In this document: positions 1 through 13,633 of the stretch, in pieces | How positions within the stretch are numbered: position 1 is the first letter of the stretch | Layout of the letters: each line of letters begins with the position of its first letter | NCBI GenBank assembly: GCA_964425145.1 | Contig: CAYRLQ010000098.1 | Coordinates: forward strand, 1-13,633 | Origin: an uncultured Nitrospiraceae bacterium | Lineage (GTDB): Bacteria > Hydrogenedentota > Hydrogenedentia > Hydrogenedentales > SLHB01 | Direction of reading: 5' to 3' | DNA: 13,633 nt | The notes under the pieces: generated by a model | What the model was told of the DNA's origin: nothing | Databases searched by the model: none | The model's input: the letters and a program-made list of their open reading frames with translations, nothing else | Translations under genes and position numbers: made by a program

Positions 1-232
1 GTCATTACGCCCATTTTACCACCAATCAACTTCGCACTATGCACTGTGCACCGTGCACCGTACACTGTCATTACGCCCATATTGCCACCAATCAACTTCG
101 CACTATGCACTGTGCACCGTACACTGTCATTACGCCCATTTTGTCACCAATCAACTTCGCACTATGCACTGTGCACCGTGCACTGTCATTACGCCCATTT
201 TACCACCAATCAACTTCGCACTATGCACTGTT
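1..232. repeat. Tandem direct repeat with a 59-bp unit, at least 4 copies (66, 59, 59 and 48 bp partial). The array begins at the window edge and probably continues upstream of it.
   Basis: Read directly. The unit gtcattacgcccattttaccaccaatcaacttcgcactatgcactgtgcaccgtacact recurs at 1, 67, 126 and 185 with a few substitutions and one 7-bp internal duplication (gcaccgt) in copy 1. There are no unique spacers between copies, so this is not a CRISPR array. Confidence 0.9.
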
Positions 233-932
233 AAACCCGGACCGCCAAAAAATGGAAATAAGGCAGGAACAGGAATTCCAGACCGTCAGTTAGTTCGACT
301 AACTCAGGTACGGCGAAGATCGAGTCGGGAAGGGCCGACTCCAAGGGCCGGGCCGGGTGAACGCCGCAGGCCACACGGAAGCCGGCGCGCATCAATTCCC
401 CGCCCAACTTGCGTCCGATTTCGATGTCGGCGCCATCGGCTGCAAGGGTCTCAGCAAGCCGTCCCATTTGTCCGTGTTCGGTCGGATGCTCCACCGCCCC
501 GCTGTAATCAGGCTCGGCGGCGGCGATAAGATGCCCGCCGGGAGCGAGAACGCGCCTGAGCTCTGCGAGAATCTCCTTCAAGGGGCGCGCCCAGAGGAAG
601 AACATCTGCGTGAAGACCAGATCGAATGTTGCGTTTTGAAAAGGCAGCGACTCGGCCTGGCCGGCAACGCGCCTCCCGGCGGCGAGACGCAGCGTGCCGA
701 TCTCAGAGTCCACACCTACCGCGAAGCCCCGCGCGCGGCGATCGAGTTCGCAAAGGGTCTCGCCAGTGCCCGCGCCAAGGTCCAGCACACGCCTCTTGGA
801 GGCGATGTTGACCTTGCGCAGCAGCCTGCTGCGCTCGCCGGCAAACCAGGCTGCCTGGCGCCGATAAATCTTTTGCAGGTCCGCGGGCTTCAAGGACTTC
901 CCCTCTAACAACCGGGAACTGACGACTAGCAA
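231..932 (-). CDS. Class I SAM-dependent methyltransferase (Methyltransf_11/25-like), last gene of the operon. TTG start as given in the ORF track; the exact start is uncertain.
   Basis: Translation contains the glycine-rich SAM-binding motif I VLDLGAGTGE, the acidic post-I residue in GVDSE, and LAPGGHLIAAAEP (motif III/post-II), a typical Rossmann-fold MTase layout. A 7-bp gap separates it from the upstream gene. Confidence 0.7.
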   Translation of the reverse strand: MLVVSSRLLEGKSLKPADLQKIYRRQAAWFAGERSRLLRKVNIASKRRVLDLGAGTGETLCELDRRARGFAVGVDSEIGTLRLAAGRRVAGQAESLPFQNATFDLVFTQMFFLWARPLKEILAELRRVLAPGGHLIAAAEPDYSGAVEHPTEHGQMGRLAETLAADGADIEIGRKLGGELMRAGFRVACGVHPARPLESALPDSIFAVPELVELTDGLEFLFLPYFHFLAVRV

Positions 933-939
933 CTATCAG

Positions 940-2775
940 CTACCGTCCGCCACCGGCGCAGGCGCAGGCGCAGGCGCAACCGGCGCAGGCACAGCCTCCT
1001 CCGCCTCCGCCTCCGCTGCCGCCGCCCTCGGACAGTTGTGAGAGAAAGTCGCTGGTGAACTGGTCGAAGCGGGAGAGGTCGAGGCCGCCTTTGGCGGTTC
1101 TGCCTAGCGAGTCGAGGCTGCCCGCCAAGCTGCTACACGTGTTCTCCAGGCGCCCGGCCAGCGAGTTCGCCACATCGCCGAAGGACGTAGCCGGTGTGCT
1201 TGGGCCACGGGATGCACCGGCTCGCCCGGGCGCGGCAGTGTAGGTTCCGTGGCCCCGGCCGTACCACCAGTGGGGATAATAGTGGTGGCCACCGCCGACA
1301 TCCCGGAGCTCGCGGTCCCAGTGGTCCTCCAGCATCAGCCAGCCCAGGTGCTTGTCCACGCGCTTGAAGCCGGCCTCATAGCCGGCCTCGGTCTTTACCT
1401 GCTTCCAGGCCCGGGCGACGATGCGCTTGTAATAGTCACGGGTCTGCTTCAGGTCGAATCCGGCCATGGCGCCCATGGTAAACTTGATGAGGCAATCGAA
1501 CGCATCGTCCAGGTTTATCTCCTCGACCGTTTTCCCTTGCTGGGCCTGGAATGCGTGTATAAAGCCCTTTTCATAGTGCCTGAGCTTCCCGCGCTTTCCG
1601 TCGGGCCGCGTCCAGATGTCCCCTGGCGATTCCTCGCCGGTCACCTCCAGCTTGAGCGGTTTGTCATAGCGGACGCGGACCACGCCCTTCTTGGCCAGGC
1701 CGAAGATGACCATGGTCAACACCTTGTGAAGCGGCACATCGAGGAGGATGGCCGCCTCGACGGAGGTGAGGCCGCGCTTTATTCCACCGCCCTCGATGCA
1801 GAGCTCTGCGGGGAAGTAGCGCTCCTTGCGCCGCGCGCGGAGGATGTACGCCAGTACGCCGAGTGCCACTACGATCGGATACAGGCATAGGTGAAATGTG
1901 GGGCTACGGTACATGCCATAACCCAGAATGACCGTCAGGACGATGAGCACGGACCAGCCGGTCCCGCGAGTGGTCTGGAAGAAGATGATGGCGAAAATCA
2001 CGATGAGCGCAATGCCGCTGATAACCTGGGCTTCCCGGCTGTCCTTGAACCACCTGTTGAAGAGGCCCCAGAGGGTATCCTTTCGCACCGCGCTGACGTA
2101 GCGCTTGGGAAAGGATACGCCGAACACGTGTTTCCCGGTCAGGCGCACGGTGCGCACCCAGGCCGCCGAGACAACCTCCTCGCCTTCCATGACACCCTTG
2201 GCGCTGAATTCCTGGCCCTTCTTATGCCAGAGGATGTCGTCTTTCACGGCTGCATAGTCGGCCTTGGGTATGGGCAGCTTGTAGCGCAGAATCAACTTGG
2301 TATTGCCCACAACGTACTGAGACCCAAACCAGGTGGGCGTAAAACGGAAGGATGCCAGTTCGGGGTTGGTCGTGTCCTGCCAGACCATGTTGCGCTCGCG
2401 CGCGGTAAATTCGAAGACACCGGTTTGGCCCGGGCGGACGGTCTGCGGTCCCAGATGAATCTCGTAGCCGCACCCCTTGGGTTTGAGGTAGGTGGAAATC
2501 TTGATGCTGCTACGCGGAAGCGGCTGGCCGTTGACGCTCGCGCTGCCCGGTGTGTGCGGCGCCATGTTGGGCATGCCGATGTCGACGATGTCGATGGGAT
2601 GGGCGCCGCGGTTGCAACTGAACGTCAGCTTGTAATAGACCAGGGCCGAGCCGTCCTCCTCGATGGTTACGGTGACCTGCGCCTCCGGGACGGAGAATTT
2701 GTATTCCGCGGCCAGCGCGGCACGGGCAGGCATAAGGCCCAGGACCAAAAGTATAACGGGCGCGAGTCCCTTCAT
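940..2775 (-). CDS. DUF2207-like integral membrane protein: signal peptide, large extracytoplasmic domain, 3 TM helices, then a cytoplasmic tail ending in poly-Gly followed by a (Cys-Ala)n repeat.
   Basis: N-terminal signal peptide MKGLAPVILLVLGLMPARAALA. Hydrophobic helices at AQVISGIALIVIFAIIFF, WSVLIVLTVILGYGMY and LYPIVVALGVLAYIL. C-terminus ...SEGGGSGGGGGGGCACAGCACACACAGGGR. The overall architecture and Gly-rich tail are as in Pfam DUF2207 proteins; this family call is from memory, not a search. Its ATG lies 9 nt after a GGAGGG that forms the last codons of the upstream rSAM gene. Confidence 0.5.
   Translation of the reverse strand: MKGLAPVILLVLGLMPARAALAAEYKFSVPEAQVTVTIEEDGSALVYYKLTFSCNRGAHPIDIVDIGMPNMAPHTPGSASVNGQPLPRSSIKISTYLKPKGCGYEIHLGPQTVRPGQTGVFEFTARERNMVWQDTTNPELASFRFTPTWFGSQYVVGNTKLILRYKLPIPKADYAAVKDDILWHKKGQEFSAKGVMEGEEVVSAAWVRTVRLTGKHVFGVSFPKRYVSAVRKDTLWGLFNRWFKDSREAQVISGIALIVIFAIIFFQTTRGTGWSVLIVLTVILGYGMYRSPTFHLCLYPIVVALGVLAYILRARRKERYFPAELCIEGGGIKRGLTSVEAAILLDVPLHKVLTMVIFGLAKKGVVRVRYDKPLKLEVTGEESPGDIWTRPDGKRGKLRHYEKGFIHAFQAQQGKTVEEINLDDAFDCLIKFTMGAMAGFDLKQTRDYYKRIVARAWKQVKTEAGYEAGFKRVDKHLGWLMLEDHWDRELRDVGGGHHYYPHWWYGRGHGTYTAAPGRAGASRGPSTPATSFGDVANSLAGRLENTCSSLAGSLDSLGRTAKGGLDLSRFDQFTSDFLSQLSEGGGSGGGGGGGCACAGCACACACAGGGR
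955..1014. repeat. Hexanucleotide microsatellites inside the 3' end of the DUF2207 gene. (GGCGCA)n at 955..993 encodes the Cys-Ala repeat. (CTCCGC)n at ~994..1014 encodes the poly-Gly run.
   Basis: Read directly: ggcgcaggcgcaggcgcaggcgcaaccggcgcaggcacagcc followed by tcctccgcctccgcctccgct. Confidence 0.8.
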
Positions 2776-2781
2776 GGTCTC

Positions 2782-4191
2782 TTAACCCTCCGATGGACTG
2801 TCAGTGCACAGGAAGCGATCGCCGTCACTGAGCGGACAGCCCGAGCCGCACACCTCGAAGTCCGGACACTCGCGGCACGCGTCAGGGGCTGCATCGCGGC
2901 TGCGAACCTCGCGAAAAAGCGGGCTGTTCCAAATCGACTTCCACTCATCGTCCAGAATGTGGCCGACGGGCTTGTAGTAGCTCTGACATGGGATAACCCG
3001 CCCGTCGGGCTCGATGCAGATGTTGTACTCCGCGGCTGTGCAGCGCTTGAAACCCAGGCCGAAGGTCGTCGGGTTCAGTGTACAGTAGTGAGTGGGGGTG
3101 TACCAGATGAAACGGAGGCCGAGCTTTTCTGCCGTGCCCGTGACCTCGCCGAGAATGGGCTCGAGGTCCGCTTCCTCGATGCCCAGCCCCGATTGGGGGG
3201 CCTTGCCCGTGTATATCAGGGAGTTCATGGCGAATTGCCGCACGCCCAACTCCTTCAGGAACTCGATGGTCTTATCGATCGCTTCAACATTCAGCCTGCA
3301 CAGCGTCGTGTTGGTCACCAGGTAGAGGTCGTCATCGATGGCGTTCTTGATGCCCTGCACCGTCTCCTCGAACGCGCCGGGGCAGCCGACCATCTGGTCG
3401 TGGACCTGCTTATCGTGGCTCTCGATAGTGATTTGCACGTGGTCGAGGCCGGCGGCGCAGAGCTTCCTGACGTACTCGCGGTCAGCGAGCTTCCTGCCAT
3501 TGGTGAGGAGTCCGGTGATAATGCCGATGTCCTCGGCCCGCTCAGTGAGTTCCACGAGATGGGGGCTCAGCGTGGCCTCGCCGCCCGTGAAGCACACGTG
3601 GGGTACGCCTATGCCCCACAGCTTTTCGAGAACATGCTTCCACTCTCTCACGCCGAGAGGCTTTACTTCGTCCGGCCGGCGGGCGACATAGCAGTGCAGG
3701 CACTTGTTGTTGCAGGCGTACGTCAGCGCCAGGTCGGCACGGTAGGGCGCCGAGACCTTCCGACCGAAAGGCGGCACAGTGGATACACCCAAGTTGGCGA
3801 CCGGACAGGCGTCCTCCGTGGTCTCCAACTGCTCTACGACCTTGAGGACCTTCCCGTAGTCGCGCGCCACCTCCTCGTGGGCGGCCCGGTAGACCTTACG
3901 CACCGCCGCCACCGCCTCATCCCTGCTCTTGCCGTCGAGGACCTGCTTCATGAGCGCCACGGCGGTTGCGTTGAGGTGCAGCACACCGGACGCGTTCACA
4001 GCCAGAAGGCCCGAGCCGTCCGGGTCCACGCGCAGGTGCAGGCGCAGATAGCGGTCGGCCAATTCGCGGCGGTAATGATAGATGCCGGGCTGCACAGCCT
4101 CGGCACCGGCGAAGAGCCGTTGGAACTTCTCACGCAGGCCTACCATTTGGGTGCCTCCTCGATCTGGTACTCGGATTGGCAGAAAGGGCAT
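2782..4191 (-). CDS. Radical SAM / SPASM-domain enzyme with a fused N-terminal PqqD-like RRE (RiPP recognition element); a peptide- or protein-modifying maturase. Alternative start at 4146 (MVGLREK...), which overlaps the upstream stop in ATGGTAG.
   Basis: CX3CX2C radical-SAM cluster motif (ALTYACNNKCLHCYV). C-terminal SPASM signature CRECPDFEVCGSGC (CX2CX5CX3C), preceded by CTAAEYNICIEPDGRVIPC and followed by FLC. The N-terminal ~120 aa (LRVDPDGSGLLAVNASGVLHLNATAVALMKQVLDGKSRDEAVAAV) match the PqqD/RRE fold pattern. The same domain order is found in AlbA/SuiB/CteB-type enzymes. Confidence 0.85.
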   Translation of the reverse strand: MPFLPIRVPDRGGTQMVGLREKFQRLFAGAEAVQPGIYHYRRELADRYLRLHLRVDPDGSGLLAVNASGVLHLNATAVALMKQVLDGKSRDEAVAAVRKVYRAAHEEVARDYGKVLKVVEQLETTEDACPVANLGVSTVPPFGRKVSAPYRADLALTYACNNKCLHCYVARRPDEVKPLGVREWKHVLEKLWGIGVPHVCFTGGEATLSPHLVELTERAEDIGIITGLLTNGRKLADREYVRKLCAAGLDHVQITIESHDKQVHDQMVGCPGAFEETVQGIKNAIDDDLYLVTNTTLCRLNVEAIDKTIEFLKELGVRQFAMNSLIYTGKAPQSGLGIEEADLEPILGEVTGTAEKLGLRFIWYTPTHYCTLNPTTFGLGFKRCTAAEYNICIEPDGRVIPCQSYYKPVGHILDDEWKSIWNSPLFREVRSRDAAPDACRECPDFEVCGSGCPLSDGDRFLCTDSPSEG

Positions 4192-4487
4192 TTCACGAAG
4201 ATCGCCCCGGCCCGAACCGAAACGCTCTTTGCGTCGAGGGCCGCGCCGCAGCTCTTACAGTTGAGTTCTTCGAGTTGCACGTCGCCGGACAGGTCGATCT
4301 TTCGGGTAACGGTGACCTTGGTCTCTGGCACTTTCATCCGCAGGAAGTAGATCACGGCTATCCCCGCACCGGTCAGGATGCCGCCAAGAATCCAGCGCGG
4401 CCAAATGCCGCTGCTGGCTGCTGCAACGCAGAACATGAGGCCTAATAGCACTAACAAGCCGGCGAAAAGATACCCGACAATCTTCAT
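4140..4487 (-). CDS. Small membrane protein with two N-terminal TM helices and a C-terminal zinc ribbon (CxxC-x18-CxxC).
   Basis: Hydrophobic segments IVGYLFAGLLVLLGLMFCVAAA and ILGGILTGAGIAVIYFL. Zinc ribbon CKSCGAALD...KCPFCQ. ATG at 4487, 17 nt after the stop of the SPFH gene. Its stop overlaps the 4146 start of the rSAM gene. Confidence 0.6.
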   Translation of the reverse strand: MKIVGYLFAGLLVLLGLMFCVAAASSGIWPRWILGGILTGAGIAVIYFLRMKVPETKVTVTRKIDLSGDVQLEELNCKSCGAALDAKSVSVRAGAIFVKCPFCQSEYQIEEAPKW

Positions 4488-4504
4488 CAGGACACCGCTC
4501 CGCG

Positions 4505-5698
4505 TTACGAATTACCAGGTTGGTCCGGCGCAGTTGGATGCACCGGCGGCGCCTCGAGGTTCTGGCCGCAGTCGGGGCAGAACTTGCTGCCCGCGGGGCT
4601 GATCGCCTGGCAGGCAGGGCATACCTCCGGCCCGATCTTAGCACCGCAACTCGAGCAGAACTTGCTATTGGGGTCGATGTCCGCCCCGCATTTGGGGCAC
4701 TTGGCCGTCGTCTCGCCGCTCAGGGGCTTGCCGCAGCCGGCGCAGAACCTGGCGGCGGGCGCATTCTGGTGCTTACAGGCCGGGCAAATCGAGACGCCCG
4801 TGGCCTGGGCCGCGCCGAGTTGCCCCCCCATCACGCCGCCAAGCATCCCGGGCATCATGTGGCCTACGCCGAAGCCGAGGCCCAGCCCCATGCCGGCGCC
4901 CATGATCTGCCCGGCGCCGCCCTCACTCTCGGCGGCCTTCTCGAGCGTGTCGAAGGTGCGTTTCATGCGGTACTTGTCCTCGCCCATGATGTCGATGTCC
5001 GCGCGCGCCGAGAGCGACTGTTTGAGCTTTACTACCGTCGCGTCATCTTCGGGCACGTCGATGGACATCAGCAGGAAGTCGGTGATCTCGAGGCCGTACT
5101 TGGTGAAATTCTCGGCCGTGCGGGCCTTACCGACGGCGGAGGCTTCCTCGAGGTAGGCGGCGATCTCGACGACTGACACCCGCTGCTTGATGATCACCTC
5201 GGCGATGTAATCCTTGAGCCGGGTGGTAATCGCTCCCTTCAGGTAGGTGCTGATGTCCTCGGTGGTGTAGAGTCGGTTTTGGCCGCAGATCACCGTTACG
5301 AAGGTCTTGGAATCGGCCACGCGCATGCCGAAGATGCCGAAGCAGCGCACAGGAACGACCACGTTGAACCTGGGGTCCATCACCTGGATGGGCGCCCGGG
5401 TGCCGAACTTGATGTCTGGAACAGTGCTCTTACTGACGAAGTAGACCTCGGCCGTAAAGGGCGTCTGGCCACCGAAAGGCAGAGCGATCAGTTCCCTAAG
5501 ACCCGGCAAATTGGCCGTGCTCAGCGTGTGCCGTCCAGGCCCGAACACGTCCAGCCCACGGCCCTCCCGGAAGATGACCGCATCCTGGGTTTCGTTCACG
5601 ATCACTTGGGTGGCGGTCGACAAGTTGTCCTGCGGGAACTTCCAGACCAGTTCGCGCGGGCTACCCTCGAACTTGACCCTGTCGATGAATGCGGCCAT
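4505..5698 (-). CDS. SPFH/band-7 (stomatin/prohibitin/flotillin) family protein with a Gly/Met-rich linker and three tandem C-terminal double zinc ribbons; COG4260 / Bacillus subtilis YdjI-like.
   Basis: N-terminal VWKFPQDNLSTATQVIVNETQDAVIFREGR and the following β-rich SPFH core resemble YdjI-type proteins (from memory). A low-complexity GAGMGLGLGFGVGHMMPGMLGGVMGG linker follows. Three repeats of CPxC-x10-12-FCxxCG follow: CPACK...FCAGCG, CPKCG...FCSSCG, CPACQ...FCPDCG. Strong SD AAGGAGGG lies 6 nt upstream of the ATG. Confidence 0.7.
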   Translation of the reverse strand: MAAFIDRVKFEGSPRELVWKFPQDNLSTATQVIVNETQDAVIFREGRGLDVFGPGRHTLSTANLPGLRELIALPFGGQTPFTAEVYFVSKSTVPDIKFGTRAPIQVMDPRFNVVVPVRCFGIFGMRVADSKTFVTVICGQNRLYTTEDISTYLKGAITTRLKDYIAEVIIKQRVSVVEIAAYLEEASAVGKARTAENFTKYGLEITDFLLMSIDVPEDDATVVKLKQSLSARADIDIMGEDKYRMKRTFDTLEKAAESEGGAGQIMGAGMGLGLGFGVGHMMPGMLGGVMGGQLGAAQATGVSICPACKHQNAPAARFCAGCGKPLSGETTAKCPKCGADIDPNSKFCSSCGAKIGPEVCPACQAISPAGSKFCPDCGQNLEAPPVHPTAPDQPGNS

Positions 5699-5735
5699 TT
5701 CCAGCCCTCCTTGTGTCGTTGCCAGTTGCTAGTGG

Positions 5736-6263
5736 TCAGGTAGCGGCAGGTGACGACCAGCCACCCGCAACCTCTCCTAGGCATTTCTTTCGTTGATCGA
5801 ACTGGCGCTCAAATGTCGCCAACGCGGCCTCGAGCCGGTCTGGACCCATCTCCAGCACTACATCGGCGGCGCCCTCGACCTCGGCAAGCTGTTCAAACAT
5901 GCAGCGGTCGTAGGCCAGAAGCCGCGCCAGGTCCTGCTGGCGTATTTTGACCTTGGCGGAAATCGCGCTGTGACCGTAATCGGCGAAGCGCACCTTGTTG
6001 GCGGCCTTGTCGACCAGGTTGAGCAAACGCTCGAGAGCGGCGAGCCCTGCGCCCGCGCGGACATCTTCGCCCGCCGCCTTGATGGCCTTGTTCACCGGTG
6101 TTTTGGCCTCAGACAGCCGCCGGGCGATCTCATCGCGAATCATCTTATCAGCTTCCCAGATGGTGGTATTCTCGAGATATCCCCGGAACACAGGGACCTG
6201 TGCCATTTGCTCGGCGAGCCATCCCCGGTCGGCTTTCATCCGCTGCAGAAGCTTGTCTTCCAT
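5736..6263 (-). CDS. Hypothetical all-alpha-helical cytoplasmic protein (175 aa), first gene of the operon. Start moved to the internal ATG at 6263, which is preceded by GGGAGGAGG.
   Basis: The ORF track gives 5736..6323, but the ATG at 6263 (MEDKLLQRMK...) has a near-perfect Shine-Dalgarno GGAGGAGG 6 nt upstream. No recognised domain; predicted helical and charged. It lacks the PspA/IM30 N-terminal signature. Confidence 0.5.
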   Translation of the reverse strand: MEDKLLQRMKADRGWLAEQMAQVPVFRGYLENTTIWEADKMIRDEIARRLSEAKTPVNKAIKAAGEDVRAGAGLAALERLLNLVDKAANKVRFADYGHSAISAKVKIRQQDLARLLAYDRCMFEQLAEVEGAADVVLEMGPDRLEAALATFERQFDQRKKCLGEVAGGWSSPAAT

Positions 6264-6399
6264 TTCAGACCTCCTCCCGGAATGGGCCGGCGCCTCCGGT
6301 TGCGAAACGACGAGCACGAGCACGTATGGATTGACACGTCTAGTGTCCCCGGCACTCGATTACTCCACAAGCACCCCGTCGCGCCATGGAACCGATCCC

Positions 6400-6445
6400 T
6401 CATAATTTTAACCTATTTGCAGACAAATAACTATAACCCTCGCTT
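6400..6445 (-). promoter_or_regulatory. Candidate sigma70-like promoter region for the six-gene operon, in an AT-rich island between the murA stop and the operon's first gene.
   Basis: Minus strand reads ...agggttatagttatttgtctgcaaataggttaaaattatgagg...; a TAAAAT -10-like hexamer with an upstream T-rich region, but no clean TTGACA at ideal spacing. The only AT-rich patch in the 208-bp leader. Confidence 0.25.
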
Positions 6446-6471
6446 TGTGAAATATCCCTGGGACAAGCAAG

Positions 6472-7725
6472 CTATTCGTGCAGGCGCTCGATGTGGCCGC
6501 CCAAAGTTGCCAAGCGCTCTTCAATACGTTCGTAGCCCCGGTCAAGGTGGTACACGCGCGAGATGACCGTCTCGCCCCTTTCGGCGGCGAGTCCGGCGAT
6601 GATGAGGGCAGCGCTTGCTCGCAGGTCCGATGCCATGACGGGCGCGCCGCTCAGATGGGAGACGCCGCGGACGATGGCCGCGTTGCCGTCCAGGTGAATG
6701 TCAGCGCCCATGCGTTTGAGTTCCGCCACTTGCATGAACCGGTTTTCGAAGACGGTTTCCTTGATAACGCTGACGCCTTCGGCCAGGCAAAGCAGGGCCA
6801 TCATCTGGGCCTGAAGGTCCGTGGGAAACCTTGGAAACGGCCCGGTCGCGACATCCACGGCACGCAGCGCGTTGGGCGCGGAAGCCCGAATTCGAGCGCC
6901 GTGCACTTCGACCTCGGCGCCGGCGGCCTCGAGTTTCTCGAGGAAGTTTGGCAAGTGGGTCGCGTCGGCGTTTTCCACAATCACATCGCCGTGCGTGGCC
7001 ACACCGGCAAGAAGAAATGAGCCCGCCTCGATACGGTCCGGGATCACGGTGTGTTCGGCGCCGCCCAGCGCGCCCACGCCGGTAATTGTGATCTGGTCCG
7101 CGCCCGCGCCGGAGATACGCGCGCCCAGCGCGTTGAGAAACCGGGCCAGGTCTACGATCTCGGGCTCACGGGCCGCATTGCCCAGACGTGTGACCCCTTC
7201 GGCCCGGCACGCCGCCATCATGAGGTTCTCCGTCGCGCCGACGCTCGGGAACTTGAGGTGGACATTCGCACCTTTGAGCCGTCCTTCGGCTATAACATAG
7301 CCGTCCTCGATGGCAATTCGGGCCCCAAGTGCTTCAAGTCCTTTGAGGTGAATGTCGACCGGACGGGTGCCGATGGCGCAACCACCCGGCAGCGACACGT
7401 GCGCGCGGCCAAACCGCCCCAGCAACGGCCCCAGCACGAAAAAAGTCGCCCGCATCTTCCGCACCAGGTCGTAATGAGCCTTCTGGGAAGTAATCGTGGA
7501 TGCGTCGAGCGTCGCCGTGTGCTGCACAAACTTGCTGGTGACGCCCATAGATGACAGGAGCTTTTCCATCGAATAGACGTCGGCCAGGCAAGGGACATTG
7601 TGCAGCACGCACGGTTCCTCGGCCAAGATGGTCGCCGCCATCAGGGGCAGGGCCGAGTTCTTCGCACCGCGCACGGGCACGCTACCTCGCAACGGCGTGC
7701 CGCCCTGTATCCGAATCTTATCCAC
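6472..7725 (-). CDS. murA: UDP-N-acetylglucosamine 1-carboxyvinyltransferase (MurA), GTG start.
   Basis: 417 aa. N-terminal [28 protein letters not shown], the active-site Cys loop [16 protein letters not shown], and full-length EPSP-synthase-like fold-family pattern. Confidence 0.9.
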
Positions 7726-7969
7726 AGTCGATTTCTCGTCGGCCGAATTGATCTGATGTAACGTCCTCTGAGATTACCATAGCACGGCGCAGGAGGCCTC
7801 CATTTTCCGCACCCGGTGCTTGAGAACGACGGCAAAGAGTCTCACGCAAAGGCGCAAAGCTCGCGAAGTTCCCCGATCTATTGATGTCTTGGCGTCTTTG
7901 CGCGATTTTCTCCATCGCGCTCGCAAACCCGTCATAGCACATAGTCAACAAAGGTGTGAGCCCAAAGCA

Positions 7970-7987
7970 CTCGCTTCGGGCCTGAAG
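7970..7987 (-). terminator. Weak candidate hairpin downstream of secG (stem CGCTTC/GAAGCG, 6-nt loop).
   Basis: Inverted repeat cgcttcgggcctgaagcg. On the minus strand it is followed by agtgctttggg, with only a few U residues, so intrinsic-terminator character is weak. Confidence 0.2.
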
Positions 7988-8002
7988 CGTCGCCTGGTTC
8001 GC

Positions 8003-8617
8003 TCAGGCGCCGCCTGCTGAGTCCTCGGGCTGCTCGGCGGGTGTAGGTTGTTGTTCAGCCGGGACCGGCTCGGGCGCCACGGTGACGGTCACCGTGCCAG
8101 GCGGCTCGGTGGTTTCCCCAGGTGCGGCCCCTTCGGTGGGAGGCACTTCCGGCGGTACGGTAACGGTCACTTCGCCGGCCTGCTCAGCGGCTCCCTCAGG
8201 TGGCGGGGGCACCGCTTTTTCCCCCGGGACAGCCTCGGAACCCTCGACGGCCGTGCCGAGGTCATCGAGCATGTCGTCGAGGCTTTCTCCTAATACGCCC
8301 ATCTCTCCCAGGACATCGGCCTCTTCGACCTTGTCCGGGGCGATGCCCTTGCCAAGGCGCCCCGATACCAGGGACATGGCCAAGGCGAGGATCATGAACA
8401 CGGCGGCCATGACGTGGGTCAGCCGAACGGGCAGACTCTGGCTTGCCCGGGGACCGAACACCGTGTCCGAGCCGGGGCCGATGCCAAATGCGCCGGCGAA
8501 GCCGGTCCCTTTGCCCTTTTGCAACAGGACAATCACGATGAGGCCGGCGCAACTGGGCACGTAGAGGATCAACATCAGCCACCACAACGTTTCCCAACGC
8601 CAGATGAATTCCCACAT
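8003..8617 (-). CDS. secG: Preprotein translocase subunit SecG with an unusually long (~110 aa) Pro/Thr/Glu/Val-rich low-complexity C-terminal extension.
   Basis: SecG signature LLQKGKGTGFAGAFGIGPGSDTVFGPRASQ....THVMAAVFMILALAMSLV, with two TM helices. Position immediately after tpiA (27-bp gap) matches the conserved tpiA-secG synteny. SD AAGGAAAA lies upstream of the ATG at 8617. Confidence 0.75.
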   Translation of the reverse strand: MWEFIWRWETLWWLMLILYVPSCAGLIVIVLLQKGKGTGFAGAFGIGPGSDTVFGPRASQSLPVRLTHVMAAVFMILALAMSLVSGRLGKGIAPDKVEEADVLGEMGVLGESLDDMLDDLGTAVEGSEAVPGEKAVPPPPEGAAEQAGEVTVTVPPEVPPTEGAAPGETTEPPGTVTVTVAPEPVPAEQQPTPAEQPEDSAGGA

Positions 8618-8644
8618 ACCAACTGTTTTCCTTATGCTGTTTGA

Positions 8645-9400
8645 CTAAACCGCCGCCTTGACGATGGCGGCGAAACTATCGGCCTTGAGCGAGGCGCCCC
8701 CGACCAGCGCGCCGTCCACATCGGGTTTGGCCATCAACTCGGCCGCGTTATCCGGTTTAACGCTGCCGCCGTATTGAATTCGGACTTGCTCCGCAACGGC
8801 TTCCCCGAACTCCTCGGCCACAAGCCCCCGCACAAACGCGTGGGCCTCCTCGGCCTGCTCCGGGGTTGCAGTAACACCAGTGCCGATGGCCCAGACGGGT
8901 TCATATGCGATGGCGAGCTTGTCGAAATCGGTTCCAGCCAGGTTGACGAGGCCATCAGCGACTTGGCGCCTCAACACGTCGTTCATCCTGCCGCCTTCAC
9001 GCTCCTCAAGGCTCTCGCCGACGCAGAACATAACCTTCAACCCAGCAGCCAGGGCGAACTTAACCTTCTCGTTCAAGAAGGCGTCGGATTCCTTGAAATA
9101 CTGGCGACGTTCGCTATGGCCGACAATGGTCCACGTGCATCCCACGTCCAGCAGCATCTGCGGTGAAATTTCACCCGTATAGGCGCCGCTTTCCTTGGTG
9201 TAACAGTTCTGGCCGCCCATCTCGACGTTTGACCCCCTGAGGGCTTCACCGACGGCATACAGCGCCGCAAAAGTCGGGCAAACCACCACATCAACGGTCG
9301 AGACGTCCCGAGCGAGCGGCTTGATGGCATTGACCAGGCCGACGGCGTCGCCGACCCGCAGATTCATCTTCCAATTTCCAGCGACAAGCGGTTTTCTCAC
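8645..9400 (-). CDS. tpiA: Triosephosphate isomerase. Start moved to the GTG at 9400; the ORF-track start at 9529 is an upstream in-frame extension.
   Basis: The conserved TIM N-terminus RKPLVAGNWKMN begins directly after GTG (9400..9398), which is preceded by GAAGGG. Catalytic and loop motifs present: NAIKPL..., IVGHSERR, VIACVGE-like FCVGESLEERE, IAYEPVWAIGTG, and the QYGGSV phosphate-binding loop. Confidence 0.9.
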   Translation of the reverse strand: MRKPLVAGNWKMNLRVGDAVGLVNAIKPLARDVSTVDVVVCPTFAALYAVGEALRGSNVEMGGQNCYTKESGAYTGEISPQMLLDVGCTWTIVGHSERRQYFKESDAFLNEKVKFALAAGLKVMFCVGESLEEREGGRMNDVLRRQVADGLVNLAGTDFDKLAIAYEPVWAIGTGVTATPEQAEEAHAFVRGLVAEEFGEAVAEQVRIQYGGSVKPDNAAELMAKPDVDGALVGGASLKADSFAAIVKAAV

Positions 9401-9536
9401 GGCAATACCCTTCGCTAAACAGCTACGACAGCCCTGCAAATCCTGCCCGAATCGTAGCACAACCTCTCGGAACAACGCAAGATGAGTTGCTGGCAGTCCA
9501 CTGCTGGTGGCCGGTTTTTCAACCGGCAACTATTAA

Positions 9537-9761
9537 CTAAGTACCGCTCAACACAATTAAGATCACACAATGGGGCGGAGTATATCCCCAGCACGTCATT
9601 GCGAGGAGCGAAGCGACGCGGCAATCTCGCTCCGGCCAAGTCCTTGCACTTAAGGAGATTGCCGCGCTCCCTGCGGTCGCTCGCAATGACGGGGGCGGTG
9701 GTTGCCTCCCGCAAGCCGCTGAACCCGATTTGTGGCCTTATTTGTGTTGAGCAGTACTAAG
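9537..9761. mobile_element. MITE-like non-coding element: 25-bp terminal inverted repeats (CTAAGTACCGCTCAACACAATTAAG ... CTTATTTGTGTTGAGCAGTACTAAG) enclosing an internal long imperfect palindrome (arms 9595..9628 and 9655..9690).
   Basis: Read directly. Outer arms match 22/25 as reverse complements. Inner arms share perfect 11-bp (gtcattgcgag) and 13-bp (cgcggcaatctc) segments around an internal mismatch bubble. No plausible ORF; sits in the 434-bp divergent intergenic region. Confidence 0.4.
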
Positions 9762-9834
9762 TGCGAGGCGCGAAGTGCTGAGTGCGCGAAGGTGGAGCGT
9801 CGGCGTACCGCCCATGCACTGAAGGAGAGGAACG

Positions 9835-11316
9835 ATGAGAAAATGGAGCTTGATGATTCTATTGACAGTGCTCGTTGCCATTGCGAGCCAGGCCGAGCTG
9901 CAGAATGTCGAGGCTGGTCCGGTTATACAGCGCCGACTCGACGTGAAGCTCGTGGATCCGCTCAAAGGCGCGTTCGAGGGGGCCGAGACGACCCTCGAGA
10001 ACCAAACAGACCTTGCCGTGACCGTGTATAATAACAACCTGGCGCTCGTGCGGGACCGGCGCAAGGTCGAGCTGTATCCGGGCCATGTTTCGTTGCAGTT
10101 TGCGGATGTCGCACAACAAATCCGGCCGGAAACGGTGAGCCTGGAGTCAATTTCGGAGCCGGGAAAGCTGCATATCCTGGAACAGAACTATGAGTATGAC
10201 CTGATGAGCCCGTCAAAGTTGATGGAGAAATACGTTGGGAAACCGGTGCGGCTGGTGAATTTCAGCACGGAGATCGGGTTCACCGAGGTCGAGGCGCAAC
10301 TGTTGAGCATCAATGAGGGCCCGATCTACCAGGTGGGCGATGAAATCTACCTTGGACATCCGGGCCACGTGGTGCTGCCGGAAATCCCCGAGAACCTGAT
10401 CGCGAAGCCGTCGCTGATCTGGCTCCTGGACAATGATGGCACGGACCATGAGATCGAGGTGACATACCTGACCGGCGGCATCGACTGGCGTGCGGATTAC
10501 GTGATCACGCTGGACCGCGACGAGACCACGATGGACCTGACGGGCTGGGTGACCCTCAAGAATCAATCAGGCGCGACGTATACCAATACGCGGTTGAAAG
10601 TGGTCGCGGGCGAGGTACACATCGCGCAACCGGCCGTCAGAGAAGCCTATGGCCGCGGCGGGCGGATGCTCGCGGCCAAGGTCGCTCCGATGCGCGAGGA
10701 AACGTTTGCGGAATATCATCTGTACACACTCCCGCGCCGGACCACGATCAAAGAGAACCAATCCAAACAGGTGAACCTGCTCAGCGCTGCGGGAATTCGC
10801 GCGAAGAAGGTATACGAGTTTCGCGGCAACGAATCGTTCTATAGCGGACCCGTGCCACCCCTGAAGGACCAGAAAGTGGCAGTGTTTCTCAAATTCACTA
10901 ACAAGAAGGAGAATCAATTGGGCATTCCCCTGCCGGCGGGCGTGATGCGGATTTACCAGGAGGACAGCGAGGGGATGCGGCAGTTCGCGGGCGAGGATCG
11001 CATCAAGCATACGCCCAAGGACGAGGATGTGAGGCTGCGGATGGGCAACGCGTTCGATGTGGTCGGCGAGCGCGTGCAGACCGATTACGAGCGTGTCGCG
11101 GAAAAGGTGCACGAATCGGCCTTCGAGATCAAAATCCGCAACCACAAAGAAAACGACATTACCGTGGATATCGTCGAACCGATGACGGGCGATTGGAAGA
11201 TCCTGAGCAAGTCCCACGACTTCGTGAAAAAAGATGCGCGCACGGCCGTGTTCTCCGTCCCCGTGGCCCAGGACGGCGAAGCGGTGGTGACTTACCGCGT
11301 CCGTGTCAGGTATTAG
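9835..11316 (+). CDS. Secreted DUF4139/DUF4140-domain protein (TIGR02231 'mucoidy inhibitor MuiA'-like family).
   Basis: Signal peptide MRKWSLMILLTVLVAIASQA; SD GGAGAGG 5 nt upstream of the ATG. Long β-rich protein with motifs recalled from DUF4139 proteins: VTYLTGGIDWRADYV, MDLTGWVTLKNQSGATYTNTRLKVVAGEV. Family call is from memory. Confidence 0.55.
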   Translation: MRKWSLMILLTVLVAIASQAELQNVEAGPVIQRRLDVKLVDPLKGAFEGAETTLENQTDLAVTVYNNNLALVRDRRKVELYPGHVSLQFADVAQQIRPETVSLESISEPGKLHILEQNYEYDLMSPSKLMEKYVGKPVRLVNFSTEIGFTEVEAQLLSINEGPIYQVGDEIYLGHPGHVVLPEIPENLIAKPSLIWLLDNDGTDHEIEVTYLTGGIDWRADYVITLDRDETTMDLTGWVTLKNQSGATYTNTRLKVVAGEVHIAQPAVREAYGRGGRMLAAKVAPMREETFAEYHLYTLPRRTTIKENQSKQVNLLSAAGIRAKKVYEFRGNESFYSGPVPPLKDQKVAVFLKFTNKKENQLGIPLPAGVMRIYQEDSEGMRQFAGEDRIKHTPKDEDVRLRMGNAFDVVGERVQTDYERVAEKVHESAFEIKIRNHKENDITVDIVEPMTGDWKILSKSHDFVKKDARTAVFSVPVAQDGEAVVTYRVRVRY

Positions 11317-11412
11317 ATAGTTTCTGCTGCGGAAAGGCCAACGGATTGGGACAAGGGTTCTTTTACTATCATCCTGAGCGACGCGAAAGGTCTCGAAACA
11401 CCGTAAACCCTT

Positions 11413-11432
11413 GTGAAATCGAGGTTTTTCAC
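11413..11432 (+). terminator. Candidate hairpin (GTGAAA/TTTCAC stem, U-containing loop) downstream of the DUF4139 gene. A larger 9-bp stem (acaagggtt / aacccttgt) with a 46-nt loop lies at 11351..11414.
   Basis: Inverted repeats read directly. No clean U-tract after the stem, so terminator function is uncertain. Confidence 0.2.
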
Positions 11433-11464
11433 TGCTCTTAGAATGACCGTGAGGGGTGGCTTTG

Positions 11465-12109
11465 ATGAGAACGCTGACAGCGGCGCAGATGCGCGAGGCT
11501 GACAGGCGATGTATTGAAGATATCGGCATTCCCGGCGCAGTGTTGATGAATAGTGCCGGGGGCGCGGTATTCCGCGAGATCGATCGAGGACCGGTCGGCG
11601 TGGTTTGCGGAAAAGGCAATAACGGCGGGGACGGGTACGTGGTCGCGCGGCTGGCCATACTGGCAGGATTTGAAACCCGTGTAGTACTGCTGGCGAGGCC
11701 CGATGAGATTCGGGGTGACGCGGCGACGTTTATGCAGGTGTACCAGAATCTGGGCGGCGAGATTCTGAGCGTAATCGAGGAGGACGCGGCGGAGGAGGCC
11801 GTTGCGGGATTGAAAGATTGCGCCGTGTTAGTGGACGCGCTCTTGGGAACAGGGATAACCGGCACGGTGCACGGACCAGCTCGTGCAGCCATCGAGGCGT
11901 GGCCGGCCGTGCGGACGATTGCGGTGGACTTGCCCTCGGGGCTCAACGCGGACACTGGTGAGGTTTGCGGATGTTGCGTCAAGGCTGATGTGACCGTGAC
12001 TTTTGGGTTCGCTAAGAAGGGTTTTGAAAATCCCACAGCCCGGAACTATATCGGCCGCTTGGTCGTGGCGGACATCGGCATTCCGGAAGTCTGCGCCGAA
12101 GGGTTGTAA
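11465..12109 (+). CDS. nnrE: NAD(P)H-hydrate epimerase (YjeF N-terminal domain only; not fused to the ADP-dependent dehydratase domain).
   Basis: Diagnostic YjeF_N motif VVCGKGNNGGDGYVVAR. SD GAGGGG lies 8 nt upstream of the ATG at 11465; the track's 11456 GTG start is less well placed. The protein is only ~214 aa, so no C-terminal carbohydrate-kinase-like dehydratase domain is present. Confidence 0.75.
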   Translation: MRTLTAAQMREADRRCIEDIGIPGAVLMNSAGGAVFREIDRGPVGVVCGKGNNGGDGYVVARLAILAGFETRVVLLARPDEIRGDAATFMQVYQNLGGEILSVIEEDAAEEAVAGLKDCAVLVDALLGTGITGTVHGPARAAIEAWPAVRTIAVDLPSGLNADTGEVCGCCVKADVTVTFGFAKKGFENPTARNYIGRLVVADIGIPEVCAEGL

Positions 12110-12185
12110 ACCACGGCTACGGCCGGTGCGGCATTACCGTAATCCGATTGGCCACGAAAACACACCAATCAATAGGCTGAGAACA

Positions 12186-12227
12186 CCCTCAAACGGGTTT
12201 GAGGGCGCCCCCAGCCGCATTTGAGGG
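12186..12227 (+). other. Hairpin ccctcaaacgggtttgaggg (8-bp stem) followed by a third copy of tttgaggg; possible terminator/attenuator or REP-like element between nnrE and thpR.
   Basis: Read directly. Followed by cgccccc rather than a U-tract. Confidence 0.2.
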
Positions 12228-12267
12228 TCTTTGCGCACGTGAAACCGACAGCTAATTCAGAGGGGTC

Positions 12268-12822
12268 GTGCGGACATTTATTGCGATCGAGCTGCCGAAA
12301 GCGGTGAAAGAGGCACTCGGGGCGCTGAGCAACCGGTTGCGTCGGTCTGGGGCGAAGGCGACCTGGGTGCAGCCTGAGAACGTACACCTGACGCTCCGGT
12401 TTCTGGGGGATGTGTCGGAAAGCGTCGTAAACAAGCTGGGCGAGCGCCTGGCCGTGGCCTACCAGGATTTGGAACCATTCACGTTGTCGATGGCGCGCAC
12501 GGGCGCGTTTCCGAACCTGCGCAGGCCGCGTGTGATTTGGGTGGGTGTGGGGCCGCTCGAGGGCGGACTGGCCGAGGCGCAGGCCATTGCCGAGGAAGCC
12601 GCGGTGTGGGTGGGGCTTGCACCCGAGAAGAGGCGGTTCCAGCCGCACTTGACCGTGGCGCGCATCCGGGACGCACGCGAACTTGGCGGCCTACCGATGT
12701 GCCTGGCCCAGGAAGCAGATTTCGCTGGTGGTGAATTCGTGGTGGAGAATGTGTCATTATTCTCGAGTCGGTTAACCCCGAATGGCCCCGTTTATCGGCG
12801 ATTAAAAGAGTTTTGTCTGTGA
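12268..12822 (+). CDS. thpR: RNA 2',3'-cyclic phosphodiesterase (2H phosphoesterase, LigT/ThpR family), GTG start.
   Basis: Two H-x-T-x motifs in the right context (HLTLRFLG and HLTVARI). N-terminus RTFIAIELP is typical of ThpR. 184 aa. Confidence 0.8.
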   Translation: MRTFIAIELPKAVKEALGALSNRLRRSGAKATWVQPENVHLTLRFLGDVSESVVNKLGERLAVAYQDLEPFTLSMARTGAFPNLRRPRVIWVGVGPLEGGLAEAQAIAEEAAVWVGLAPEKRRFQPHLTVARIRDARELGGLPMCLAQEADFAGGEFVVENVSLFSSRLTPNGPVYRRLKEFCL

Positions 12823-13094
12823 ACGATATCTTCATTCGAGCGGCGCGCAACTTACTGACGCTGTACATGCTGCTGATCTTGGTGCGCTGGGTGGCGTCCT
12901 GGATCGAGTTTGATATGATGGCGCCGCGCTGGCGCTGGATTCCCCGGTTGACTGACCCGCTGATAGACCTAATGCGCCGATTGTTGCCGTCGATGGGGCC
13001 AATGGACTTCGGACCGATAGCGGCGTTGTTCCTGGTATGGCTGGTCAGGCTCCTTTCGTGGAACTTGCTGCTGAGCGTGCAGTTCGGCCAATAG
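12819..13094 (+). CDS. yggT: YggT family (Ycf19-like) small integral membrane protein. Start taken at the GTG at 12819 that overlaps the thpR stop (GTGA).
   Basis: Two hydrophobic helices flanking the conserved DPLIDLMRRLLP...DFGPIAALFLVWLV pattern of YggT proteins. 4-nt GTGA start/stop overlap with thpR suggests coupling. Confidence 0.6.
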   Translation: MNDIFIRAARNLLTLYMLLILVRWVASWIEFDMMAPRWRWIPRLTDPLIDLMRRLLPSMGPMDFGPIAALFLVWLVRLLSWNLLLSVQFGQ

Positions 13095-13126
13095 GGGGCA
13101 ACGTAAACTGGGGGGCTGCCTGCGGT

Positions 13127-13633
13127 ATGAGTGCTGAACACGGCGACTTCGACAGGGAACGCGATCGTATGGTAAGCGGGCAGATTGTCGCCCGGGGTGT
13201 GAAGGAGCCCCGCCTGCTCGAGGTCATGCGGCGCGTGCCCCGGCACCGTTTTGTGCTACCAGAATACCGCCACCAGGCCTATGTGGATCACCCGGTGCAA
13301 ATTGGCTGCGGGCAAACCATTTCCCAGCCGTACATGGTAGCCCTGATGACCGAATTGCTTGAGTTGACGCCGGAGGACCGGGTGTTGGAAATCGGTACCG
13401 GGTCTGCGTATCAAACGGCGATCTTGGCCGAGTTAGCCAAGGAGGTGGTGACCATCGAGCGCCATGAACCCCTGGCTGATCGCGCGCGCGAACGGCTCGA
13501 GGAACTCGGGTACGACAACGTGGTTGTGCTGGCTGGGGACGGCACGCTGGGCTGTCCGGAGCACGCACCGTTTAACGCCATCCTGGTAACAGCGGCTGCA
13601 CCGCGCATCCCCTCCTCGTTGCGCGACCAGATG
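13127..13633 (+). CDS. pcm: Protein-L-isoaspartate O-methyltransferase, 5' partial (169 codons; runs off the window end). Not in the ORF track because no stop is reached.
   Basis: Hand translation from the ATG at 13127: MSAEHGDFDRERDRMVSGQIVARGV...IGCGQTISQPYMVALMTELLEL...VLEIGTGSAYQTAILAEL...VVLAGDGTLG. All are canonical Pcm motifs (GQTISQP, EIGTGSGYQ, GDG). Confidence 0.85.
   Translation, partial: MSAEHGDFDRERDRMVSGQIVARGVKEPRLLEVMRRVPRHRFVLPEYRHQAYVDHPVQIGCGQTISQPYMVALMTELLELTPEDRVLEIGTGSAYQTAILAELAKEVVTIERHEPLADRARERLEELGYDNVVVLAGDGTLGCPEHAPFNAILVTAAAPRIPSSLRDQM

Follow-up and report, generated by a model that had tools for sequence, protein, structure and literature searches.

The analysis of a 13,633-nucleotide stretch of DNA (hereafter, the window) points to an undescribed form of RRE-dependent radical SAM maturation. 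Its core is a four-gene cassette, encoding a two-TM zinc-ribbon protein (ZnR-TM), an RRE-fused radical SAM/SPASM enzyme (rSAM), a 611-aa DUF2207-like membrane protein and a class I methyltransferase. The cassette rSAM probably modifies, post-translationally, the cytoplasmic (Cys-Ala)n-Gly-(Cys-Ala)n-GGGR tail of the membrane protein encoded by the neighbouring gene. If this is true, an undescribed system carries out chemical maturation on the tail of an entire membrane protein. The tail itself is near-identical from bacteria to archaea. The six-gene unit is made up of two modules rather than one, the cassette and a separate pair of genes encoding an SPFH protein and ORF6.

Organization of the Gene Unit

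The ORF reading of the window gives six co-directional, tightly packed ORFs on the minus strand (6263..231). The genes and the features within them are as follows.

5736..6263, minus strand: ORF6, a 175-aa all-helical protein, first gene of the unit
4505..5698, minus strand: soluble SPFH protein of the YdjI/SamI type (Band_7_1, Gly/Met-rich linker, zinc ribbons)
4140..4487, minus strand: ZnR-TM, 115 aa, two TM helices and a CxxC...CPxC zinc ribbon (54-homologue alignment)
2782..4146, minus strand: radical SAM/SPASM enzyme, 454 aa, with an N-terminal PqqD-like RRE (Pfam Radical_SAM, SPASM, PqqD)
3841..4008, minus strand: RRE (PqqD-like) peptide-recognition domain of rSAM (Pfam PqqD, residues 62-117 of the 469-aa ORF)
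940..2775, minus strand: 611-aa DUF2207-like membrane protein
1027..1083, minus strand: leader-like motif DLSxFDxFTxxxL plus Gly-rich spacer, upstream of the tail (conserved alignment columns)
943..993, minus strand: near-invariant C-terminal tail CACAGCACACACAGGGR, proposed core substrate of rSAM (direct sequence reading)
231..932, minus strand: class I SAM-dependent methyltransferase, last cassette gene (Pfam Methyltransf_11/25)

The five upstream products (175, 397, 115, 454 and 611 aa) are the same in independent gene calls on identical public contigs, and a longer version of ORF6, from a GTG at 6323, is probably an over-extension. ORF6 and the SPFH gene are spaced by 37 nt, with AAGGAGG ahead of the SPFH start, and a gap of 17 nt separates SPFH from ZnR-TM. 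The rSAM ATG at 4146, with GAGGAGG upstream, overlaps the ZnR-TM stop within ATGGTAG. The rSAM stop lies 6 nt from the membrane-protein gene, with GGAGGG embedded in the last rSAM codons, and a 7-nt gap precedes the TTG start of the methyltransferase. For this last start there are two candidates, TTG at 932 and a site around 13 codons downstream; relatives of the protein have 219-220 aa. Six packed co-directional genes with such junctions had been described in the sequence-only reading, and both the ORF coordinates and the junctions bear this out. Pfam likewise upheld its domain calls for Band_7_1, DZR, Radical_SAM, SPASM, PqqD and Methyltransf_11, but not the one for the 611-aa protein, in which no Pfam DUF2207 match was found.

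Distribution and Linkage of the Cassette

The cassette was followed in a set of 80 genome loci chosen through rSAM, covering at least eight bacterial phyla plus Bathyarchaeia. It recurs in Hydrogenedentota, Brocadiia, Elusimicrobiota, Chloroflexota, Coatesbacteria, Zixibacteria, Nitrospirales and Bathyarchaeia, with a gene order that varies from clade to clade. The membrane protein is present in 65 of these loci and ZnR-TM in 54. The methyltransferase adjoins or is near rSAM in most of them, including loci without the membrane protein.

The search was also run from the other end, with a degenerate DNA pattern for the tail and ORFs ending in ...GGGR-stop. This tail-first scan yielded 116 ORFs, 112 of which are matched by a family HMM built without the tail. 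The same contig, often a short one, contains an rSAM gene for 103 of the 116, and ZnR-TM is present in 71 of these loci. The linkage is strong, but it is not absolute, since around 10 of the 80 rSAM loci have long flanks and no membrane protein, and at least five tail-bearing loci with long flanks have no rSAM. One rSAM-methyltransferase subclade adjoins instead 246-aa TM proteins ending in EVTVQVQVTYDIR.

Clustering all ORFs of the 80 loci revealed no further conserved neighbour, including any protease or transporter. The cassette as such is covered by no Pfam or NCBIfam family, and no description of it was found in the searchable literature, in agreement with the earlier remark that no system of this composition was known.

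The Radical SAM/SPASM Enzyme and the Methyltransferase

The Pfam matches of rSAM are Radical_SAM (8.5e-24), SPASM (2.4e-12) and PqqD (6.5e-6; 26.8 bits, above the 23.4 cut-off). The enzyme has more than 4000 homologues, with around 50% identity across phyla. The RRE motif RLHLR..DG.GLL.VNAS..LHLN is conserved among homologues, and C145/C149/C152 (CxxxCxxC) and the SPASM Cx2Cx5Cx3C cysteines are invariant in 16 phylum-spanning ones. The closest solved structures are SkfB (the best, 8.6e-28), PqqE, BlsE and SuiB. No NCBIfam model is matched at its cut-off (AlbA, 77 vs 850; SkfB, 86 vs 300). Judged by its RRE, intact CxxxCxxC, full set of SPASM cysteines and SkfB/PqqE/SuiB relatives, rSAM belongs to the peptide-modifying type, and it is proposed here as the maturase of the tail.

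The methyltransferase matches Methyltransf_11 (1.8e-15). Its best NCBIfam match, the DVU_1556 family, scores 68 bits, far under the cut-off of 155.

The Membrane Protein and Its Cys-Ala Tail

The 611-aa protein opens with a signal peptide and a beta-sandwich ectodomain, which are followed by three TM helices (a single one in most of the other clades). Its cytoplasmic part consists of a helical/winged-helix-like domain and ends, after a disordered linker, in the Cys-Ala tail. Weak DUF2207 matches appear in 5 of 25 family members, and hhalign against canonical DUF2207 gives 86.7% probability (E 4e-6, 228 collinear columns). On these profile comparisons, its kinship with DUF2207 is remote. It shares with DUF2207 (YciQ-like) proteins the order of signal peptide, beta-rich ectodomain, TM segment(s), cytoplasmic domain and Gly-rich C-terminal tail. 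Unlike the window protein, the canonical family has neither the Cys-Ala motif nor rSAM and methyltransferase partners; in locus L084, the canonical DUF2207 has a C-terminal GGGSRGGGGSGGGSRGFG tail. For DUF2207 in S. mutans, a stress and biofilm phenotype is known (PMC10457818).

Within the membrane-protein family, conservation across two domains of life is highest in the tail. Overall identity across lineages is just 25-35%, and the last 17-19 residues, (CA)nG(CA)nGGGR, are nearly invariant. Of 144 family representatives, 120 have the tail and most of the remainder look truncated; an identical 19-aa version occurs in 48 of 65 genome loci. Among these identical tails, nucleotide identity averages 81%, with a minimum of 70%. 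The peptide is thus fixed while synonymous codons vary freely, which indicates selection on the peptide. The tail is predicted to be disordered and hence accessible. Upstream of it, the leader-like motif, which reads FTxxVTxxTNP in Chloroflexota, is inferred to be a candidate docking site for the RRE.

Furthermore, the three types of tail fall into monophyletic clades on the rSAM tree. In one Nitrospirales locus (L066) the tail is of the archaeal type, and the accompanying rSAM stands closer to Bathyarchaeia enzymes (64-68% identity) than to the others (at most 53%). The idea that an operon-encoded tail serves as a built-in peptide for the RRE-rSAM, with a linked methyltransferase, is therefore supported by the conservation of the tail across two domains, its linkage to rSAM in both search directions and its covariation with the rSAM tree.

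The seven cysteines of the tail, in CxC spacing, resemble metallothionein motifs. The tail could accordingly be an unmodified metal- or Fe-S-binding motif, or a redox sensor, with rSAM acting elsewhere, for example on the EEPKW sequence at the C-terminus of ZnR-TM or on a small molecule. The C-terminus of ZnR-TM is likewise conserved, rSAM shows a sub-threshold NCBIfam resemblance to the Lys-Trp cross-linking WgkB family, and the tail genes and rSAM genes that occur without each other nearby would also fit. Nevertheless, this reading is improbable. Metal-binding motifs seldom require invariance of each Ala and of a GGGR end, the tail type follows the rSAM clade, and an RRE implies a peptide substrate. 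As for EEPKW, its Lys is not conserved among 54 ZnR-TM homologues (archaeal forms have EEPLW or EEPTW), and ZnR-TM is a less tightly linked partner than the membrane protein (54/80 vs 65/80 loci), being missing from several complete loci (e.g., L005, L007, L015, L017 and L020). The ZnR-TM C-terminus could still be a second or alternative substrate.

The tail layout also loosely resembles tripartite sorting signals. A moderately hydrophobic Cys/Ala stretch comes after a Gly-rich spacer and is closed by one basic residue at the extreme C-terminus, as might be expected of a C-terminal membrane-anchor or sorting signal of the GlyGly-CTERM or PEP-CTERM kind, processed by dedicated machinery. Such a role is very unlikely, given that no conserved sortase, rhombosortase or exosortase-like gene lies nearby in the 80 loci and that the conserved partner is an RRE-rSAM enzyme. 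Moreover, the tail is invariant, whereas the TM segments of sorting signals vary, and the stretch is short (15-17 residues), predicted to be disordered and placed by topology on the cytoplasmic side.

The SPFH/ORF6 Pair

The SPFH protein matches Band_7_1 (1.8e-45) and, in two stretches, DZR (3.5e-23). ORF6 has no PspA_IM30 match, in line with the earlier observation that PspA is absent from the unit, and its fold matches are only generic helical bundles.

All six genes had been read as one transcriptional and functional unit. In its strongest form, this would be an obligate system in which SPFH and ORF6 are integral parts and the target of rSAM is a component of an SPFH membrane-scaffold complex. 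The tight packing is consistent with this, as is the absence of an internal terminator signal above chance (6 terminator-like sites found within the unit vs 6.9 expected). The six-gene order is also kept, with different flanking genes, but only in the closest relatives (rSAM 75-77% identical). An ORF6-like/SPFH pair independently abuts the cassette in the Nitrospirales locus L066, and locus L084 has a canonical DUF2207, a two-TM zinc-ribbon protein resembling ZnR-TM, an ORF6-like gene and Band_7_1 in a row.

However, profile HMMs detected SPFH and ORF6 in only 1 of the 80 rSAM genome loci and in none of 120 tail-carrying metagenome loci. Other Hydrogenedentota cassettes (L001-L003, L010) have neither gene, the pair in L066 lies on the opposite strand, and in L085 the pair occurs without any cassette gene within a 7.7-kb contig. 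The absence of SPFH from nearly all cassette lineages means that the cassette works without it there. A single six-gene system is thus unlikely, and of the proposed co-occurrence of rSAM with its neighbours across genomes, the part concerning the DUF2207-like protein and the methyltransferase stands strongly, while the part concerning SPFH does not. SPFH and ORF6 make up a pair of their own, found together with the cassette only in the subclade of the window and once in Nitrospirales, and SPFH is a lineage-specific add-on. ZnR-TM travels with the rSAM cassette and not with SPFH. It is plausible that SPFH and DUF2207-type proteins are linked more loosely, given the gene row in L084.

Proposed Mechanism of Tail Maturation

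In the preferred reading, maturation of the tail by rSAM, the membrane protein would insert so that its ectodomain faces outward and its C-terminal domain, with the tail, stays in the cytoplasm, a topology suggested by the signal peptide together with an odd number of TM helices. The PqqD-like RRE would bind the conserved motif that lies 25-30 residues ahead of the tail, and the rSAM/SPASM core would abstract hydrogen atoms and cross-link the alternating Cys and Ala residues. The modification probably consists of thioether cross-links, by analogy with the closest relatives, SkfB and AlbA-type enzymes. The likeliest products would be Cys-S-to-carbon thioethers of the sactionine or ranthionine type, zipping together the (CA)n arms on either side of the central Gly. 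The class I methyltransferase may then methylate the modified tail or its terminus. The product would remain attached to the protein, as no protease or exporter is conserved nearby.

In the subclade of the window, the independent pair of a 175-aa helical protein and a YdjI/SamI-like SPFH protein has been placed before the cassette, with which it is probably co-transcribed. The membrane proteins YdjG (zinc ribbon) and YdjH recruit YdjI/SamI to the membrane (PMC8581546, PMC9239133, bioRxiv 10.64898/2026.02.06.704340). By analogy with B. subtilis YdjGHI, SPFH may dock on the membrane pair formed by ZnR-TM and the DUF2207-like protein.

Comparison with Known Systems

The window SPFH protein shares with YdjI/SamI of the B. 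subtilis PspA-YdjGHI (SamGHI) system the layout of Band_7_1, low-complexity linker and C-terminal zinc fingers, with no anchor. The likeness extends to the gene layout, in which YdjI has YdjG and YdjH as partners, and the window protein has a zinc-ribbon TM protein plus another membrane protein (PMC8581546; PMC9239133). Unlike that system, the unit has no PspA, and its zinc-ribbon TM protein belongs to the rSAM cassette and not to SPFH.

The thioether maturases, both sactisynthases (AlbA, SkfB, StsB) and ranthipeptide synthases (CteB, PapB), share with rSAM a size of around 450 aa, the RRE, CxxxCxxC and SPASM, and their Cys-rich substrate is encoded beside the enzyme, as proposed here. However, their substrate is a small exported peptide, whereas the putative substrate in the cassette is the tail of a ~600-aa integral membrane protein, and no protease or transporter is conserved with the cassette. 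Typical sactipeptide precursors also keep donor Cys apart from acceptors, while Cys and the potential acceptor Ala alternate in both arms of this tail.

Finally, anSME and QhpD (acting on QhpC) are SPASM enzymes that modify a Cys-containing segment of a whole protein, which retains the modification for its function, the same concept as that suggested here. Their rSAM cores are unrelated to the window enzyme beyond the superfamily, anSME matching it weakly in the SPASM region (4.5e-6). Moreover, anSME lacks an RRE and its product is formylglycine, made from one Cys or Ser, whereas the proposed target of the cassette enzyme is a seven-Cys repeat on a membrane protein.

Gene organisation of the unit

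The sequence-only reading had described six co-directional genes arranged head to tail, and six such ORFs are present on the minus strand, from 6263 to 231.

Genes of the six-gene unit
6263..5736, minus strand: ORF6, 175 aa, first gene of the unit
5698..4505, minus strand: SPFH/zinc-ribbon protein, 397 aa
4487..4140, minus strand: ZnR-TM, zinc-ribbon membrane protein, 115 aa
4146..2782, minus strand: radical SAM (rSAM)/SPASM enzyme, 454 aa
2775..940, minus strand: membrane protein, 611 aa
932..231, minus strand: class I methyltransferase, TTG start

The lengths of the first five products (175, 397, 115, 454 and 611 aa) recur in gene calls on identical public contigs. The junctions are also as they had been read. 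The ATG of the rSAM gene overlaps the ZnR-TM stop codon within ATGGTAG, with GAGGAGG upstream; its own stop codon is followed by a 6-nt gap, with GGAGGG inside its last codons; the TTG start of the methyltransferase gene is preceded by a 7-nt gap; and 17 nt separate the SPFH and ZnR-TM genes. The gap between ORF6 and the SPFH gene is 37 nt, and murA lies upstream of the unit, across a 208-nt spacer. Terminator-like sites within the unit occur at chance level, without excess. Pfam bore out the domains assigned earlier by eye, namely Band_7_1 with double zinc ribbons, Radical_SAM with SPASM and PqqD, and Methyltransf_11.

Distribution and linkage of the cassette

Eighty genome loci were fetched through the rSAM enzyme and then searched for the six window proteins. 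These loci come from Hydrogenedentota, Elusimicrobiota, Brocadiia/Planctomycetota, many Anaerolineae/Chloroflexota, Coatesbacteria, Zixibacteria, deltaproteobacteria, Actinomycetota, Nitrospirales and Bathyarchaeia. Those that bear the labels Anaerolinea, Leptolinea and Brevefilum are without exception MAGs.

Matches to the window proteins in the 80 rSAM loci
611-aa membrane protein: 65 of 80
ZnR-TM: 54 of 80
Methyltransferase: most of the 80
SPFH and ORF6: 1 of 80 (the Nitrospirales locus L066)

Clustering of all ORFs of the 80 loci revealed no further conserved neighbour. The gene order is ZnR-TM, rSAM, membrane protein and methyltransferase in the clade of the window, and ZnR-TM, membrane protein, rSAM and methyltransferase in Chloroflexota, where some lineages carry one gene between the last two. 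Since gene order varies by clade, the linkage has been kept through rearrangement.

The reverse search started from the C-terminal Cys-Ala tail of the membrane protein: a degenerate DNA pattern that covered only the tail was run against metagenome contigs and gave at least 120 loci. Among the matches listed, 116 of 120 contain an ORF ending in GGGR-stop, and 112 of these 116 ORFs match a family HMM built without the last 30 residues; the remaining four comprise one ORF of 77 aa and three short fragments at contig edges. Among the same listed matches, ZnR-TM is found in 71 and the methyltransferase in 40, and the rSAM gene lies on the same, often short, contig in 103 of the 116, so that the pairing of enzyme and putative substrate is seen both from the tail and from the enzyme (65 of 80). 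A genome scan confirmed rSAM relatives in at least 589 stretches, and the cassette is widespread among uncultured anaerobes.

The linkage of rSAM and tail protein has exceptions in both directions. Despite long flanks, the membrane protein is missing from about ten rSAM loci, and the rSAM gene from at least five tail-bearing loci. Most rSAM loci devoid of the membrane protein belong to one rSAM–methyltransferase subclade, located beside 246-aa TM proteins ending in EVTVQVQVTYDIR. This tail-less, monophyletic subclade (L024, L022, L027, L029 and L049) encodes, upstream of the rSAM gene, one to three tandem membrane-anchored proteins of ~246 aa with an alternating-residue C-terminus, ...GQLEVTVQVQVTYDI[R/G], as at L024:1871-2611, 3147-3890 and 4115-5197. 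These proteins may represent an alternative substrate class. Furthermore, some genomes carry two tandem tail-bearing paralogues beside a single rSAM gene, with both tails intact (L073:6303-8021 and 7961-9913; L178:700-2364 and 2411-4102).

The membrane protein as a remote DUF2207 relative

The 611-aa protein had been labelled DUF2207 by the sequence-only reading, and as stated this label did not hold. The window protein has no Pfam match at E<=0.01 and none in NCBIfam, so its assignment to DUF2207 (PF09972 plus PF20990) was rejected and the kinship is one of remote homology. Matches are weak among 25 relatives, with the N-terminal domain PF09972 found in five (best 7.2e-5) and the C-terminal domain PF20990 in three. 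Alignment by hhalign of the family profile with a canonical DUF2207 protein, encoded at L084, gave 86.7% probability and an E value of 4.3e-6 over 228 collinear columns. These weak Pfam matches, combined with the collinear alignment, point to a specialised DUF2207 branch with a Cys-Ala motif added after the Gly-rich tail, whereas the canonical L084 protein ends in a plain Gly-rich tail.

The AF2 model of the membrane protein (mean pLDDT 80) shows the domain order of DUF2207: a signal peptide, a beta-sandwich ectodomain, three TM helices, a putatively cytoplasmic helical/winged-helix-like domain and a disordered C-terminal region with the tail. Most other clades have one TM helix. Because the TM helices behind the signal peptide are odd in number, the tail would lie in the cytoplasm, within the reach of the radical SAM enzyme. 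A profile search of 1.84 billion representatives (E<=1e-30) puts the family at 397 or more clusters at 50% identity, and a sequence search of the family profile against PDB chains gave no match. The only functional paper on DUF2207 describes a stress and biofilm phenotype in S. mutans (PMC10457818).

Conservation of the Cys-Ala tail

All full-length homologues of the membrane protein end in the tail motif, which takes three forms: CACACACAGCACACAGGGR in most loci; CACACAGCACACACAGGGR, or one Cys-Ala less as in the window, in the window clade; and C[VA]CACAxCACACACVSCACACA[HG]GGAR in Bathyarchaeia and one Nitrospirales genome. The tail was also present in 120 of 144 newly listed top representatives checked, most of the others looking truncated. 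This motif of 17-19 residues occurs in Chloroflexota, Hydrogenedentota, Planctomycetota, Nitrospirales and Bathyarchaeia, a degree of conservation that is rarely seen. Outside the tail the proteins share 25-35% identity, and an identical 19-aa tail is found in 48 of 65 loci. The retention of the tail while the rest of the protein diverged implies that its product is sequence-specific and chemically demanding.

At the DNA level those identical tails share 81% identity on average (minimum 70%), and their codons include TGC as well as TGT and every GCN and GGN variant. This synonymous variation indicates selection on the peptide rather than on a nucleic-acid element. The possibility that an RNA or DNA element underlies the conservation was rejected on these grounds, together with the absence of any Rfam or tRNA match in the window.

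The three tail types correspond to separate clades in a neighbour-joining tree of the rSAM enzymes. The Nitrospirales locus L066 has the archaeal-type tail, and its rSAM enzyme is 64-68% identical to those of Bathyarchaeia and at most 53% to all others, so the cassette has moved as a unit.

Upstream of the tail, a short conserved motif (DLSxFDxFT in the window clade, FTxxVTxxTNP in Chloroflexota) is followed by a Gly/Ser spacer, a layout that, judged from sequence, resembles a leader and core. At L170:1715-1948, a 77-aa ORF consists of a leader-like motif (FTSGVTNVTNPPPPP), a Gly-rich spacer and a CACACACACAGCACACAGGGR tail, with no membrane-protein body. This ORF overlaps a long ORF on the opposite strand and lies on a contig that ends 56 nt downstream; it may be either a free-standing precursor or the remnant of a gene.

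The radical SAM/SPASM enzyme

The rSAM family is large and very uniform: over 4000 homologues are known, with a length of about 454 aa and roughly 50% identity between phyla. The window enzyme is an intact radical SAM protein of the peptide type. It matches Radical_SAM (Pfam, 8.5e-24), with the CxxxCxxC cysteines C145, C149 and C152 invariant in 16 phylum-spanning homologues, and SPASM (Pfam, 2.4e-12), with a Cx2Cx5Cx3C auxiliary Fe-S set; C355, C369, C377, C387, C424, C427, C433, C437 and C447 are invariant too. The N-terminal domain is a PqqD-like RRE (RiPP recognition element; Pfam PqqD, 26.8 bits against a cut-off of 23.4), and PF05402 is precomputed on many homologues. An extra invariant cysteine, C114 (ED.CP motif), lies in the linker from the RRE to the radical SAM core, outside the known cluster motifs.

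Among solved structures, SkfB is the closest in sequence (8.6e-28), followed by PqqE, BlsE and SuiB. None of the NCBIfam rSAM equivalogs (PqqE, AhbD, NirJ, MftC, SkfB, AlbA, WgkB and others) is reached above cut-off by the window enzyme; the best match, AhbD, scores 122 bits where 500 are required, and PqqE 119.5 where 381 are. None of these equivalog cut-offs is reached by the Chloroflexota or archaeal orthologues either.

Several Anaerolineae-type cassettes carry, between the rSAM and methyltransferase genes, an rSAM paralogue of ~385 aa (L071:11362-12516, L070:11391-12557, L038:11362-12513 and L032:7563-8723), a gene that the window lacks. It keeps the RRE-like N-domain and has lost the CxxxCxxC and SPASM cysteines; it is probably a catalytically dead partner, perhaps serving as a scaffold or chaperone.

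Proposed maturation of the tail

RRE-dependent maturation of an adjacent Cys-rich sequence by rSAM/SPASM enzymes is a known kind of pathway. The window enzyme shares the size and the RRE, rSAM core and SPASM layout of the sactisynthases AlbA and SkfB, and resembles RRE-dependent rSAM/SPASM peptide maturases in that a putative Cys-containing substrate is encoded next to it and co-inherited, the tail type following the rSAM clade. The best-supported reading is that the cassette matures the membrane-protein tail in three steps. The RRE would bind the leader-like motif upstream of the tail; the rSAM/SPASM core would then cross-link alternating Cys and Ala residues, most plausibly through thioethers zipping both arms around the central Gly; and the methyltransferase would add a further modification. 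The seven cysteines of the tail may also have a metal-binding role, which is compatible with such modification.

Another substrate considered was ZnR-TM, which has an invariant C-terminus of its own, EEPKW, and could acquire a Lys-Trp link. As the main substrate it was rejected, since the Lys is replaced in archaeal forms and this partner is less tightly linked, its gene being missing from several complete loci. ZnR-TM has no match in NCBIfam.

Maturation of the membrane-protein tail would differ from a classical RiPP pathway in its substrate, a membrane protein of 520-650 aa instead of a short precursor with a cleaved leader, the 77-aa leader-plus-tail ORF of L170 being the sole possible exception. 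Across the 80 loci there is no conserved family of proteases or transporters, and this absence argues that the product stays on the protein. To our knowledge, RRE-bearing radical SAM/SPASM enzymes are almost only makers of small secreted peptides or peptide-derived cofactors. In the cassette, what this machinery appears to act on is a cytoplasmic tail that belongs to a large integral membrane protein and shows no sign of being released.

In a more far-reaching proposal, which we advance tentatively and consider somewhat less probable than its opposite, the dedicated RRE-rSAM/SPASM enzyme and methyltransferase convert the tail into a new protein-derived structure (perhaps a 'zipper' with multiple thioether bridges, or a cofactor-like metal or redox centre) that is left covalently on the DUF2207-like membrane protein and is essential for an envelope-sensing or -maintenance complex common to anaerobic bacteria and archaea. 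If true, RiPP chemistry would serve to mature a membrane protein in cis, and a first functional handle would be gained on the large DUF2207 superfamily with its Gly-rich tails.

The earlier statement that no system of such composition has been described is borne out by the databases and literature searched. Pfam, NCBIfam (June 2026) and PADLOC contain no model for the membrane protein, ZnR-TM or this rSAM subfamily, and relatives of the cassette proteins are all named 'hypothetical protein' or 'radical SAM protein' in databases, the membrane-protein family being 'hypothetical'. Full-text literature searches on the motif, on Cys-Ala or DUF2207 with radical SAM, and on RRE with membrane protein gave nothing relevant, and the matches to the motif string were PCR primers. 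Membership in anti-phage defence was rejected, PADLOC giving generic rSAM (viperin) and methyltransferase similarities only. Three features are new here: the machinery's apparent use on a large membrane protein's tail, its target in the form of an invariant Cys-Ala repeat, and its fixed partnership with ZnR-TM and the methyltransferase. The tail chemistry, once solved, could reveal a new cross-link or protein-bound cofactor and could give the DUF2207 superfamily its first biochemical role. The system is experimentally tractable, with a defined C-terminal segment of ~60 residues as substrate and a single polypeptide as enzyme.

The SPFH/ORF6 pair

ORF6 and the SPFH gene, which had been read as part of one six-gene modification system, are a separate two-gene pair. 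A sensitive profile search built from six SPFH and five ORF6 sequences found them in one of the 80 genome loci and, among the matches listed, in none of the 120 metagenome tail loci. The pair stands in front of the cassette in the window's subclade only, where the six-gene order is kept and the flanking genes differ. In L066 it is convergent to the cassette; in L085 a protein kinase gene comes after it, and the 7.7-kb contig carries none of the cassette genes. SPFH is thus dispensable for the cassette in nearly all lineages.

The SPFH protein matches Band_7_1 at residues 18-223 (1.8e-45) and DZR/Zn_ribbon at 305-382. Its layout is that of YdjI/SamI, with Band_7_1, a low-complexity linker, C-terminal zinc finger(s) and no TM segment (PMC8581546). 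In B. subtilis, YdjI/SamI is soluble, and YdjH together with the zinc-ribbon TM protein YdjG recruits it to the membrane (PMC8581546, PMC9239133, bioRxiv 10.64898/2026.02.06.704340). Unlike in the PspA-YdjGHI operon, no PspA_IM30 match is found in any of the six window proteins. ORF6, which has about 19 close homologues, is a helical bundle; a fold search gave generic helical-bundle matches only, and with no PspA_IM30 match a PspA-like identity is not demonstrable.

At L084:5513-9678, a row of four genes encodes the canonical DUF2207 protein, a 181-aa protein, an ORF6-like protein and a Band_7_1 SPFH protein. The 181-aa protein, which resembles ZnR-TM, has a zinc ribbon and two TM helices as well as a winged-helix-like region. 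The row holds the same four component types as the window, without rSAM, methyltransferase or Cys-Ala tail. Given the YdjI/SamI layout and the recruitment by YdjG and YdjH in B. subtilis, a loose, recurrent association of this SPFH type with DUF2207/ZnR-TM membrane pairs is plausible. The occasional fusion of the cassette with a YdjI-like SPFH module and the L084 row hint at a link to membrane-stress scaffolds.

Other features of the window

Rfam and tRNA scans of the window were empty. Positions 1-245 hold four tandem repeat copies of 59-66 nt, 89-95% identical to the first copy, which begin right after the methyltransferase stop codon and continue off the window start. No Rfam match or inverted repeat was found in them, and they are not CRISPR-like because there are no unique spacers. 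On the minus strand, 8003-8617 encodes a SecG homologue of 204 aa, in which the SecG domain (residues 15-83) is followed by a long Pro/Glu/Ala-rich extension. Finally, the TpiA ORF (8645-9529, minus strand) has a listed TTG start; its true start is probably downstream, since the TIM domain begins only at residue 47.

Follow-up and report, generated by a model that had tools for sequence, protein, structure and literature searches.

A tandem array of 59-bp units in the spacer before a secreted-protein gene of an uncultured Hydrogenedentota bacterium

The stretch of DNA analysed here (13,633 nucleotides from an uncultured member of the Hydrogenedentota, hereafter the window) opens inside a long-unit tandem repeat, and the question raised by the locus is whether this array encodes something, acts on the genes beside it, or does neither. 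An earlier reading of the letters (the original prediction) preferred a non-coding minisatellite, and that preference is supported by our analysis, in which the array gave no coding, RNA-family, terminator or per-unit structure signal. We consider it probable that the array is a non-coding, locus-specific minisatellite that fills the spacer before the gene for a 923-aa secreted protein.

Build and extent of the array

The repeat is arranged head to tail, with units that begin at window positions 1, 67, 126 and 185 (Table 1). At least four uniform 59-bp copies had been predicted; the tandem array is real, but its units measure 66, 59, 59 and 47 bp and amount to 3.7-3.9 copies in the window. The 28-mer CACCAATCAACTTCGCACTATGCACTGT is invariant and occurs four times in the window (expected 0.00). 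Each unit consists of ∼ 31 bp of unique sequence (CATTACGCCCATTTTACCACCAATCAACTTC) and 4-5 imperfect heptads with a GTGCAC core, which in the 59-bp units run GCACTAT, GCACTGT, GCACCGT, ACACTGT. Whole-unit identity among the copies is 93-100%, the edge copy being more diverged, and the differences between copies fall mostly at one hexamer (TTTTAC, ATATTG or TTTTGT) and at one heptad position. The array has a GC content of 0.48 (0.61 in the remainder of the window), with little G on its plus strand.

Table 1. Features of the array and its two flanking genes. Positions are those of the window unless the spanning contig L008 is named.
Feature	Position	Strand	Remarks
Tandem array within the window	1-231	.	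3.7-3.9 copies
Full array	L008 2860-3131		272 bp, ∼ 4.6 copies
Unit c1	1-66	.	66 bp; one additional GCACCGT heptad
Unit c2	67-125	.	59 bp; A at position 81, where L008 and L009 have T
Unit c3	126-184	.	59 bp
Unit c4	185-231	.	47 bp, truncated; shares its final base with the methyltransferase stop codon
Heptad tract of unit c1	34-68	.	GCACTAT GCACTGT GCACCGT GCACCGT ACACTGT
Equivalent heptad tracts of the other units	100-127, 159-186, 218-231		
Class I SAM methyltransferase gene	231-893	-	220 aa as called on L002 and L007
923-aa secreted protein gene	L008 81-2852	-	no Pfam or NCBIfam match
Extended -10-like TGGTAAAAT	13-21	-	61-69 nt upstream of the 923-aa gene ATG; consensus match only
Second TGGTAAAAT copy	197-205	-	consensus match only
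Sigma-70-like ATGACA-17-CATAGT, 9/12	102-130	-	consensus match only
Second ATGACA-17-CATAGT copy	161-189	-	consensus match only
Mini-ORF MGVMTVHGAQCIVRS	151-198	-	GGTGG upstream; candidate
Second mini-ORF	92-139	-	a fusion of 37 codons begins at 80

Among metagenome contigs, two from this locus, L008 and L009, contained an exact 20-mer of the array. L008 (4,809 bp) crosses the whole array with unique sequence at both sides and so supplies the upstream extension that the original prediction had called for, whereas the end of L009 falls inside the array. The window and L008 align over 1,909 bp with a single mismatch (window 81, unit 2); window base 1 corresponds to L008 2901, whereas the start of the array is near L008 2860. 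The original prediction held that the array was cut by the window edge and probably had more copies than could be seen. It does continue past base 1, but only by ∼ 41 bp, as one additional, more diverged partial copy at the left (L008 2860-2900), which brings the total to ∼ 4.6 copies as read from the one spanning contig.

Two more contigs, from other samples, end 30-35 nt into the array, and the repeat therefore breaks short-read assemblies. With several contigs breaking there, such assemblies could also have collapsed a longer array. Together with the fact that the window begins within the array, these breaks might point to an artefact of assembly, in which the de Bruijn graph looped at the end of a contig. 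However, three independent assemblies (the window, L008 and L009) contain the array and agree on the order of the variants (the copy-specific variants are in identical order in L008 and L009), and one of the three spans it with unique flanks; an artefact is thus exceedingly improbable. No copy-number or length variation, as expected of the phase-variation role that had been listed as one possibility, was seen among the three assemblies, which differ by one SNP.

Plus-strand frames and searches for known elements

All three plus-strand frames are open across the array, as originally predicted, and all three minus-strand frames contain stops, where only two of them had been reported closed. The openness of the plus strand is no more than chance provides. 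A stop-free 59-mer arose in 7.6% of shuffles of the unit's mononucleotides and in 50% of those that preserved its dinucleotides, and 14% of random 59-mers drawn at genome composition had no stop. Because the copies are one unit repeated and not independent, the open frames (chance P ∼ 0.08-0.5) are not evidence of coding.

The gene for a radical SAM/SPASM enzyme with a PqqD-like domain lies 2.5 kb from the array, and the original prediction had kept as its fallback a repetitive Cys-rich coding role linked to this enzyme. On this reading the plus strand, with no stop in any frame, would specify a Cys/His-rich repeat peptide that might be a substrate of the enzyme. Several observations speak against it. 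Any plus-strand ORF that crosses the array is antisense to the operon as well as to the genes on either side. Since neither 59 nor 66 bp is a multiple of 3, the reading frame rotates from copy to copy and the 'repeat peptide' is a different one in each copy. Pfam gave no match to the long plus-strand ORF that crosses the array (L008 2029-3429), and an exact look-up found no gene call on record for the plus-strand array product (84-aa ORF). An exhaustive HMMER search of 1.84 billion representatives gave five weak matches to the plus-strand translation (best E 3.8e-10). The two best of these, when inspected, were repeat-on-repeat alignments with other repetitive ORFs, at 33-37% identity over ∼ 36 aa; the E-values are sums over repeated stretches, and no protein family lies behind them. 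Of the properties of a RiPP precursor (a unit that is a multiple of 3, a start signal, location on the operon strand, homologues), the array lacks the unit length, the strand and any credible homologue, and relatives that carry the neighbouring gene cassette do so without the array (see below). The coding reading is effectively refuted, with next to no probability left to it, and a tempting wrong lead, that of a Cys-rich repeat peptide made for the nearby radical SAM enzyme, is removed.

Searches against known kinds of element were likewise negative. The array had no match in Rfam at E<=1, ARAGORN found no tRNA or tmRNA, and no intrinsic terminator was predicted at the array, which leaves the proposed transcription boundary element without support. 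Single units folded no better than shuffles (RNA and DNA, both strands as DNA; z -0.3 to -0.6). Only when two units or the whole minus-strand RNA were folded did z fall to -1.6 to -2.3, as the quasi-palindromic heptad tracts of adjacent units pair. With Rfam and ARAGORN empty and no fold signal per unit, the array does not look like a structured RNA.

CRISPR arrays were dismissed since the whole 59-bp unit is repeated head to tail and there are no unique spacers. REP and BIME elements are short imperfect palindromic units, occur in clusters of alternating orientation and are associated with RAYT; here all copies are direct, single units fold like shuffles and the window has no Y1 transposase. 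Iterons are 17-22-bp direct repeats beside a rep gene or origin. The iteron-like array of the original prediction is not borne out, the unit being 59 bp long with no rep gene nearby and no similarity to plasmid or phage records. The integron attC site, or '59-base element', was considered for its unit length and for the GTTAAAC at the array end, and was discarded since the unit lacks both an internal imperfect palindrome and an inverse core, and an integrase is missing. The units do not appear to be decayed copies of the ribosome-binding site and start of the downstream gene either: outside the common TTGATTGNTGG, 6/22 positions match, as in random sequence.

An exact 28-mer scan of GTDB representative genomes did not find the repeat unit, viral contigs held no copy of it, and in the scanned metagenome contigs it occurred at one locus alone. 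The single locus is that of exact 20-mer and 28-mer scans of collections that do not include the window's own contig.

Flanking genes, relatives and the sense strand

The genes around the array all lie on the minus strand. At its right, the TAA stop codon of the methyltransferase gene (window 233-231) shares its final base with the array. This gene is the last of a conserved cassette in the order 115-aa protein, rSAM/SPASM enzyme, 611-aa protein, methyltransferase. At its left, just outside the window, L008 carries the minus-strand gene for the 923-aa secreted protein, which starts with an ATG at L008 2852, has GGAGGGG 4 nt upstream of it and encodes a signal-peptide-like N-terminus. The array occupies the entire 278-bp spacer from the methyltransferase stop codon to the Shine-Dalgarno sequence of this co-directional gene. 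Its placement at the 3' end of the operon, as originally described, is right with respect to the methyltransferase, but the array is equally the whole 5' upstream region of the 923-aa gene.

The cassette itself (window 231-4487, minus strand) is poorly covered by known families. The 115-aa protein has two TM segments and a CxxC...CxxC zinc ribbon; the rSAM/SPASM enzyme has a PqqD-like N-terminus and scores under every NCBIfam cut-off, so that the Cys-targeting ascribed to it in the original prediction is at most putative; the 611-aa protein is uncharacterised and has no Pfam match; and the methyltransferase is DVU_1556-like, with a match below the NCBIfam cut-off. Hexamer repeats at window 955-1026 (GGCGCA x4, CCTCCG x3) encode the Ala/Gly/Pro/Glu-rich C-terminal tail of the 611-aa protein. 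Elsewhere in the window, the SecG ORF (8003-8617, minus) is unusually long at 204 aa and matches Pfam SecG over residues 15-83 only. Two further ORFs overlap on opposite strands (9835-11316, plus, and 10567-12036, minus); since the Pfam match (DUF4139/DUF4140) is confined to the plus-strand ORF, the 489-aa minus-strand ORF is probably a shadow ORF.

Loci of relatives were obtained from protein homologues and the contigs that encode them. The names that homologues bear place the organism in Candidatus Hydrogenedentes/Hydrogenedentota. The 611-aa protein has many homologues in Hydrogenedentes (best 65% identity), and the four-gene cassette is conserved there in differing genomic neighbourhoods. 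The same four genes were found in two relatives (three loci, with L012 and L013 being one genome stretch); they are followed by a BD-FAE/Big_5 protein in one and by an opposite-strand Y1 transposase in the other. A short contig, L014, carries only the 611-aa gene of the cassette, directly followed by an MFS transporter. No tandem array lies downstream in any of the three relatives (four loci, L012-L015). It is also absent from the locus of the nearest homologue of the 923-aa protein, which has a different neighbourhood, and a protein-guided scan of GTDB representatives with the 611-aa neighbour gave no confirmed relative. Judged from these sequences, the array is private to this lineage and locus, and the search for further copies, which the original prediction had proposed for the genome and relatives, led back to the one locus in the collections scanned.

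The nearest homologue of the 923-aa protein, P0001, is 66% identical from residue ∼ 55 on, and the protein is without the ∼ 250-aa N-terminal domain of its 1090-1250-aa Hydrogenedentes homologues. Residues 24-55 are a low-complexity linker that is partly encoded by a GCACAGA/GCACAGT heptad tract inside the 5' coding region (L008 2704-2738), and homology starts directly after this linker. L009 is without 19 nt (ACCGGCAGCCATTCGGAGC) at ∼ 1832 (L008 2580-2598), within the coding region; the deletion causes a frameshift with a stop after ∼ 117 codons and is either a strain-level pseudogene variant or an assembly error. With its N-terminal domain missing and a frameshift variant on record, the gene looks to be under relaxed constraint, and the domain loss, the heptads and the L009 deletion together suggest a region that is prone to slippage and was rearranged recently.

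The unit tail recurs as an inverted partial copy (ATAGTGC x2; L008 47-71), which matches L008 3111-3135 over 25 nt at 80%. This copy lies just past the stop codon of the 923-aa gene and directly precedes the Shine-Dalgarno sequence of the next minus-strand gene (ATG at L008 36). The array and this copy bracket the 923-aa gene, and they might be remnants of a mobile or rearranged cassette that mark the junction at which the N-terminal domain was lost. The resumption of homology right after the heptad-encoded linker would fit, as would the variable neighbourhoods of the rSAM cassette among relatives, once beside a Y1 transposase. However, the exact core of the inverted match is 12 nt, with an E of 0.64 even in a small local database. 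Neither the window nor L008 contains a transposase or integrase, no target-site duplication was identified, and the unit was not found at other loci, whereas elements of the BrickBuilt type are multi-copy. We therefore regard such a remnant as decidedly improbable.

The sense strand of the array carries promoter-like matches, all scored on a consensus that is possibly not valid for Hydrogenedentota. The extended -10 pattern TGNTAWAAT has two sense-strand matches in the window and L008, both inside array units (expected 0.06-0.13), and there are two sites like ATGACA-17-CATAGT in the units (expected 0.3 per region). The hexamer at which the copies vary coincides with the -10-like element. These matches raise the possibility that the array is a cis-regulatory region of the 923-aa gene, with a promoter in each unit, or heptads that act as regulator sites, or both, and with expression tuned by copy number. 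The position of the gene-proximal extended -10 match (Table 1) would suit this role. Related heptads precede both the Shine-Dalgarno sequence of the gene that follows the 923-aa gene (L008 47-71) and the DUF4139 gene, and the 923-aa gene itself has further tracts at its 3' side and within its 5' coding region. A similar role as regulator sites has been proposed in Beggiatoaceae for heptamer repeats that immediately precede start codons (PMC4679880).

The weight of the promoter-like matches is reduced by their repetition: since a single unit has been copied, they count as roughly one event at chance level (P ∼ 0.1). The heptads are not clearly enriched in the rest of the 13.6-kb window, where GTGC/GCAC heptads form three runs of two (0.9 expected) and no run of three or more. 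Heptad tracts upstream of genes are limited, in the 13.6 kb available, to the two flanks of the 923-aa gene and one weak tract at window 9759-9791. The array also shows no copy-number polymorphism among the assemblies and is not conserved in relatives. A cis-regulatory role is thus possible, if on balance unlikely. Its fuller version, in which the units would be a copy-number-tunable leader or promoter module and the heptads sites for a Hydrogenedentota-specific DNA- or RNA-binding regulator with a lineage-specific heptad regulon, analogous to that proposed for TAACTGA repeats, we consider improbable. Were the heptads regulator sites, or the array variable in length, this would be the first cis-regulatory or contingency element described in uncultured Hydrogenedentota.

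The weak tract at window 9759-9791 is a 16-nt tandem repeat (x2.2; AAGTGCTGAGTGCGCG) in the intergenic region of the divergent TIM and DUF4139 genes, 45-75 nt upstream of the DUF4139 ATG (9835), and its AGTGCnn heptads resemble the sense strand of the array. L010, another Hydrogenedentes contig, has period-7 repeats, AGTGATG x3.1 (11710-11731) and AATTCAT x5.3 (12285-12321), that flank a 23S_rRNA_IVP gene. Intergenic heptad microsatellites may be common in this phylum.

Origin of the array and comparison with known repeat systems

For the minisatellite that we favour, a simple origin can be proposed. The quasi-palindromic heptad microsatellite with its GTGCAC core could have nucleated replication slippage or unequal recombination and so given rise to the array, whose expansion would be limited by the coding constraints at both flanks. 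The 66-bp unit is one heptad slip from the 59-bp unit. As quoted in PMC4679880, heptanucleotide repeats are reported to be commoner than other long simple repeats in most surveyed prokaryote genomes and to be prone to slippage (Mrazek 2007). The array itself showed no such instability among the three assemblies, where copy number did not vary. The array would be transcribed on the minus strand, either from promoter-like sites within the units or by read-through from the rSAM operon, which we consider because no terminator is predicted. It would then serve as the 5' leader of the downstream gene; from the arrangement of the genes, minus-strand transcription as the leader of the 923-aa gene is probable. 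Any effect on expression through leader length or the number of promoter-like modules is probably small.

Every unit has a 15-codon, ATG-started sense-strand mini-ORF, MGVMTV[H/Y]GAQCIVRS, with GGTGG at 5 nt. The array, with its tandem 59-bp unit between co-directional genes, could by this feature be an intercistronic element like MIRU, whose ORF is coupled to the neighbouring downstream gene at -4 nt (PMC12548453), and translational coupling through the mini-ORFs would pass ribosomes on from the methyltransferase gene to the 923-aa gene. Against this, stop and start codons do not overlap with those of the neighbours: the first mini-ORF begins 32 nt past the methyltransferase stop and the last ends 14 nt before the 923-aa ATG, unlike the -4 spacing of MIRU. 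GGTGG would make a poor Shine-Dalgarno sequence, two mini-ORFs are fused in the 66-bp unit, and there are no diverged copies on which a coding constraint could be tested. A relay of this kind is very improbable.

There is nevertheless a general likeness to MIRU, since in both a tandem unit of ∼ 50-100 bp (40-100 bp for MIRU-like repeats) exactly fills the gap between co-directional genes and carries small sense-strand ORFs. Unlike MIRU, which form a dispersed family in a different phylum, the array is at a single locus among the metagenome contigs, GTDB representatives and viral contigs scanned, and its mini-ORFs are uncoupled.

The BrickBuilt MITE of Porphyromonas gingivalis is also an intergenic, spacer-less tandem array with promoter-like elements. 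Its unit is 23 nt long, its defined leader and tail subunits have inverted ends, and a genome carries 19 copies of it (PMC4596501). In contrast, the present array is at one locus and has only a weak inverted match of 12-25 nt.

The heptads relate the array to the TAACTGA repeats of Beggiatoaceae and Cyanobacteria and to cyanobacterial STRR, the heptanucleotide simple repeats. Here, too, 4-5 direct heptads, imperfect ones, are found per unit on the sense strand of a 5' upstream region, and a related heptad tract stands just before the Shine-Dalgarno sequence of the next gene. The differences are that the heptads of the array are imperfect and embedded in a higher-order unit of 59 bp, and that the 13.6 kb available showed no sign of a genome-wide family.

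The closest correspondence is with bacterial minisatellites (VNTR). Like these, the array consists of a non-coding unit in the 10-100-bp range, repeated head to tail in near-identical copies with a diverged copy at the edge, and it breaks short-read assemblies. It departs from minisatellites in general in that its unit is a heptad microsatellite joined to a unique part, and in that no length polymorphism was seen among the three assemblies. The array explains the breaks in this organism's assemblies and has little importance beyond its locus; it is an ordinary new instance of a feature already known, the bacterial intergenic minisatellite.

Follow-up and report, generated by a model that had tools for sequence, protein, structure and literature searches.

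Radical SAM (rSAM) enzymes that carry a SPASM domain are known chiefly for exported peptide natural products or for a few cofactors. The targets of the ACGX system (TIGR04340) are presumably Ala-Cys-Gly-X repeat peptides, and we know of no function for the DUF2207-type proteins, including YciQ of E. coli. Precedents for thioether formation by rSAM-SPASM enzymes and for their action on protein-level substrates are provided by AlbA, QhpD/QhpC, PapB and anSME (PMC10114670), and in the sactipeptide and ranthipeptide families the chemistry joining a Cys sulfur to a C-alpha, C-beta or C-gamma is established (PMC10114670). The window analysed here, by which we mean the whole 13,633-nt stretch of DNA, contains a cassette that encodes, in order, a zinc-ribbon protein with transmembrane (TM) helices, an RRE-rSAM-SPASM enzyme, a membrane protein with a Cys-Ala tail (the tail protein) and a methyltransferase. 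The tail and rSAM cassette apparently constitutes an undescribed protein-modification system and not a sloppy DNA repeat. No Pfam or NCBIfam model and no paper was found for the Cys-Ala tail system, and because its distinctive proteins match no such model, the genes at present carry no annotation beyond "hypothetical protein" and "radical SAM protein".

The tail protein (611 aa) is encoded at 940..2775 on the reverse strand, as are all of the features described below. It has a predicted signal peptide (2710-2775; aa 1 to about 22), an extracytoplasmic beta-sandwich domain (2071..2703; aa ~25-235), three TM helices (1819..2037; aa 247-319, placed by AF2 at 247-269, 274-290 and 292-319) and a cytoplasmic globular domain (1261..1788; aa ~330-505) with the conserved motif EGGGIKRGLT..EAA.LL. 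Directly after the third helix lies RARRKERY, from which the positive-inside rule would place the C-terminal half of the protein in the cytoplasm. The tail is therefore predicted to lie on the same side of the membrane as the enzyme, and the predicted topologies make the zinc ribbon and the methyltransferase cytoplasmic as well. AF2 left the last 100 residues without a confident structure, and a direct sequence search of the tail protein against the PDB returned spurious low-complexity matches only. No fused domains were detected by Pfam in eight unusually long family members (677-948 aa).

The C-terminal ~80 residues appear to have the layout of a RiPP precursor fused to a large protein, with a leader-like segment, a Gly linker and a core. 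The leader-like segment (1033..1188; aa 530-581) comprises two predicted amphipathic helices and the motifs TSFGDVA.S.AG..EN and LDLS..D..T, with D534, V535, G541, E544, L567, S568 and D571 as conserved columns in the homologue alignment; a related motif is seen in tail types A, B and C. Low pLDDT suggests that this segment is flexible, and we propose it as a putative recognition element for the RRE. The Gly-rich linker (G584-G594; 994..1026), which is encoded by a (CCTCCG)n repeat, differs in length and composition between homologues. Translation of the gene ends in LSQLSEGGGSGGGGGGG-CACAGCACACACAGGGR and the stop codon TAG (940-942). The preliminary description had recognised a Cys-Ala tail behind a poly-Gly linker, and this is what the frame encodes: the residues just before CACAGCACACACAGGGR are GGGGGGG, and the tail itself (C595-R611; codons 993..943, positions 943..993) has the composition (CA)2-G-(CA)4-GGGR, with six Cys at alternate positions.

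The conservation of this tail is far beyond chance. The same peptide ends 118 of 120 homologues, which validates the reading frame, and in an alignment of 97 sequences the 17 C-terminal residues are consecutively invariant against a mean column identity of 43%, among homologues that share 35-65% identity overall. The Ala residues of the tail are no less invariant than its Cys residues; this would be expected if Ala were a reaction partner or had to fit an active site, and is unexpected for simple metal ligation. When the tail was removed from the query, 109 of 150 representatives retrieved still had the canonical tail, the remainder being mostly fragments or near-variants. Three tail types occur, namely (CA)2-3G(CA)4GGGR, (CA)3-5G(CA)3GGGR and an archaeal 11-Cys form. 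The C-proximal Cys-Ala block is constant, at four units in type A and three in type B, and the first block is the sole variable one, typically by one unit and with 3-5 units in type B. The family numbers about 660 clusters at 50% identity and extends over at least eight bacterial phyla and the Archaea; the tail is nearly identical over many of the bacterial phyla and a related variant is found in archaea. Beyond the confirmed members, roughly 300 more places in genomes match the tail peptide and may include other protein families. In every member the core lies at the C-terminus of a membrane protein of 520-650 aa, apart from the few longer ones. Second tail-bearing open reading frames were noticed at four loci (L014, L021, L025, L026) and considered as a possible different family; the one inspected at the sequence level, that of L025, is a tandem paralogue of the same family.

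The tail protein had been called DUF2207-like, a label that fails at the level of Pfam models and holds as remote homology. The protein matched no Pfam family at E<=0.01, neither PF09972 nor PF20990 at E<=10, and no NCBIfam model, and the control, E. coli YciQ, matched both PF09972 and PF20990. Alignment of the tail family by hhalign to a YciQ/DUF2207 alignment of 24 sequences gave a probability of 97.8% (E 9.3e-13) over 287 columns, and against the YciQ sequence alone a non-significant 5%. By profile-profile comparison the tail protein is thus a remote DUF2207 relative, and the signal peptide, beta-sandwich ectodomain, TM helices, cytoplasmic domain and Gly-rich tail are common to both. The DUF2207 C-terminal consensus reads ...GGGGGGGGGGGW, with tails ending in GGGGGGGGGGW and lacking Cys, whereas the family described here has a Gly linker followed by (CA)nG(CA)mGGGR. 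The Cys-tail subfamily adds a (CA)n core to the DUF2207 plan. That these distant relatives end in plain poly-Gly and Trp, with no Cys, speaks for the tail as a substrate.

The enzyme is encoded at 2782..4146 and has a PqqD-like RRE, a radical SAM and a SPASM domain (454 aa from the ATG at 4146). The open frame reaches 4191, and we infer the start at 4146 from a GGAGG and the AAATGGTAG overlap, as in locus L081. Pfam identified Radical_SAM (8.5e-24, 85 bits), SPASM (2.4e-12, 47.4 bits) and, at aa 62-117, PqqD (PF05402; 6.5e-6, 26.8 bits against a cutoff of 23.4). The rSAM motif is CNNKCLHC and the SPASM Cys set is full (CX12GX4C, CX2CX5CX3C and a final C). The closest solved structures are SkfB (3.6e-22), PqqE (3.9e-21) and CteB (9.5e-7), all three peptide-modifying enzymes. 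This enzyme and its orthologues fall under every NCBIfam equivalog cutoff, the scores (cutoffs in brackets) being 122 (500) for AhbD, 119.5 (381) for PqqE, 86.5 (265) for MftC, 86.4 (300) for SkfB and 77.5 (850) for AlbA, whose model matches a type B orthologue from end to end. Since no cutoff is reached for a thioether-forming family, and since the top scores belong to the tetrapyrrole enzymes AhbD and NirJ2 and to PqqE, the chemistry is unassignable by homology.

The cassette is compact. Its first gene, zr (4140..4487; 115 aa), encodes a protein with two predicted TM helices, a cytoplasmic CxxC...CxxC ribbon and the C-terminus YQIEEAPKW; its stop overlaps the rSAM ATG, Pfam gave weak zinc-ribbon matches only and NCBIfam none, orthologues occur in L081 and L083, and the gene is on the same strand in 66 of 84 loci. 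The tail gene begins 6 nt after the TAA of the rSAM gene, and a GGAGGG lies within the last rSAM codons; with these two features the translational coupling claimed in the preliminary description holds. Seven nucleotides past the tail-gene stop is the TTG start of the last gene (231..932; 233 aa), a class I SAM-dependent methyltransferase by Pfam (Methyltransf_11, 1.8e-15) whose best NCBIfam matches, the DVU_1556 family, BioC and UbiE, are all under cutoff. Its orthologue is found in 50 of 80 loci, at the 3' end of both syntenies. The methyltransferase is missing from the other 30 loci and from L098, the one archaeal locus with genes listed, and so methylation is not obligatory. A pseudo-rSAM paralogue, which keeps the CX2CX5CX3C SPASM cysteines and is without the SAM cluster, is often present in the cassette. 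The upstream SPFH/zinc-ribbon, LIMLP_15305-like and murA genes are not members, occurring in 0-1 of 80 loci, and no Rfam or tRNA features were found within the window.

The linkage between tail and enzyme runs in both directions. An rSAM gene lies on the strand of the tail gene and within 8 kb of it in 70 of 80 loci, in two gene orders, and is not nearby in a few loci with full flanks (L033, L043). In the reciprocal scan, which started from rSAM relatives of at least 40% identity with adequate flanks and used a general detector of alternating-Cys tails, an adjacent alternating-Cys tail gene was found in 27 of 27; rSAMs of less than 40% identity were without one. Clustering of the open reading frames of 84 loci yielded the zinc-ribbon protein, the rSAM, the pseudo-rSAM and the methyltransferase as the only conserved neighbours, and no conserved peptidase, transporter or exporter, or further tailoring enzyme. 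The cassette was found in Hydrogenedentota, Armatimonadota, Planctomycetota, Chloroflexota, Elusimicrobiota, Myxococcota, Cloacimonadota and Archaea. An apparent tail at locus L141 proved not to belong to the family: it is a different, free-standing peptide of alternating Cys and Asp, which lies beside a distant rSAM/SPASM gene in an analogous arrangement.

The preliminary description suggested that the adjacent SPASM enzyme acts on the tail as a Cys-rich substrate tethered to the membrane protein, and comparative genomics gives this reading of a built-in substrate strong support: the enzyme carries an RRE, tail and enzyme are linked in both directions, and the predicted topology brings them together in the cytoplasm. 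What the data show directly is that the tail is conserved, that selection acts on the peptide and that tail and enzyme genes are tightly linked in both directions; the substrate role of the tail, the type of chemistry and the parts played by the accessory proteins are proposals. We infer that the tail is probably the core peptide, encoded in cis, of a system dedicated to post-translational modification, which would act by thioether cross-linking and then methylation. The N-terminal RRE of the enzyme would dock onto the leader-like segment, and 5'-deoxyadenosyl radical chemistry would then be applied to the core. Most likely, several intramolecular thioethers would bridge Cys sulfurs to carbons of Ala (or Gly) across the central Gly hinge, to give a compact cross-linked ladder as the product. 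The methyltransferase would methylate this product, at the free C-terminal carboxylate or at a leftover thiol. Since the cassette has neither a conserved protease nor a conserved exporter, the modified tail would remain on the protein.

A quite different possibility is that a slippage-prone hexanucleotide microsatellite has produced a low-complexity tail without function, or that the tail is an artefact of assembly or frame. The tail is indeed encoded by hexamers, as first described: TRF reports (GGCGCA)x4 at 955-978, the code for the Cys-Ala run, and (CCTCCG)x3.2 at 998-1016, the code for the Gly run, with four and three perfect copies respectively. Frameshifted versions are present in databases (P0259), and in one of ten clusters of 90% identity the tails vary by plus or minus one CA unit. 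Against this, the Cys-Ala blocks are identical in the other nine of these near-identical clusters, more than 200 independent assemblies agree on the frame, and from phylum to phylum the peptide stays invariant although its synonymous codons are fully scrambled. Because 85 tails represent 85 distinct DNA versions in which all synonymous codons are used and the peptide is constant, selection acts at the peptide level. With every DNA distinct and nine of ten clusters constant, the tail behaves neither as a contingency locus nor as a hypervariable microsatellite, and the expectation that its copy number would be polymorphic and slippage-prone has to be abandoned; the hexamer repeat of this locus is simply a preference for the codons TGC and GCC. 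We regard the microsatellite explanation as already refuted, with a negligible chance of being right. It is unlikely, although far less so, that the tail is a set of metal or iron-sulfur-cluster ligands, in which 6-11 thiolates at the membrane face are served by the rSAM and pseudo-rSAM as cluster-assembling, cluster-transferring or redox partners, NifB-like or scaffold-like, with no covalent modification of the peptide. Alternating Cys-X-Cys is a classic metal-thiolate motif, and the C-terminal CxCxxxxCxC of CopY, for instance, binds Cu(I) and Zn(II) (PMC12648655). The partners themselves bind clusters or zinc through their SPASM domains and zinc ribbon, and the pseudo-rSAM retains its SPASM cysteines. 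However, the X positions in metal-binding CxC motifs usually vary, and the invariance of Ala at these positions in the tail argues against a role as a pure metal ligand. The peptide-recognition RRE domain of the enzyme and the frequent methyltransferase also speak against it, and no metal transporter or chaperone is conserved in the 84 loci.

PQQ and mycofactocin derive from the C-terminal parts of PqqA and MftA, and the tail could likewise be a precursor that is modified and then cleaved to a small Cys-derived peptide or cofactor, the 590-aa membrane protein serving as an oversized leader or scaffold. The better NCBIfam matches of the enzyme include PqqE and MftC (119 and 86 bits), PqqE is its second closest solved structure, and the leader, linker and core layout with a Gly run before the core resembles that of cleavage-type RiPP precursors. 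We nevertheless consider this improbable: the peptidase, transporter and further tailoring enzyme are all missing among the conserved genes of the 84 loci, the supposed leader is itself large, is conserved in its own right and has both an ectodomain and a cytoplasmic domain, and to spend one 600-aa protein per product molecule would be very costly. A change made by the rSAM without cross-linking, whether from Cys to formylglycine or dehydroalanine, by epimerisation of Ala or Cys, or by joining the thiols to a lipid or cofactor, would yield a reactive or membrane-anchoring C-terminus. The tail adjoins the membrane, the enzyme shows a weak match to the lipid C-C-coupling rSAM GDGT/MAS (1.4e-7), and anSME, a SPASM enzyme, oxidises Cys in a folded protein (PMC10114670). 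The anSME target motif C/S-x-P-x-R is, however, not in the tail, a sequence of C, A, G and R that lacks Pro. The conserved genes of the cassette include none for the biosynthesis of a lipid or cofactor, and the fixed Ala positions and the Gly hinge would be left unexplained, so that we hold such a change to be rather unlikely.

Returning to thioether cross-linking, a core of 17 residues that is nearly frozen across bacterial phyla implies a chemically specific product needed by the cell. There is, in our estimate, slightly less than an even chance that the cassette represents an undescribed post-translational modification system of Bacteria and Archaea in which the rSAM/SPASM enzyme, zinc ribbon, pseudo-rSAM and methyltransferase turn the tail into a thioether ladder or into a protein-derived cofactor or cluster site. 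If so, the modified site would sit at the inner face of the membrane, links from Cys sulfur to the Ala beta-carbon would amount to a radical-made lanthionine, and a RiPP-type core would for the first time be seen joined in cis to a large integral membrane protein. The system would also be the first functional handle on the DUF2207 superfamily, to whose proteins it gives a first mechanistic clue. A 17-mer made of Cys, Ala, Gly and Arg alone (compare the peptide GGGGCACAGCACACACAGGGR) is a sharply defined candidate substrate for new radical chemistry.

Several known systems share parts of this arrangement. Metallothioneins and the CxCxxxxCxC of CopY (PMC12648655) have dense alternating cysteines at a protein terminus; here X is an invariant Ala, an rSAM/RRE enzyme and frequently a methyltransferase are linked, and metal-homeostasis genes are not. 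The Haft-type systems (ACGX TIGR04340; GeoRSP; SynChlorMet; pseudo-SAM/SPASM TIGR04347) are likewise uncharacterised rSAM/SPASM cassettes with co-occurring repeat targets and sometimes a pseudo-rSAM paralogue, but their models score weakly (50-118 bits against cutoffs of 400-525), and the tail and zinc-ribbon proteins match no NCBIfam model. Like the enzyme proposed here, anSME works on the Cys of a full-size protein; it differs in recognising C/S-x-P-x-R, in forming a single formylglycine and in having no RRE. In QhpD/QhpC an rSAM-SPASM enzyme sets several intra-protein Cys thioethers in a functional, non-exported subunit (PMC10114670). QhpC is, in contrast, small, soluble and periplasmic, its links are Cys-to-Asp/Glu and a quinone cofactor is present, whereas the target here would be a cytoplasmic membrane-protein tail that offers only Cys, Ala and Gly, and no amine dehydrogenase genes are linked to it.

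The sactipeptide and ranthipeptide systems (AlbA/subtilosin, SkfB, CteB/SCIFF, PapB/freyrasin) likewise have an RRE, radical SAM and SPASM beside a Cys-rich leader/core substrate, and SCIFF also has six or more Cys in its core. The locus has the attributes of a peptide maturase in its rSAM and SPASM domains, its RRE and its adjacent, co-inherited Cys substrate candidate, and departs from one in having no short free-standing precursor and, unlike those systems, no leader peptidase or exporter in the cluster. Their substrate is a free peptide of 40-80 aa, whereas here it would be the C-terminus of a polytopic membrane protein of ~600 aa, with a core in which Cys and Ala alternate strictly and without variation between bacterial phyla, and with a TM zinc ribbon, a pseudo-rSAM and a methyltransferase as extra conserved partners. 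In this cassette the logic of RRE, leader and core apparently serves a large and widely conserved membrane protein, whose cytoplasmic tail would be the target.

The gene for the tail protein (940..2775, minus strand) encodes 611 amino acids and its translated C-terminus reads …LSQLSEGGGSGGGGGGG-CACAGCACACACAGGGR*, with the Gly linker at 1026..994, the tail codons at 993..943 and the stop codon at 942..940, all on the minus strand. Tandem Repeats Finder identified (GGCGCA)x4 at 955-978, a TGC-GCC (Cys-Ala) run on the coding strand, and (CCTCCG)x3.2 at 998-1016, where the coding strand has a GGA/GGC (Gly) run. By Pfam, the gene upstream carries Radical_SAM, SPASM and PqqD (RRE) domains. The tail, linker, repeats and upstream rSAM/SPASM gene of the preliminary description were all found where it had placed them, as were the elements of the proposed translational coupling: the tail gene starts 6 nt past the TAA of the rSAM gene, whose last codons contain GGAGGG.

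The Cys-Ala tail is a conserved motif rather than a drifting repeat. Alignment of homologues confirmed that a C-terminus of the form (CA)2-3-G-(CA)4-GGGR is shared by 118 of the 120 best homologues (35-65% identity), and in alignments of 21 and 97 sequences, with a mean column identity of 43-50%, C595-G610 is invariant and R611 nearly so. When 1.84 billion representatives were searched with a query lacking both linker and tail, so that the tail could not bias the result, 660 relatives were recovered at E<=1e-3. The canonical tail was present in 109 of the best 150, and the other 41 were mostly fragments or near-variants with a Gly-to-Ser hinge or a shortened end (e.g. …SCACAGGGR). At the DNA level, no two of the 85 tails, found at 81 loci, are the same, and there is synonymous variation at every position (Cys is encoded by TGC 357 times and by TGT 232 times, Ala by all four codons and Arg by all six), and the tail peptide is therefore under purifying selection. 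This refutes the idea that the tail is a functionless microsatellite. The repeat had also been described as likely polymorphic in copy number and prone to slippage, which is not supported, since slippage is rare and constrained: across some 60 complete tails in ten clusters of at least 90% identity, nine clusters show no difference in the Cys-Ala blocks and one differs by a single CA unit, while two clusters differ by one Gly. The block adjoining GGGR is fixed, at four units in type A tails and three in type B, and length variation is confined to the first block, typically to one unit (3-5 units in type B).

The homologues also validate the assembled Cys-Ala reading frame many times over. In a database protein (P0259) and at two metagenomic loci (L103 ~4049, L110 ~1547) the tail DNA is read in another frame, giving (Leu-Cys)n or (Arg-Leu)n strings, so that frameshifted assemblies or over-called overlapping ORFs do exist publicly, while the frame of the window is correct. 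A scan of genome contigs located at least 599 stretches encoding CACAGCAC or ACACAGGGR; 301 are confirmed relatives of this family, and the rest could be truncated genes or other tail-bearing protein families.

No Pfam or NCBIfam model matched the tail protein, even at E<=10. With 97 homologues as input, AlphaFold2 gave a model that is confident over residues 25-505 (mean pLDDT 83), in which a signal helix is followed by a beta-sandwich ectodomain, then three TM helices (247-319) and a globular domain; confidence is low over the last ~100 residues. Compared profile to profile with aligned relatives of E. coli YciQ, whose DUF2207 membership was verified, the protein matched co-linearly across 287 columns (97.8% probability, E 9e-13). 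The name DUF2207-like is therefore right as remote homology, but not as membership by the Pfam criterion. Genuine DUF2207 members end in …GGGGGGGGGGW without Cys.

The tail gene belongs to a cassette. The rSAM gene accompanies it: in tblastn of the window proteins against 80 genome loci, the rSAM gene lay on the same strand within 8 kb of the tail gene in 70, and the methyltransferase was found in 50. Loci without rSAM were mostly contigs ending on the relevant side, the genuine exceptions within the 8 kb examined being L033 and L043. Unsupervised clustering of all same-strand ORFs at 84 loci recovered an rSAM/pseudo-rSAM/methyltransferase group in 79 and a small protein in 66; beyond these and the tail protein, no group occurred in more than 11. 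The small protein (4140..4487, minus strand; 115 aa) combines two TM helices with a CxxC…CxxC zinc ribbon that ends in YQ[IL]EE[AD]PKW. Its stop overlaps the rSAM ATG at 4146 (AAATGGTAG), as in locus L081, which makes 4146, not 4191, the most probable rSAM start. In the pseudo-rSAM (~433 aa) the N-terminus is still RRE-like and the SPASM cysteines (CX2CX5CX3C) are present, but there is no CxxxCxxC motif; the window and its closest relatives do not have this gene. A reciprocal metagenome scan seeded on the rSAM alone returned 60 loci. Among rSAM relatives of at least 40% identity with at least 2 kb of flank on each side, 27 of 27 adjoin an alternating-Cys tail gene; 12 apparently tail-less loci (>=40% identity) were all cut off on the tail-gene side. 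No tail gene was found beside rSAMs below 40% identity (L142, L144). Taken together, these results make the enzyme clade and the tail mutually predictive.

In the window the four cassette genes run tightly packed from 4487 down to 231 on the minus strand, with a 7-nt overlap followed by 6-nt and 7-nt spacers. Their neighbours are housekeeping genes (murA, secG, tpiA, and those for a YjeF_N and a LigT protein), the closest named homologues are from Candidatus Hydrogenedentes/Hydrogenedentota, and no RNA genes were found in the window. Just upstream, on the minus strand, lie genes for an SPFH/Band_7_1 protein with two C-terminal double zinc ribbons (4505-5698) and a LIMLP_15305-like protein (5736-6323); these and murA were rejected as cassette members, being present in only 0-1 of 80 loci. 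Four copies of a 59-nt tandem repeat (89-95% identity, with GCAC(T/C)GT sub-repeats) span 1-245, from the first base to just past the methyltransferase stop. The repeat showed no inverted repeats and no Rfam match, a CRISPR-like array was ruled out as all parts of the unit are conserved, and it may mark the contig end. Of two overlapping opposite-strand ORFs, 9835-11316 (plus) matches DUF4139/DUF4140 and 10567-12036 (minus) matches nothing; the latter is probably spurious, in GC-rich sequence.

Three tail types track three contexts. Type A, (CA)2-3 G (CA)4 GGGR, has the order zinc ribbon–rSAM–(pseudo-rSAM)–tail–methyltransferase and occurs in the window, Hydrogenedentota, Armatimonadota, Planctomycetota, Elusimicrobiota and some Chloroflexota and Myxococcota. 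Type B, (CA)3-5 G (CA)3 GGGR, has the order zinc ribbon–tail–rSAM–(pseudo-rSAM)–methyltransferase and occurs mostly in Anaerolineae and Chloroflexia, Edwardsbacteria and Cloacimonadota. Type C, G-CV(CA)2-S-(CA)4-S-(CA)3-S-GGAG (11 Cys), is the tail GCVCACASCACACACASCACACASGGAG common to eleven metagenomic loci (L096-L101, L103, L106, L110, L117, L136). L098, the sole type C locus with genes listed, encodes zinc-ribbon protein, tail protein and rSAM in that order (3983-7320), with no methyltransferase or pseudo-rSAM among its listed ORFs; it is archaeal, since an EF-1alpha equivalog (707 bits) is encoded just upstream. Some Chloroflexota loci (L014, L021, L025, L026) have two adjacent tail-bearing genes; in L025, the locus inspected, these are tandem paralogues (6043-7824 and 7896-9824), and an ORF between rSAM and pseudo-rSAM (3804-4718) shows weak, sub-threshold similarity to the activation domain Met_synt_B12 (23.0 bits, cutoff 25).

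The domain order of the enzyme (RRE, rSAM, full SPASM) is that of peptide-modifying maturases. Its nearest solved structures are SkfB (3.6e-22), PqqE (3.9e-21) and CteB (9.5e-7), its top raw NCBIfam scores are to AhbD and PqqE, with no equivalog cutoff reached, and the AlbA model aligns over the full length of one type B orthologue. AlbA forms links from Cys S to C-alpha, and QhpD (acting on the QhpC protein subunit), PapB and NxxcB from Cys S to C-beta or C-gamma (PMC10114670). Over its C-terminal ~80 residues the tail protein resembles a RiPP precursor: a moderately conserved amphipathic segment shared by types A, B and C (F-[GA]-x-[VF]-A-x-[SA]…G…[EQ]-[NT]) precedes a Gly/Ser linker that varies, and the invariant core comes last. 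Because Ala is no less invariant than Cys in the alignment, and the two Cys-Ala blocks meet at a Gly hinge, the reaction most likely to occur on the tail is the formation of intramolecular Cys-to-Ala thioether bridges across the hinge. The class I methyltransferase would then act after bridging. With BioC, a carboxyl O-methyltransferase, among its best NCBIfam matches, the candidate sites are the free carboxylate at the C-terminus or a thiol.

The main alternative, that the tail binds a metal or cluster, appears unlikely: a pure metal-ligand role would not predict invariant Ala, the enzyme carries an RRE, the cassette includes a methyltransferase and no metal genes are linked. Another rSAM chemistry, for example conversion to formylglycine or dehydroalanine, epimerisation or the attachment of a lipid or cofactor, is in our view quite improbable; anSME does oxidise Cys within a folded protein (PMC10114670). 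That the tail is cleaved off as a cofactor or RiPP is very doubtful, as no conserved peptidase or exporter was found and the 'leader' would be a large, independently conserved protein. On a 34% GC metagenomic contig (L141, 5749-5997), a distant rSAM/SPASM gene (27% identity to the window's enzyme) is immediately preceded by an 82-codon ORF that ends ...YSDCDCDCDCQGTDCSECGGGDCSDCNCTSDTND. With its alternating Cys-Asp core (…YSDCDCDCDCQGTDCSECGGGDCSDCNC…) this ORF looks like a free-standing RiPP precursor, suggesting that ordinary RiPP-like precursors, too, have alternating Cys-X cores.

Neither the tail protein, the zinc-ribbon protein nor the pseudo-rSAM reaches a curated threshold in Pfam or NCBIfam release 20, the rSAM and methyltransferase fall below all equivalog cutoffs of the latter, and full-text literature yielded nothing on the motif or system; within the reach of these sources, the cassette is undescribed. 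It is best classed as a putative system in which an rSAM/SPASM enzyme matures a Cys-rich core, and it is conserved in Bacteria as well as Archaea. It shares the logic of known maturation systems of this kind, but here the core is fused in cis to a large membrane protein of the DUF2207 superfamily.

Follow-up and report, generated by a model that had tools for sequence, protein, structure and literature searches.

Which molecule is modified by a radical SAM/SPASM enzyme that has no precursor peptide encoded beside it? This question is raised by the gene of one such enzyme, rSAM-A, in a bacterial DNA stretch of 13,633 nucleotides (the window, that is, the whole stretch analysed here). RRE-dependent radical SAM/SPASM enzymes are known almost exclusively as makers of small secreted peptides. 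Based on domain profiles, structural models and the comparison of related loci, we consider rSAM-A to be a protein maturase whose substrate is the cytoplasmic C-terminal tail of BIG1, a membrane protein encoded downstream (with a probability of roughly 0.6). The likely substrate is therefore part of a conserved membrane protein of about 600 aa and not a secreted peptide, and the locus speaks for a system of protein modification that is widespread but undescribed, not for an orphan peptide-antibiotic enzyme. The genes considered are the following.

231 to 932, minus strand: class I SAM-dependent methyltransferase, conserved last gene of the cassette (Methyltransf_11, 57.8 bits)
940 to 2775, minus strand: BIG1, a 611-aa membrane protein, proposed substrate (features from the sequence and the model)
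2782 to 4146, minus strand: rSAM-A, a radical SAM/SPASM enzyme of 454 aa whose N-terminal part is a PqqD-type RRE (Pfam, homologue lengths, Shine-Dalgarno sequence, AF2, Foldseek)
4140 to 4487, minus strand: ZnTM, a protein of 115 aa that ends in EEAPKW and has a cytoplasmic zinc ribbon (CxxCG...CPxC) and two TM helices
4505 to 5698, minus strand: SPFH/Band_7_1 protein with C-terminal double zinc ribbons (Pfam match)
5736 to 6323, minus strand: LIMLP_15305-like protein, 195 aa, whose gene opens the co-directional block (NCBIfam score 59 bits, cut-off 210)

The enzyme, its reading frame and its domains

A preliminary description of this DNA had left two starts open for the enzyme gene, 4191 and 4146, the latter giving an ATGGTAG coupling with the upstream gene. 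The ambiguity is real (an ORF from 2782 to 4191 on the minus strand is present), and it is settled in favour of ATG 4146, because nearly all of the best 120 rSAM-A homologues are 450-456 aa long, a GAGGAGG Shine-Dalgarno sequence lies 7 nt 5' of this codon, and the ATG overlaps the TGG-TAG end of the upstream gene; the start at 4191 is ruled out on the same grounds. The sequence P0001 (454 aa) is 100% identical to rSAM-A of the window. An 819-aa ORF on the plus strand (1891-4350), antisense to the rSAM-A and BIG1 genes, was treated as a GC-rich shadow ORF, and an Rfam search of the window revealed no RNA family.

The domains and motifs of rSAM-A were located as follows.

2806 to 3084, minus strand: SPASM region with cysteines C355, C369, C377, C387, C424, C427, C433, C437 and C447 (PF13186, conservation)
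3691 to 3714, minus strand: CX3CX2C motif CNNKCLHC, C145/C149/C152 (sequence; invariant in 63 of 63 sequences)
3817 to 4089, minus strand: PqqD-like RRE, residues ~20-110 (PF05402, AF2 strands and helices, invariant residues)
3841 to 4008, minus strand: Pfam PqqD match within the RRE, residues 47-102

By its motif, its match to Radical_SAM (PF04055, 85 bits against a cut-off of 29.5) and its modelled barrel, rSAM-A belongs to the radical SAM superfamily. The Pfam SPASM profile (PF13186) was matched with 47 bits (cut-off 21.5). In an alignment of 63 sequences, the four cysteines of the CX2CX5CX3C motif (C424/C427/C433/C437), C369 and C387 are invariant, and C355, C377 and C447 are at least 90% conserved; the cysteine set is thus full for two predicted auxiliary [4Fe-4S] clusters. 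Membership among the RREs was judged by a profile match together with a winged-helix fold built from three beta strands and as many helices. The PqqD profile (PF05402) scored 26.8-26.9 bits, above its gathering score of 23.4, and was matched by 52 of the 63 family members (E<=1e-3), while the AF2 model (pLDDT 88.5, and above 90 in the barrel) has four beta strands (21-58) followed by three helices (60-109) in the N-domain. Residues R35, L38, R39, A52 and D96 of this domain are invariant in the 63 sequences. By profile and fold, the N-domain is a PqqD-like RRE, for which leader binding is predicted. The top Foldseek matches of the model were SkfB, SuiB and CteB, aligned over 405-467 columns. 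The preliminary description had read an N-terminal PqqD-like RRE, a canonical CX3CX2C core and a CX2CX5CX3C SPASM domain from the letters, and had called for profile searches for SPASM and PqqD and for a structure prediction of the N-domain; both profiles exceeded their Pfam cut-offs, the predicted strands and helices agree, and all three assignments stand.

The Cys-Ala tail and its linkage to the enzyme

BIG1 combines a signal peptide, an ecto-domain folded as a beta-sandwich and three TM helices with a cytoplasmic domain; it also contains a leader-like segment, a Gly linker and a Cys-Ala tail. Two of these parts concern the enzyme.

943 to 993, minus strand: invariant tail CACAGCACACACAGGGR, residues 595-611, proposed core (homologue ends, column identity)
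994 to 1194, minus strand: leader-like segment (528-584) and Gly-rich linker (585-594), proposed RRE docking site (conservation, model)

The last 17 residues of BIG1 follow the pattern (CA)2G(CA)4GGGR, so that the Cys-Ala tail earlier ascribed to the neighbouring protein is indeed present; the label DUF2207 given to that protein is not borne out, since no DUF2207 profile was matched even at E<=10, where the Pfam search gave only two insignificant TM-region matches, neither of them DUF2207. BIG1 has no Pfam match at E<=0.01 and no NCBIfam match, and BIG2 and the T3 variant likewise have no Pfam match.

The same tail string ends 118 of the 120 best BIG1 homologues, which are 35-65% identical overall, and a CA tail ends 119 of the 150 best cluster representatives (the remainder are mostly fragments or near variants). 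It is carried by at least 119 genome loci. The tail columns are 100% identical, against a mean column identity of 0.53 across BIG1, and the tail is the only invariant stretch of the protein, conserved more strictly than most enzyme active sites. It is encoded by 124 distinct DNA versions out of 125, with synonymous sites varying freely; the tail is thus conserved at the protein level and not at the DNA level, and a TGCGCC microsatellite was rejected as its cause.

The leader-like segment contains the motifs F/DV..S..GR.E and (V/I/L)DLSG.D..T, in which L567 and D571 are invariant and S568 is nearly so, and its conservation is 0.60-0.70, against 0.13-0.44 in adjacent blocks. The segment was modelled as low-confidence helices. 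Disorder or low confidence was predicted for both the tail and the leader-like region, as is usual for free leader and core peptides. Because of the signal peptide, the three TM helices and an RARRKERY stretch, the tail is predicted to lie in the cytoplasm, which is also the compartment of the enzyme.

The rSAM-A and tail genes are reciprocally linked across about ten phyla. Viewed from the tail, an rSAM homologue lies upstream in 59 of the 64 tail loci that have at least 3.4 kb of upstream sequence; viewed from the enzyme, a same-strand CA-tail ORF adjoins 23 of the 27 rSAM-A loci with full flanks, although gene order differs among these loci. The exceptions are five tail loci without an upstream rSAM, namely three or four orphan BIG genes (L018, L080, L083 and L092) and a tandem second copy (L022), and four rSAM-A loci without a tail ORF. 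The rSAM-A sequences cluster according to the type of tail, identities being 49-69% within a type and 41-46% between types; a permuted tail, (CA)4G(CA)3GGGR, is found in related loci. Related loci also encode a catalytically dead rSAM paralogue (type B), which has lost CX3CX2C and kept the RRE. Only this inactive paralogue is present at 14 of the 64 tail loci, and an active enzyme would therefore have to act there in trans.

The tail is identical in bacteria of about ten phyla (Chloroflexota, Planctomycetota, Armatimonadota, Hydrogenedentota, Elusimicrobiota, Sumerlaeota, Zipacnadia, Myxococcota and gut Firmicutes are represented), and at 50% identity the tail-bearing family falls into more than 1000 clusters. 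Conservation of the cassette extends over Hydrogenedentota, Brocadiia and Elusimicrobiota. Firmicutes carry a shorter protein with the same tail motif, and the gene directly upstream of it encodes an active rSAM/SPASM enzyme; Hungatella hathewayi is one cultured carrier of the tail system, suited to native proteomics.

As for the other genes, the methyltransferase gene is found downstream of the tail in 66 of the 102 loci that could be assessed, and among NCBIfam models it scores best with the DVU_1556 family (68 bits, cut-off 155). The SPFH/Band_7_1 gene is a lineage-specific operon member, with the same gene order in the related loci L001 and L002, and the LIMLP_15305-like gene has a 173-aa counterpart at the same position in L001. 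No protease, exporter, metal transporter or lipid-synthesis gene was found in the cassette. An anti-phage defence system was rejected, PADLOC showing generic likeness only (between the rSAM core and viperin, and between the methyltransferase and mad2).

Candidate substrates and proposed chemistry

The preliminary description had sought the substrate in a segment of a neighbouring protein and had named the Cys-Ala tail first; the invariance of the tail, its conservation at the protein level and the reciprocal linkage support this choice. In the mechanism that we propose, the RRE would dock on the leader-like segment (…DV..S..GR.E … DLSG.D..T…) ahead of the flexible poly-Gly linker, so that this segment would be a leader built into BIG1 itself, and the linker would feed the Cys-Ala repeat into the active site. 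There rSAM-A would reductively cleave SAM and abstract H atoms from the tail, acting repeatedly along the repeat in the manner of PapB on CX3D repeats, and the products would most likely be intramolecular thioether bridges from Cys-S to Ala or Gly carbons. Thioether cross-linking is our best guess because SkfB, a sactisynthase, is the closest solved relative and only Cys, Ala and Gly side chains are available; epimerisation or Cys oxidation may occur instead. The co-operonic methyltransferase would add a further modification, and ZnTM, translationally coupled to rSAM-A and proposed as its membrane adaptor or partner, would hold the enzyme at the membrane beside its substrate. In the other lineages, the dead paralogue that keeps its RRE is probably a chaperone or scaffold for the tail.

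Several other explanations were weighed against this one. The tail might itself bind metal or Fe-S clusters, as a metallothionein-like module or as a carrier of clusters or sulfur; the rSAM enzyme would then act on something else, for example a lipid or small molecule at the membrane, and would use its RRE-like domain only for docking on the membrane protein. Its seven alternating cysteines are a classic thiolate-rich ligand set, it is disordered in the model, orphan BIG genes without an adjacent rSAM occur, and the weak SPASM relatives include the non-peptide enzymes BlsE and GDGT-MAS. However, the invariance extends to the Ala, Gly and Arg residues and to the number of repeats, whereas metal sites usually tolerate spacer substitutions; the RRE is conserved and of the peptide-binding type, the best full-length structural matches are peptide maturases, and the cassette lacks metal transporter and lipid-synthesis genes. 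We regard such a role of the tail as unlikely. The zinc-ribbon protein, which the preliminary description had also offered as a substrate, is less likely still: on this reading, ZnTM would be the real substrate (for example, through its C-terminal EExPxW) and BIG1 only a co-operonic partner, but ZnTM is missing from loci where rSAM-A, the CA-tail protein and the methyltransferase are kept (L003, L004, L040 and L075; 6 of 29 rSAM-A loci). In addition, the Lys before the terminal Trp is variable (PTW, PQW, PLW and PIW), and a folded zinc ribbon would be an unusual core peptide. These points make this substrate improbable to us, although ZnTM is confined to loci with active rSAM-A (it occurs in 23 of these 29 loci and in 0 of the 5 with type B only), its stop overlaps the rSAM-A start, its C-terminus is strongly conserved (terminal W in 56 of 56 sequences), SPASM enzymes that cross-link Lys-Trp and Trp-Gly-Lys exist, and rSAM-A has a structural match to SuiB and a score of 88 bits, far below the cut-off, for WgkB.

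A classical RiPP system, with a short precursor that is unannotated or encoded elsewhere in the genome, appears very improbable. RRE-rSAM-SPASM enzymes usually act on short precursors, and a search with the last 50 residues of BIG1 yielded 28 short matches of 51-87 aa, leader-plus-core-like, proteins of 65-87 aa among them. These short proteins, however, come from the 3' parts of BIG genes that are frameshifted in long-read assemblies, and they were rejected as stand-alone precursors, three of them lying on long contigs and being overlapped by upstream ORFs. The window likewise leaves no room for a precursor gene: the gaps between rSAM-A and its two neighbours are 6 nt and -7 nt, and every ORF of at least 20 aa in 2700-4560 is nested within a bigger gene. 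The earlier observation that no short precursor gene adjoins the enzyme is thus upheld, and the small unannotated ORF suggested as another possible substrate has no free-standing counterpart. With the protease and exporter absent too, the locus is not a classical RiPP gene cluster; what resembles a leader and a core here is the C-terminus of a protein of 611 aa. To an enzyme of a cofactor or housekeeping pathway (PqqE, MftC, AhbD/NirJ or anSME), with its substrate encoded elsewhere, we give next to no weight. The rSAM-A family is broadly distributed and fairly well conserved, and its top NCBIfam partial matches are AhbD (TIGR04545, 122 against a cut-off of 500) and PqqE (TIGR02109, 119.5 against 381), and MftC (TIGR03962) scores 86.5 against 265; but every score falls short of its curated cut-off by a factor of 3 to 10, the rSAM-A neighbours include no pqq, mft or ahb genes, heme-synthesis and sulfatase genes are likewise absent nearby, and the fused RRE with its conserved cassette is found in none of those enzymes. 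An anSME is likewise rejected, because rSAM-A has an RRE, no sulfatase gene is present, and the tail lacks the C/S-x-P/A-x-R motif; the profile match to the anSME structure 4k37 covers the SPASM part only (E 9e-7). The preliminary description had made its reading depend on rSAM-A being no orthologue of PqqE, MftC or anSME, and this agrees with what was found.

Modification of the BIG1 tail by rSAM-A thus remains our preferred reading. A wider reading, for and against which the odds seem to us about even, takes the locus as the type locus of an undescribed protein modification system of many phyla, in which a rSAM/SPASM enzyme, guided by a leader within its substrate, rewrites the invariant alternating Cys-Ala tail of a conserved membrane protein into a new structure, often helped by a methyltransferase, a zinc-ribbon adaptor in the membrane and a paralogue that is catalytically dead. 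This structure could be a 'ladder' of polycyclic thioethers, a segment in which D and L residues alternate, or a metal-binding cofactor derived from the peptide. Pfam and NCBIfam hold no curated family for the tail protein or for the rSAM-A subfamily, and our literature search found no paper on the tail, the tail protein or the subfamily. For enzymologists, the tail is a defined substrate within reach of peptide synthesis, with likely new chemistry on a sequence of only Cys, Ala and Gly; cell biologists gain access through it to a membrane protein of unknown function that is widespread, mostly in uncultured phyla.

Comparison with known radical SAM enzymes

The closest solved relatives of rSAM-A are SkfB, SuiB and CteB. 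SkfB is the best PDB match in sequence (profile E 3.3e-29) as well as in fold (6efn, E 6.8e-19, 405 columns), CteB (5why) was aligned with the model over 451 columns, and SuiB was aligned full-length (467 columns, TMq 0.67). The likeness to SkfB in sequence and fold is modest, and PqqE, the second-best sequence match, is nearly as close. Among the sactipeptide and ranthipeptide maturases considered, which included StsB (NF045574), the equivalog level was reached for none; SkfB (TIGR04403) gave 86.4 against a cut-off of 300 and AlbA (NF012164) 77.5 against 850.

SuiB/StrB (streptide, Lys-Trp) and PqqE (Glu-Tyr C-C) are RRE-dependent SPASM enzymes, as rSAM-A is predicted to be, although PqqD is a separate protein in pqq operons. 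However, the tail has no aromatic, Lys or Glu residues, and the chemistry of SuiB and PqqE is therefore impossible on it. For the type-B paralogue, the 'pseudo-SAM/SPASM' family TIGR04347 is a precedent of SPASM-family paralogues without CX3CX2C, but type B scores only 22.9 bits against its cut-off of 525, and the window has no type-B gene. The systems QhpD/QhpC and anSME/sulfatase are SPASM precedents for the modification, in the cytoplasm, of Cys-containing segments of functional proteins, that is, of protein subunits and not of natural-product peptides. The anSME structure matches the rSAM-A model over 343 columns; these systems are nevertheless not orthologous to it. Moreover, anSME has no RRE, no amine dehydrogenase or sulfatase genes lie nearby, and the CxPxR/CxAxR motif is absent.

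The PapB/freyrasin-type enzymes are iterative ranthipeptide maturases, and the likeness proposed here is that of one rSAM/SPASM enzyme acting on a short Cys-containing repeat; the Cys-Ala repeat differs in having no acidic acceptor and in being embedded in a protein. With the thioether synthases SkfB, CteB and AlbA, rSAM-A shares the architecture of RRE, radical SAM and SPASM/twitch domains and a Cys-rich candidate substrate, whereas thioether formation is putative here and the cassette is without their protease and exporter. In short, the substrate of those enzymes is a short secreted peptide with a hypervariable core, whereas the candidate substrate of rSAM-A is the C-terminus of a membrane protein of about 600 aa, and its core is invariant across phyla.

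Gene block and surroundings

Tightly packed, co-directional genes on the minus strand of the window include the radical SAM enzyme (rSAM-A), the membrane protein BIG and the small protein ZnTM, and the closest named relatives are Hydrogenedentota MAGs.

Genes in the window (coordinates, strand, product)
6323-5736, -, LIMLP_15305-like protein
5698-4505, -, SPFH/Band_7_1 protein with double zinc ribbons
4487-4140, -, ZnTM, 115 aa, two TM helices, zinc ribbon at the C-terminus
4146-2782, -, radical SAM enzyme (rSAM-A)
2775-940, -, BIG, 611-aa membrane protein
932-231, -, class I methyltransferase
6472-7725, -, MurA-like (by eye)
8003-8617, -, SecG-like, with a long Pro/Glu-rich C-terminal extension (by eye)
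8645-9529, -, triose-phosphate-isomerase-like, with an N-terminal extension (by eye)
9835-11316, +, DUF4139/MuiA-like protein

The genes flanking the cassette look like housekeeping genes, and thus the locus is chromosomal rather than an obvious mobile island. Positions 1-231, directly downstream of the methyltransferase gene, contain a tandem repeat (59-nt period, 3.7 copies, 84-94% matches); having no spacers, it is not CRISPR-like. The coding strand is GC-rich (about 62%), and an 819-aa ORF at 1891-4350 (+), antisense to the genes for the enzyme and the membrane protein, is most likely its shadow ORF.

The preliminary description wavered between two starts of the enzyme gene, 4191 and 4146, and the ATG at 4146 is the correct one: homologues are nearly all 450-456 aa in length, the databases contain an identical protein of 454 aa, and GAGGAGG lies 7 nt upstream, whereas a start at 4191 would overlap the ZnTM gene by 52 nt. 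The ATG at 4146 overlaps the TGG-TAG end of the ZnTM gene, which suggests translational coupling. A short adjacent precursor gene had been reported missing, and we also could not find any: 6 nt separate the enzyme stop from the BIG start, and every small ORF in window 2700-4560 is nested within a larger gene. Some 'proteins' of 69-87 aa that end in the tail of BIG (related loci L205-L207) were rejected as precursors, being the 3' ends of genes broken by frameshifts in long-read assemblies; such fragments are a trap for precursor-mining pipelines.

Domains, fold and relatives of the enzyme

The enzyme matched the Pfam profiles Radical_SAM (85 bits), SPASM (47 bits) and PqqD (26.8 bits; gathering score, 23.4), bearing out the earlier reading of a radical SAM core and a SPASM domain preceded by a PqqD-like recognition element (RRE). 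Across an alignment of 63 family members, Radical_SAM and SPASM were matched in all 63 and PqqD in 52 (E <= 1e-3). Invariant in this alignment are the cysteines of CX3CX2C (C145/C149/C152) and of the SPASM motif CX2CX5CX3C (C424/C427/C433/C437), further cysteines upstream of the latter, and the N-domain residues R35, L38, R39, A52 and D96. The AF2 model (pLDDT 88.5, pTM 0.88) places strands (21-58) and then three helices (60-109) N-terminal to the barrel. Foldseek alignments with SkfB (E 6.8e-19), SuiB (467 columns, TMq 0.67) and CteB, all three-domain RiPP maturases, extend over the full chain, whereas those with the RRE-less PqqE, anSME and BlsE cover just about 320-345 columns. By sequence profile, SkfB was the closest of the solved proteins (3.3e-29), followed by PqqE (3.4e-24). 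No NCBIfam model reached its cut-off, the scores being 122 against 500 for AhbD, 119.5 against 381 for PqqE, 86.5 against 265 for MftC, and 86 against 300 for SkfB. The enzyme is therefore an orthologue of no known enzyme, including PqqE and MftC, which had been raised as competing identities, and belongs to an uncurated subfamily.

The Cys-Ala tail and its linkage to the enzyme

BIG matched nothing in Pfam or NCBIfam, and the DUF2207 label given to it earlier is not supported by sequence profile, as that family gave no Pfam match even at E <= 10. Its structure model (pLDDT 82) comprises a signal peptide and three TM helices, after which come RARRKERY, two helices modelled with low confidence (532-558 and 570-584), a linker rich in Gly and finally the tail, which is disordered; tail and enzyme are both cytoplasmic. 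The final 17 residues, CACAGCACACACAGGGR, are identical in BIG orthologues of three phyla and terminate 118 of the 120 best BIG homologues (overall identity, 35-65%), the identity per column being 100% in the tail and 0.53 on average. At 50% identity, an exhaustive BIG profile search yielded 1113 clusters; among the 150 best representatives, 119 end in a Cys-Ala tail, and the others are mostly fragments or single-substitution variants. Degenerate back-translation of the tail located at least 119 genome loci. Among the matches listed, 124 different DNA sequences, in which all synonymous codons are used, encode the 125 tail occurrences; selection therefore acts on the peptide and not on a DNA repeat. 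Upstream of the linker, a conserved segment (…F.DV..S..GR.E… and (V/I/L)DLSG.D..T, with L567 and D571 invariant) resembles a leader joined to its core.

Because the genome scan was made in fixed 8-kb blocks among the matches listed, the co-occurrence fractions are estimates; on this basis, of the 64 tails for which 3.4 kb or more of upstream sequence was available, 59 have a homologue of the window enzyme upstream on the same strand. Conversely, when 80 metagenomic loci were fetched by the enzyme profile, a Cys-Ala-tail ORF lay on the same strand in 23 of the 27 with full flanks. Most of these 23 loci have a different gene order (ZnTM, BIG2, rSAM, methyltransferase) and a permuted tail, (CA)4G(CA)3GGGR; a third type of tail has the sequence C[VI]CACAxCACACACVSCACACA[GH]GGAR. 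Enzyme and tail remain paired even where genes are rearranged and tails permuted, which strongly supports a functional couple; the enzyme sequences also cluster by tail type.

BIG2, a second subfamily of the tail-bearing protein (L126-L203; e.g. L128 1251-2939 and L164 4412-6004), shows 25-34% identity, has its gene upstream of that for the enzyme, and differs from BIG in its pre-tail motif, FT..VT..TNPPP. A shorter form of gut Firmicutes (327-370 aa, one ecto-domain; L045 3855-4838, L081, L103 and L047 7538-7903) carries GGGCACACAGCACACACAGGGRAGCSxKDF past the last TM helix, the Cys-Ala motif being internal and followed by AGCSxKDF. It adjoins an active rSAM/SPASM gene in Ruminococcaceae and Lachnospiraceae MAGs; at L045 an active rSAM/SPASM gene (462 aa) directly precedes it, with no methyltransferase there, and L047 belongs to a cultured carrier, Hungatella hathewayi WAL-18680.

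Tandem pairs of tail-bearing genes, with tails about 1.9 kb apart, follow one rSAM gene set at L022, L036, L042, L070, L096 and L108, and other family members (P0301, P0320 and P0332) have two tandem ecto-domains and an unchanged tail.

Accessory proteins, proposed modification and known systems

Many loci, though not those of the window lineage, which has the active enzyme only, encode a paralogue (type B) with 25-31% identity to the window enzyme, whose gene either stands alone beside the tail-bearing gene or separates it from that of the active enzyme. Since CX3CX2C is missing from 56 of 60 type-B sequences while the RRE-like N-domain is retained, type B is a pseudo-radical-SAM protein (e.g. 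L030 3782-5143, L043 4279-3077 and L171 7359-8504); the SPASM motif is present in 40 sequences. In P0281 (948 aa), a type-B protein (N-terminal ~340 aa) is fused to a tail-bearing membrane protein, which may reflect a Rosetta-stone link or the loss of a stop codon. ZnTM accompanies the active type only (an estimated 23 of 29 such loci versus none of five type-B-only loci) and is absent from some complete cassettes, and is thus read as a membrane adaptor and not a substrate. Its knuckles (CxxCG…CPxC) resemble those of rubredoxin, and its C-terminus is invariably …EExPxW (terminal Trp in 56/56, PKW in 45/56); this motif could serve in docking, or ZnTM could donate electrons to the enzyme. A methyltransferase gene follows the tail gene in an estimated 66 of 102 assessable loci, its product being weakly similar to characterised enzymes including the RiPP C-terminal methyltransferase LahSB (28 bits).

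The tail had been put forward as a candidate substrate, a proposal that its invariance and reciprocal linkage favour, and we infer that the enzyme modifies it. The RRE would dock on the leader-like segment of BIG, the Gly linker would feed the Cys-Ala repeat into the active site, the enzyme would act on it iteratively, and the methyltransferase would contribute a second modification. Our favoured guess for the product is thioethers from Cys-S to Ala or Gly carbons, because SkfB is the nearest relative, CteB also matches in structure, and no residues other than Cys, Ala, Gly and Arg are available in the tail; the outcome may instead be epimerised residues, oxidised Cys or a metal-binding cofactor. 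The main rival to modification is that the tail is a plain set of metal or Fe-S ligands, which its invariant non-Cys positions and repeat counts make less likely.

We found no curated family that covers BIG, its BIG2 counterpart or the Firmicutes form, all database names read 'hypothetical protein', and full-text literature searches found no paper on this system, which has probably been overlooked because its carriers are nearly all uncultured MAGs. In short, the enzyme class is already known, and what appears to be new is the type of substrate, an invariant core within a large conserved membrane protein, together with a cassette that includes a dead paralogue, ZnTM and a methyltransferase.

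Follow-up and report, generated by a model that had tools for sequence, protein, structure and literature searches.

A probable miniature inverted-repeat element with IS630-family ends and a REP-like core in a tpiA/DUF4139 spacer

What is the long palindromic unit that separates tpiA from a DUF4139 gene in this uncultured bacterium? The window, by which we mean the whole 13,633-nt stretch of DNA analysed here, has the DUF4139 gene on its plus strand; on its minus strand, tpiA (Pfam TIM, 9e-98) is followed by secG and a gene of the murA/aroA type. A preliminary description gave the region between tpiA and the DUF4139 gene as 434 bp. With the 240-aa TpiA of the gene callers, whose ATG lies at 9367, the spacer instead runs from 9368 to 9834 and measures 467 bp. 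[quoted passage not shown] We consider it very probable that the unit is one copy of a non-autonomous MITE with IS630-family ends.

Structure and dispersal of the 225-bp unit

The unit consists of two inverted repeats, one nested inside the other, and both were recovered as previously described. The first 25 nt (9537–9561, CTAAGTACCGCTCAACACAATTAAG) match the reverse complement of 9737–9761 (CTTAGTACTGCTCAACACAAATAAG) at 22 of 25 positions, and an inverted-repeat search lengthened these terminal arms to 9536–9574 and 9724–9762 (39 nt, 79% complementarity). A 17-nt terminal core, AGTACYGCTCAACACAA, has just two occurrences in the 13.6-kb window, one per strand, where 0.02 were expected. For the inner palindrome, the same search returned exact 12-nt pairs at 9594–9605/9680–9691 and 9617–9628/9655–9666. 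These pairs are parts of imperfect arms of ~35 nt (left, 9594–9628; right, 9655–9691) that enclose a 26-nt spacer (9629–9654), the central bubble seen in both the sequence and the predicted fold. The separate hairpin reported beyond the left end of the unit was also found, with arms at 9507–9516 and 9521–9530. It lies in unique flanking sequence outside the element: it stays with the tpiA flank in contigs L183–L186 and L043 (L numbers label the contigs and loci of this analysis) and is missing at the other copies.

The 225-bp unit has no coding capacity, even with the CTAAG pentamers at its two tips (9537–9541 and 9757–9761) included; the element proper, between these pentamers, is ~215 bp long. 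Both the length of the unit and that of its terminal repeats fall in the ranges usual for bacterial MITEs (about 70–300 bp, with terminal inverted repeats of 15–30 bp). Two open reading frames cross it (9482–9760 on the plus strand and 9415–9714 on the minus strand, 92 and 99 aa), and both are mechanical products of reading through the palindrome into the flanks.

We compared the unit with other assemblies by BLAST. The preliminary description had proposed looking for dispersed copies, and a single-copy sequence with no homologues would have been better interpreted as a local regulatory palindrome. The search returned ~11 other sites with 95–99% identity and unrelated flanks. The region common to these copies is confined to positions 9536–9762 of the window. 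All copies are intergenic and occur in both orientations relative to the neighboring genes, usually 20–100 nt away from the start or the end of a gene. Contig ends truncate several of them. Independent assemblies of the window locus itself also stop at the element: coming from the left, L185 breaks off at 9535, L043 at 9565, L186 at 9569 and L184 at 9611, and L038 begins at 9812. At both the window locus and the L056 locus, the Logan contig ends ~30 nt into the repeat, which is the signature of a repeat collapsed at k = 31.

These copies bear on the reading of the unit as RNA. We considered whether it could be a repeated structured non-coding RNA gene or a cis-regulatory RNA, with the long hairpin serving as an mRNA stabilizer or as a processing or termination signal. 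The predicted fold is very stable, at −115.1 and −115.9 kcal/mol for the two strands (z = −7.0 and −7.4 against shuffled sequences), and the copies often lie close to gene boundaries. There are also reports of RNA-level action by co-transcribed bacterial MITEs and REPs (PMC3733652). The two strands fold equally well, however, and a z score near −7 on both strands is expected of any long inverted repeat. Rfam gave no match at the gathering score across the whole window, and none at E ≤ 10 for positions 9380–9860. Covariation, which had been suggested as a check on the RNA reading, was not seen in seven full copies, which diverge too little for a firm judgement: compensatory changes occurred at none of 86 predicted pairs, and where paired positions carried substitutions, most of these disrupted the pairing. 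The occurrence of copies in both orientations relative to their neighbors also argues against the RNA reading, as does the coincidence of the unit boundaries with IS630-type termini (see below). Neither a terminator-like U-tract nor a promoter-like site was found within the element. An RNA with its own function is thus a very improbable explanation, and of the two readings originally offered it is the MITE that the dispersed copies and the termini of the IS630 partner support. An RNA-level side effect of co-transcribed MITE copies is possible.

We next consider where the MITE family resides. A 22-nt pattern fitting both termini was run on JGI metagenomes and identified 14 loci, nearly all from the Ga0315533/541/547 series. 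This series also contains pieces of the window at 100% identity. The contigs bearing the element have a G+C content of 0.57–0.61, and those of at least 8 kb show a tetranucleotide correlation of 0.81–0.87 with the window, compared with 0.46–0.78 for GC-matched unrelated genomes. These values are compatible with one genome or with close relatives and prove neither. All element-bearing contigs come from short-read metagenome assemblies, so assignment to one genome relies on co-occurrence in samples and on tetranucleotide similarity. The named homologs of the window's DUF4139 protein are mostly from Candidatus Hydrogenedentes/Hydrogenedentota MAGs, which points to Hydrogenedentota as the probable host phylum. 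Scanning 185,579 reference genomes (GTDB species representatives) with a 17-nt core yielded 37 single matches in unrelated taxa, fewer than the ~139 expected by chance, and revealed no MITE copies among these genomes. One of the 37 matches is a true element end, at L009, in a MAG labeled Nitrospiraceae. The element terminus had no matches in viral contigs. The element family was amplified recently in one lineage, probably Hydrogenedentota.

IS630-family termini and the CTWAG border

A MITE is expected to share its termini with an autonomous insertion sequence (IS) that can supply transposase in trans. Four loci matched the MITE at its termini only. One of them, L048, holds an element of ~1.27 kb that starts with TACTGCTCAACACAAATGAGTATA and ends with a diverged inverted copy of this sequence. 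It contains two overlapping frames: orfA matches HTH_28/23/29, and orfB matches DDE_3 (2.3e-19) and scores 166.5 bits against NCBIfam NF033545 (IS630 family transposase, cutoff 100). The L009 locus shares the first ~37 nt of the L048 element, at a contig end. The L048-type transposase has thousands of relatives at 68–90% identity, almost all on contigs of 1.2–1.5 kb, the sizes that a repeated IS would give when assembled by itself. On plasmids, the nearest annotated relatives (38–44% identity) are genes named "IS630 family transposase".

The ends of the MITE align with those of L048 and L009 and of further full-length IS copies (L187, L188 and L189/L190). In the window, the terminal inverted repeats proper lie just inside the pentamers: the left one (TACCGCTCAACACAATTAAGATCAC, 9542–9566, plus strand) pairs with the right one (9732–9756, minus strand; reverse complement TACTGCTCAACACAAATAAGGCCAC), and the left repeat, the putative transposase-binding site, aligns to the IS630-family ends in L048, L187, L188, L009 and L189. 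The sequence common to IS and MITE amounts to only ~25–30 nt per end, and the MITEs are therefore not simple internal-deletion derivatives. There is a second short subfamily (L051 and L054). Its members are ~218 bp long and have the termini of subfamily 1 around a completely different palindromic core. The segments between termini and core (9567–9593 on the left; 9692–9731 on the right, where the fold and the copy alignment place a small local hairpin) are particular to subfamily 1; the left one is kept in all copies of that subfamily, whereas neither the IS nor subfamily 2 has it. The L048 element comes from another sample series and L009 from the Nitrospiraceae-labeled MAG; no full-length IS with exactly these termini was found in the Ga03155xx assemblies. 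From the shared termini, we infer that the MITE is mobilized in trans by an IS630-family transposase.

The mechanism we propose follows from this arrangement. An IS630-family DDE transposase made elsewhere would bind the ~25-nt terminal inverted repeats of the MITE, excise it, and insert it into the palindromic pentamer CTWAG. Insertion would duplicate 1, 3 or 5 bp centered on W.

The evidence for this target comes from the borders of the copies. All 14 aligned ends, from MITEs and full-length IS copies alike, begin with CT-W-AG-TAC; CT.AG is constant at all 14, and the central W varies among near-identical copies. MITE copies that are 97–99% identical carry either A or T at W, and two IS copies of 1282 bp (L189 and L190) differ from each other solely at their two W positions. 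The W base is thus not inherited with the element. Comparison of the flanks revealed no repeat beyond the pentamer, so any duplication is confined to it. W is equal at both ends in the window (A/A), in L056a, L058, L054 and L057 (all A/A), and in L050 (T/T). The L050 locus consists of two abutting copies with a single pentamer common to both, as if one copy had used, for its insertion, the site that the other recreated. Because W varies between copies and usually agrees within a copy, these data suggest insertion into CTWAG with a duplication centered on W. The CTAAG/CTTAG pentamers at the tips would then probably be derived from the target and lie outside the inverted repeat proper, the right CTAAG of the window being a direct repeat of the left one. 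At two copies, the stop codon of the upstream gene falls within the bordering pentamer. IS630 itself prefers CTAG as its target, and IS870 completes its stop codon by CTAG.

Flanking target-site duplications had been named as a further sign of transposition, and here the outcome was mixed. The CTWAG border is present at both ends of copies, with W agreeing in six of seven apparently clean MITE copies. Several other copies are discordant: L047 (C/A), L051 and L183 (A/T), L189 (T/A), L190 (A/T) and L187 (CTATG/CTTAG). Two of these have a ready explanation. L051 has its left flank in common with L054 and a different right flank, and L183 likewise matches another contig on one flank, which indicates that each joins parts of different copies, through either recombination or misassembly. 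The full-length IS copies give no uniform picture of the duplication, probably because short-read assembly exchanged flanks across a 1.3-kb repeat. In the L189/L190 sample, a Logan contig reveals at least two left junctions, and flank swapping is a plausible, unproven explanation for the discordance of these two copies. The agreement of W in six of seven clean copies has p ~0.1 under independence (A ~65%, T ~35%), and we therefore rate a duplication of 1, 3 or 5 bp centered on W as probable and not established.

The length of this duplication cannot be read from the sequence, because the palindrome is restored by the element's own ends (AG/TAC...GTA/CT). The same sequence is predicted whether the duplication is of 1 bp (with AGTAC...GTACT as the element), of 3 bp (GTAC...GTAC) or of 5 bp (TAC...GTA). 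A pure TA duplication makes a different prediction: only CTAAG...CTTAG if the element is AGTAC..GTACT, or only CTTAG...CTAAG if it is GTAC..GTAC. Such a duplication gives only A/T or only T/A copies and cannot yield the A/A copies that form the majority, nor the T/T copy; these fit a duplication of odd length. TA duplication is the rule for the IS630-Tc1-mariner group (PMC7386202, PMC8533490). A variant duplication has precedent within this group in the TAA/TAAA of Fot/pogo (PMC7386202) and the TATA of Sailor (PMC8533490), although non-TA duplications are documented for eukaryotic branches only (PMC7386202, PMC8533490). 

We searched for an empty site in three places. Among the orthologous loci of the DUF4139 gene in relatives, none was found, synteny being broken upstream of the gene. 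None was found among contigs encoding an identical TpiA, all of which contain the element or break there, and none in the alternative assemblies of the L056 locus, which all break inside copies. With no empty site recovered, we infer transposition and duplication rather than see them. The empty site predicted at the window locus would read ...GGCAACTATTAACTAAGTGCGAGGCGCGAAG....

The partner transposase resembles those of IS630/Tc1-mariner (ITm) transposons in its IS630 equivalog match, its N-terminal paired HTH followed by DDE_3, and its two overlapping frames. The target is similar as well: a short palindromic sequence whose central core includes TA. It differs in that the center of the pentamer is variable (CTAAG or CTTAG), implying a duplication of odd length (1, 3 or 5 bp). 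Zator, which is related to bacterial TP36 transposases, is described with 3-bp duplications.

The closest precedent for the MITE is RUP of Streptococcus pneumoniae, which is likewise small, non-coding, intergenic and multicopy, with IS630-family termini and a TA-containing insertion site (PMC2229807). RUP has been proposed to be mobilized by IS630-Spn1 (PMC2229807). The two elements differ in length (225 bp for the MITE, 107 bp for RUP) and in composition, the MITE being G+C-rich and RUP A+T-rich. In contrast to RUP, the MITE has an interior that bears no relation to the IS and has a REP-like dimer as its basis, every one of its ends is bordered by CTWAG, and the classical TA duplication cannot give its majority of A/A and T/T copies. 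Its host is an uncultured lineage, probably Hydrogenedentota.

The REP-like core palindrome

A motif of ~26–34 nt (CGTC-ATTGC...GCAAT-CCA/CTC), present twice in inverted orientation, makes up the inner palindrome. Inverted-repeat search and motif scans identify the left arm (9594–9628, plus strand) as a CGTC-tagged REP-like unit of the long form, CGTCATTGCGAGGAGCGAAGCGACGCGGCAATCTC; the short form of the motif is (C/T)GTCATTGCGAGCGnAGCGAAGCAATC. The right arm (9655–9691, minus strand) is a second CGTC-tagged unit in inverted orientation. The tags of the window copy, CGTC at 9594–9597 and GACG at 9688–9691, both face outward, which makes the pair an HH dimer as defined in PMC3733652. With this inverted pair, single strands of the MITE, whether DNA or RNA, are predicted to fold into a rod.

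The core motif turns up very widely, and independently of the MITE, in viral, plasmid and chromosomal DNA of unrelated origin. A degenerate 22-nt core pattern matched at least 120 loci in viral contigs from many unrelated samples, where a rough estimate predicts ~1 chance match. Among the matches listed, 143 viral copies could be compared. Of these, 92 have C and 49 have T just before GTC, and the three bases following GCAAT are CCA in 60 and CTC in 35. An inverted partner with tags outside accompanies 65 of the 143 (45%), with a median dimer length of 82 nt. Solo core units occur in metagenomes that also bear the MITE (L057, 8241–8283; L049, 4725–4752). The 34-nt long-form arm alone has matches of 91–97% to Halomonas and Methylosinus replicons and to gut phages. 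For covariation in the small stem of the arm, we used the pattern GTCATNHNGAGCGNAGCGAANNNATC, which was too rigid and gave two matches only; sister motifs of the arm presumably differ in length. The arm of the subfamily-2 core had no exact matches in viral contigs, which lends no support to a similarly wide spread for it.

These features resemble the CGTC-tagged REPs of Di Nocera, De Gregorio and Rocco (2013), which include Neisseria dRS3 and Rickettsia RPE-4/6 and whose tags vary among CGTC, TGTC and CCTC (PMC3733652). The two share a CGTC/TGTC head, a stem that starts with complementary A/T, ~22 nt from head to tail, a preference for HH dimers that are often heterodimers, and the lack of an associated transposase gene (PMC3733652). 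The 3-nt tail is CCA in the CGTC-REP consensus and most often CCA among the viral copies, and it is CTC in the window arms. The stem of the core arm begins AT...AT and pairs over 5 bp (ATTGC/GCAAT) around an irregular interior of at least 12 nt (12 nt in the short form, longer otherwise), whereas CGTC-REPs have an 8–9-bp stem with a 4–5-nt loop. Given this 5-bp hairpin and its irregular interior, we call the arms CGTC-REP-like and not members of the CGTC-REP family. Two further differences are that Hydrogenedentota is not among the phyla of PMC3733652 and that the dimer here travels within a TIR-bounded element of an identified transposase family. The arm sequence was not found by literature text search or in the text and supplements of PMC3733652.

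The wide distribution of the arm motif, often as dimers with tags outside, raises the question of what the mobile unit is. The inner REP-like dimer might itself be mobile, as a REPIN-type unit that depends on a RAYT/HUH tyrosine transposase or some other enzyme, with the outer repeats being a palindromic target. REP dimers do lie within longer palindromes in A. variabilis and H. neapolitanus (PMC3733652), and the two MITE subfamilies, with common termini and different palindromic cores, look as if cores had inserted into a minimal element. Yet all subfamily-1 copies match over the entire 225 bp at 95–99% identity, subterminal segments included, indicating that amplification involved the complete unit. 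The terminal-pattern scan of metagenomes returned no version of it that lacks the core, and no RAYT gene was noticed among the genes encountered. In addition, CGTC REPs lack a dedicated transposase in the published view (PMC3733652). We accordingly give very little credence to the inner dimer as the unit that moved to the present sites; its insertion may describe how the core first entered the element.

Close structural parallels of the MITE are GTAG-15 of A. variabilis and CGTC-1 of H. neapolitanus (PMC3733652). In each case, a REP dimer forms the center of a more extended inverted repeat, whose outer palindrome never occurs in the absence of the dimer. Their outer palindromes have not been linked to any IS, whereas those of the MITE are IS630-family termini, and in our system a second subfamily carries another core. 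A broader model can be built on these comparisons, and we offer it tentatively. In this model, orphan CGTC-tagged REP-like palindromes, for which no transposase is known, would spread as MITE cargo moved by IS630-family transposases, the same IS630 subgroup would use CTWAG with an odd-length (probably 3-bp, TWA) duplication in place of TA, and the two subfamilies would be snapshots of repeated palindrome capture by a minimal TIR-TIR element.

Gene context and significance of the element

The position of the unit between divergent promoters had suggested a possible influence on tpiA/secG expression. A promoter scan found no sigma-70-like promoter in the tpiA/DUF4139 spacer, and a terminator scan of the spacer found two weak terminator-like sites only, both in the flank at 9486–9511.

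The adjacency of tpiA and the DUF4139 gene may itself be a product of the element, since an alternative join between tpiA and the element exists. In contig L183, an identical tpiA flank and element continue on the right into other sequence, namely the 3′ end of a gene of the DprA family. The element could thus be real while its present context is a chimeric join through the repeat, made by the assembler or by homologous recombination, in which case there would be no native "divergent promoter region". Relatives whose DUF4139 protein is 75–81% identical retain the downstream synteny and have a DUF4139 paralog, not tpiA, as the upstream neighbor, and most assemblies break at the element. The pentamers, however, match in the window (CTAAG/CTAAG) and not in L183 (CTAAG/CTTAG). 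L183 also has three mismatches to the window copy, all in the right part of the element, and together with its mismatched pentamers these make L183 look like the recombinant. A 15,224-nt contig carries the window's SecG and DUF4139 proteins, though it may not be an independent assembly. The matched pentamers of the window, set against the mismatched ones of L183, favor the window arrangement, and we regard a chimeric context as unlikely, if less so than the RNA and inner-dimer explanations.

For annotation, these results mean that the spacer should be treated as a mobile repeat and not as a regulatory RNA, and that the spurious 92- and 99-aa ORFs should be dropped. The element accounts for the fragmentation of assemblies at this locus and for the alternative joins, and the tpiA/DUF4139 adjacency should not be over-interpreted. 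As an IS630-family MITE, the element is of an ordinary kind; its less ordinary features are the core made of a widespread REP-like palindrome and the CTWAG pentamer at both ends. The family documents a recently amplified IS630-type MITE in an uncultured lineage and shows in a specific instance how a CGTC-type REP-like dimer can be carried by an element of a known transposase family. The CTWAG insertion rule, if confirmed, would add to the targets known for bacterial relatives of IS630.

Joins and unique sequence on the tpiA side

We compared the tpiA side of the element with a matching locus from a sample series other than the window's. At this locus (L183, 1100-1480), the tpiA flank and the element are identical to window 9400-9800 except for three differences, all in the right part of the element, but the right flank is different. 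There, a DprA-family gene contributes its 3' end, and the stop codon of this gene lies inside the CTWAG border pentamer. The two pentamers of L183 are mismatched (CTAAG/CTTAG). The L183 join represents either recombination between element copies or an assembly chimera.

The unique flank on this side of the element also carries a small hairpin (GCCGGTT-TTTC-AACCGGC with extensions, window 9507-9530), 140 nt 5' of the tpiA start. We looked for a T-tract after the stem on both strands and found it absent; the hairpin is therefore not a typical terminator. The SecG homologue at 8003-8617 (minus strand) is unusually long at 204 aa, with the Pfam SecG domain limited to residues 15-83. Further along the minus strand, at 940-5698, lies a gene cluster whose annotation comes from L039 and L041. 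Among its products, the 611-aa protein has no Pfam match and the 115-aa one has no match; a radical SAM/SPASM protein and a Band_7 protein bearing zinc-ribbon domains are encoded as well.

Abutting copies, a second subfamily and the partner transposase

Two element copies adjoin head to tail on contig L050 (100-365) and have one CTAAG pentamer in common. At the equivalent end, one rare variant, GGGCTGTA, is found in both. The pair suggests either that one copy inserted into a target that had been regenerated, or that a copy was duplicated locally in tandem. A second short-element subfamily of about 218 bp is found at L051 (2091-2308) and L054 (361-579), which have their left flank in common but not their right. 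Its termini are those of the window element, but its core palindrome is unrelated, with arms TTTGGAGTGCGGCGRCACGACGCCGCTTT; a search of viral contigs for this arm returned no exact match.

For the partner transposase (L048, 489-1644, minus strand; also L187, L189 and L190), the coding sequence is split between two frames that overlap: orfA, about 107-118 aa, and orfB, about 266-275 aa. This arrangement suggests programmed frameshifting. Some of its database relatives are single proteins of 360-400 aa.

A REP-like motif in the core arms

The arms of the core palindrome (9594-9628 and 9655-9691) carry a motif of about 26-34 nt, (C/T)GTCATTGCGAGCGnAGCGAAGCAATC(CA/TC), that also occurs at L057 (8241-8283) and L049 (4725-4752). 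The motif is very common in viral and prophage contigs from unrelated environments (L063-L182, among the matches listed), and Halomonas and Methylosinus replicons carry it as well. It is arranged as single copies, frequently immediately 5' of a ribosome-binding site and start codon, or as inverted pairs with the CGTC tags outside. It is similar overall to CGTC-tagged REPs, yet its stem is far shorter. In the literature, we did not find the motif sequence printed in any paper.

Two tracts in the unique right flank of the element resemble parts of the core: TGCGAGGCGCGAAG (9762-9775) is identical to core-arm positions 9600-9613 at 13 of 14 nt, and CCATGCACTGAAGGAGA (9812-9828) matches the core spacer (9642-9658) at 15 of 17. 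The tracts in 9762-9828 may represent a solo REP-like unit, now degenerate, that adjoins the insertion site, or they may be due to chance.

Element copies at DUF4139 genes

Downstream of the DUF4139 gene, synteny (YjeF_N, LigT, YggT) is kept between the window and relatives (L059-L062, compared with window 9835-13100). In the latter, the DUF4139 gene comes second in a tandem paralogue pair, and a conserved 356-358-aa protein that has no match in Pfam precedes the pair. The upstream pair is missing from the window, so synteny breaks at the position of the element.

A DUF4139 paralogue on L056 (P0114, 472 aa, 65% identity to the window's protein) is flanked by two element copies in the same orientation (2946-3172 and 4662-4748; also in L193-L196). 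Of the two, one is situated 76 nt 5' of the P0114 start, and the second starts at the P0114 stop codon. The window element lies 73 nt upstream of its DUF4139 gene, in the same orientation as in L056. The pairing of element and DUF4139 gene at both loci may be a coincidence, or it may reflect a composite-like arrangement.
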